Of a stretch of DNA of 64,000 nucleotides, positions 1 to 64,000 are shown one piece after another. Source of the DNA: Eledone cirrhosa. Its lineage: Eukaryota. Every line of letters begins with the position of its first letter. Positions within the stretch are counted from its first letter, which is position 1. Where the stretch lies: contig OZ024740.1 of NCBI GenBank assembly GCA_964016885.1, forward strand, positions 257,982,001 to 258,046,000. The letters run 5' to 3'. The translations under genes were made by a program, and so were the position numbers. The notes below the pieces were generated by a model. The model was not told where the DNA came from and ran no database searches. It saw nothing but the letters and a program-made list of their open reading frames with translations.

Positions 1-199
1 CGTTGAGGTCAACTTTATCCATTTGAGGTTAATAAAAAAAGTACTGGGGTCGATTCTTCCTCTATATCTCTTTTTCACTTCTATTCTCTCACTCTATCCT
101 TCTCTGGAAGAAATCTACTGTATTCAGACCTGAAGAGGATTGGACCCCGCCATGTTTCAAGATGCCCTAGAAACGTAGAATCAATTACTCGCTATATCG

Positions 200-781
200 T
201 CTACGGTGAAGATGCATCGCTTAGTGGTCACGATCGCAACTGATCCGGTTGGATATCCAAACGTGACCAGCCAAGCTCATGGGTGTTATTCAAACATCTT
301 GCTCGGGGTATACTCATGGGTCACTTACTGGCTCGTTTCGCCCGTAAAATCTGTCCATTTGAAACACATGCCATAGTATCGGAGTTGTGATCTCTCAATT
401 CAGAGAATTTTCGGCTCTACCCGGAGTCACTCTCTGATCTCTAAGCTACGCACTTTATCGAATAACATTACTCCAAAGACACTTCGGAGGAACCCCATTT
501 CGGCCGCTTGTATTCGTGATCGTATTCTTTCGGTCATTACCCAAGATTCATGGCTATAGGTAAGGGTTGGCACGAAAACCGAATTCAAGACAGCGAGTTT
601 GGCTTATACACCTACCACCCTTTTTCTGATTACCGAATGTTGAAGCTGGCGCATTACTGCACCAGGTAAGGCAATTCTTGCACGTAATTCAGCCTCCTGC
701 CTTCCATCACTCGTGAACACGGCTCCGCGGTACTTGAACTTCTCTGCCTGTTTCGGTGAAACTCCATTCACATGTAGCGAA
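200..781 (-). mobile_element. RTE-clade (Rex3/Expander-like) LINE remnant, RT C-terminal region
   Basis: Minus-strand translation EKFKYRGAVFTSDGRQEAELRARI...VFVPTLTYSHESWVMTERIRSRIQAAEMGFLR, with stops; typical post-RT RTE segment. Confidence 0.8.
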
Positions 782-1350
782 GGTAATATAATGAAAAAAA
801 ATATACATTCAAATTATTTATTAACTCAACTCTAAAATATCATTACAAGCCACCGATATTTTTATTCGTGTGTATTACATCGACAAAATTGAGAAGATGA
901 AGCTATGTGTCAACAGACGAAGTGTTCGTTTTCTCAATTCCAATTGAATGATTGGCACAGTTTCTAAAATATTTTGATAAGCAAACAAATTTCGATGTTT
1001 ATATAAATATGTTGGTTTATATAGAGCCATTCTGCTTCAATCCTACAATCGTTCTGATAATCGACAATGTGAAACAGGGCAAAGATTCAAGAAGCTTCAC
1101 ATTCTAATGCTACACACACACACATACACTCGTATACGTATTATATACAAACACGTTTTTTTCCCCTTTCACATAGACGCACTCGATCACCACCTTTTAA
1201 AACATGTTTATCTTACACAGAACACCAGCATCAACAATTTTCATACAGATGGTGACATGAATAGACTTGTTATTTTTCTCTATTTTTTTTCCTCTCCGCC
1301 TCTGCCCGTCACCTAATTTTTTTTTATTTTTCCTGTAATTTCTAATTCTA

Positions 1351-1386
1351 TTTTCTGATGAAGAATTAGCGTCCGAAACGTTAAGA
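1351..1386 (+). ncRNA. Degenerate minimal hammerhead ribozyme (same family as 63772-63807)
   Basis: TTTT-CTGATGA-A-GAAT TAGC GTCC-GAAA-CG-TT-AAGA; helix III ACGT palindrome, GUU site, one helix II mismatch. Confidence 0.6.
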
Positions 1387-1472
1387 CAGTTTTCTTACTA
1401 TATCAAGCGTAAATTTAATAATATATTTCTTCATTGTACTGTGTCGTTTGCTTTGTTATTTCTGTTTGCTTT

Positions 1473-1512
<40 letters not shown>

Positions 1513-2009
1513 TCCAGAATATGCTGATTATGGACTTATTATTAATAGATAAACAGCGGATTCCCTGTAAAATTCAAAAGCATAGACGTAGATGTTTCTA
1601 TTACAGCAGATATTTGTGTGTTAAACAAAATACTGGCCGGTAGAATTGAAAAATTTTATTTTAAAACTTGAATAAGTTAAACTGTCGAAGCAATGAATAC
1701 ACTGTTTTCGTGGCTAAGGCTTCCGTTGCCCTACAATTCATCTTATATGTGTGTTCCAAATGAATTTGTTGCGCAAAATGCCAGCAATGAGAATGATATC
1801 CTTGTATATCGATCTATCTAAACACATATATAAATATGTGTGTGGGGGGGGGGGGTATCTGCACCAAGCATCCGAGAAACGTAAGTAATGTTTGATATGC
1901 AGTCAAATCAGCTTTAAGTGATATTTCGCTATCACATGCATAATATATGCATTCTGCTGCTTACAAGCATAAAATACTCAGATATAAGTATAATCGATAT
2001 GAGAATCAC

Positions 2010-2050
<41 letters not shown>

Positions 2051-2126
2051 CGAAGGAAATGTGGTAAGGAACCAGGTGGACCATAACGCACCAAAGTACT
2101 CAATACTTAGAGTAGTAGAGTGGGTA

Positions 2127-2260
2127 ATAGGAACAAGTAAGACCCCGACGGCTGAGCTCAAGCCGTTTCGACGGCTAATTCTGTACTAATTTAGTACAGA
2201 ATTTAGTACAGAATTAGCCGTCGAAACGGCTTGAGCTCAGCCGTCGGGGTCTTACTTGTT

Positions 2261-2265
<5 letters not shown>
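2127..2265. repeat. Fold-back inverted repeat of a 3'-half hammerhead (PLE pLTR)
   Basis: Arms about 2127-2189 and 2202-2265 are reverse complements; each carries GAAACGGCT TGAGCTC AGCCGTC (helix III + GUC). Confidence 0.85.
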
Positions 2266-2307
<42 letters not shown>

Positions 2308-2309
2308 CA

Positions 2310-3065
2310 ATATAAATATTCCATCACCCAAGGTCTCCTGAAACTATACGATGTTAACAGAAACGTCAAGTACGCTCATCAGATGAAATATTTATGTTAT
2401 GGATAAAAGATTTGAAATTAAAATCTATGAAAAATGAAAGTAAGGCTGAGTTAAAATAACGGAAAAATACATATACACGCAGAATCAGATATATATATAT
2501 ATGCACATATAATAAATAAAAAAAGTAAAAATATGCATACATACACACATACACACACATACATATATACATATATACACTACACATACACACATAAACA
2601 CGCACACATATATACATACAAAAACACATACATAACATAATTATACATATTCATATACACACACATGCATATATACATACACATAAATAATAACATAGGA
2701 GAATATCTATATATGAAAGTTGAAAGATATAATTAATGAATAATAAAAAAAATAAAAATAGTAAATAAAAACGAGAGAGTGGTTGTCCAGGAAAAACCTG
2801 TGCACATATACAAATATAAAAATATACACATATACACATACATACACACACATATCGATACGCACGTGCATATATAAGTCAGTGTCAATAAATTCATTTT
2901 TTATATCTCATATATATATATATACATTTTTTAATGTTATTATTTATGTGTATGTATGTATATATGTGTGAGTGTATTATATATATGGATGCGCCTTTCT
3001 ATAAGTATGTGTATATATGGATGTTTTGTATATGTGTATGTATAATTATGTTATGTATGTATTTG

Positions 3066-3096
<31 letters not shown>

Positions 3097-3390
3097 GTGT
3101 GTATATATATATGTGTGTGTGTATGTGTATATATGTATACGTGTGTGTATGTCCGTATGTATGTATATATATATTATTTTAATGCTACGTATATGTGCTT
3201 ATATGTATATGTGATTCTGTGTGTATATGTATTTTTTTCCGTTATTTTAACTCAGCCTCACTTTAGTTTTTAACAGATTTTAATTTCAAATCTTATATCC
3301 ATAACATAAATGTTTCATCTGATGAGCGTACTGGACGTTTCTGCTAACATTGCAGAAGAACCTGGGTGATGGAATATTTATATTGTGTTG
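2310..3390. mobile_element. Inverted pair of PLE pLTR-like copies with degenerate HHRs (2316-2391 minus, 3310-3377 plus)
   Basis: About 2310-2490 and 3215-3390 are diverged reverse complements; TTTCAT-CTGATGA...ATGGAATAT helix I kept, GAAA/GUA decayed; related to 11362-11510. Confidence 0.6.
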
Positions 3391-3844
3391 CTTATTATAT
3401 AATTAAATAGCTCTGTACTACACATAGAGCACTCTTCTTTCCTTTAACTTTTCTACAGAAATACTTAACACACATGCACAAACACACACACACACACTCA
3501 CACACATACGCACACACAAACACATACACACATACATATATATATATACATATATATATATAAAAAAATAGAGGTAACAACCAACCAAATTGTAATACCT
3601 CCCAGGCCACTTTTTTCACATAAAACGGGAAGAATTTCGAAAACTGATCAGATTAGAGCAAAAAATCACGGGCGCTCTATCTCAAAATTATTTTTGAAAA
3701 GCATAAGAAATGCGCAACCGGTAAAAACTTAAAACTAAAACTGAATACTAACTAATACTTATTACAAATTTATACCTATTCCTAATTAAACTATTTTTCA
3801 CTGGGAAAAATGTGTCAGCATTTTCTTTTCCTTTTTACTAATAC

Positions 3845-3917
<73 letters not shown>

Positions 3918-4252
3918 CATATATATATACACATCTATATAGAGATAAATCTACCAAAATATACGGTAGTATCCAATCCGTATGAAGAACTCAATGTAAT
4001 CCAAATATCATGAAAAGAGAAGATGCATTCAAAAATTTTCGTTGAAAATCACAGGAAAACAGAGTCAAGATAAATTAATAAAAACAATGAATAAAAACAA
4101 AGAACAAGTTCCTTATATTAAAAAATTCATCATTTTACGATCGTTTCGAGGATATATATGTGTGTTGGTATGAATATCATATGTAAAAATATTACAAACT
4201 ATCAGAGGAAATATTCATACCTTCACATATATATGCTGTCTTCAGAAATAAT

Positions 4253-4434
4253 TGTTTCTACGTTTGGCACAAGGCCAGAAATTACCCAGAGCATTACTGA
4301 TACTTTATTTTATCGACCCCGTAAGGATGAAAGGCAAATTAACCTCGGCGGGATTTGAACTCAGAATGGCAAGGGCCGTAACTCTATACGTCAAAGCATA
4401 GCGTCCGACCCTCTACCGATACTGCCAATCCACC
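4253..4434 (-). mobile_element. tRNA-derived SINE with 16-bp TSD
   Basis: Sense GGTGGATTGGCAGTATCGG (A box), GAGTTCAAATCC (B box), core GCCTTTCATCCTTACGGGGTCGATAAAATAAAGTA; TSD TGTCTTCAGAAATAAT at 4237-4252 and 4437-4452. Confidence 0.9.
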
Positions 4435-5379
4435 GTTGTCTTCAGAAATAATGAGATTTGTTTATTGAAAAAACCCAACAAAGATTTAATATAATAGGTC
4501 TGTTTGGGAACAGGTTTTGAATTGACCAATAGAAAAGTAGTAACTGGTCAAGTTCATAGAATAGTAGTAGTAGAAATTTCATTTAGGGGTAGAGGAATGC
4601 AGACTTATGTTTTGAATGGAAAGAATACTTTGAATGAAAAGATTACTTTGGGGATGAAAAGAGGTCAAGCCGGTGAAAGGTACACGAAAATTTGATGTTA
4701 CTAAAGAATAATGTTAAAAAGGAAGGAGAGTAAAATTTTAGGGTGAAGGTATTAGTGAGAATACCAATCTTATTTAAAACACAAGGAATTTAGATCTATA
4801 ACAAGAAATTAAATTAATTGATAGGTATACTTATAGGGATACATTTATATTAATTCATATGGATGTGATAAATAAGAATTAGATGTTATTAAAGAATGTT
4901 GTTAAAAACGAAGGAAAATAAAATTTTGGGATAATCTGTTATTTTAATCTATATATGTATATATATAAAACTGAGGAAGGATGCATGTATGTATTATGTA
5001 TTATGTATGTGTGTATGTTTGTATGTGTGTGTGTGTGTGTGTGTGTGAAACACGAGAAGTACCCAACCGATAATTTTCAAACTTTATATGTGTATTACTT
5101 ATATTTCATACTTTTAAATCTTATATAGACTACAAGGAATCTAGATTCATAACAGGAAATTAAATTAATTTATATGTATTCTTTTATGTATTAATTTTAG
5201 GAAAAGAGAGCTGTAAGAGGGGAATACAATTATGAAGTTCTCTATAGTAAAGTACTAATTATAGGTTAACTAAATTAAAAAAACTAATTATAATAATATG
5301 TAAAATATAAGTGTAAGTTGTATATTAATTAGGTTTATAATATTTGAAAGTTCTTCTAATTCTATGATTGCAAGATATA

Positions 5380-5765
5380 ATTAATTCTTGTCGCTTATTT
5401 AATAGGACATCCTTAGATTTCATTATTTCAAAAAGTTCCTGGGAGCATAATCTACACTCATATCTGCTATTTTGATAAGGGGTGGCCCATTTGAACACAC
5501 TCTATGTCAGGTTGTAACCGATATCCTTTTTTCTATAATTATTAATTGTTTCAGCCAAGGATGTTGTATTAGCTAATGCGGCATTTTTAAAACTATGTTT
5601 GTGGGTATTAAATCTTACTTTAAATTGGTTAGACGTAGCTCCTATATATGAATACGTTGAGTCCTTAGTGCTAATTTTACATTTATATACTATGTTATCA
5701 ATAAGACAATTTCCCTTTAATGGGCAATTTCATTTGTTTCTACAGTTACAAACATTCGTGAATAT
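5380..5765 (-). mobile_element. Naiad-like Penelope GIY-YIG endonuclease remnant
   Basis: Minus translation NVCNCRNK*NCPLKGNCLIDNIVYKCKISTKDSTYSYIGATSNQFKVRFNTHKHSF. Confidence 0.8.
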
Positions 5766-5835
5766 TATATCAGGGGAGTTAGTCAAATTTGGTGTGGAAT
5801 TTACTCGACTTGGTAATTGGTGGTTTGTTGTGTGT

Positions 5836-6102
5836 TGATAAAAAATCTTCTACTTCTCTTTCACATCTTATATGCAACTTAAAAAGCAAGAATATAGACT
5901 ATTAAATATCGTGGAAAACGATTTCAAAGCACCTGCGTACTGAAACGTGGCTTTATCAAAATTCAGTAAATTGTGTATCGAAGAAATTTTTTATATAATT
6001 AATTGTCAAAACACTATTAATGTCAGAACAGAATTATTTAATTCTTGCAAACATCGCCAACATTCTACATTCAGAACTATGTGTAACTTATAATATTCCT
6101 AT
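5836..6102 (+). mobile_element. Naiad-like PLE endonuclease C-terminus, same family as 39655-39922
   Basis: Direct nucleotide similarity (AAATTGTGTATCGAAGAAATTTTTT, CAGAACAGAATTATTT, TTCAGAACTAT...TAATATTCCTATA). Confidence 0.75.
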
Positions 6103-6173
6103 AAATCTTCAAAATGATCCTATCTGTTTTAACAATTTATATTATTAATATATTAATATCTCTAAATCATAAT

Positions 6174-6356
6174 TGTTTCTACTTTTGGTACAAGGCCAGC
6201 AATTATCCCAGTGTAATACTGGTACTCTATTTTATCGACCCTGTAGGGATGAAAGGCAAAGTTAACCTCGGTGGGATTTGAACTCAGACCATAAATGGCC
6301 GTAACTCTTTGCTGCAAAGCATGGCGTGAGACCCTCTACCGATACTGCCAATCCAA
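6174..6356 (-). mobile_element. tRNA-derived SINE with 16-bp TSD
   Basis: Same family as 4253; TSD ATCTCTAAATCATAAT at 6158-6173 and 6369-6384. Confidence 0.9.
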
Positions 6357-6509
6357 CACTGTTATTTAATCTCTAAATCATAATATCTCTAATATTTGTA
6401 GTATTTTCACCTTTCAGCAAAAATGTCTTATAATATATATATATAAATTTTTTTTAATATATATATATATATGTATAGATGTTTATATATATTTATGTAT
6501 ATCTATACA

Positions 6510-6668
6510 ATTTTAATTTTTTTATTTTTTTATTTTTTTATTTTTTTATTTTTTATTTTTTTATTTTTTTATTTTTTTATTTTTTTATTTTTTTATTTTT
6601 TTATTTTTTTATTTTTTAATTTTTTAATTTTTTAATTTTTTAATTTTTTAATTTTTTAATTTTTTAAT
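6510..6668. repeat. (T7A)n switching to (T6AA)n octamer microsatellite
   Basis: Direct reading. Confidence 0.9.
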
Positions 6669-7567
6669 TCTTTATTTGTTCAATGATACCCTCTTAAGCT
6701 ATTTTTTAAACGTAGATTAATAACCATTAACTAACTTTAGGAAAATATATCCTATTCAAGACGATGTTTAAACATTTATATTTCTTTCGACTAAATAATT
6801 AATTAATCTCACACTAACGATTAACAAATAAAATCGGAGTTATCTTTCCTTTTTCAATCATATAAACTTATTATACCTAACTCCTTTAATTTAATTTAAA
6901 ACATTCTCAATGCCGAACAAGTTATCCAAATATATAAATTCATAATTTTAAGTACCTATTTATTTACATAAAGTACAAAATCAACATCTCTCGTAACTCA
7001 TATTAAGAACAACCACCCAAAACTTGAACTACCTATTTAATTAAATACAAAATCAACTTCCCTCGTAACTCATATTATAAACAACTAATACTTGCTAATT
7101 ATCTTCTTAATAAAAATACATATGCTATTATTAAAATATATATAGATATTTATATATTTAACCCACTACAATATTATAATGAGATAAATAATTACAAACA
7201 TAATTCTCCATATAAATATATACATAATATAGGTAAATATTCGAATTTATTTCCCCAAAATTAACGTACATAAGTGGGCTTCTTTTTCCTTTTTCCTTTT
7301 TCCTTTTCCCTTTTTCCTTTTTCCTTCTTCTTTTTCCTTTACTATTTTCTTTTTTCTTTCTTTCTATCTTATTATTATATATCTAAACTTTCCATAGCGT
7401 TTAAAATAACGGTTATTCAATCATGTAACTCAACCTTATTTACATATTCATTTGCATATTCATCCATAAGTTTGAAATATCCGTTCTTTCTCCTCACTAC
7501 CCAAGCAAAATTCAACTGATAAGGTATGATTTACTTGGCTATGTCAAAATTTATAAAACACTCTTTG

Positions 7568-7629
7568 TATTTTATCTGATGAAAGAGTACCAACGTTTTT
7601 GGTACCCTTGAAATATATATAATAGAATA
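7568..7629 (+). ncRNA. Type I hammerhead ribozyme
   Basis: TATTTTAT-CTGATGA-AAGAGTACCAA cgttt TTGGTACCCTT-GAAA-TATATA-TA|ATAGAATA; family copies at 16778 and 28279. Confidence 0.8.
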
Positions 7630-8267
7630 AATATGGTTTTATAAATATAGTTTCCATTTGTTTAATATCATTGATTACATATATATATATATACACACAC
7701 ACATGTGTGTGTGTATTTGTATATATATAAATATATGTATATATATGTTCCCGTCTAAGTTTTCATTATATATATATATATTTCTTAAAATAACAGATTA
7801 AAGTTTAAGCAAAGAATCGCTGCTTTCACCCTTAGGTGGTTTGTATGTAAATGTACGTATATATTTATGTGTGTGTGTATATGTATGCATATATATTTGT
7901 GTCTGTGTGTGTATATGTATTTGTTTATGTATGTATATATATATATATGTGTATATGTGTGTATATAATATATACACACATATACACAATATATTTGGGA
8001 GTGAGGATTAAGGTGTGTGCGTGTGTGAGTGCGTTTGTAGACACTTGACCATAGACATTGTTAGGTTAAGTGAACCTTAAAAACCAGGGCTGGCACCCCA
8101 GTGTGAACCTGTCTATAGAATTATTTCTGCCTTTGTTACACTAAATATCGTTTTTAAAGAATTCCTTTTTCTTTAAACCCATCAACCAATGACCTCCACC
8201 CATCCCAATCACCACCCTATCCTACCACCAGAAAAGATATAAATACCACCATATTACTTGGACAGTT

Positions 8268-8318
8268 GGCTTCCTGATGATTTCTCCCGAATGAAACATT
8301 TCTAGGCCTGTAGAAGCC
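8268..8318 (+). ncRNA. Type I hammerhead ribozyme
   Basis: GGCTTC-CTGATGA-TTTC tccc GAAT-GAAA-CA...TG-TA|GAAGCC; perfect 6-bp helix I; internally deleted copy on minus strand at 38229-38258. Confidence 0.75.
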
Positions 8319-8372
8319 TTTTATATATTAAATATGTATGTATATATATGTGTATATGTGTGTATGTATATA

Positions 8373-8427
<55 letters not shown>

Positions 8428-8701
8428 TTAAAACATGTCTATAGAATCACCAGATAAAATATATACCGTTTCCTCTCCAAATTAGCATAATTAAACATAT
8501 AAAAAGTCGATTAGACCGAACTATAAGAATAAAGGCTTCTATGAAGAAATCTCCGACAAATAACCGAAAGCAACCCTTCGCGGCGGTTGCGACGGAGTAT
8601 TTATCGAGTATTTCGACAGCGTGTATAAATCGACCAGATATACAGTCAACCAAACAGAATTAGGTGTAAAATAAACTAGGAGAAAAGTGAACATATTTAG
8701 T

Positions 8702-8781
8702 TACCTCTACCACGGTTTCGTCCGCATTTTAAGATATCCGATAACATTGGACATCTGGAGCACCGGACTCTTCAGGAGTTA
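8702..8781 (-). ncRNA. Type I hammerhead ribozyme with extended helix II
   Basis: TAACTC-CTGAAGA-GTCCG...AGATGTCC/GGATATCT...CGGAC-GAAA-CCGTGG-TA|GAGGTA; downstream tail 8426-8690 recurs at 9141-9248 and 61404-61768. Confidence 0.8.
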
Positions 8782-8980
8782 GCTCAAATTTAGACAATTA
8801 ATTTTCCAAAGTGATCGCGCCAAGAATACATTCAAAAATGGCTAAGAATCGTGACGTAGCAATGGTCAGGTTAGAAAGGATGTGATTAGTTGCTTACGGC
8901 TGGTGGCCTTTTGCTAGAAATCGCAGCCCAATACAGCCAAAATTGTATCTCAACCTAACGGGAGATTATTACATATAAAG

Positions 8981-9075
<95 letters not shown>

Positions 9076-9607
9076 TTTTGCAACGGGTCACTTTGTGGCT
9101 CAATGAAGAGTTAATAAATTAAATAATCATAGCTATATATTATAAAAACATGTCTATAGAATCACCAGATAAAATATATACCGTTTCCTCTCCCAATAGC
9201 ATAATTAACCATATAAAAAATCGATTAGACCAAGCTATGAGAATAAAGTGACCCGTTACAAAACACACATACAAATCCACATTTCTACTCCGATTCCCTT
9301 CAAACTTGCATTTTTATATTCCTTGCGGTCTAAAGATATTAACTGCAGCTTTTATTTTTCAATTTTCTGTTGTTAAAGGGGTATTAGGCGCCATTTATCC
9401 ATCTCCATCGCCCTCTTATAATATCTGTCTCTATGCCTGGCTGTCTGCATTACGATATTCTGAGGAACATTGCTGGCGTATTATGTTCGCTATTGTCCGT
9501 TCATTGCCAGGGAACGTCTTCACGAACCAAAGTATCGTCTTCCTGTTTTCCTTCGGTTGCAACGTTTTTCGAAATATTTACTTCTGCGTTCACAGATTGA
9601 TGTTTTT

Positions 9608-9658
9608 AGTTTCAGAAGATCCCGTTAAGGGTGAAAGCAGCGACTTGTTGCTTAAACT
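9608..9658 (+). ncRNA. Hammerhead variant (U4 to A)
   Basis: AGTTT-CAGAAGA-TCCC gttaa GGGT-GAAA-GCAGCG act TGTTGC-TT|AAACT; 7-bp helix III; 3' half recurs at 7790-7835 on minus strand. Confidence 0.65.
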
Positions 9659-9675
9659 TTAATCTGTTATTTTAA

Positions 9676-10322
9676 TCTATATATGTATATATATAAAACT
9701 GAGGAAGGATGCATGTATGTATTATGTATTATGTATGTGTGTATGTTTGTATGTGTGTGTGTGTGTGTGTGTGAAACACGAGAAGTACCCAACCGATAAT
9801 TTTCAAACTTTACATGTGTATTACTTATATTTCATACTTTTTGTTCCTCTAGAATTAGGTGAAAAACTGCGTTTTTCCCCAGTTTTTCAGGGGTTTTTTA
9901 GGGGTTACATCAAACCGATTTCCTTGAAATTATAACTATGTATTAGTCAGTCTCTTTTTCATAGCGTGAGCAAAGAAAATCCAACTTTTGTATGACCTAG
10001 GGCACGCATTAGGTGAAAAACTTCATTTTTTCAGCTTTTTAGGGCTATTGGAGGCGTTACGTCTAGCCGATTTTTCCGAAATTTCGAGGCATATTATGCA
10101 CATAAAGAAATTAATTTTCTTGATTCTCTAGGGCCCGCATAAGGTGAAAACCTGCCTTTTTCCCTGCTTCATCGAGGAAAATCTTAGATTATCCAGCCAT
10201 CAGAGTATTCGGTTTATTTTCTTTACATGTTGTCCAGGCATGCAGTTTTTTCCACGATTAGGTCTGCTGGCGGCCCGCGTTCCAAAATACCTTATCCCGT
10301 GCAACGCCGGGTACCACTGCTA

Positions 10323-10323
<1 letters not shown>
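9676..10323 (+). mobile_element. Non-autonomous Helitron
   Basis: A|TCTATATATG 5' end; 3' hairpin CCCG TGCAACGC CGGG followed by CTAG|T; internal repeats (TAGGTGAAAAACT). Confidence 0.7.
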
Positions 10324-10731
<408 letters not shown>

Positions 10732-11252
10732 AAGGAGATGGGTATAAAATCCGAACCTGTTATTTTGAATTCGGTATTTGTGAAAACACATACCTATGGT
10801 CAGTTTAATTGAGTAATGAACGAAAGAATACGAACGCAAATATAAGCATCCGAAATAGGGTTCTCCGATGGGTCTGTAGTGTAACATTGCTGGACAGAAT
10901 GCGTAGTCGGAGATGAGAGTGTCACTCCAGGTAGAGCCGAATATTCTCCGAATTGGAAGTTGTCAGGATGATAAAATGTCTCAGGAAAGAATCACTGGAC
11001 ACATTTTATGGCCAAAACAAACTGGCGGGAGACTGTGGGGTAGATCCATTGAAAGATGGTTGAATAGCGTGGCTGATGTGGTATGGGGATCCTGTAGAAT
11101 CAGGTGGAGACGGTTAGGAGGATTGTTTGGGGACTCTTCCCCCACGACCCTCTCAGATATAAGTGGACGGTCGTAACTATTTATAACCGATAAAGATTTT
11201 AATGTGAAACCTCGCTTTGTTTTCAATATATATAATCTGCCCGAGCATAGAT

Positions 11253-11336
<84 letters not shown>

Positions 11337-11361
11337 TACATAATAAGCAACACAATATAAT

Positions 11362-11435
11362 TATTCCATTACCAAAAGTTTCAGGTGACTAGACGGCCCT
11401 TGCAGAGACGTCGAGCTCGTTCATCAGATGAAATA
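11362..11435 (-). ncRNA. Hammerhead-like motif with long, poorly paired helix II
   Basis: TATTTCAT-CTGATGA-38 nt-GAAA-C TTTTG G-TA|ATGGAATA; 8-bp helix I. Confidence 0.6.
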
Positions 11436-12010
11436 GTTATTTTCGATATAAGAATTGAAATTTATACCTATTAAAATTGAAAGTGAGGCTGAGTTAAAAT
11501 AACATCTTATAACGGAAAAAATATATATGCATGTACACACACATTTAAATATACATTCATATATACAGACATAAAAATACAAGCACGCATCTATGCGTAC
11601 AACCAATTATATTCTTACATATGTATATAAAAACATCAACTGCATAAACATACTCATACATATACAGTCATACATCCACACACACACACACACACGTATA
11701 TATATATACATATACATATACAAACACACAATATATATAAAGTACATGCACACACACACACATATATATTCGCACACATATATATATACGCACACATACT
11801 ACATATATATACATATACATACACACACACAAGTATGTACGTCCGCTCATATTCATATATACATACATACACATAAATTAACAACGTATAAAAATATAGA
11901 ATATATATATATACATATATGATGAAAATATAAATAAAACAAATAAAAAACAATAATAAAAATAAGTATACATAAAAAGGAAGATACAGTAGTTGGCCAG
12001 ACAATCAGAG

Positions 12011-12067
<57 letters not shown>

Positions 12068-12099
12068 TATCTATATCTCTCTCTTTCTGTCTCTCTCTC

Positions 12100-12170
<71 letters not shown>

Positions 12171-12184
12171 GTGTATATATATAT

Positions 12185-12225
<41 letters not shown>

Positions 12226-12373
12226 TATAAAAATATATATACAATATATATATATACAATTATAAAAACACATACGCGTATATAAGAAGTACATACATAC
12301 AAATATATACACACACATATATATATATACCTACGCACATATATATATACATATATATATATAAATAAATGTG

Positions 12374-12406
<33 letters not shown>

Positions 12407-13689
12407 GTGTGTGTGTGTGTGTATTATGTATATATATATATCGATGTATATATACATCTATAAATGTATATATGTGGGTGTCTGTGTGTGTGTCTGTGTG
12501 TGTGTCTGCGTGTGTGTATGTGTGTGTGTGTATGCGTGCGCGTGTGTAGATTTGCTGTTTCGTACGAATATAAAATATATATATGCAAATGTGTGTGCAT
12601 GTAACCATGTATATATTTATTGGTGTGTGTTTGTGTGTTTATGTGTACTTACGCCTGTATGTTTGTATATATGACATTACACATGTATGCGTGACTAAGA
12701 AGGCGTAGAGTGGTACACATTGTTAGCAGTGTGTGGGTGAAAGAGAGCGGGTTTGTATGGGAGAGGTGGAGAAGAAGAGATGGTATATAGTTAATGTGAT
12801 CAGATAGGCCGGCCATACTGCAGTATTAAGCAGCCATATGGTGGGTCAAATTGAGCAGTTTACCGCCAAAACTTGCCTGACCTCTGAACTAATGAACCGT
12901 GCAGTCTCAATAGGCTGTGATGTCTTTTATCTGGAATAACTGCTAAGTGATCCATGAAAACACTTTGACAACTTGTTCAAGGAATTGTTAAATAAAGCAG
13001 ACATTTAAACAATGGTGGATAACAATGATATAATGCTATTGTTGTTGTTAGTGTTCTTGGGGTTTTTGTTATAGTTGCAGTTGTAATAGTTGCTGTTGCA
13101 GTTGTTTGTGTTACTGTTGTATTTGTTGTTGTAGCTGTAGTTACTTTTCTTATTTCTGTCGACGTTATTTTCATTATTGATGTATTCTTAGTTTCTGTTT
13201 AATTTTAGTTGTTTGTGTTAGAGTTGTTGTTGTTGGTGTTGTAGTTCTTAATGTTACTATTGCATTTATTGTTGTAGCTGTATTTACTTTTTTGTTGGTG
13301 TTTTATTCGTAGTTTATGTTTAATTGTTATTGTTCGTATTTTTGTTGTGGCCGTTGTTATTTTTGTTGTTATTTCTGTTTATTTCTGATGGAAAATAAAC
13401 GAAATTGTGGCGTGCAATGAGAAATAGGTTGAATAATTGGTAGCGGGGAATAAACCAGTGGTGGTATTGATGTTTGTTTTTTTTTGTTTTTTTTTGCTGT
13501 GTTATTGATGTTGATGTTATGTTTTTGAGTTCAAAGAATGGTGTGCATAGGGTATATGTGGCTTGTGAAGGCGGTTCGAAGCCAATTAGTGTGGGTTGGC
13601 TTATGAGAAGAGAAGGTTGGGCAATAAGGAAGGGAGGAAGATAGGTTAGCCGCTAAATGTACGCATGTGAAAGCCCGTGTTCAGCTCAC

Positions 13690-13790
13690 AATTGTAAGAG
13701 TTAAGCTTGATTCCTGGCATTGCATTAAGATCATTGAGCAAGGCACTTTATCGCACATTACTCCAATCCACTCAGCTAGAAAATGTGTGG
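13690..13790 (+). mobile_element. Old CORE-like SINE fragment
   Basis: TTGAGCAAGGCACTTTATCGCACATTACTCCAATCCACTCAGCT resembles the CORE-SINE central domain. Confidence 0.45.
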
Positions 13791-14403
13791 TGCACTTCTA
13801 ATTTAAATGCCAACCTTGTCACGTGTGCTGTGCTGAATTTACCTAAGAATAAGGTTAAGTGTACATGTGTGGGTCGAATGCTAAAACACTTGAATGGTAA
13901 TTGCCGGCGCAGATAGCATAACTGGAACAATTGCCATTGGAAACGACGAAGGTTAAACATAAAGCAAATAATTGCAGGTATACACATATAGACATATATG
14001 CATGCTAGAATGAGAGAAATACTCTGAATACACGTGTCAAGACGTATGTGTGTGAGCATGTGTCTGTATATATATTGGGTATCCCCCAAAAATGTATACA
14101 CACTTCAATAGCATTCTAATCAAAGTGTGTATATATTTCTAGGGACACCCTGTATATATATATATATATATAAATATGTTTATATATATATACAAATTTT
14201 AGTACAGCATTAACGAAGCTTTAGTTTGCGGCCAGGCTAACGAATGCACATTCGGTCGGTATGTAGCTTTAGCACTCGGATGGGATTAATACCCCAGAGT
14301 AATAACAATACGTTTAGACAGCTTAGCAAATCAAATATAGCGATCGACAGTCCAGCAGCATTACCACAGCAACGAAAATACAGGACTCAGGAAAAGATTT
14401 TAC

Positions 14404-14433
14404 AGCCAAAGCTTCGACTTTACTACGCTTCCA

Positions 14434-14513
<80 letters not shown>

Positions 14514-14543
14514 TTGAAGCGTAGTAAAATCGAAGCTTTGGCT
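14404..14543. repeat. 33-bp inverted arms flanking (TA)n
   Basis: AGCCAAAGCTTCGACTTTACTACGCTTCCACTT / AAGTTGAAGCGTAGTAAAATCGAAGCTTTGGCT, 2 mismatches. Confidence 0.85.
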
Positions 14544-14661
14544 ATGGCCAAGCTAATGACCTAAAATTAGGAATGAGCACAAAGCACTCGATAAGGTTGC
14601 AGGCCTTAGAGTAATAACATACGCTTAGACAGAGAGAGAGATGCATATGTCTATAAGACTT

Positions 14662-14803
14662 AACTGGTACTTTATTTTATCGTCCCTTGAAGGACTAAAA
14701 GCAAAGGTGACCTCGTTAGGGTATGAACTCAGAACGTAAAGTGCCGGAACAAATACTGCTATGCATTTGACAGGAAATTTAACGATTCTGTGACTTTACC
14801 ACT
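14662..14803 (-). mobile_element. Diverged tRNA-derived SINE
   Basis: CTGGTACTTTATTTTATCG...AAAGCAAAGGTGACCTCG...TGAACTCAGAACG. Confidence 0.7.
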
Positions 14804-15170
14804 CTAATAGAAACAATAATAATAATGATAGTATCAATAATTATAACGACAGTAACAACTACAATAAAAACAACGACAGTAACGAACGATAGTAACAAAA
14901 ACAACAGTTATAAGGAAAGCATCAACGATAGTAACAACAACAGTGACAACAGTAAATGAACAATAACAGTTATAAAGACAGTAACATGACAGCAGTTTAA
15001 TTAGTGTGGTATTCTATATAGAGAGAGGTACGAGGTAAAACTGAAAATAATTGAATTGCTAATGTCTCCACTCCCTGACAAATATATCTGGCATATATAT
15101 CTTAAAATAAAGTACCAGTTATACACTGTGATAATTGCTGGCCTTGTGCCAAAAGTAGAAACAATTATAT

Positions 15171-16083
15171 CCGTCTGGAAGGAAAGAGATATTTATTTAA
15201 TAATGTCTCATATAAAATAATACAACCAGCTATCCACGAAATACTGATTAGTTAGCACCCCAAACACTAAATTGGGATAATACTTAGGTATATCCAAATG
15301 TTTGTTGAGTGAGATGGATTTTGTCGGAGTATCGCTTAAGGCTTTCTTTGTTTATGTATTGAATATATACTCTTGGTGGCCTGATATGATTTCCAGTTAG
15401 AAGGTATGACTCTCTTTATTATTATTATTTTTTATATGAAATACTGATTGATCTTCCTTATATCCCATGTCTGATTTAGCCTTAGAGAATGGCTATGTGT
15501 GTACATGGGTGATCCATACATGTTTAATATCTCTGTGTGTGCATTGGTTGTGTATACATATAGTTATTATTTTAATATCCAATTGAGTTCTTATACACGT
15601 GCTTACTACCTAACAGGTTTAAATGACCAGCGTGTATATTGTTTTATTTTAAGATGACCTCTCTTTACCCTTTTGGGGACAGTGTATATTTTATCTTTGG
15701 GAGGAATGTTGGATTTTCTAATCTACCAGTCTCTTCTATTAATCGATATAATTCTTATATCGATATTATTTGGGCATCCACTGATGAGTTTATAAGAGCC
15801 CGCTTGTGTATAAAACAATAGATTATATACAAGTTTCTACATAACCTGGAAATTATTTATCCCAAATTGTAGAAATCTTATAACGAAACGGCCGTCTGGA
15901 AGGAAAGAGATATTTATTTAATAATGTCTCATATAAAATAATACAACCAGCTATCCACGAAATACTGATTAGTTAGCACCCACACACTAAATTGGGATAA
16001 TACTTAGGTATATCCTAATGTTTGTTGAGTGAGATGGAGTTGGTCGGAGTATCACTTAAGGCTTTCTCTGTTTATGTATTGAA
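15171..16083 (+). mobile_element. Partial tandem (721-bp period) HHR-bearing unit, pLTR/retrozyme-like
   Basis: 15171-15363 repeated at 15892-16083; the repeat starts at CCGTC|TGGA, the HHR cleavage region. Confidence 0.75.
15777..15900 (+). ncRNA. Type I hammerhead ribozyme with branched helix II
   Basis: TCCA-CTGATGA-GTTTATAAGA...TCTTATAAC-GAAA-CGGCCG-TC|TGGA; insert holds hairpins CTTGTGTATAA/TTATATACAAG and TTTCTACA/TGTAGAAA. Confidence 0.8.
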
Positions 16084-16139
16084 TTGTATATGTATATTCA
16101 TATATATATATATACATACGTACATATATATATATATAT

Positions 16140-16715
16140 TAAGAAAACCAACTGTTCTAATAACAAATGTGTTATATATAAAGTAAACCTCCCAGATAAA
16201 CTGTAAAACTAGAAATGTAGTCGATAGTACAGAGGGTACTTGCAGAAACATGACAACGACATACATAGGTGAGACAGCTCGAAGCATAGGAGAAGGAATA
16301 TGCCAACACTGGGGAAAATGAAAAGGAAAAAAAACGGTTCAGTACTATACGAAAACTCCAGACAACAACATGACGGTAACATAGACAACATAGAAATTAA
16401 AATATTTAAACATAGAATGACGCAACAAGTAGGCAAATCAGAGAAAGCCATCGAAATAGAGCTTAGAAAGCCAAAGATAAACAGAAAAAATGATTGGAAT
16501 AACAACACCCAAACAAACTATACTGACTTAAGAGAAATATAAATAAATAAATATATATATATATACACAAGCACAATAACGACAAACACATATAAACACA
16601 CACTAATAAACTAAGATAGATTACAATAACCAAAACACAGTCACCCAAACGCGAACACACACACGCAAACCCATGCGCAGAGACGAAGACAAAATAAATA
16701 AATAAATAAATATAT
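16140..16715 (+). mobile_element. Penelope (Poseidon-like) GIY-YIG remnant plus 3' UTR
   Basis: TEGTCRNMTTTYIGETARSIG...ELRKPKINRKNDW; same family as ORF 37133-37687. Confidence 0.8.
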
Positions 16716-16777
16716 AAAATAAAAAAACGATAAGGTCTGGTTTCTTGTTTATGTCAACATTTATAAAACAAATTTTG

Positions 16778-16840
16778 TATTTTATCTGATGAGGGCGTAC
16801 CAAAATGTGTTGGTACCCCTGAAATATATATAATAAAATA
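16778..16840 (+). ncRNA. Type I hammerhead ribozyme
   Basis: TATTTTAT-CTGATGA-GGGCGTACCAA aatgtg TTGGTACCCCT-GAAA-TATATA-TA|ATAAAATA; perfect 8-bp helix I. Confidence 0.85.
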
Positions 16841-17000
16841 AATATGGCTTTATAAATATTGTTTCCAGAAAACTTGTAGAGTGCTTCGAATCTGTTATAA
16901 ATAAATTTGTTGAATAACCAACAAATTAAATATCTATTTGCTTATATATATATATATATATATAAATTACAGAATAAAACTATGTTCAAAACATGTTATT

Positions 17001-17045
17001 GCTGACAATCGTTTCCTCCAAACATTAGTTTGGATTCTTCGGAGC
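17001..17045 (-). ncRNA. Hammerhead variant (U4 to C)
   Basis: GCT-CCGAAGA-A TCCAAAC taat GTTTGGA G-GAAA-CGATTG-TC|AGC. Confidence 0.6.
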
Positions 17046-17595
17046 TCTGGCAAAGTTTAGACATATAATTAACCTCCTATTCCACAGAACAATTGTAAAG
17101 ATACATAGATGTTAGTGTTGTCATTAGCAGTGTCATATTTAACGAGTGAAGATGATGTGGTCAGTATCGGTGGATGCGAGAAAGATTATAACAAAGATTA
17201 CAACAATTATACAGGAATTAAAGAAGAAAGTTACTCGCAAAACGAGGACATTAGCAGTACATATGCAAGCGTATAGAAAGAGTGCAGATGTGTTAGGCAT
17301 GTATAGAATGAACATGTAAGAAATAAGCAATTGTACTAAGCATATATATCACATATGGCAAAGGTATCACATAATACAATACAGGTATAAAAGCTTATTA
17401 AACAGTCAGAGATGCGTGGATATGAAAAGCAGTTTGTATGAAACGAAAGTTTGGAAGAAACAATTATCAGCAATAAAATATTATGAACATAGTTTTGATT
17501 ATTCTGTAATTTATATTCCGGCTCTGTAAAACATCTGATGTATTTACATTGAGCTATTTTTCTTAATCGTAATAAGGTGGTAATGAATTACTGTC

Positions 17596-17664
<69 letters not shown>

Positions 17665-17753
17665 CATATATATATATATATATATAAGCGTGAACCTAAT
17701 ACCATTTTGTAACTAGTACTCCTGCGTTGCTGTTTTTTGTATTCCGATATATA

Positions 17754-19205
17754 CCGTATTTTTCGGACGATAAGGCGCACTGTCTATGAACGGGTCTACT
17801 TTCATACATAAGGATTATAAGGCGCATATAGCGAAACAAAACTTTTAGGTAGGTTGTCTTTATTCAAGTCATTCACATTAATAACACTCATTGTTGTTCA
17901 CTTGAATAATACAGCAAATACAGAAAATTGTCAAAGTCACTTTAATCCCGTTCCTCTTCTTGATCCACAAACCCATCAAAGTCTTCATCCTTTGTATCTG
18001 AGTTTAACAGTTGGACGATTTGAGCATCCAACATTCCCGGATCACTCTCGTCATCGTCCGAGTCAGTATCGTCGCTGGTACCTGGTTGTTCAGTGATGAT
18101 TCCGGCCTTCACAAAAGCTCAGACGACAGTTTAGACTGATACCTTGGCCCAGGCATCGGTGATCCAGGCATCGATGATCCATTGGTAGACAGTGGTGTAA
18201 ACAACCCGGCGTAGCCTCCTTGTCTTAGTAATGGTGTGCCCGCCTTCTCTCACCCACGGCTCGCAATTTAACCTTAAACGACTCGTTAATACTAATATCT
18301 ACCGGTTAAAGATTTTGGTTAATCCTCCCGAAATGATGGCAAGCTCCGAGTTAGTTTGCTTCAATTGGTTTTTGACGGTATTCGTGAGATGGGCGCGCAT
18401 CGTATCATAGATCAATAGGGACGGAGATGTGTGGAAAAAACCTCCCAGTCTCTTTACGTAGATTTCTCCTAGCCACTCACTCATCTTCTCCTCGTCCATC
18501 CAGCCCTTTGGCTTGACATTGGCGATGACTCCGGTCGGAAACTTTTCCTTTGGCAGTGTTTTCCACTTGAAAATGACCTTGGGTGGTAGCTTCTTGTCAT
18601 TGGCCTGACAACCGAGGACGAATGTGAAAGATGACTTCTTGTTCCCTGTGGTGCGTATAGATACCGTACGGGTCCCTGTTTTCTCAACAGTACGGCTCAT
18701 GGGGATGTCGAAGGTGAGGGGCACCTCGTCCATGCTGGAGATGAGGGCTGTCTGGATCTTCTTTTTAGTGATCTTGTTCTTGCACTAGGTGCGGAAGATG
18801 GCCAGCTTTTCTTCGTAATTCTCTGGCAGCTGCTGCGAGACGGTAGTTCTTGTGCGGATGGAGAGATGACGCCTTTTCATAAAATGAAAGCACCAAAAAT
18901 TGCAAACGAAATCTCCTTGAAAATCGCTGATCTTCATGTCACGTGCCATCGCTGTTACCTTGAGTCGAATGGAAACTGTCGAGACGCTTCTACCTGCTGC
19001 TCTCTGTTCAATGATCCGCTGTTCAATTGTCCTGTAGCTTTGTTCTCTCGGAAACTCTGTTTAGTCTTCTTGACTTGGCGCAGGCCATCTTCTTGCTTCC
19101 TCCACTTCTATACCATTGACTCGATGATGCTGAACTCTTTTGCAGCTGTTCTATTGCCATGTTCTCTTGTGTAACTGATGGCCTTGCGTTTGAAATCCGC
19201 TTGGT
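17754..19205 (-). mobile_element. pogo-family (POGK-like) DNA transposon, one TIR, disrupted transposase
   Basis: TA|CCGTATTTTTCGGACGATAAGGCGCAC end; MDEVPLTFD...KGWMDEE...LLIYDTMRAH DDE_1 domain; N-terminal ADFKRKAISYTREHGNRTAAKEF; abuts a LINE at 19210. Confidence 0.9.
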
Positions 19206-19209
19206 ATAT

Positions 19210-21335
19210 ATCAATCTGGCAGATCTAAATTCACTTTGCGATTCAGGGATGACTGTAGGACAAATGTCTGCCATTAACCTGTTCAACAATAATCTAGCAG
19301 GAACTTTGCCCACAGATTCCAACAGAGTGATGCCACAGTAGTGATCGCAAATTTCTATAGAACTTTGTGTTATTGTAGTACCAGCCCAGCACTCTTTGAT
19401 GAGATGGGGTATTGTTTATGTTATGTTCTTATTATCAACCTTTAACACTTTCACAGGGAGTCCATCCTATCCAGGTGCCTTACCTGTGTTTAATCTGTTG
19501 ATGGCCATTTTAACCTCATTATAATCTGGTAATCGATCGATTTTAAAATGTACAACTAGCATATCATGATCAACTGACAATAGATTATCAAATACATCAC
19601 TGAAGAATTCATGCTAACGCTTAAGGATTCCTTGATAATGGCAGTGTCATCTTTAAACATTATGGGAGCAATACACGAAGTTGTTGGACCATATACTGCA
19701 CACAAAAGACTATACAACAGCTTTGAATCCTTTGCGTTATAAGCACATTGAATACCTTCAGAGAACTTCAACCACTATTTATTTTTAAGCCATCTCAGCT
19801 CGCGTTGTAAGGTGGCTTTATATTATTTTTAATAGCAATTAGATTCGTAGTTCACTCTCCCAAAAACTTTCATGAAGAGCATGTTTGTTCTTTAATATTT
19901 GGCCGAGAACCTGATTATTATCATCAAACTAGTCTTTATGATTATTTTTCTCCTTCAATGCAAGTTCTTCTGTGCCTGCTGTATACAATTGATCCCTGAA
20001 GTTTATCCCCGTTCCATCAAAGCCAATATTATCCAAAAGTTTATTCAAAGCCTCGCGTCCCTCTTGCTGTTTTAGATTTCCAACATCAATGCAGTTCAGT
20101 TGTTTGATCCCACACATACGAGTATTTTTACGAACACATAACTTAAATTTACCCCGGACCATCTTATGGCCTGTGTTGTATTCTGCAATACGCATGACAC
20201 GCACGTTACAGACATCATTCAAGTTACATCTCCGGGTTACTATGCGATCAATCATGTGGCTCTCTTTTGACCTTGGGTGTATCCAAGTAACTTTATGCTT
20301 CTTTATTGGCGGAATAATGTATTGCAAATGGTTAGGTTGAGTTCCGAACAGGGCTCAAGTAGCTTCAGACCATTGACATTCATCTTACCGATGCCGTAAT
20401 GGCCACGTGCATCCCATGACTCACGATCTCCACCACCTCGGGCATTGAAATCACCAAGAATGATCACTTTTTCTTCAACTGGAGTAGATGTAATTGCAAT
20501 ACGCAGAGATTCATAGAACGTCTTAATACTTTCTTCACTGGCCTGGCGAGTTGGAGCATAAACTGACAACATTGTTGCACAACACCCACATGCAAGTGGA
20601 ATGCGCAACTTTATTATAGGTTCACTGATTCTAGAGTGACACTTTAAATGTTTTGCTAGAGTATCTCACACTGCAAAATCTACACCACCATCTCCCAGTC
20701 CTCGTTTCGGTTTCCTTGTCTAAAAAATGTGAAACCTGATGATGGTTCGATCACACCCTGAGAGACGTGTTTCTGACAAAGTTGCAATATCTATATTCAG
20801 CCTCCGGAGTTCTTTCGTTATCAGCGCGGTTTTTCCTTCTAGCCGGTTTGATGAGTTTTGTTCCGAAAGGGTTTAGACATTCCAGCAGCATATAAAGTAT
20901 TTCACTCGATTTTTCATAAATATTTGATTATATCCTTCACTTTTACATTGCTTGCTTGAGTGAACTGCCGGCAGTCGCAGTAAACTACACAACGTTGATG
21001 TGACAGGACATTTTCAATACAGCTTTTCAAGTACGTTCCCAAGAATTTGGGTGTGCACTGCTCTCCCTGATAGGGCTGCTCGGACACAAGAGTTTCCACA
21101 GGGGTTAGCCCCTGTCACAGGAAGACACGACAATGATGTCATCATAAGTCGCAGATTTTATATCAGAGTGACCTTCTCCTAGAGAGATCTTTTAATAAAG
21201 ACTAGGAGTCTCTCACTTCACAAAAAAGCTTTATTGGATGGTTGTTGACTCTCCTGAGTTCCTCCGACCTTTGACGGGTTCGTTATTCATCCATTGTTGG
21301 GGTTGCCGGTTTAGTCGCCGACGACCCGACTATGC
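19210..21335 (-). mobile_element. RTE/BovB-like LINE 5' half (5' UTR, APE endonuclease, start of RT)
   Basis: SVYAPT, ILGDFNARG, TWIHPRSKESHMID, GKVPARLLLNRL...PESQSEFR; many stops and frameshifts. Confidence 0.9.
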
Positions 21336-21427
21336 ACAGGGTTATGTGTATGTATATGTATGTGTATTTATGTGTATATATGTGTATGGGTATGTGTATG
21401 TATTTGTATCTATATGTATGGGTGTGT

Positions 21428-21465
<38 letters not shown>

Positions 21466-21501
21466 ATGCGTATGCGTCTATGTATGTGTATGTTTGTGTG
21501 A

Positions 21502-21546
<45 letters not shown>

Positions 21547-21549
<3 letters not shown>

Positions 21550-22814
21550 GGGTTGGACAAAATAATGGAAACACCTAGCATCATAGCATCATAATTTTGA
21601 AATATCTATAAAACCGTCAAAAGTTTGTTTATTTTTATGTTTTTTTATTTATTATTAGTGTTGCTTAATATGTTTTGTTAAAATTGATGTTTCTTTTTAG
21701 ATATCATCAGAAAAATGTAATTAAAATTCATTAAAATGACAGATCTATCGGACTTACAAAGAGGTCAAATTGCTGGTGCTCGTATGGCAGGCGCTAGCGT
21801 AACGAAAACAGCCGAAATGTTTGGTGTATCAAGAAGTACTGTCTCGAAAGTAATGACAGCCTTTGAAAAAGAGGGAAAAACCTCCTTGTCGAAACAAAAC
21901 TCCGGAAGAAAACCAACACTTTCAGAGAGGTACCGTCGGACTCTTACGCAAATTATTAAAAAGAATCACAAAAGTACAGCTCCCAAAATTACTGCAGAGC
22001 TTAATGACCACTTCTAGAACTCAGTTTCCACAAAAACTGTTCGCCGGGAGCTGCTCAAAGCCGGATTTCATGGGAGGGCTGCAATCAGAAAACCACTACT
22101 TTCAAAAACAAACGTTGCAAAACGTTTAGAGTGGAGTAAAAACCTACAGAATTGATCCCTAGAGCAGTGGAAGAATGTTATTTTCTCGGACGAGTCATCC
22201 TTTACCTTATTTCCGACCACCGGCCGAGTATACGTGTGGAGAAAGAAGCATTTGACCCAGACTGCCTTCTTCCAACTGTTAAACATGGAGGAGGATCTGT
22301 GATGATCTGGGGGGCTATATCTTGGAAATCCGCCGGCCCAATGGTTTCCCTTCATGGCAGAATTAATAGTCAAGACTATTTATGCATTTTATCTGATCAA
22401 TTTCATCCTATGGTTGCGGAACTGTTTCCGGAGGGAAACGCAATCTTCTTTCAGGATAATAATGCACCAATTCACACAGCTAAAGTTGTTACTGAATGGC
22501 ACAAGGAACATTCTAGTAAAGTTGAACATCTTATCTGGCCACCACAGTCCCCAGATCACAATATTATTGAACATTTATGGTGCATATTAGAAAAAAAGTA
22601 AGGAGTCGATATCCTCCACCATCATCACTACAAGAACTGGAGACAGTTTTCGCTGAAGAATGGACAAAAATTCCTTTGGAAACAATTCAAACTTTGTACG
22701 AGTCCATACCTCGTAGAATTCAAGGTGTAATTACTGCCAAAGGCGGTCGTATCCCATATTAAAATAAATTTTTTTGAAATTTTAAGGTGTTTCCATTATT
22801 TAGTCCAACCCTTG
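21547..22814 (+). mobile_element. Full-length Tc1-family transposon (DD36E-like) with decayed transposase
   Basis: TIRs CAGGGGTTGGACAAAATAATGGAAACACCT / AGGTGTTTCCATTATTTAGTCCAACCCTTG inside (TA)n; ORF pieces 21736-22762 with IFSDES, TVKHGGGSVMIWG, WPPQSPDHNIIE. Confidence 0.95.
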
Positions 22815-22816
22815 TA

Positions 22817-22931
<115 letters not shown>

Positions 22932-23269
22932 TAGTGGAATAAGAAATAGAAAGGAAAATATATTTAAGGATCTGTTTTCTTTTTTCTTCTTTCATTTGTC
23001 AAACTGACATTATTGAAAAAATGAGAGGAAAAATTATTTTTTTAAAATGAGTTTTATAATGTATATAAAATATATAAAATATAACCGGTGTGAATCATCT
23101 TATCAAATGTTGAATATTACAATTAAAGAGAATTAAAAACAATTAGAAATTAAAAATCCAAACTTAAGTGTTGAAGATGTCTGTTCATCTTTCTTGTTGC
23201 ACAACAAGAAAGATGAATAGAGCTTTTCATATATATATATATATACATTAAGTTGTAAATTATAATGCA

Positions 23270-24185
23270 TATAACAGAATCCGTTCGACATGCGACAAAA
23301 GCTGTTAGACATAACTTCACAAGTCAGTAATGCACAGACACTGGACAAGTGCATGCAGAACGGTTTTCTCGGCAGGTCCGTCTAACAGCACTTCCGTACT
23401 TTTAGAGCTTATGTCGAACCGGCAGTGACCCCCGGTAACACTGCCAAGCAAGGGATTTCTGGAAGTTATACATCGTCCCCGGTTCGAACGTCCTCCGATA
23501 CAGACTGGTCAGTTCGACTTCGTCGACGCCCAGAACCTCAGTGAGTGCGTCATCGCACTTGCCCACCACCAATACTCCATAGAACTCGAGAGCGGATTTT
23601 CAACTGACCGCATTTCCCACCTGGTAGCGGACAGTGAGTGCCTGGCAACATTCCAGATGCCAGGCACCCAGTCTCGATCTCTTCTTGACCCAAGACTGCA
23701 GCTCAGTCGAAGAGACGAGCTGCGGAAAGCCCGTTTGACAAACGGTGGCCACACCTGTTTACCGTTTAGGCAGAATATCTGGAGATGCCGCAGCCTCAGC
23801 TCATGTTTGCACATCATTAACCACGGCATGTCCAGCCATGCATGCTGGCAACAGATGGGTCGTCTCGCTTGAGCAAAGTTATGGGCCTGAATTTATCTAA
23901 AGTATCCCTTTTGTTCTCCTATTTCCTCACCAGCGTCACTAAGCTCCGGCTCACAAAACAAGGAATACTCCCGTTTTTCTGCCAGTTGCAGTAGAACACT
24001 TCGTAGATATCGTAGGGCTGACCATCCAAACCGGCTGATTTGCACCTGATTTCGGCTGAAATTATCGGCCTTTGCAGCGTTCAACATCGGCAATCGAGAG
24101 ATAAGGTAAGCCATCGAGCTGGGGACTGAAGTCCGCCACCCTCTCCGACTCAGTCTTTCTCCCGAACAGCCAAACTGGCAAAATG
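23270..24185 (-). mobile_element. L1/Tx1-clade LINE ORF2 remnant with internal deletion (pre-RT segment joined to zf-RVT C-terminus)
   Basis: Frames give KSAGLDGQPYDIY, MPWLMMCKHELRLRHL, NFQKSLAWQCYRGSLPVRHKL and TVLHALVQC. Confidence 0.75.
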
Positions 24186-24726
24186 TTTTTGTTATTGGTG
24201 GTGCTGATGATGGTGGAGGTCGTGTTATTGTTGTTGCTGTTGTTGCTGTTGTTGCTGTCGTTGCTGCTGCTGTTGCTTCCCCGTTCTTGTTGTCGTTGCC
24301 GCTGATGCTATCGCCGCTGCCGCTGTTACTGCTGTTACTGCTATTTTTGCTGGCGATGGTGGTATTCTTAGTGATATCTGTATTAGTGGTGATGGTGACA
24401 TTGTTGTTGTTTCTCTTCATTTTCGTGATGCACGCTTTTTTCGAGAATTTTTCCGCCTTGGCAGGAATTGGAGGAGGTGTAACCTCCATTTTTGTTTTAC
24501 AAAATCATTTTATAGCGCAATTTCAAATGTAAACTTCATATATTTGGGCCCAAGGCCCAAATATTCAGGGGAATCCTTTGTTCAGGGCAAATACTGAGGC
24601 TTTATACTCCCTTTGTAACAAAATTATTAAACAAAAAGAAACAAAACAATATAAATGGCGGTACACAAACAAAACTTACAGAGCGTGAACAGCCGCGGTG
24701 TATCGTTCAGAGACAAATAACCATAA

Positions 24727-25370
24727 TAATTCTTTCTACTTTTGGCACAAGGCCAGCAATTACCCCAGTGCATTACTCGTACTTTATTTTATCGACCCAG
24801 TAAGGATGAAAGTCAAATTTAACCTCGGCGGGATTTTGAACTCAGAATAGAAAGGGCCGTAACTCTATGCGTCAAAGCATCGCGTCCGACCCTCTACCGG
24901 GTCACTACAATAAATCTGCCAATTCACTACAATAAATCTGATTTAGGCACAAGACCAACAACTTTGGGTAAGGGGAAGTCGAATAAATGAACCCTAGTGC
25001 ATTACTGGTACTTTATTTTATCGACCTCGTGAGGGTGAAAGACAAATCTAGCCTCGGCAGGAATTCAACTCAGAAATTATATTGGTGGAATAATTACTGT
25101 TAAACTTTTGCCCAATACTCTACCGATCTTAATTATAGTACTGCTCATATCAATGTTATTATTAGGTCAGAATCGCTAGGGCGTCGGACAACATGCTTAG
25201 CGTCATAGAATTGCGGCCCTTTAAGTTCTGAAATCAAAATCCTGCCGAGGTTACCTTTGCCTTTCATCTTTACGGGGTCGATACAATAAAGTATCGGTAT
25301 TGCATTGGAGACGATTTAATCGACTTCCCCTCCCGCCAAAATTGTTGGCCTTGTGCCTAAAGCAGAAACC
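24727..25370. mobile_element. Cluster of three SINE copies (24727-24899 minus, 24940-25128 minus, 25165-25370 plus)
   Basis: Shared core GCCTTTCATC..ACGGGGTCGATA.AATAAAGTA and GGCCTTGTGCC tail. Confidence 0.85.
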
Positions 25371-26184
25371 ACTATTAGGTTTGATATTGTTGTTGCTGCT
25401 GCAATATATGTTTCCAAATTTGATATAAAGATTTTTTTTTTAATCTTTAATTAAACCGCCATTTTCTTTGGACTCCTGTTGTAGCTGTTGCTATCGTTAC
25501 TATTGTCCTTGTTATCGTCCTTTCATTGTAATTATCGTTGTAAATGCTACTGTTGTTGGTAATGGTGTTGTTGTTTTCGTCATTATCGTTGGTGTCGCTG
25601 TTGGTGGTGGTGGTATCGTCTTATGGTTAATGTTATTGCTGTTATCATCGACTCCCCTGTCACTGTTGTTGCTGCTGTCATCGTCGTCACCTTCATGATG
25701 ATGTTGTTCTTATTGCTGTTATCGCAGTCGTTGTCATTGTCGTTGTTTTAGCCGCTATTGTTGATGTTGTTAGTTTTTATCACCCTGCACGTTTTGTGGT
25801 TGTAACTGCTATCGGTTGGCTATGCCAGTCGTCATCGTCGAGGTATTGTTGTTGTTATCGCTGTTGTAATTAATGTTGTATTTGCTCTTCCTGTTGTTTG
25901 CTATAAAGAATTTATTTTATTTAAACTGTTATTTGGATATTTAATTTTTGTCTCCTTTTTCATGTTTTAATTATTTAATTTTTGATATTTTTTCTTTTAA
26001 TTTTTTTTTTTACGAATTAATTCAGAGACAGCAGAAATCAAAATTCAAAAATGGCGTTTCGCCAACTCCGCCCCTACTGTGGAGCCGAATTAATATTTCT
26101 TTCGTAGTGTGATGTTACATATATGAAATGTCGCATGGGTGGAGCAGATTATGTTGTAATTGTTTAACTCCACGACAGCTTTCA

Positions 26185-26900
26185 TGGAGCCGACCTATGA
26201 TACAAAATATATAAGGAAATTAATATGCAAATGGCAGAGCATAAACCTGTAACGTAGATCTTAGGGCGATCGGTGTAACATAGAGTATGGCAAAGCTCGT
26301 CCTTTCAATTACAGTTGCGCTGGTTTGAATCAGCGTTAAATAAAGTTTCTTGCTGAAGGACACCACATGCGCATGTGTTTAGCACCGACGCTTCAGCAAG
26401 CAGGGTAGAGCACTCGTTGAAATACACAAGGGGGGTATATTTATAAAAATGAAGTATAGGTCAATAGGTTATAATTCACTTCGCTATTCTTTATCGCTGT
26501 TATATATATTTCTGAGATAAATGTCGCATAACGGTTATCACCGAAATATATACAACAGCGATAAAGGATAAGCGAAGTGAATTATAACCTATTGACCTAT
26601 ACTTCATTTTTATAAATATACTCCGGAATAAACAGACCCCCTTGTGTATTTCAACGAGTGCTCTACCCTGCTTGCTGAAGCGTCGGTGCTAAACACATGC
26701 GCATGTGGTGTCCTTCAGCAAGAAACTTTATTTCACGCTGATTCAAACCAGTTCAACTGTAATTGAAAGGACGAGCCTTGCCATACTCTATGTTACACCG
26801 AATCTCCCTAAGATCTACGTTACAGGTTTATGATCTTGTAGAATGCTCTGCCATTTGCATATTAATCTCCTTATATATTTTGTATCATAGGTCTGCTCCA
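26185..26900. repeat. ~330-bp-arm fold-back inverted repeat with apex in a hammerhead helix II
   Basis: Arms 26185-26510 and 26543-26900 near identical; right arm starts GAAA-TATA-TA|CAACAG after GATAA...TTATC stem; arms include a CORE-SINE-like piece. Confidence 0.9.
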
Positions 26901-26902
26901 CG

Positions 26903-27008
<106 letters not shown>

Positions 27009-27013
27009 TCCGC

Positions 27014-27199
27014 AACAGTTAGTTCACCATTACCGAGAACAATTATTTCCCCTTATTCAGATCATCAGCTAGGTTTAAAGGAGATTGTACGGAAAAGGAA
27101 AAACTACTGTACGAATATAGAGGTAGTTCCACATTTAAACCGAGCTAATGATGCAAATAAGGTGAAATAATTGTTCTCGGTAATGGTGAACTAACTGTT
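27014..27199. ncRNA. Two inverted imperfect hammerheads (27033-27073 minus; 27140-27180 plus)
   Basis: CCTAG-CTGATGA...GAAA-TAATTG-TT|CTCGG and CCGAG-CTAATGA...GAAA-TAATTG-TT|CTCGG in inverted arms. Confidence 0.65.
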
Positions 27200-28278
27200 G
27201 TGAAGCTACTACACCAAAACTCGTCCCATGGACTGAGTGCTCTACTAATACGGATATAACCCACCAGTGTTCTACTATTATATATATATTGAATTGTACA
27301 AGTTGTGAAATTGCTTGGTTTACGTGCGCGGTTGGTCGAAATATCTCGAATTAGAATTCTAACCAACGCGTTAACTCTATGTCGCTGTCTAATCGCCTGT
27401 TGGCATTTAATGTCTGGAAAGGCTTTAAGAAACTACCATTGTTTACTGTCGCACTATTTTCGCCATGGTACTTGGAGACTGGAGCCGAATGCTACCACTC
27501 TATTGTACAGTAGTTGCAGACTGATTTTCTCTAGTAATCGATTTTTTCACTCACTTGTTAATTTGAGACATGTTGAGATTTGTTGGTGAGTTCTTATAGC
27601 TGGGGCGGAAGAACGTAAATTTCTGAACCAATAGCATTGTGATAACACATAGGGATTTCAGTTGCTAATGTACTGCTCTGTTGCTTGTCGCATTCACTGC
27701 CATAGCTGACACGGGCTGGAATCGAATTCTGTCGATCGGTTGGTTATTGATGAGGCGAAGCCCGCAGATGAAGCCACATGCACCGATTGGCATAATCAAT
27801 GCAGACAGTGGACACTATTTACGAATGTAGTATTGAAGCTATTAATTTTGTGTCTACTCTGAGATTTTCATATTTTCTTACCTATTGAGTAAGCTGAGAT
27901 GCAGCCGGTACTAGCAGTTAAACTTATGCTAGTTCCGTCAACTTCTTACGGGGTCGATAAAATAAAGTACCAGTAATGTACTGGTTAATTGCTGGACGTG
28001 TACCAAAAGTAGAAACAATTACTTTTTTCTCATATTCTTTCCTTAAATTCCTTCCACCCTAATATTAACCTCTATCTTTTATTCCCTTAAAAAATAATCC
28101 TAATAATTATTTAAATTTACCTAGCGTCTAAATATAACGATCTTTTTCAGTTTTAACGTTATCCTCATTTGCATATTCATCCTAAGATTTGAAATTCTTT
28201 TTCACTATTCAAACAGAACTTAAAACGCGATAAGTTCTTGTTTTGAATATGTCACTATCTGCAAAACAACTTTTATAA

Positions 28279-28335
28279 TTTATCTGATGAGGGCGTACCA
28301 AAATTTCGGTACCCTTAAAATAAATATAATAAAAT
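28279..28335 (+). ncRNA. Inactivated hammerhead copy (GAAA to AAAA)
   Basis: TTTAT-CTGATGA-GGGCGTACC...GGTACCCTT-AAAA; same family as 16778. Confidence 0.6.
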
Positions 28336-28373
28336 AAATATGGTTTTATAAAGATAGTTTTCATTTATTAATT

Positions 28374-28556
28374 GGTGGATTGGCAGTATCGGTAGAGGGT
28401 CGGACGCCATGCTTTGACGTATGGAGTTACGGCTCTTGCCATTCTGAGTTCAAATCCCGCCGAGGTTGACTTTGCCTTTCATCCTTACGGGGTCGATAAA
28501 ATAAATGTACCAGTAATACACTGGGTAATTGCTGGCCTTGTGCCTAAAGTAGAAAC

Positions 28557-28562
<6 letters not shown>
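28374..28562 (+). mobile_element. tRNA-derived SINE, full length
   Basis: A box, B box GAGTTCAAATCC, core and tail intact. Confidence 0.9.
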
Positions 28563-28603
<41 letters not shown>

Positions 28604-28616
28604 TATATATATATAG

Positions 28617-29360
28617 CTTCACCATTTCTAACTCCGATTCTTCTGCCCCTTTTCGCGATATCTATCTATCAATCACTCTCACCACACCCTCTCTACTTCC
28701 ATCTTCTATAAACCGACTGACGCCCATTCTTACCTCGGCGACTTCACCTCCTCCCATCAAACCCACACCAAACACTGCATACCCTATTCCCAATTCCTCC
28801 GTCTTCGTCGGCTCTGTAGCCAGGCGCACGATTTCGAAACCCTTTACCTTCACATGGCCTGCCGCTTCATCCACCGTGAATATCCCCCCCCCCCACCCTG
28901 ATCCAAGATGCTCTCACCCGCGCCCGTGAAACCGACCGTACCACAGCCTTCTCACCTCACCATCACCCACCAAACACCCACCTTCCTTTCCTTCTCACCT
29001 ACCACCCCATCACCCTACCACTCCGGTGACATATATTCCGTTCATTCCGCATCCTCTCTTCTGATCCCGTCACTTCTCGTTTTTTTCTTAACCCACCTAT
29101 TACTGCATTCAAGCCCGCTCCTAACCTCTACGACCTGCTGGTACACAGTTGCTTCTCGTCCTATACTACGACTCCATCCGGCTCTCATCCTTGTTCTCGT
29201 CCCCGCTGTAAAATATGTCCTTTCATTTCCATCCTCAGCAAGCTCACAGCCCCCCCCCCCCCCACACACACACACACCGGTTCATTCCGTATCTGCCATT
29301 CCTTTACCTGCACCTCCACCACGTTGTCCTGGGTGTCCTTTTACATCACGGATCACAGAC
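28617..29360 (+). mobile_element. Neptune-like Penelope RT thumb remnant
   Basis: Frameshifted APFRDIYLSI / TSIFYKPTDAHSYLGDFTSSHQTHTKHCIPYSQFLRLRRLCS. Confidence 0.75.
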
Positions 29361-29364
29361 CAGG

Positions 29365-29660
29365 ACTGAAGAACGTCTGTACAAGACTCTGTCGCAAAGC
29401 TGGACTCAAAAGTCATCTTCGCAGTCATAAAGTGAGACCAGTGGTTGACTACCAGGCTGCTGTCGGAGATGCTACTCATCATATGTGCCAAGCATTTGGA
29501 AAAGAGTGTCGATCAGCAGGAGGGCTCAAACGACAGGCAAAAGTTCCTGACGAAAAACTACAGCCGGTCGTTACCAGTGAATGTTTGGGTTGACAAATCT
29601 GTGCAAGACATTTTAGATCATTGGCTGGGCTAAAACGCGACATTCGATCGCAGCACCGTT
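29365..29660 (+). mobile_element. RTE LINE C-terminal tandem C2H2-like fingers
   Basis: CTRLCRKAGLKSHLRSH, CQAFGKECRSAGGLKRQ, ICARHFRSLAGLKRDIRSQH; parallels 43620-43907. Confidence 0.65.
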
Positions 29661-29928
29661 AATTATTAATATACTAGCAGGCCCGTCCGGCTGGCGGCCG
29701 GCTAGGTATACCTGCCCCCACCACTCCACTGCAAAGTTACCACACACCCTCCCGTGTCACATTATCCTTCCGACTCTCTCTCTCTCCTTCTCTCTCTGAA
29801 TAACTAACAGTTTAATTGTATCTCTCTCTGTCTAACGGCCTATCTCTCTCTGTCTAACGGCCTATCTCTCTCTTTCCCCTCCCTCTGTTTTTCTGTCTCT
29901 CTCTGTAGATGTGTGTGTGTAGTTTTCC

Positions 29929-30042
<114 letters not shown>

Positions 30043-30174
30043 CTCTCTCTCTCTCTCTCTCTCTGCGTATATATTGAAGGGAGATACGGAAACTAAAACA
30101 GTGTTGTCATATAGAGAGTGAAGAGCGAAGGAGAAAGTAAAGCAGTTAAATTATAGAGAGGGGGAATGATCGTA

Positions 30175-30402
30175 CATACATACATACATACATACATACA
30201 TGGTGGCTGCCAACTCGTTTTCGAGTACGGCCACTACTTTATATCCGATGCGCTGAACGAGTGTGACTTTTCAGTCCAGCCAGCGACTTGAAAACTCTGG
30301 TACAAACACTACACTTGTGACAATTATTGACACATGGTGCTGGGCCCATGGTACCATGTGACGACAAGTGTAGAGAGATCTCCAGATATAAAGCAATGCC
30401 TG
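30175..30402 (-). mobile_element. RTE LINE 3' end (zinc finger, stem-loop, (TATG)n tail)
   Basis: [22 protein letters not shown] then ACTCG AAAA CGAGT hairpin; near identical to 62490-62712. Confidence 0.75.
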
Positions 30403-30541
30403 TGTATACATACATATATACATACATATAAAGTATATGTGTGTGTGTTTGTGTATGTGTGTATGTGCATGTGTGTGTCTGTGTGTTTTGTTTTGATGTT
30501 ATCCGGCAATTGGCGAAATCAGGTGTGAAAGTATGTGTATT

Positions 30542-30625
<84 letters not shown>

Positions 30626-30820
30626 TGTGCGTATGTGTGTGCGTGTGTGGTGTGTGTGTGTTACTTATGCGAGCGACGACAGAAAATGTGTGTGGGATAC
30701 ATACATTATTATATTTGTCTGTATTTTCGTTCTGCAACCTTTATATTATAATATTTGTATCCAAATGGTTTTAGATGTATGTATTACCTTCTTGCTCGTC
30801 CCACTGTTTCTCTTTCCCCC

Positions 30821-30918
<98 letters not shown>

Positions 30919-31144
30919 CTCTTTCTGTCTTTAGATGTGTGTGTGTAGTTTTCCTAATCTGTCTCTTTCACTCTCTGTCTCTCTAAGAGTGTTGCCTTTA
31001 GATGTATGTATTACCTGCTTGTGTGTTCACCGAATTTGAAGGTGGTTATCCTTTTGAAATAAACATACATACGACGCTCATCTCTATGTTGATATATGAT
31101 ATAAATAACGGGATTGGTGAGTTAATATCTGTATACAACAACTA

Positions 31145-31405
31145 CAACGGTACTCGATCGGGTCCACCCACAGGCCAGGGTGACAGAATGGAGAAGGCAT
31201 TTCCCCGGAGGACGTCAAGGGAGACGCGTTGGAAAAGCCACTCCAACTCGCGGGGCTCACACCTGCGGCTGGCCAGCTCAGCGCTTATGGTGGTGAGTAA
31301 GGAGGTAACCATGAGGCCGAGGACACCAGAAGTCTCCACTGCCAGGGGTTCGACCGGTATTTGAGGAGTTTGGCCCCCTCAGGCCGACGTGCAGCAGAAC
31401 CTGGG
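31145..31405 (-). mobile_element. CRE-like non-LTR retrotransposon RLE-domain C-terminal fragment
   Basis: EPLAVETSGVLG...ELEWLFQRVSLDVLRGNAFSIL; GC-rich island. Confidence 0.75.
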
Positions 31406-31885
31406 TATGTATTGATATATTGAAGGTAGATACGGAAAGTAAAAGAGTGTTGTCATATAGAGAGTGAAGAGAGGCAGAGAGTAAATCAGTTAAATTATAG
31501 AGAGGGTGAAAGACGGAGAGAGAGAGAGAGAGACGACGCTCAGCTGTATAATATTTGAGAGTGAAGAGCGACAGAGAGAGTAAAGCAGTTAAATTATAGA
31601 GAGGGGGAATGATCTATTATAGAGAGAGGGGTGAGCGAGGGAGAGAGTAAAGCTAAGAAATTATAGGGAGGTGTGTATGATACATAAATACATAATACAC
31701 ACGACACTCAGCTTTATAATATCATAGATGTGCATGTGGGTGTGTGGGTGTGTATGTGTGTGTGCCTCTGTGTGTGTGTGTGTATGTATGTGTATGTATT
31801 TTATTTCATCTTGCAATGACTAACTCGATAACGAGGGGGCAGTCATCATATACATACATATATATATACTCACATATATAATTGT

Positions 31886-31957
<72 letters not shown>

Positions 31958-32494
31958 ACAAATATATATATGTATATATTTATATAATAAAGGAAGAATT
32001 AGAAATAGAAGTTAGGAATATCCATCATCAGTTGGCTACTAGCCATCATAGTTATTTCTTTGCATTACAGACAATATACCTCCGCCTAGGGCGATACAAT
32101 AAGTAAAATAAGCTATTGGGATAAAGAGAGTTGGGTGGAGAAAGAGAAAGACATGTAAACAGACAAGAATGGTGAAGCAACGTTAACAGAGGAAAAGATG
32201 AAAAAATCAAGTCAATAATTAATTTCGAACATAAGAACAGACGAATATAACGAGGAGAACCAAGACACTTCTTAACCGTACGAATGTGAGAGAGGAAAAG
32301 GATCACGTACAGTGTGGGACGATGGAGGAAGTGAGAGAGAGGGGGAGTAGCAGAGAGTGAGTGAGTGAAAGTGCGAGGAAGAGGCAAGCCAAGAGAGGGT
32401 GAGTGAAAGTAAGGAGAGAGAAGGGGGAGAGAGAAAAAGGATAGCAATAACGGAAGAACATATATATATAAATATATAAAAGTATATATATATG

Positions 32495-32528
<34 letters not shown>

Positions 32529-32659
32529 GGAAGAGGTTTTTGGACGCTAACACCCCAGTGAGAAAATTTGATCCGAAATTATTGCAAGTGCCCGACGAAC
32601 GTGTAGGTCCAGAATCAGACAGATCCATACAATGATCGTATCTCGAAACAATTGAAACA

Positions 32660-33519
<860 letters not shown>

Positions 33520-34183
33520 GTATATATATATATAGTTTATATAAGCTTGTAGCTGTTTTCTTCTTGCTCGTAAAAATCTTCATTAAAATCCGTAATTTCC
33601 TTGATTAAAAACCAGTTTCAAATCATTGTAATGTAAAGTACACACATATGAATATTTATGACGTCGAAAATATAAACACGTATTCAAATTATTTATGAAA
33701 TATATATTTAGGCACGTTTTGGTTCCCATGTAAGAAAATCTTTTACAGAAATTATTCTAATTTCGATACATCTATAATTACTAGGTAAAAAAATTTTTTT
33801 TTTTCAGTATTTTAATAATTCAGGAGTGTGAAAGACTTACACTGTAGCTGACTTGTTTTTCATATTACCTTTTTACTGTTATTTTCAGAATATCATTTGC
33901 TAAATCATTTTATTTATTGAATTAGTAATTGTAAGTATTTTGTTTCATCAATTTAATTAATTGAGTTTTGAAATATTATAATTGGTATTCTCTTTTATTA
34001 TTTTATCATTCATTATTTATTCAATTAATTAATCATTGGAATATTTTGAGGTAGGTACTATTATCTTATTTACTTCTTTAATTAATAAGGTAATAAGCAA
34101 TTGTAAGTATTTCGTTTCATTTATTTAATTAAGTAATTATTGAAATATTATAATTGGTATTCTACTTCATTATTTTATTATTT

Positions 34184-34304
34184 ATTCTGAGTTCAAATCC
34201 CGCCGAGGTTAACTTTGCCTTTCATCCTTACGGGGTCGATAAAATAAAGTACCAGTAATGCACTGGATAATTGCTGGCCTTGTGCCTAACGTAGAAACAA
34301 TTAT
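34184..34304 (+). mobile_element. 5'-truncated tRNA-derived SINE
   Basis: B box to tail matches family. Confidence 0.85.
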
Positions 34305-34909
34305 ATTATTATTTATTATTTAGTTATTTAAATAATCTTTGGAATGTTTGATTTACTTTTTAATTACTTATGATAATATAATAAGAGCGAACATGTTTTC
34401 AATGGTTTCTTGTGGAAATCCCGAAGAAATGCATGAAAAAACGAATATTGCTCATGAGCATGTAGATAAATGTTAACGACACTGGGAATTGAAAGCATTA
34501 GAGACAATGGACAGTCGTTCTCCATTAAACAAATGTATTAAGGACACCCTACAGAGCTGTGTCTTTATGAGAACTTTGACGAAAATGCAACGAAAAACGA
34601 AGGAATGTTTTCATGCCTACAGGCTTATTAGGCCACACATGGATCAGAGTCATGTTTTCACAGAGGAGACGAAGGAAGCCGGAAAATAAAAAAAATAGTA
34701 CTAGCCACAAAGGACCCACAGAATCCTGGAAGGATCTGAAAGCCGCAGGGAGTATTTTGGGGTTACAAATACTACCCTGATAAATAGGATACAGTATGCG
34801 GAAGCAGTACAGACTAGCTACAGAACCACGGTCTTTTTTTAAATAGTGGAAAAGATTGTAAAATAGCAGACTGGGATTCATCAAATAGAAGCCAAAGTCA
34901 GTCACATCG

Positions 34910-35410
34910 ACGTAGTACATAGCATATGATATACTGAGACACAGTATACATAAGTGAGACAGCTCAAAGCATAGGAGAAAGAATAAATGAGCACTGGCGA
35001 GAACTCCAGGATAGGAAAAACTCATCCGTACTCCACCAACATTCCGAAATGGAACATAGGGGCTCATTAGAGAACATAGAAATAAAAACTATATCCACAC
35101 ATAGAAAAGGCGTAATGCTCAGACAAATTATACATAAACGAACTTCAGCCAAAATTAAACAGAAAATACGAGTGGAATAGCAACAACATCACAACGAGTA
35201 ATTAAAGAAAAATGAAGACATACACAGACACACAATAACCAAACTACTAAAACAAACCAGACCACACATTGTGACAAGGAGTGACAAGTAAATAAACACA
35301 TCAATAAATAGAGACAAACTAAGTACACAGCACATAACACAAAAAAACAAGATGGTATATAACAGATCAAAGGAGAGACACAAAATAAAAAAATCATTCT
35401 CTGAAGTCAC
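34910..35410 (+). mobile_element. Poseidon-like PLE GIY-YIG remnant
   Basis: YISETAQSIGERINEHW, ELQPKLNRK. Confidence 0.7.
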
Positions 35411-35518
35411 CCAAAATGTGCTAGGTTGAACGATATACTAACTGTAAACAAAACGGTCAGCCAGACTCAATTAAAAAAAAATTAAGAAAAAACAAACCGT
35501 TTGTGATAACTATCGAGA

Positions 35519-35587
35519 ACATCCAGACAGTATCTGATAAACTGTTTCGCAAAGGTATTAGCAATTCTTCTGCTCGTCAGTGGATGT
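35519..35587 (-). ncRNA. Canonical type I hammerhead ribozyme
   Basis: ACATCCA-CTGACGA-GCAGA...TTTGC-GAAA-CAGT ttatcagat ACTG-TC|TGGATGT; 7-bp helix I, 5-bp helix III, GUC. Confidence 0.9.
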
Positions 35588-36100
35588 AAGGAATTAGTTA
35601 ACCCTTCAATTCTAGGTATCTTAGAAGACTAAATGAAACGTGAATTTAGAATGACGCATGTAACATTCAGAGCCCAGCGTGTCTCGCAAAAAACCTATAC
35701 TGCTAAAAATAGCAGCCTGGTTTACAGGACAATTATATAGCTCTACAAAATTAAATTTAAGGAGCCGTACATCAAAGTATATATTGAGTTAGAAACTCAT
35801 TAAGGTCCATTACAATTAAAATTAACTCAAGGAAAAAAATGTTCCGGGCCGTGTAATATAATTCAATAAAGAGAGAAAACCACATATATATACACATCTG
35901 TATTCAGATTATAAGGGATCAAAATGTGCTAGATTGAACGCTATACTAACTATAAACAAAACGGTCTGCCAGACTCAATTAAAAGAAAAAACAAACTCAA
36001 TTAAGAAAAAAACAAACCGTTTGTGATAACTATCGAGAACATCCAGACAGTATTTGGTAAACTGTTTCGCATTAATTGAAGGGTATTATAGTTAGTATAC

Positions 36101-36282
36101 GGTGGATTGGCAGTATCGGTAGAGAGTTGGACACCATGCTTTGACGCATAGAGTTACGGCCCTTTATGATCTGAGTTCAAATCCCGCCGAGGTTAACTTT
36201 GCCTTTCATCCTTACGGGGTCGATAAAATAAAGTACCAGTAATGTACTGGTAATTGCTGGCCTTGTGCCTAAAATAGTAACA
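36101..36282 (+). mobile_element. tRNA-derived SINE with TSD
   Basis: ATTATAGTTAGTATAC at 36085-36100 and 36283-36298. Confidence 0.9.
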
Positions 36283-36348
36283 ATTATAGTTAGTATACCA
36301 TTCAACCTAGCAAAATTTGGTCACTTATAATCTGAATACAGATTGAAT

Positions 36349-36424
<76 letters not shown>

Positions 36425-36529
36425 AACACAAACCTATACCATTGGCAATCCATGAGTACGTATCATCGATGGCTGAATGATCGAGCATGAAAATCGAAAT
36501 ACGTTCATATGTATATATATATATATATA

Positions 36530-36621
<92 letters not shown>

Positions 36622-36628
<7 letters not shown>

Positions 36629-37975
36629 ATACTTGGGGAGGGTCATATTTGTGTAATATTGTCAGAATTAATAACAGAACACACTCACTGTTTGGTTGGT
36701 TTTCGCTTTTCGCTTCTGTGTCTTTTATATCGGTAATCTAATATACTCGGTCCTCAATGTTGCCATTGACTGACCGACGGTCAAAAATAATACAGATACA
36801 ATATAGACACAAACACATATATATAGTTTATCATAAATCTTTCGTTGCACATCTGCAACATCATCAGTGGTGCTATTGTTTCCTCCTATTGAATTGTATG
36901 GCTACGCCATTTTTTATTCAGTCTGTCTATATATTTATTTATTTGCTTGTTTGTTTATTTTATTTTGTCTTCTTTGCGCATGCGTTTTCGTGTGTATAGT
37001 GTTTTGTTTGATGTGTGATGTGTGTTCGTGATTGGGTGTTTAATGTGTGTTTATGTGTTTGTTGTTAATGTGCTTGTGTATGTATTTATTTATTTATTTA
37101 TTTATTTATTTTATTTTATTTTATTTACTTATTTATACTTCTCTTAGGTCAGTGTTGTTTGTTTGGGTGTTGTTGTTATTCCATTCATTCTTTCTGTTTA
37201 GTCTTGGTCTTCTAAGTTCTATTTCACTGGCCTCTCTGATTTGCCTATCTGCTGGGTCATTTCTATGTTTAGATATTATTCTAATTTCTATGTTGTCTAT
37301 GTTACCGTCATGTTGTTGTCTGGCATGTTCGTATAGTACTGACCCGTTTTTTCGTCCTTTTAGTTCCCCCCAGTGTTGGTCTATCCTTTCACCTATGCTA
37401 CGAGCTGTCTCACCTATGTATGTTGTTGTCATGTTTCTGCAGGTACCCTCTGTACATCTTATGCTATAGACTACGTTTCTAGTTTTACAGTTTATCCGGG
37501 GGTTTACCTTACATATGATACATTTCCTATTGGTACAGTGGGTTTTCTTAAAAGGGTATGTTTTGCTGATCAGGGATTTTATGGTGGTTCCTGGCTTTTC
37601 TACCACCTTAATTTTTAAGTGGGTCTTTCTCAGGGCCTTTCTACACTGGTTAGCTAATTTCCCTCCAGGGGTAGCGTCCACAAACATGACACTCTGGTAT
37701 CTCTAGTTGTCGTACCATGAGGTGGCTTTCCCTATCTTATGTCTAGCCCTATCTAAGCTATTCCATGATTTGCTCCTATATAATGGGCAAATTCCTTTCA
37801 TGTCCAGTTCTATAACTCTGTCTCTTTGGTTGTAGCCAGAGAACTGCATGCGGTTGATGAAGTGTTGGATGTGTCTTTCCATTTCTGTTGGGTCGCACAT
37901 GCGGGACACATTCTTCATCACTCGTACCAAATCTGCGATCAGAATATTAAACTTAGCACTACTGGACATTGCTGA
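36622..37975 (-). mobile_element. Poseidon-like Penelope element 3' part (RT thumb, Cys linker, GIY-YIG, 3' pLTR)
   Basis: [19 protein letters not shown]...SGY; ORF 37133-37687 CTNRKCIIC...CKTRNVVYSIRC...YIGETARSIGERIDQH; both ends in (TA)n. Confidence 0.9.
36830..36871 (-). ncRNA. Hammerhead with one extra core nucleotide
   Basis: ACCA-CTGATGA-T-GTTGCA gatg TGCAAC-GAAA-GATT-TA|TGAT in the PLE 3' UTR. Confidence 0.75.
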
Positions 37976-37982
37976 GTGTATG

Positions 37983-38170
<188 letters not shown>

Positions 38171-38494
38171 GGTTTCAGTAAGTAAGGAACTCAATATATA
38201 GCAGAGTATAAATATTTAATACAGAAATGGCTTCTACAAGACTCGGAAATCATCAGGAAAGCCGATTGTCAATGTGTTATGGTGGTACTTATACTTTTTT
38301 CTGGTGGTAGGCGAAGGTGGTGATTGAGATGGGTGGAGGTCATTGGCTGATGGATTTAAACTATACTTAGAGAAAAATACATAGTGTTACAGAATGATAC
38401 AAATACAGGCAATCCTAATTTTCAAGGTTCATTTATTCAAGCGTTTTCATTAACATACCCTGTTGAAGTCTGCAAATTGGTCAGGTGCTTACAA

Positions 38495-38535
<41 letters not shown>

Positions 38536-38547
38536 CACATACATACA

Positions 38548-38578
<31 letters not shown>

Positions 38579-38609
38579 GCGCACACACGCATATACACAC
38601 AGACAAGAG

Positions 38610-39922
38610 CCGACAGAAAAAACAATTTTGATATCTCTATGGGATCATCTGACTCGGCGCAACTAACGGACTTCGTTGGATTATTTATTAATAATTTACT
38701 GCATAGGAAAATCCCAGAGATGGCCGGAGGTTTATATCGTGACGATATGTTGCTTTTAATTGAAAACCATAGCAATAGTGAAATTAATAGGAAAAGAAAA
38801 TCCATAATACAATTTTTCAACAACTATAATCTTAGGGTAGAAATAGAGAATAACTACAAAATCTTTAACTTCTTAGATGTAACCTTAAACCTTAGCACAG
38901 GTCTTTACTCTCCTTTCCATAAAATTAACGAAAATCTAAATTATTTAAGTTTCAATTCTAATCATCCTAGAAGTATTAAAAACACTATTGTCAATAGCGT
39001 CCAACAACGGATTTCACGCATCTCCGCTAATAAAAATATTTTTGATGATAAGGCTGAATATTATAATGAAGCTTTACATAAAGCGGGATACTCAAATAGT
39101 ATTAAGTACATAGATAACAATAACATGACATATCATCCTAGTATTAACTTAAACAATAAACCAAACACAAAAACTAGAAATAGAAATATTATTTGGTACT
39201 CTCCCCATTCTCATTAAGCGTTAAAACAACTTTAGCAAAGCTATTCTTTAAAGCACTAGATAAATGTTTTCCTAAAGCCCACAGATACCACTCTATTTTT
39301 AACAGACACACTATAAAACTACCCTACTCTACTACTATGAACATGGCACAAAATATAAATAGAATTAATAATAGAAACTTAAATTTAAACCCTAAACAAA
39401 CTAACCAAAATAGCAATAATAATATTTCTAACAACAATATTCAGAATAATAGTACCGTTCTGAACAACAATAATTCCAGTAAATGTAACTGTAGAATCAA
39501 ATCAAACTGCCCTTTACAAAATAATTGTTTAGATAAATACGTAGTTTATAAATGCACAGTTAAAACTAGAGACAAAATGTTTAACTAAGTTGGTGCCACT
39601 TCAACAAAATTTAAAGAATGCTGGAATAAGCATAATCATCCATTTAAGAGATCTGATAAAAAATCTTCTACTTCAATTTCACATCTAATTTGGAATTTAA
39701 AAGACAACTATATAGACTATTCAATATATTGGAGAACAATTTCGGGAGCACCTGCATACCGAAATATGGCTTTATCAGGATTATGTAAATTGTGTATCGA
39801 AGAAATTTTTTTATATAATTAACTGTCAAAACTCTATTAATCTCAGAACAGAATTATTTTCTTCTTGCAGACATCGACAAAATACCACGTTCAGAACTAT
39901 TTTTAATTTATAATATTCCTAT
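38610..39922 (+). mobile_element. Naiad-like Penelope RT + GIY-YIG remnant (5'-truncated)
   Basis: FDISMGSSDSAQ, GGLYRDD, NFLDVT, SNHP, CNCRIKSNCPLQNNCL, VVYKC, CKLCIEE, SCRH. Confidence 0.9.
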
Positions 39923-39925
39923 ACA

Positions 39926-41183
39926 CGAGGGTTTCCCAATCTGGGCGATATCGCCCACCGGTGGGCGATTTCAACTATCAGGTGGGCGATGAACGAATTT
40001 TTAGGAAATAGTGGGCGATCTAAAATGTTGGTGGGCGACAAGGTATTTTCGGTAATTAAGTATGTTATTGATCATATAATGGCCGGTATGCTGTAATCAC
40101 AGAGCTCGGATTCGCTCTTCCCAACTCTAGACTAAGGAAGTAGTATCCAGCTGTATGACTATAATTCATCTGTTTTCAACTGATTCATGTCTAGTAGTTT
40201 ACGGCTGCCGAACAGCTCACATGGACAGCTCACATTGGACGCACACACACCCGCGTGCATCGGTAAGCTAAAACAGGTGATGACGCAAGACCAACGGCAA
40301 AACGTGTTAACACTGCTGCTGTCGCGCATCGTGAATTTCTGCCTTAGCCGATTCAGTCTCTATGAATTCTTTTTTCGAATTTCAACTTCCCTAATGCCTC
40401 CGGTAAAGAAAACTTGTCGCCAATACAGCATTGATTATTTATCATATGGATTTATTGCTTCTCCTCAGAACTGTCAATTACCCATGTGTCTTCTATGCCA
40501 GCAAACTTTGAGCAATGAAGCCATGAAACCTTCACACTTGAAATATCATTTTGATTCCAAGCATATTTTTTGCAATTTAAGGCCTCTTTCGAAAATCGGA
40601 AAACACTGAACACGATGTTTAGGGAAGCAACTGTACAGGAAAATGACTGTATGATTGCGTCGTACAATATTGCATTACTGGTCGCAAAAACCGGAAAGTC
40701 TCACACTATAGGAGAAACATTTCTCGACGAATAGATGAAATGACCACAGATGTCAAACATCAACTCATTCAAATTCTCCAGTGTTCTGAATGTTCTATAC
40801 AAGTGGATGAGTCAACCATTATAGACAACCAATGTTTGATGATGGTTTATGTTCGATATTTCAATGAATACCTTCAACCTTGTGAGGAAATGCTGATCAC
40901 AGAGAACTTGCTGCTTGATTCATAAGGTACATCTATTTTCGATATGCTTAAGCGTTTCTTTTCTGAACATCATATCCCACTGACCAATATTATTGCCTGT
41001 GCGTCTGATGGGGCCCCTTCCATGGTTGGAAGATACAGAGGTTTTTCATCTCTCTTAAAGCGTGAAATTTCTCAACAGATTTTAACAGTTCACCGACAAC
41101 ATTTAGTGGCAAAAGATATCAGTGGTCGGTTGAATGATGCGCTGCAGTTGGTTATCAAAACTGTGAATAAACTGAAATCAAAT
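39926..41183 (+). mobile_element. hAT Buster/Charlie-type transposon remnant
   Basis: Terminus AGGGTTTCCCAA; RQYSIDYLSYGF...PMCLLCQQTLSNEAMKPS (BED finger), SIQVDEST, ASDGAPSMVG. Confidence 0.9.
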
Positions 41184-41278
41184 TGTCCGATTAACCCGCT
41201 CGATATGCAAATTGGGCTACTCAGCCGTTAATATACATAAGATAAGTATATTCGTTCAACAATCTGGCAGGAAGGTAT

Positions 41279-41321
41279 ACGTTGCTGACGATAGCTAATA
41301 AGCTTGAAACTAGTAGAGCGT
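41279..41321 (+). ncRNA. Minimal hammerhead ribozyme
   Basis: ACGTTG-CTGACGA-T AGCT aata AGCT T-GAAA-CTAG-TA|GAGCGT; palindromic helix III; first helix I pair mismatched. Confidence 0.7.
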
Positions 41322-41586
41322 TCCTTTATCAGTGTTGAACAAACGAGCAGCGATGGTTGCTAGACACTACGGCTTAATACGGGATGTTTGTTTACAAACA
41401 CACCAAGCATTATAATAAGTGTTCGGTGAATCCATACGTACATATATATATGTGTGCATGTATATATATATATATATATACATACTACTGTACGTCTGTA
41501 TACATATATGTATGTACGTGTACATACTTATATTTGAGTAACAGCCGTACTAAGATTGGGAAATGAAATTTCGTTTCATTTTTTCC

Positions 41587-41628
<42 letters not shown>

Positions 41629-42239
41629 TATAGAAAAAGTTTGTTAGAAATATCCAAAGGGTAGAGCACTCAGTCCAAATGACAAGTTAAGTATAAATAG
41701 TTACAACAGTGACATAGAAGCACTTAAGTTTCGTTGGGTTCTGGACCCTAACTCATTGAGTCTGTCATAAGAAAAATAAAAATAAAGATGACCGCCTAGG
41801 TTGGATTGTGCATAAGGAAAGGCATGTAATCTAGATATTAATTAGAAAAAGGACTTTCTTTTTTATTAGAAGGTAAGATCAACAGAGGTAACTCTTGAGA
41901 ATCCACAGTCAAGCTTTAATAAAAATAGAAGAAAAATATTTTTTTCTAGCTGACTCAATGAATCCAATTTCCCTGATATACAAAATGGCCAGTAAATCAA
42001 AGTATACTTCTAGATCTGTTAGTCAGTCTAAGCCACCTACTCAAAATATACTACTTCTCATGAAAATAGCTGCCAAAGCAATCAAGCCGTGTGTTGAGGC
42101 TGTGTTTACCTGAAGCTAGTTGTGAGAGTATATACCATTTTTCAGAATTACAAAGTTTACAAAATTTCTACCCATTCACATATCCTTCATTTAATGCAAA
42201 AAAGGTGTAGCGTTGATCTGGTATATATATAAAGGAATC

Positions 42240-43950
42240 ACATGACTGGAAATATGCACTAATGGTGGTTCACTGTAAAGACAAAGGTGAAAAGGACGAC
42301 AGTAGCAGTTACCGTGGGATATCCATTTTGTCTGTTTTAAGCATGGTCTTATGTAATATGACACTTGACTGGCTCCTTGACAACATCGCTGGTGAAACGA
42401 TTCCTCAATCTCAGTGTGGCTTTAGAAATGGTAGAGGTACAACGGGCATGATCTTTACGGTGAGACAGCTGCAAGAAAATGCATTTAACTGAGCCTGAAG
42501 GTTTTTATCGATCTGATAAATGCTCTTTGATACAGTCAATAGAATTGTCTTGAGGAATATTCTTAGGAAGCTCGGGTGTCCTAATAAATGTGTCTGTGTT
42601 TAGAGGCTTCCATGATGGAATGGAGACAATTCTTAATGTGGTTGGTAAGCCCTCTGATCGCATTGTGTTCGAAAACGGTGCTAAGCAAGGAGACATTCCG
42701 GTGCCGATTCTGTTTGCGTTGCACATTTCTGTGGTTTTCTTGATGGCTTTTGAAGTTTGCTTATATGATGTCTACATTTGATATCGAACAGCAGGTAAAA
42801 TGTTCAATGTCAGAAGGTTTGCTGCTGGAACGAAGATATTTACATCGCTGATTCGTGAATTAATGTATGATGACGACTGTGAGCTTGTCGCGCATTCCGA
42901 GAGTATATAAAACATCTCGTGGATTCGTTTTTTAAAGCATTGAGTGCATTGGGCCTCACAATCAGTCTGAAAAGGAGAGTGGTGTTTTACTAACCTGTAC
43001 CAGGCAAAGCTTACTCTACGCCAAACTTATATGTCTATGGCCAGAAATTGAATGTCGTGGATAAGTTTCTATATGTAAGCAGCACTGTAAATATGATCAA
43101 TAATCTGGATGAAGGAATTTCCTTCTGAATCAAAAGTCAAGTAATGCATATGTAAAATTGGATGGATGTCTATAGTATCAGCATATTATTTTCAGTGAGT
43201 CATCACTTGGGTCATCTCAAAAGTTTGGAGCATTTCACCAACAGTGCCTTTGTCGTATACAGGGCATCCACTGAAAAATGTGCGTGGCACTTGAAGTCCT
43301 CGAAATCTTCCATCTAGTAGTCAGAATGGATGATGATCGCTTCCCTAGGCAGTTCCTGTATGGTGAGCTGGTCAAAGGTATACGACCAGCGGACAAAATT
43401 GAGGTATAGGGATTGCATTAAACGCACACCTATATAGATGAGAATGTCAGAGAATGCCTGGGAGAACTTCGCTCTAGATCGACATTCCTGGAGGAAAGCA
43501 GTGCATGATGGGAGGATAGAATTTGAAAGAGACGATGGTGAACATGAACAGCTCAATCCGTGTGCTCGTAAGGGCCTTGAGTTTGGTTTGTCTAATTTTC
43601 TTGGCAAACAGATTGATTTAACCTGTAAAGAATGTGACTGGTTATGTATAAGTCGACGGGCCTTAGAAGTCATCGGAGAAGCCACATAAACGGGGACACT
43701 GACAACTGTGAATTTTATGGTATTTCTGTTTGTGGGGAGTGTGGAAAAAGGTGTGTCTCAGTTAGCGGACTGAAACGTCATTTGAAAGTGTGCCATAATA
43801 GGACTGTGACACATACTGCGAGAGACTCCTATTGTTGTAACGTCTCTGCAAGAGTGTGCAAGTTCCTAACAGGGCTGAAAAGCCACGTCCGTGCTGCTCA
43901 TTCTTAGGTATCAAACGACAGCATTACTCGAAATCGATTTGCAGCCATCA
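42240..43950 (+). mobile_element. RTE/BovB-like LINE 3' half (RT, C2H2-like fingers, 3' stem-loop)
   Basis: YRGISILS, PQSQCGFRNGRGT, NGAKQGD, LMYDDD, CGECGKRCVSVSGLKRH, GLKSHVRAAH. Confidence 0.9.
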
Positions 43951-44000
43951 CACACACATACACACACGCACACACAAACACACGCACACACACACACACA

Positions 44001-44057
<57 letters not shown>

Positions 44058-44156
44058 CGCATACGTACATATGAATATGCATATATATGTGTGTATGTGT
44101 ACATACTTACATATATATATATATGTGTGTGTTTGTGCGTGCGTATAGACAGACAG

Positions 44157-44243
<87 letters not shown>

Positions 44244-45617
44244 GACATACTCTGTAACAGGCACCCATTTTTAATGTGCCCTGCATTATATTAAGATTCC
44301 CTTCCCCATTCGACATGGTTTATGCCCCGATTTAGTGTGAAAGCAGATGTTGAATAATTATTAAGTCCTACGGAAGGAGCAGGAGACTGATGAAGAGGAG
44401 GAGACGCAGGGAGAAGGGGAGGATGTAGAATTAGTACAGGGCGAGTGTTTTGAGCAACGATTTCGTTCTCGCCCCAGAGCAGGGGAAATGGAAAAATATG
44501 CCCGAAACTATTCTAACATTGGAACGGTTCTGAATATGGGTGATCGGAGAAGCCCCCCTCTCTCTCTCTCTCTCTCAAATAATCTATCTATCTATCTCAC
44601 TATCTGTCACTTCCGTTCTTCTTTTCGTTTATTCTTTCTTTCTTTCTCTCACACCGTCTCTCTCACTCACTCTCTATGTAAATATCTATCTATCTATAAA
44701 CACACACATGTATTTCTCAGTCTGTCTTTATGTTAATCATCAACGTCATCAACATCATCATCATATTCCTTTTCACCTTCATTCTTCTTCTTCTTCTTCT
44801 TCTTCTTCTTCTTCTTCTTCTTCTTCTTCTTCTTCTTCTTCTTCTTCTTCTTCTTCTTCTTTTTCTTTTTCTTTTTCTTCTTCTTCTTCTTCTTCTTCTT
44901 CTTGACTCCCTCTTCCCTCCCTCTTATCTTATACCCCCTGCTATTTGTTTCTGTTTTCCTTGCTCTCCTTCTAACAGAGTGACCCCCACTCCACCATACA
45001 ACCCCCTCGCCCGCTCCGTAAATAGTTATTGTTTAATTTCTATTTACACGTCAATTATACGTGTTATTGTTATTCTTATTTTTGTTGTTGCTCTTGTTAT
45101 TGTTACAGTTGTTGTTATTGCTAGTATTTCCTTTTGTCATTGTTGCTGTTACTGTTGTTGTCTGTGTTTGTTCTCCTAATTGTTACCCTAAGCTATTGTT
45201 AATGTTATCGTTGCTGTTGCTGTTATTGTTATTGTTATTGTTGTTTGGAGACCCAATCTGTTCCTTTTTATTCTAAACATCACACAAATAGCACCAAGCT
45301 TCTTCCTACTTTGACGCCACCACTGCCACACACCACCACCAACACCACTACCACCACCCCTGCTACTAACACCATCACTACCACAAACCCCCAGCACTGC
45401 CACCACCATCAACCATCACCACCAACAGCACCATCACCACCATCATCCTCTAGCACCACCACCATCATCACCAACCCATCATCGCCTTCACCACTACCAC
45501 CAACTCCATTGTTATCATCACCGCCGACGCCACCATCACCATCACCACCACCGCCAACACCACCACCACCGCCATCACCACCATCATCACTATTATCAAC
45601 GCCAGTATTACGACTAT

Positions 45618-45649
<32 letters not shown>

Positions 45650-46073
45650 ACAACAACAACAACAACAACGGTATCTTCCTATTCATTGACAGAGGGGTTG
45701 AAGTTTGGGAAGGGGGAGATGGGTAGGTCAGGGGGGAGCTAATTACAAAACACCCCTAAAATTCTATATACATGTCTTTTTAACAAGAGTGGGAATGGCT
45801 GGGGTAGGGAGGAAATAGCTAATTGTAAAATCCTTCCCCACCCGCTACGCCCTAAGCAAACTCTCTAACCACCACACCATTACACCATTATACTACCATA
45901 ATAGTAGTAGTTGTTGTTGCTAAAATGTGTCTGTAATTGCATATTTAAACATACAAACATGAGTGGTGTATATATATATATATATACACACATATATAAA
46001 TATTATATATATACATATATATATGTATATATATCATATAAACATTAAAATGCACGCATACACGCACGAACAC

Positions 46074-46143
<70 letters not shown>

Positions 46144-46237
46144 GGGTAACGTTCAGTTAGTGTAGGTTCACCCGAGTGAGTACTCGATACGTAGTTTCCA
46201 ATCGGTAAAGAGGTGTAGATCTAAGCAGAGTGTAATT

Positions 46238-46419
46238 ATAATTGTTTCTACATTTGGCACAGGGCCACGAAGTATCCCAGTGCATTACTGGTACTTTATT
46301 TTATCGACCCCGCAAGGATGAAAGGCAAAGTTAACCTCGGCGGGATTTGAACTTAGATCGTAAAGGCCCGTAATCCATGCTGCAAAGCATTGCGTCCAAC
46401 GCTCTACCGATATTGCCAA
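46238..46419 (-). mobile_element. tRNA-derived SINE
   Basis: Family match. Confidence 0.9.
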
Positions 46420-46421
46420 AT

Positions 46422-46484
46422 AAAAGCTCGTCGGACCTCTGCTGTAGCAATGTCATTACTACAGCAGAGGTCCCGCGAGCTTTT
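46422..46484. repeat. 63-nt near-perfect hairpin
   Basis: AAAAGCTCG..GGACCTCTGCTGTAG.AATG T CATT.CTACAGCAGAGGTCC..CGAGCTTTT. Confidence 0.9.
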
Positions 46485-46533
46485 GATTCTAGAGTCGGGC
46501 TAGATCGATATAGATAGAACTTTGAGCTGAAAC

Positions 46534-46568
<35 letters not shown>

Positions 46569-46693
46569 GTATATTTATATATGTATATATGTATACATAT
46601 ATTCTAACGATTTTCTCTGTAATAATAATATATTACCTACACTCTACTTTATTAAGCATCGAGCACTATGTTGAACACTACTATATTAATGAG

Positions 46694-46884
46694 GGCGGTA
46701 GATTGGCAGTATCGGTAGAGGGTCGGACGCCATACTTTCCAGCATAGTTACGCCCTTTTACGAACTGATTTCAAATCCCGCCGAGGTTAATTTTGCCTTT
46801 CATCCTTACGTGGTCGATAAAATAATGTACCAGTTATGTACCGGGATAATTGCTGGCCCTGTGCCAAAAGTAGAAACAATTATA
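46694..46884 (+). mobile_element. tRNA-derived SINE
   Basis: Family match. Confidence 0.9.
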
Positions 46885-48182
46885 TTATATTTATTTACAA
46901 TTTTATACTTATTTCTAAACATAACATTTTCTTTCTATAAATATCGGATAACTATTTAATTTAAAAGAATCATTACCAAATATGAATAAGTATATATGCG
47001 ATAATTATTATATAACAATTACCAATATAAAAGTATTTTGAAATTTCGACTTAGAGTGATAACCACAACAATAAGTTATGAATTGACAATAAGGGAAAAT
47101 ATTCGTATATGTATACATAGTTGTATTTCCACTAATGTATTTTAATCTCATTATAAACACATTTTTTCTTCTCATAAACTACCTATCTTTCATTCGACCT
47201 TTTATTCATACATATTGCTTCTTATTCTCTGATAATCATATATAATCACACGTACATTTACTGCCTATATAATATAACACCCGCAGTAAATACGCATATT
47301 TATCTAGTTAAATAATTATTACTAACATATCTTGCTTATCGTGATAATAGCAAAAACAACCTCAAAACTGACAGAATTAAAAAATAAAAAAAGTTCGTAT
47401 TTACGAGCGTCTATAAGATTGCCTGAGTATCATTACATGGAATAACTTAATAAAATCTCCGCAATAAATATACACGGGTGTATATGTTATTAAATATATT
47501 TTCAATGTTTGTGCTCAGCAACACATTAAAACAAACATATAAGAATCAATATTGCACTCCTTATGTTATATATTTACGGATATACCAATGGAAAACTCTT
47601 ATTAATAATGTATAGCAAAATCTGAACCTTTAAATAACACTACATCTATACGTAATACAACTCTTTCGTAATACATATCTTTCTCATCGCCATTTTGAAC
47701 AGTTTTTTGAAACTTTCGTATTTTGTAGAAGGATTTTATGTATTCGATGTCTCTATTGTTTTAATCTGTGAATTAATAGTAAACACTTTAATAACCTCCG
47801 AAGAAACATGTAACTGTTACACATGCAGAAACGGCTGTCTGTAAAAAAATGTTTTAAATATTTGGTGTCATTTAAATTTTAATGTATAACAGCTCTGCAT
47901 TAATTAATTATAACTGTTCTATAACTCTATCGAGTTATAGAACAACATGTAAATAAATATACCATTAATATTATAACTAAAATATTAATACTAGTACTCG
48001 ATTATGCAAACAGCCTCTTAAGCCATGTGAGTAGGATAACCTCGTCATTCTTGCTCTATTATAAGTTGAGCCAACTTATGAAGCTTCATATGCAAATGAG
48101 ATTAATCCCCTCATTTACACAGACGAGAAAACTATATATTCTCGACTGTTTTCAAGTCCAGCAGTCGCAAGCGGTGGGAGGG

Positions 48183-48226
48183 ACCGTCCTGACGAAGGCC
48201 AGTCAAGCCTGAAATGCATAGACGGT
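48183..48226 (+). ncRNA. Canonical minimal type I hammerhead ribozyme
   Basis: ACCGTC-CTGACGA-AGGC cagtcaa GCCT-GAAA-TGCA-TA|GACGGT; all helices pair; helix III ATGCAT palindrome. Confidence 0.92.
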
Positions 48227-48351
48227 TGTGTCCTTTGCTGGACACCACCAGAGGGGGTTAGCCCCGGTGTTTGCATAGCTACGGCTTCCAAAAACCGTGT
48301 TTATATATATATATAGAGAGAGAGATAGATAGATAGATAGATATAGATATA

Positions 48352-48494
48352 TAATTAGAAAGTGAACAACACAATATATAACTAGTCCATTACCAAGGGT
48401 TTCAGGATCCTACACAATATTAAACATAATCTAGTTGGCTCTGAAACCTTTGGTAATGGAGTAGTTATATAGTGTGTTGTTCACTTTCTAATTA
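48352..48494. repeat. Fold-back of 3'-half hammerhead pLTR
   Basis: Arms 48352-48405 / 48441-48494 start at CTGAAACCTTTGGTA|ATGG; same family as 11362. Confidence 0.8.
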
Positions 48495-48556
48495 AATAGC
48501 TCGGTTTTTACATAGAGCACTCCTTTTTTCCTTTGATTTTTCTTCGGAAATACTGG

Positions 48557-48590
<34 letters not shown>

Positions 48591-48597
<7 letters not shown>

Positions 48598-48686
48598 TGA
48601 GATTCTACAGGACTAGAACTGTTTCATTCTTTAGAAACATTTCTAAAAAATGAAACAGTTCTAGTCCTGTAGAATCTCATCTATAT
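48591..48686. repeat. Fold-back of 3'-half hammerhead pLTR
   Basis: Apex TTAGAAA CA TTTCTAA, then GAAA-CAG...CTG-TA|GAATC; related to the 8268 HHR. Confidence 0.85.
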
Positions 48687-48759
48687 TAAAACTTTTATAC
48701 TCTGCAATGTATTGAGTACCTTATTCACTGTGGTTACCTCCGATTCAACCCGGAATAAC

Positions 48760-48800
<41 letters not shown>

Positions 48801-48803
<3 letters not shown>

Positions 48804-50008
48804 AAATATGATAATTATGGAGCTGCGGCGCTGCAAATGGGTTACATATGAAAAAGTTTGTCCTCATCAGTGGCCTTCCAACCGTCGTAGGCATTTCGTC
48901 GCATTAAAGGCCATATACCTCAGGTTGGTGCGAGCAACGGCTAAAAAAAGTCGTTGGGACACGTAAATAAGGGGGACGCTAGGGTAAACAAACAAAATGG
49001 TTTAAGCAACAGAAAGTGATGAAGAAGAAAGAAACAAGTCCCAGATTTCTATGAATATAAATTCGGTGGAATCGTGAACGAGAGAATAAAGACCATCAAA
49101 CCTGGTTGAAATGTGAGCAAGGAAGGAATTTCGCACAGGTCTAACGGGAGGAAGAAGGGGTCTGGTCTGCGAATTCGGTAAACATAAGTTCTGTGAAGTC
49201 GCAGACGAGAGAGAGAGAAAAAAAATTCATACCGGCTTGGCCAAGTACCCGCGAGAAAAGGATTACGGACAGGTCAAACGGGAAGAAAGGGGAGGAGGAG
49301 AGGTAGTGACAGAGAGTGAGTGAGTGAAAGGTGAGGAAGAGGCTAACAGAGAGAGAGAGACTGCTAGAAAGGGTAAAGACACAAAGAACGAAACAGACTG
49401 GTGGCAGCGGAGGAAAAAATATATGTGTAAATATGATAATAATGGAGCTGCGGCGCTGCAAATGGGTTACATATGAAAAAGTTTGTCCTCATCAGTGGCC
49501 TTCCAACCGTCGTAGGCATTTCGTCGCATTAAAGGCCATATACCTCAGGTTGGTGCGAGCAACGGCTAAAAAAAGTCGTTGGGACACGTAAATAAGGGGG
49601 ACGCTAGGGTAAACAAACAAAATGGTTTAAGCAACAGAAAGTGATGAAGAAGAAAGAAACAAGTCCCAGATTTCTATGAATATAAATTCGGTGGAATCGT
49701 GAACGAGAGAATAAAGACCATCAAACCTGGTTGAAATGTGAGCAAGGAAGGAATTTCGCACAGGTCTAACGGGAGGAAGAAAGGATCTGGTCTGCGAATT
49801 CGGTAGAAATCTGGGACTTGTTTCTTTCTTCTTCATCACTTTCTGTTGCTTAAACCATTTTGTTTGTTTACCCTAGCGTCCCCCTTATTTACGTGTCCCA
49901 ACGACTTTTTTTAGCCGTTGCTCGCACCAACCTGAGGTATATGGCCTTTAATGCGACGAAATGCCTACGACGGTTGGAAGGCCACTGATGAGGACAAACT
50001 TTTTCATA
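48801..50008. repeat. 625-bp-period partial tandem plus inverted third copy, between (TA)n tracts (PLE-like architecture)
   Basis: 48801-49180 = 49426-49805; 49805-50008 is the reverse complement of about 49470-49676. Confidence 0.9.
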
Positions 50009-50084
50009 TATATATATATATATTTATTTCGTTTCTGAATTTGTTTAGCAAGATTCTTTATCTGAAAACGTGTGTTGAAACCGA

Positions 50085-50760
50085 TATTGTTATAGTTTGG
50101 GAGGGTCATGTGCCAATAAGAAACACACGCACCAGATGCTTTCACTTCCATTTATTATAATAAATTTATAAATTTAGGAATTTATACATTTCCGGTTGGT
50201 TGGTTGGTTCCACAACCAGATGATTGTTTATATATTGTCAACGTTCTTTCGTCACACACACAAAAGAGGCAATGTTTAGACAAATCACAGAGGCAATAAA
50301 CATAAATGAACTCCAACCAAAATTAAATAGAAAACATGAATGGAACAGCAGCATCACAACTTACAATTAAGGACAAAATGAAAACACACACATAGAACAA
50401 ACAACCAACCAGTAACATGTAAATAAACAAATAAATAAACAAATATAATCACACACAGACACCCGGATGTAACACATACACAAACTAAGCACACAACACA
50501 CACAAAAACAAGATGGCGTAGGACAGAACAAAGGAGAGGCACAAAAACAAAGAAAAGAATCCCCAGTCACTGAAGAGGTCACATAATGTGTGACGAAAGA
50601 ACTTTGGCAATATATGAACAATCATCTGGTTGTGGAACCAACCAACCAACCGGAAATTCATAAATTCCTAAATTTATAAATTTATTATAATAAATTCCAT
50701 TTAATGCATCTGGTGCGTGTCTTTCTTACTGGCAACATGACCCTCCCAAAGTATAACAAT
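50085..50760 (+). mobile_element. Poseidon-like PLE 3' fragment with inverted 5' pLTR
   Basis: 50085-50258 is the inverse of 50588-50760; the middle encodes ELQPKLNRKHEWNS. Confidence 0.85.
50566..50608 (+). ncRNA. Hammerhead with one extra core nucleotide
   Basis: GTCA-CTGAAGA-G-GTCACA taatg TGTGAC-GAAA-GAAC-TT|TGGC. Confidence 0.7.
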
Positions 50761-50771
50761 ATATATATATA

Positions 50772-50856
<85 letters not shown>

Positions 50857-50984
50857 AAGTATGTTTTGAAACAGTGAGCGAGTTTGAAATTAGAAATATA
50901 AGCTTTCACCGTAATTTTGACTAAAGAAATTTTTAGCCTGATAGTGGGGTTTAGAACCCTCAGAGAAATGGAAAAAGATGAGTT

Positions 50985-51055
50985 TGACGTACATGGGAGT
51001 CGAACTCACATCTTTGGTTACCCAGACCACTGTGCTACCATTACACCAACACATC
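50985..51055 (-). tRNA. tRNA-like sequence (anticodon position GGG); pseudo-tRNA or SINE head
   Basis: Inverted copy of 51270-51340; one T-stem mismatch. Confidence 0.5.
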
Positions 51056-51269
51056 ACCCATCTCCTTCCATTCAATGTACGTCAATACTCATCTTTTTCC
51101 ATTTCTCTGAGGGTTCTAAACCCCACTGTCAGGCTAAACATTTCTTCAGTCAAAAATACGGTGAAAGCCTATATTTCTAATTTCAAACTCGCTCACTGTT
51201 TCAAAACATTGTTACGTGTCATTTACTTGCTAAGAATGTAGCTTCTAATTTGAATGGAAGGAGATGGGT

Positions 51270-51340
51270 GATGTGTTGGTGTAATGGTAGCACAGTGGTC
51301 TGGATAACCAAAGATGTGGGTTCGACTCCCATGTACGTCA
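51270..51340 (+). tRNA. tRNA-like sequence (anticodon position GGA) with T6 terminator
   Basis: GATGTGT-TG-GTGT AATGGTA GCAC-A-GTGGT CTGGATA ACCAA-AGAT-GTGGG TTCGACT CCCAT-GTACGTC-A; TTTTTT at 51350-51355; non-canonical U37 and wobble-rich acceptor. Confidence 0.55.
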
Positions 51341-51708
51341 ATACTCATCTTTTTTCCATTTCTCTGAGGGTTCTAAACCCCACCATCAGGCTAGAAATTT
51401 CTTTAGTCAAAATACGGTGAAAGCTTATATTTCTAATTTTATATATATATAGACAATCGCCAAAGACAGACGAATGCGAGAAAGTTCTCCAACCCAAGTT
51501 AACCAGGAATCTTTAAAATTCTTCCCACCGAAGTTAAAGAACTTAAGTCATTCTTTTCCCTTTTTTTCAAATATACCGAACTGTACCAAGGATCTTACAC
51601 ATTTTCCAATATATAATACCAATGATGGTTGGAAAATCACTGACAAAGGACTATTTTTATCTTATGTAACCCATGTGCAAACCACGCAATATTCTTCTTT
51701 CTTCTCAT

Positions 51709-51748
<40 letters not shown>

Positions 51749-52097
51749 ATGTATGTATAAGCATACATATTACATATATCATACATACTTATAAACATTC
51801 ATACGTATTGTACAAAGATACATGCATGTATGCATGTATACATACATACATACATACATACATACATACATACATACATACATACATACATACATGCATG
51901 CATACATACATACATACATACATACATACATACATACATACATACATACATACATACATACATACATACATACATACACAACAGTTAACTATTTAAGATG
52001 TCAACATCAACGACAATTACGATCCATAGAAGGCGAGGAGAAAGTTACGACCAATCCATCAAATTGAATTTTGTGGTAACCGTAATGGCTTACTTTT

Positions 52098-52932
52098 TTA
52101 CTGTTGTTGATGTAGTCGTTGTTGTTGTTGTTGTAGTCGGTTTTGTTGTTGTAGCTGTTGTTGTTGTTGTCGTAGTTGTTGTTGTAGTCGTTGTTGTTGT
52201 TGTAGCTGTTGTTGTTGATGTAATCGTAGTTGTCGTTAATGTCGTTGTTGTTGTTGTAGCTGGTGTTGTTGTTGTTGATGTAGTCGTAGTGGTCGTTAAT
52301 GTCGTTGTTGTTGTTGTAGCTGTTGTTGTTGTTGTTGATATAGTTGTCGTTGAAGTCGTTGTTGTTGTTGTAGCTGTTGTTGTTTTTACGGCTGCTGTTG
52401 TATTTGTTACTTGTGTAACGATCTTTTGTTGTTGTTCTTACTTTTGTAGATTGTTTTCTTATTGTTGTTATAATCTGAACTTGTCATATTTGTTGCATTT
52501 ATTACCGTTGCAGCCTTTAGTTGTTGTCGTCAGTAGTTATTGTTGTAGATATTGTTGTAGTTATAGCTGACAATGATGATGACGGCGACGACAATGACTG
52601 CAATGATGCCGTGGACAAAGTCTATGACAATGAAGGTGATGATGATGGTGGTGCTCGTATATGATGATGATGATGACGATGATGGTGAGGACGAAGTCGA
52701 CAATGATGATGATGTGGTGGTGGTGGTTGTGGTAATGATGACGAGGACAAAGTTGACAATAATGATGCGCAGGATGATGTTGGTGATGGTGGTGGTGGTT
52801 GTGGTGACAATGATGATGATGATGGCGGCGACGATGATGACGAAACTTGCAAGAACGAAATTGACAATAATGATGGTCATACCGATAATGACCATAATTA
52901 CGATGATGGTGATGATGGTAACGATGACAATA
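52098..52932. repeat. (GTT)n and (GAT/GGT)n low-complexity tracts
   Basis: Direct reading. Confidence 0.9.
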
Positions 52933-53040
52933 ATTTGGCCGTTGTCTAAACTGTCTGTCATGCTATATTACCTTTTATTCTTTGGCACATAAAGAATGGA
53001 TGAGAAAAAGATGTTTAAGAGTTAAATATTCTGGCTTCGT

Positions 53041-55055
53041 TACACCACCTACACCACACCACCTACACTACACCACCTACACCACATAACCTACACCACA
53101 CCAACTACACCACACCACCTACACCACACCACCTACACCACACCACCTACACCACACCAACTACACCACACCACCTACACCACACCACACCACCTACACC
53201 ACACCACCTACACCACGCCACCTACACTACACCACACCACCTACACTACACCACCTACACCACACCACCTACACCACACCACCTACACCACGCCACCTAC
53301 ACTACACCACACCACCTACACTACACCACCTACACCACACCACCTACACCACACCACCTACACCACACCAACTACACCACACCACCTACACCACACCACA
53401 CCACCTACAGCACACCACCTACACCACACCACCTACACCACACCACATACAGCACACCACCTACACCACACAACACCACACCACCTACACTACACCACCT
53501 ACACAACACCACCTACACCACACCACCTACACCACACCAACTACACCACACCACCTACACCACACCAACTACACCACACCACCTACACCACACCACACCA
53601 CCTACAGCACACCACCTACACCACACCACCTACACCACACCACATACAGCACACCACCTACACCACACAACACCACACCACCTACACTACACCACCTACA
53701 CAACACCACCTACAAGACACCACATACACCACACCACATACACCACACCACCTACACCACACGATCTACATCACACCACATACACCACACCACCTGCACC
53801 ACACCACCTACACTACACCACCTACACCACACCACCTACACCACACCACCTACACCACACCACACCACCTACACCACACCACGCCACCTAGACCACACCA
53901 CCTACAGCACACCACCTACAGCACACCACCTACACCACACCACCTACACCACCTACACCACACCACCTACACTACACCGCCTACACCACCTACACCACAC
54001 CACCTACACTACACCATCTACACCACCTACACCACACCACCTACACTACACCACCTACACCACCTACACCACACCACCTACACTACACCATCTACACCAT
54101 ACCACCTACACCACACCACCTACACCACACCACGCCACCTACACCATACCACACCACCTACACCACACCACCTACACCATACCACACCACCTACACCACA
54201 TCACCATCACCTACACCACACCACCTACACCACACCACACCACCTACACCACACCACCTACACCACACCTCACCACACCACCTACACCACACCACACCAC
54301 CTACACCACACCACCTACACCACACAACACCACCTACACCACATCACCATCACCTACACCACACCACCTACACCACACCACCTACACCACACAACACCAC
54401 CTACACCACACAACACCAACTACACCACACCACACCACCTACACCACACCACCTACACCACACAACACCACCTACACCACACCACACCACACCACCTACA
54501 CCACACGACCTACACCACACCACACCACCTACACTACACCACCTACACCACACCACCTACACCACACCACCTACACCACACCACCTACACCACACCACAC
54601 CACGTACACTACACCACCTACACCACACCACCTACACCACACCACCTACACCACACCACCTACACCACACCACACCACCTACACCACACCACACCACACC
54701 ACCTACACCACACCACCTACACAACACCACACCACCTACACCACACCACCTACACCACACCACCTACACCACACCACACCACCTACACCACACCACACCA
54801 CCTACACCACACCACCTACACCACACCACCTTCACCACACCACCCACACCACACCACCTACACCACACCACACCACCTACACCACACCACCTACACCACA
54901 CCACCTACACCACACCACCTACACCGCATCACCTACACCACACCACCTACACCACGCCGCCTACACCACACCACACTACACCACACCACCTACACCACAC
55001 TACACCAAACCACACCACACTACACTGTACCACACTACACCACACTACACCACAC
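53041..55055. repeat. ~2-kb minisatellite of CCACA and CCACCTACA modules (14-mer ACCACACCACCTAC)
   Basis: Direct reading. Confidence 0.95.
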
Positions 55056-55326
55056 CATACAACACCACACTACCCACAACACACCACTCCACTCAGCCCA
55101 CACCACACCACACTCACACAAACTCACACAATCACATATCCGTGTATCAACTACCATGAAAAGAGGCCCAGTCGAAACGATCAACGGAAAAACCTGCTCG
55201 TAAAATGAACGCACAAATGGCTCATTGTTCAAAATACACTTATACCTATACCGTAACTCTTCAGTGTGGCCAACTGTTTTGAATTAGTTGGCTAAAAGGC
55301 TATTTAGTTGGTTCGTAGTTGCGAGG

Positions 55327-55494
<168 letters not shown>

Positions 55495-56335
55495 AGAATG
55501 ATAGAATTGGTGTTAGTAGTGATGGTAGTGTTGGTGATGTTGTTGATGGTGATTGTGATGGTGATGGTGTTGTTGACGCTAATATTGGTGGTGGAAACTG
55601 TTGTTTCTACTAAATAGGGCAAGTTAACCAGCCGGATCATTTTATCTCTAAGATTAATGGGACACTTTGACAATATCATGGTAATCCACCGAAACGCTCC
55701 TCAATTCTAGAGTGGTCCCAACATTTACAGCTTTGAAATATCCTTTACAGAGATATCTGCGTATCTCCAGTTTCTTTACAGATCACATTTACCAGTTGCG
55801 TCATTGTCATATGATAATAAGTAAAACATGTAAAATGGTTATGATTGGGGGGGGGGGGATATTATTTTTAGCAGGTTGAATTACCATTTCCACCCGTGGC
55901 TATCACATCTGTTACACACGCAGAGTGAACAATGGACATTACTATCTAATATATTCTACGTTTCTAAGATTTTAAGTTGTTATTTGAGAAAGATCTGTCA
56001 GGTATTTTTAATGATTTACAATGAGCCAAGACAATAGATGGCAATATTTTTAATTTATTAGGGTAAATTATTATTTCATACTTTAAATATTCAACGTAGA
56101 TATTTATTTCTCCTCTGGGCAAACGTTCAACAATTAGCTTCTTTCAAAGTCTAACAGATAATACAATTATTTTGTTGTTGCTTCATGTTCGTGGTGGCCA
56201 GAATGGTTAATGATTTGTCATATACACACCTTAATATAAACAGAATAAAGGGCAGTGTCAGATAGTTTGGTATTTAAAACTTTAACAAAGTTTTATACAA
56301 AATTGTTATGGAAGGCTTTTAGTTGAATATCACTA

Positions 56336-56741
56336 CTCTCAGGTCGCGGATAATCGCCCCCCACCCTGCTTATTAATTTTTTTTCAGATTCTTAACAACA
56401 ACACGCCCCTCTACCCGTGGATATACCCTATCCCCGTGTGCTTATTAAATTTTGCTACCCTATCTCCGACGAAATTTTATTTTATGTGGTAGCATTGCTA
56501 TGACAGTTAATTTTCTTTTTACGTTAAAAAAAAACTAGCATTATACATGTCAAAACCAAAAAAAGAGAAACATTACTAGAAACCCCGTTATAAGATAAAA
56601 AGGAGATCTTGGGTCTCAATATGTAAAGTAAACGACTAATTCTGTTTTGTATTTTAATAAACAACGGTGACAAACTAGAAAAATCATTGATCCTCCCTTC
56701 CCCCCTTACCCCCCCTCCCTCTATTATTTGGGACCCGAGAG
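56336..56741. mobile_element. Tc1/mariner-pogo type MITE
   Basis: TA|CTCTCAGGTCGCGGATAAT ... ATTATTTGGGACCCGAGAG|TA imperfect TIRs with TA flanks. Confidence 0.7.
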
Positions 56742-57003
56742 TACATTAATATAAATAGATGTCTGTTTTCGTAAAAACAATCTTGCTAATCAAAAGGGTT
56801 AATAGATGAAGAGAAAACAAAGTATCGCTTCAAGTGATAGTTTTCTTGGTGAAGCTGTTGATGCTGATGATGTTATGGCTTCTCTGCTCCACAGTGAAAA
56901 GGTGATGTTTACACTGTCAGGCCAATATATACGTATCAGGAGGGCAATCGTTCTCCTTATTGCATTCCCAAGTAATAATAACGCCTCCTTCAATCCACCT
57001 TCA

Positions 57004-57054
<51 letters not shown>

Positions 57055-57290
57055 GTCTCTGTGCGTTTGAGTGTCTGTGGCTGTGTTTGTGTGTGTGTGG
57101 CTGTGTTTGTGTTTGTGTGTATGTGTTTGTGTGTATGTGTTTGTGTGTATGTGTTTGTGTTTGTGTTTGTGTGTTTGTGTGTATGTGCTTTTGTGGATGT
57201 GTGAATGTGTGTGTGTGTGTGTTCTTTTTCTTAACGTTATTTTAGTCATAGGTTTGTCTAAGGCTTGTGGTGGGCTGCGCCTTCATACAT

Positions 57291-57403
<113 letters not shown>

Positions 57404-57734
57404 CAAAGACGGGGAGGGAATAAGAGCGACAAAGAAAAGGAAAATAAGATACATACATACGTACATGCATAAGTATAACAGCTTACCCCAATCTCATACA
57501 TAACGTAAACACAAAAATCAACGTATATACATGCATACACATCTATAAACATACATAAGAGTCACTCTGATTAGAAAGAGCGAGCATGTCCCCTTCTAAA
57601 CCCTCACCATCTCCTGCCATAACCAATCCTTTATAGTTTGAAATGCTAATCTAAATATTGAGGAAGACTCAAGTGGTTGGAGAGGAAAAGTTACCGATTG
57701 GCATGGCTATAAATAAATAACGGTGTGGTCGGCT

Positions 57735-58525
57735 TTGGTAGTGGTTGTGATGGGTCTAGTGATGGGTGTGAAGGTGACATTGGTGATGGTGCTGATGGTG
57801 GTGATGGTGGTGGTGGTGGTGTTGGTGGTGGGTGTGAAGGTGATGGTGGTAGTGGTGGTGGTGGTGGTGGTGGTGGTGGCGGTGGTGGGTGTGAAGGTGA
57901 TGGTGGTGGTGGTGGTGGTGGGTGTGAAGGAGATGCTGGTGGTGGTGGTGGTGGTTGTCGTGGTTGTCGTGGTCGGTGTAGTTGTGGTGTGAAAGTGATG
58001 GTGGTGATGGTGGTGATGGTGGTGGTGGTGGTGGTGGTGATGGTGTTGGTGGTGGTGGTGGTGGTGGTGGTGATGGTGTTGTTGTTGGTGGTGGTGATGG
58101 TGATGGTGTTGTTGGTTGTGGTGGTGGTGGTGGAAGTGGTGGTGGTAATGGTGTTGTAGGTTGTGGTGGTGGTGGTGTTGGTGGTGGTGGTTGTGGTGTT
58201 GGTGGTGATGATGTTGGTGCTGGTGCTGGTGGTAATGGTGGTGATGGTGGTGATGGTGGTGATGGTGGTGATGGTGGTGCTGGTGCTGGTGGTGATGGTG
58301 GTGGTGGTGGTGGTGGTGGTGTGGTGGTGGTGGTTGTGCTGGTGGTGGTGATAGTGATGGTGTTGTTGGTTGTGGTGGTGGTGGTGACTGTAGAAGTGAT
58401 GGTGGTGGTGTTGGTGGTCGATATGATGTTGGTTGTAGTAGAGGGGATGGTTGTTGTAATGTTTGCGTTGGGGTGGTGTGGATTTTGGTGGTATGGTGAT
58501 GGTGGTCGTGAAGGTGGGGTGGGTG
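57735..58525. repeat. (GGT)n-based low-complexity tract
   Basis: Direct reading. Confidence 0.9.
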
Positions 58526-58684
58526 GATTTAATGAATTGATCATCATGATGCAGAAGAGTAGGAGTCCTATGTTGATGTGGTGAAGAAGAGGAGGAGGAG
58601 GAAAACAAAAAGTATAAGGAACAAAATTTTAACGAAGAACTTGTGCGTGTGTGTGTGTGTCTGGGTGAGTGTATATGTATGTGT

Positions 58685-58889
<205 letters not shown>

Positions 58890-58899
58890 TATGTGTATA

Positions 58900-58988
<89 letters not shown>

Positions 58989-59507
58989 TATACATAAGCA
59001 TATACGCGTGTGTGTTTATATCGATAGATAAATAAAAAGAATGGCAGAAAGAAATATTGTCAGAAGATAATGAAAACAGAGAGGAATATATTGGCAGTAC
59101 CAAAATGGAAGTGAAGCTGGGTGGAGAGAAAACTCGTTAAAAGGGAATAAAATCTACCATTTTTTGTATAATCAATATTTTGGGGACGATATGGACAATT
59201 AAATGGTCTTTTGTGTTTCCTTCGCCAATCTGGCACAATTAGACCAAATGTTGTTAATTTGTTCCTGTTTTATGACAGAGGGATGAATGGGATGGATGGG
59301 TCGGACGATTGTGGATATATAGTAGACGTGTGGAGGGGCTGGTGACCAGAGGATATAAGGTTAGTGAGACAGAGGGGTTGGAGCGAGGATATATGGCAAA
59401 AGAAGGAGGATACTTTTAAAGGCAACACCAAAGTTGACGTGAAATGACCGTGTATTATACTTGAACATTGTACTATCAATCCCGCTCTCTCTCTCTCATC
59501 TCTCTTG

Positions 59508-59547
<40 letters not shown>

Positions 59548-59844
59548 GTCTTTCTCTCTCTCTCTCTCTCTCACCTCTAGCCAGACAGTTTAAACCGTTT
59601 AAGACATTGACCGCTCGTTTTTGTTGATGGTGCTGTGAGTGATGGTAGTACTGTGGTTAATAGTGGGGATACTATACAGCTCCCAGTTTAGTCCTGATTC
59701 TACGAACACTGAGGACATCCTGTACTGGTTTAGTAGAAAATATCTTAGAACAGGTTAGTTAATTCAAGTGTTTTAGTATCTTTGCAAGTGGACACTTCAT
59801 TGAGGAAATTTGCAGTATAAGTGGTTTAACTCGTTCAACATCGA

Positions 59845-61150
59845 CAATTCGACATAGTGGACTTCTACCCGTCGATCTCAAAGACCCTGATGGATATAAG
59901 CGTTGGATTTCGCCACTTCATACTCCTCCATCTAGGACTTGGATTGCAGAAAAACCCATCTCTTTACTAATTGTGTAGCCTTGGCAAAAAAATAAACTAC
60001 CTCAGAATTGTTCGATGTCTCAATGGGATCATTCGATAGTGCTAATGTATTCGATTTGGTTGCGTTATATATATTAGATACGTTGCGAGTAAAGTTCTCG
60101 GACACCCACACGGGTTTATTCCGCGACAACCGTCTGACACTATCGAGCTATAAAATCGGTCACAACCTTCACCGATTTAGGAAAAAACCTGATAAATACC
60201 TTCAATGAGTTAAGACTGAAGATAACTGTAGCCATCAATCTGACTCGCGTAATTTATTTAGACATCAACCTAGACCTTCATACACGCACACATTCAGACC
60301 TTTCCACAAACTTAATGAAAAATTAACTTATATACACAAGGACACATGCTACCCAAATATGGTCTTTAAAATCTTCATTAAAATATCAGCACTAAGATTT
60401 CTAATCTTTCTTCGGACAAGGCCATCTTTGACAGAGCGGCACCCTATTATAACAGTGCATTATCCAACAGCGGTTTCTCCGGAAAAATTTCTCACTCCCA
60501 TCCTAATTAATCACACTACCAGTAGAAAGAAAAAATAGAAATGAAAAACAATTTGATTCTGCCCACCATTCTCGCTTGGAATTAGAACTCATGTAGGTAA
60601 GAAATTCTTAGATCACATTGACAAACACCACCCTATAAACACAGACTTATCTTTAATAAACGCAGGATGAAACTCGCATATACCTGTGCTAAAAATACGA
60701 AATCCCACACCACCACCAATCCCAAGAGCTCTCACCCACTTGGATGCTCTTGTAGAAAACCATAATAATGCCTTCTTTGAAAACAGTGAAACATAGACGC
60801 AGTCTTCTATGAGGATAAAATTACATCCTCACGGCCAAATCAAAAGCGAGAGGTCAAATCATATGTTGGTATATCGGAGGGCCGGTTTAAAGAACGTTTC
60901 CTTAACTATCAGATAACCATTAGACACTCTGTTAAGTGATCGACCACGAAGTTGGTAATCTGCGTATGGTCATCCAAGGATGCAATCGTGAATTTTCTCT
61001 ATATAATTTTCTCTATGACGCGGTGTCCTGTAAGTTGTGCATTGATGTAAGAGGTAATATCTTATAGAGGTTATGTAAAAGTACTTGCCTAAACACCAAA
61101 GACGATCTTTTTAATCGCTCCCCCCAAGTTGCAAATTTTCTATTCCGTAG
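59845..61150 (+). mobile_element. Naiad-like Penelope RT + GIY-YIG, heavily decayed
   Basis: FDIVDFYPSIS, FDVSMGSFDSANVFDLVALYIL, GLFRDN, CSCRK, SYVGISEGRFKER, CKLC. Confidence 0.8.
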
Positions 61151-61349
61151 CTAGAAGGACCCAGGATAACTAGAAATTTAATCCAGACTGAACTACCACT
61201 AAGTAGTCCAGCCAGCGACTTGAAAATTCTGTCTGCCTTGTATTCAAAATAACAACATCTGCCCCGCGGAATCCAGTCAACTCATATATAATTCCGTTCT
61301 CACAGCAACCATACACGGTTCAGATAAATGGAAAAAAATCAGTATTGAC

Positions 61350-61403
<54 letters not shown>

Positions 61404-61405
<2 letters not shown>

Positions 61406-61836
61406 TAAAACATGTCTATAGAATCACAAGATAAAATATATACTATTTCCTCTCCCAATTAACATAATTAACTATATAAAAAATCGAATAGACCAGGCTA
61501 TACGAATGTATTCTATTTTCTCCTAGTTTATTTTAAACCTAATTCTGTTTAGTTGACTATATCTAGGCGATTACGCTGTCGAAATATTCGATAAATATTC
61601 CGCTACGGCCGACGCGAAACGCTAGTTTCGGTTATTTGTCGGAGATTCCTTCATAGAAGCCTCATTCGTATAGCCTGGTCTATTCGATTTTTTATATAGT
61701 TAATTATGCTAATTGGGAGAGGAAATAGTATATATTTTATCTTGTGATTCTATAGACATGTTTTATGATATATAGCTCTGATTGTTTAATTTATTAATTT
61801 TTCATTGAGCCACAAAGTGACCAGTTGTAAAACACG
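61404..61836. repeat. pLTR tail with ~105-bp inverted arm (family of the 8702 HHR)
   Basis: 61404-61507 is the inverse of 61662-61768; the middle is the inverse of about 8535-8690. Confidence 0.85.
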
Positions 61837-61868
61837 TATATATATGTGTATGTATATATATATGTAAA

Positions 61869-61945
<77 letters not shown>

Positions 61946-61976
61946 AGATCAAAAGATGGTTAAAGGAGTTCCATAT

Positions 61977-62045
61977 ATTTTATTGTGCGCATTTCAAAAA
62001 CAAACATCATCAAGCAATAATATTTGTGTTTTCATCAGATAAAAC
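61977..62045 (-). ncRNA. Hammerhead with mutated cleavage triplet (U16.1 to C)
   Basis: GTTTTAT-CTGATGA-16-bp helix II-GAAA-TGCGCA-CA|ATAAAAT. Confidence 0.7.
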
Positions 62046-62099
62046 AGGAGAACATGATATGAAGGCTAAAAAACACTTGTTGATAGTGCAGTTTTAAAT

Positions 62100-62153
<54 letters not shown>

Positions 62154-62365
62154 GCAAGTTTGAATCATTATTAGATAAAATATATACAGTCTTTCCTCTC
62201 ACCAGTCCGTAGAAATCAACCCCATAAATATTCATTTAAACAAGGCTATAAGTTTAAAATGTAACCATGAAGAAATAATAGACAAATGATACAGACTATC
62301 TTCCGCGAGGGACAGCCATATAAAACTTATCTGGTCATTCCTTTTAGCCCGTAGAACTTGACTAG

Positions 62366-62449
<84 letters not shown>

Positions 62450-62489
62450 CATATAAATATATATATATATATATACATAGATATATATA

Positions 62490-62895
62490 CATGGTGGCTG
62501 CCAACTCGTTTTCGAGTACGGTCGCTACTTTATATCCATGTAGGAGAACCCCTACCGATGCACTGAACGAGTGTGACATTTTAGTCCAGCCAGCGACTTG
62601 AAAATTCTGGTACAAACACGAGACTTGTGACAATTATTGACACATAGTGCTGGGCCCATGATACCATGTGACGACAAGTGCAGAGAGATCTCCAGATATA
62701 AAGCAATGCCTGGGCTGTGAAGCTTTTATAGTGAGCAAAGGCACTGCACAAAGCCAGTCCCATTCTCTTAACCAAGATGATATTTACCAAAAAGAAGAAC
62801 AAGTCAACATCATTGACTACCATCAGAGTTGCAGGTGTTATATCAGAGTTTTCCTTCTCCTAGAATTCTGCCTAAAGCCAAAAGGCTAAGGGGTC
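62490..62895 (-). mobile_element. Short bipartite RTE derivative (5' UTR piece fused to 3' end)
   Basis: 62828-62890 resembles the RTE 5' UTR at 21150-21210 (TATATCAGAGT..CCTTCTCCTAGA); 62490-62712 matches the RTE 3' end at 30199-30402. Confidence 0.7.
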
Positions 62896-62903
62896 ATCTA
62901 TAT

Positions 62904-62966
<63 letters not shown>

Positions 62967-63004
62967 TGTGAGTATATACAGGTATATATACACCATCCTA
63001 GTGT

Positions 63005-63206
63005 ATGTTAGAACAAAGGAGAGACACACAATAACAAGTTATCACTGAAGAGGTCACAGAAGGTGTGATGAAAGTGCTTTGGCAATAAACAACAAAGGAA
63101 ACATCCGGTTATTAAACTAACCAACTGTAAATTTATATTAAATTAATGTGAAGCCCAACAGGTGTGTGTTTTTTATCGGCAGCATGAGTTCCCCAAAGTA
63201 TAACAT
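63005..63206 (+). mobile_element. Solo Poseidon-like pLTR with HHR at 63041-63083
   Basis: ATCA-CTGAAGA-G-GTCACA gaagg TGTGAT-GAAA-GTGC-TT|TGGC; terminus CCCCAAAGTATAAC. Confidence 0.7.
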
Positions 63207-63277
63207 AACACACACACGCACACACACACACACACACACACATACATATATTTATTTATATATATATTTATAGACAC

Positions 63278-63310
<33 letters not shown>

Positions 63311-63323
63311 CATTTATTATTAC

Positions 63324-63356
<33 letters not shown>

Positions 63357-63502
63357 GTATATATATACATATAATCGCCGAAGGGCGAGTTGGAATATAA
63401 TCATTAAGGCCAGTTACTACTACGGCGCCATATGAGGTGTCTACGTTTCGTTAGGCCTGAGGACCTACTTGTTCAGCATATGCCGATGAAAGTGTACCGG
63501 AA

Positions 63503-63539
<37 letters not shown>

Positions 63540-63581
63540 TATATATATATATATACGTATATATACGTATATATAGTATGG

Positions 63582-63690
<109 letters not shown>

Positions 63691-63771
63691 GGTAAACAGA
63701 AATAACAACACAATCGGGACAGTATATGGAAGGGATATATTAGGTTAACGCCTGATATAGCAGGAAGAGGG

Positions 63772-63807
63772 TCTTAACGTTTCGAACGCTAGTCCTTCAT
63801 CAAAAGA
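63772..63807 (-). ncRNA. Hammerhead variant (C3 to U, extra A)
   Basis: TCTT-TTGATGA-A-GGAC tagc GTTC-GAAA-CG-TT|AAGA. Confidence 0.65.
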
Positions 63808-63929
63808 AACAATGAGAAATAAGATAGATTGATGGGACGAGCGGGATGGAATTGGGAAAAGTGACTTTCGATAAATGTTGACATCTCTTGGAAAACTGTT
63901 GGTGCTGGCATTTTGTGTATGATATATAC

Positions 63930-64000
<71 letters not shown>

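Follow-up and report, generated by a model that had tools for sequence, protein, structure and literature searches.

PLE insertions have a recognisable layout. As described in the available part of PMC8557442, a full copy follows a truncated one, and the 5' end frequently bears a further copy that is inverted and 5'-truncated; the targets are (TA)n, and a tail of 30-40 bp is present at one end only. Mobilisation by PLE enzymes has also been proposed for retrozyme and MRC1-type units (available parts of 10.64898/2026.07.22.740005, PMC7229834 and PMC8557442). Here we compare with these systems an element found in a 64-kb window, the whole stretch of DNA that was analysed.

Layout of the element and its neighbours

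The window is AT-rich and dense in microsatellites. The element consists of three copies (A, B and C), pairwise 93-96% identical and set between (TA)n runs:

50759..50854, no strand: left target microsatellite, (AT)n then (GT)n
50855..50886, minus: one-sided tail of A, extending past the end of C; also in B
50861..51075, minus: copy A, inverted and 5'-truncated, from 20 nt before the tRNA to the tail end (by alignment)
51075..51209 (start 51075/6), plus: copy B, 5'-truncated at tRNA position 64/65; trailer, body and tail; a pLTR-like partial copy
51210..51251, plus: stretch between B and C, occurring once; starts with TGTT one base after the AACA of B and has TTCTAATTT at its end
51243..51251, plus: upstream copy of the 9-bp direct repeat TTCTAATTT
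51250..51439, plus: copy C; leader, cloverleaf, trailer and body, without tail
51431..51439, plus: downstream copy of the 9-bp direct repeat TTCTAATTT, the 3' end of C
51440..51451, no strand: right target microsatellite, (TA)6

In the alignment, 184 of 191 columns were identical between A and C, 133 of 141 between A and B and 102 of 110 between B and C, and each copy carried private substitutions and indels (4-7% pairwise). The initial annotation had placed the copies at 50861-51075, 51076-51208 and 51250-51437, which the alignment reproduced within 1-2 nt. Its unit of ~215 bp was too short: B and C form a direct tandem with a period of 256, so the unit comes to 256 bp once the 41-nt stretch between them is counted in. 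A adjoins B at 51075. At the outer ends, C passes straight into (TA)6, and A has 26-32 further bases (26 nt match exactly, and up to 32 nt, as far as 50855, if two mismatches are allowed) followed by (AC)n(AT)n; C has no tail. The TA runs on the two sides of the element are 50+ nt and 12 nt long. The copies had been described as lying between microsatellites; the right-hand one is no longer than (TA)6 (51440-51451). No ORF was found in the element.

Set against the published PLE layout, the element has the partial tandem (B-C, the pLTR), the inverted copy at the 5' end (A) and the (TA)n target, and its tail of 26-32 nt is slightly below the published 30-40 bp. It is the third insertion in a series, after the two neighbours below, all with the same layout:

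48799..50005, minus: tandem copies plus an inverted one, inserted in (TA)n; tail of 46 nt on one side; arms 99-100% identical
50084..50762, plus: inverted-plus-sense PLE 3' end; remnant of a GIY-YIG C-terminus; hammerhead core at 50570

The first neighbour is young and non-coding, with 382-bp repeats that are 99.2% identical and a CTGATGA core with no clear GAAA; by its sequence, it was likely active until recently, as a non-autonomous PLE or a retrozyme. Its internal repeat ends with the tail and a ACACATAT remnant, and B likewise ends in ACAT at its junction. The coincidence of the end of A with the junction of B is therefore expected. The second neighbour belongs to a PLE 3'-end family (50084-50762, 32949-33491 and 63042-63200) with hammerhead cores at 50570 and 63045, in which the inverted arm and the junction at 33229 both begin inside hammerhead stem II.

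Six other fold-backs, chosen by eye from the ~19 non-microsatellite fold-backs in the window, were compared with the element. In all six, one arm meets a microsatellite and the other runs on for 46 to ~90 nt (for those at 50084, 61404 and 2307 the lengths were read by eye, as short internal runs stopped the counting). This extension recurs in another copy in four of the six. In 3/6, no more than 10 nt separate the start of the inverted arm from a hammerhead-like GAAA; in 48799 the arm begins ~180 nt upstream, and in the fold-backs at 61404 and 2307 no core was seen by inspection. Arms also begin at a hammerhead-like GAAA in the fold-backs 26185-26900 and 48345-48501, suggesting that the reverse transcriptase stalls or switches at an uncleaved ribozyme there. 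A non-coding fold-back family in (TA)n (61404-61774, 8377-8697 and 8967-9244) has a ~62-nt tail and no central hammerhead core that could be seen. Fold-backs in this window are not unique to PLE sequence, because two pairs of SINEs (46237-46884 and 24937-25366) are also inverted, with their 3' ends outward.

An abundant tRNA-derived SINE of ~190 bp occurs at 4248, 6169, 24726, 28374, 34184, 36101, 46237 and 46697. It has 16-bp TSDs in three of seven near-full copies; a TA run of at least 12 on both sides was found for 0/13 matches, and a long TA run on one side for 1/13. The window also holds a 2-kb minisatellite (53042-55087; 14-bp unit, 145 copies) and DNA transposon remnants recognised by eye from translations, namely a Tc1-like one with ~30-bp inverted ends in (TA)n (21547-22814) and a pogo-like frame (18299-19174).

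Assuming that all copies started out the same at insertion and that the calibration given in the available part of PMC13282606 holds (divergence of 0.09 = 25 My), the differences among the copies would put the insertion at ~5-10 My. Among the 110 columns shared by A, B and C (51075-51439 and 50887-50994), all six substitutions that could be polarised run from A/T to G/C, and five of these six are A>G or T>C. The numbers are tiny; the bias could hint at A-to-I editing of an RNA template.

The tRNA-like head, its predicted helix and the hammerhead search

The head of the element and its surroundings comprise the following features:

50966..50983, minus: 3' arm of the helix in A, holding the T5 run
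50985..51055, minus: tRNA-like cloverleaf of A; anticodon GGG; one broken T-stem pair (ARAGORN, Rfam)
51056..51073, minus: 5' arm of the helix in A, a purine-rich leader
51252..51269, plus: 5' arm of the helix in C, the leader
51270..51340, plus: tRNA-like cloverleaf of C; anticodon GGA; A box ~51277-51287, B box ~51319-51329
51343..51361, plus: 3' arm of the helix in C, holding T6 (51350-51355)

ARAGORN called two tRNAs in the whole window, in A (GGG) and C (GGA), and the Rfam tRNA model was matched over positions 1-71 of 71 with 49.7 bits in C and 43.8 bits in A (gathering 29). The A and B boxes are intact in both copies. A T-run follows 9 nt past the discriminator (T5 in A and B, T6 in C), and B starts at tRNA position 64/65. 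These results bear out the earlier description of a 71-nt cloverleaf with A and B boxes, a T5-6 run downstream, anticodons differing between GGA and GGG, and a middle copy broken in the T-arm/acceptor region. In C, the acceptor stem has 7 pairs (3 G-U), the D stem 4 (1 G-U) and the T stem 1 G-U; the anticodon stem has a G-A mismatch, the variable region is 4 nt and the loop reads CT GGA TA, making 5 G-U pairs, one mismatch and no A-C pair in total.

The tRNA parts of A and C differ at 2 of 71 nt, a divergence no lower than that of the flanks. Non-canonical features are a U at position 37 and, given the Ser anticodon, the shortness of the variable arm. Judged on its sequence, the cloverleaf is not a working tRNA, because the pyrimidine at 37, the short variable arm and the differing anticodons make it unfit for translation. 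Phage BLAST for the parent isotype gave weak matches only, the best at E 0.03 (tRNA-Met, tRNA-Trp); the D arm and acceptor end may resemble those of eukaryotic tRNA-Trp. A tRNA-Arg(CCG) from a MAG (L001 94-164; GTDB genomes) matched the D-arm region exactly over 22-25 nt and differed in the T arm and the rest. This match was taken as chance, since millions of tRNAs had been compared.

The 18 nt before the tRNA are complementary to 18 nt starting 2-3 nt after it. The predicted helix has 18 consecutive pairs, 4 of them G-U, in A and for B against C; in C alone, one extra T interrupts the pairing and leaves 14 consecutive pairs. With 5000 shuffles as control, none went above 15 pairs and eight had 14. 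Across the window, 14 pairs were reached at 18 of 16,417 positions, three of them in the element and most of the others in fold-backs. The duplex energy was -23.6 kcal/mol on the tRNA-sense strand vs -13.8 on the antisense strand, and the fold z was -3.72 in A and -2.64 in C (sense), compared to -0.71 for C antisense. The whole monomer folded no better than shuffles (z -0.47 sense, 0.12 antisense); the leader/trailer helix alone did so. We read the predicted helix as an 18-bp extension of the acceptor stem, confined to the tRNA-sense strand. A starts at its 5' edge, 19-20 nt before the tRNA. A further helix, of ~12 bp, is predicted to close the tail and the upstream stretch on the sense strand (51160-51178 with 51233-51244). 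The 18-bp arms were also considered as a MITE, which was ruled out: the arms pair only with G-U, and there is no TSD.

The helix alters two points of the initial annotation. The ~20 nt upstream had been taken to lie outside a Pol III transcript; since this flank is predicted to pair with the trailer, that claim is weak and the flank is likely a transcribed leader. Sequence beyond the terminator, given as ~120 nt, is indeed present past the T-run but measures 111 nt in A and 84 nt in C, and the T-run itself belongs to a helix arm. A T5-6 run at such a position is normally an efficient Pol III stop. Because it sits in the 3' arm and pairing continues beyond it, the putative 'terminator' becomes half of a helix, and an RNA forming the complete helix would have passed the T-run.

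The descriptor search, allowing up to one core mismatch, found no hammerhead site in the element on either strand, the doubled monomer included. Of 21 loose core matches, the strict form of the descriptor accepted 5, all outside the element, and the neighbouring core at 50570 escaped it; its sensitivity is therefore moderate and the negative a soft one. Rfam at E up to 10 over 48700-51500 returned no hammerhead, not even at the canonical 50570 core, so this second negative carries no weight. Within the moderate sensitivity of the descriptor, an intact hammerhead is not evident in the element. An antisense candidate seen in B alone, a loose match at 51149 with CTGA..GAAA round a small hairpin, failed the stem tests, and Rfam miRNA matches over 48700-51500 were put down to microsatellites and fold-back.

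How the insertion may have arisen

Traces of possible partners for the element are present in the window, and one of them ends in a short piece of related sequence:

59848..61150, plus: decayed RT and GIY-YIG reading frame of a Hydra-clade PLE, with frameshifts and stops
61320..61352, minus: piece D; acceptor 3' strand and 3' helix arm; abuts (TA)n; antisense to the upstream Hydra-clade PLE

The profile of A and C, searched against the 64-kb window, returned A, B, C and piece D, with nothing else below E 0.7. D, which had been noted near 61325-61352, is identical to B at 30 of 33 nt (BLAST E 1.6e-7); by nhmmer profile it covers 61320-61354 at E 0.0087, compared to E 2.6 for the best match in the reversed window. 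It begins at about tRNA position 67 and still pairs over 15 nt with the 5' helix arm. It lies at the 3' end of the Hydra-clade PLE but antisense to it, diverges from the element after 33 nt, and is preceded by a degenerate hammerhead-like stretch (61204-61231) common to another repeat. On these features D could be the 33-nt tail of the Hydra-clade copy, or an unrelated remnant.

Hydra-clade motifs were matched at 38360-39900, 5430-6103 and 59848-61150, with a CxCX5C linker at ~39480. The frame at 37133-37702 resembles GIY-YIG clusters, and homologues named for the frame at 38612-39214 include two Octopus proteins; the host is presumably an octopus. Pfam gave no family for any of three PLE fragments; their identity as PLEs comes from these motif, cluster and homologue matches. 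The three Hydra-clade locations represent at least three families, compared to a single octopus family in the published set. One hammerhead-like variant, in which the CTGA core is longer by one base and stem III reads GAAA-AT-TC (61186-61231, 62562-62609 and 30253-30299), occurs both at a Hydra-clade 3' end and in another repeat (30196-30402, 62489-62712).

The 9-bp repeat TTCTAATTT lies on both sides of a 179-bp core of C; among 1037 control window pairs, 4 had a 9-mer in common. This repeat is absent from the initial annotation. At the B-C junction the sequence is AACA-T-TGTT, a pattern with 29 instances in the 58,795 nt left unmasked. Neither feature had been sought in advance; both came to attention in hindsight. 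The TTCTAATTT pair may go back to an old TSD; it may also be what is left of the 3' end of a previous copy after fusion to the 5' end of an RNA. Both readings place an RNA start at the helix edge (51252). The initial annotation had named the absence of TSDs as a check and ordinary TSD-flanked SINEs as evidence against a PLE association; the whole insertion lies within (TA)n, and the TSD-like repeat round C goes part of the way towards that contrary outcome.

We think it probable that PLE machinery made this insertion. This earlier suggestion gained from the inverted copy, the tandem, the one-sided tail, the (TA)n target and the neighbours; a link to a particular autonomous PLE did not emerge. 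We give about an even chance to a fuller reading, which is our preferred one: the element would be a non-autonomous, self-propagating, tRNA-headed unit, transcribed from its A and B boxes and copied in trans by PLE enzymes. The head would likely serve as an internal RNA polymerase III promoter, a role made plausible by the intact boxes, the start of A 19-20 nt upstream and the precedent of Helenus. Transcription would start ~18-20 nt before the tRNA, near 51252, and would at times continue beyond the one T5-6 run. An autonomous PLE would supply the enzymes in trans: its GIY-YIG nuclease would nick (TA)n, and reverse transcription primed at the RNA 3' end (TTCTAATTT) would copy C, the upstream stretch and then B, where the reverse transcriptase would stall inside the folded tRNA at position 64/65 to leave the 5' end of B. 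Priming from the other side would give A, inverted, with its tail, and running to the helix 5' edge as the presumed RNA 5' end. The tRNA hairpin would be the structured RNA at the arm starts, where several neighbours have a hammerhead.

The autonomous PLE remnants in the window support this passenger reading; the TSD-like TTCTAATTT pair, the LTR-like junction, the T5-6 stop and the lack of similarity between the element and any PLE 3' end within the window count against it. No full copy was found beyond this locus in the 64 kb, and since the element amounts to one locus and one 33-nt fragment, the window lends no support to a self-propagating family. A further extension, which we hold to be unlikely, is a ribozyme-free octopus retrozyme family spread genome-wide by PLEs, in which the hairpin would be both Pol III promoter and RNase P/Z cut site; if true, this would be the first tRNA-headed PLE parasite.

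A one-off passenger is the alternative that survives best, though we consider it somewhat unlikely. An ordinary tRNA-derived SINE or tRNA retrocopy with a 179-bp core and a 9-bp TSD would have been duplicated once with some flank, either by PLE enzymes in trans or by DNA template switching at the microsatellite, with no PLE-dependent family. The exact bracketing of the core by TTCTAATTT, rare in the control pairs, fits this, as do the lack of another full copy, the mere 33 nt kept in D, the occurrence of inverted SINE pairs in the window, and the movement of host RNAs in trans by PLEs described in the available part of PMC8557442. However, C ends with the repeat and then (TA)n, not with original flank, and TTCTAATTT could equally be an earlier copy's 3'-end remnant joined to the RNA 5' end. 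The SINE TSDs in the window are 16 bp, and the core, which ends without an A-rich or LINE-like tail, includes an internal T5-6; the one-sided tail and the (AC)n(AT)n end agree with the PLE neighbours.

Alternatively, the cloverleaf may be a processing signal at which host RNase P and/or RNase Z cut read-through multimers, doing the job that the hammerhead has in retrozymes and pLTRs. The initial annotation had offered such a role beside that of a promoter; no direct support for it emerged, and we regard it as quite unlikely. A whole cloverleaf is kept (49.7 bits) with no intact hammerhead, the hairpin stands at the place of the neighbours' hammerhead, and 256 nt is within the retrozyme range of 170-400 nt given in the available part of PMC7229834. 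The junctions, however, fall at -19/-20, +64/65 and ~+67 and none at +1 or +73, an argument that is weak because the neighbours' ends also miss the ribozyme cut sites. Bacterial RNase P is hindered where leader and trailer pair and lengthen the acceptor stem (PMC9433436, available part), and Helenus keeps whole cloverleaves with a promoter role alone proposed in the available part of PMC10886601.

It is very unlikely that the unit is a Helenus-like TRIM LTR (TGTT...AACA with the tRNA inside) made by an LTR retrotransposon, of which (TA)n would have captured a junction between two LTRs together with an R-U5 piece in inverted orientation. This reading would account for the AACA-T-TGTT junction at which A also ends, for A spanning the would-be R-U5, and for the purine-rich, PPT-like leader; oyster Helenus LTRs start with TGT, have the cloverleaf 30-45 nt in followed by a T-run, and end in ACA (PMC10886601, available part). 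Yet the TGTT...AACA ends are found at the internal junction only, with 1 nt between them; there is no internal region, and neither a PBS-like TGG after CA nor a purine tract before TGTT is present at the junction. The outer ends lie within (TA)n and have no LTR termini with a 4-bp TSD. That A ends where B begins is already predicted by the PLE layout, and the available part of PMC10886601 lists Helenus among molluscs for bivalves only, with 'Octopus' absent from that part of its supplement.

A cluster of working host tRNA genes whose flanks are conserved, for which the scores above Rfam gathering, the ARAGORN calls, the boxes and the T-run might speak, is highly improbable given U37, the 4-nt variable region with a Ser anticodon, GGA vs GGG, the broken T-stem pair in A, the truncated B and a tRNA no better conserved than its flanks. 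An assembly artefact from fold-back long reads is barely conceivable: the window is rich in fold-backs, and assemblies have difficulty with PLE structures (PMC8557442, available part), but every copy has private substitutions and indels (4-7%), which makes a read artefact unlikely, and the arms are unequal with a tail present.

Comparison with known systems

MRC1-type elements of Chlamys and animal non-LTR retrozymes, as far as the available descriptions go, share with the element short non-coding tandem units of 170-400 nt and a pLTR-like partial copy. They have a type I hammerhead, in contrast to the tRNA cloverleaf with A and B boxes and no intact hammerhead seen here, and within the window no 3' similarity of the element to an autonomous partner was demonstrated. 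Six short motifs of the element were all absent from the available part of the supplement of PMC8557442. Hydra-clade PLEs (Hydra-1_Obim) share the (TA)n target and have decayed members in the window, one ending in piece D; unlike the element, they are autonomous and have hammerheads.

The tRNA head with A and B boxes is shared with octopus tRNA-derived SINEs (tRNA-CORE, tRNA-Deu; available parts of PMC13282606 and PMC8967140). The element differs in its internal T5-6, paired leader, microsatellite target and lack of a 16-bp TSD. Its T5-6 run 9 nt past the tRNA departs from the rule of no internal terminator, and it ends in TTCTAATTT rather than in an A-rich or simple-repeat tail. No 3' tail shared with a LINE partner was matched within the window, and similarity of its head to that of the abundant window SINE was at chance level (111 of 500 shuffles scored equally).

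Schistosoma SINE-like hammerhead repeats, which we take to be Sm-alpha, offer a further comparison. As in our reading of the element, they are Pol III-promoted tandem units of which one drives the next, and they carry an active hammerhead whereas the element has none intact (PMC6765202, available part).

Searches of the open-access literature returned no PLE-mobilised, hammerhead-free, tRNA-headed parasite; the element may already be present in subscription papers, in Repbase or in the O. vulgaris repeat library as an unclassified SINE. If the family is real, it would test the need for a hammerhead in PLE mobilisation, which is called unclear in the available part of PMC8557442, and might lie behind some of the inflated tRNA numbers and unclassified SINE families of cephalopods: ~17,000 tRNA-derived loci are given for the giant squid (PMC6962438, available part), and 893 unclassified, recently active SINE families for O. 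vulgaris (PMC13282606, available part). If it is a one-off, the locus would still be a clear PLE-type capture of a Pol III locus.

Helenus, Cassandra and Ajax (TRIMp3; available part of PMC10886601) share with the element a small-RNA-derived Pol III promoter, putative in the element, in the terminal repeat of a non-autonomous retroelement, and Helenus in addition the whole cloverleaf, the T-run after it and a non-functional anticodon. The element differs from them in having no PBS/PPT internal region and no 4-5 bp TSD, and it lies in (TA)n with an inverted copy and a tail, which indicates PLE rather than LTR machinery. As part of our preferred reading, and with the same balanced odds, the element would by analogy be the PLE counterpart of Helenus. 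tRNA-headed parasites are known for LINEs (the SINEs) and for LTR elements (Helenus), and a PLE case, if the family is real, would complete the set.
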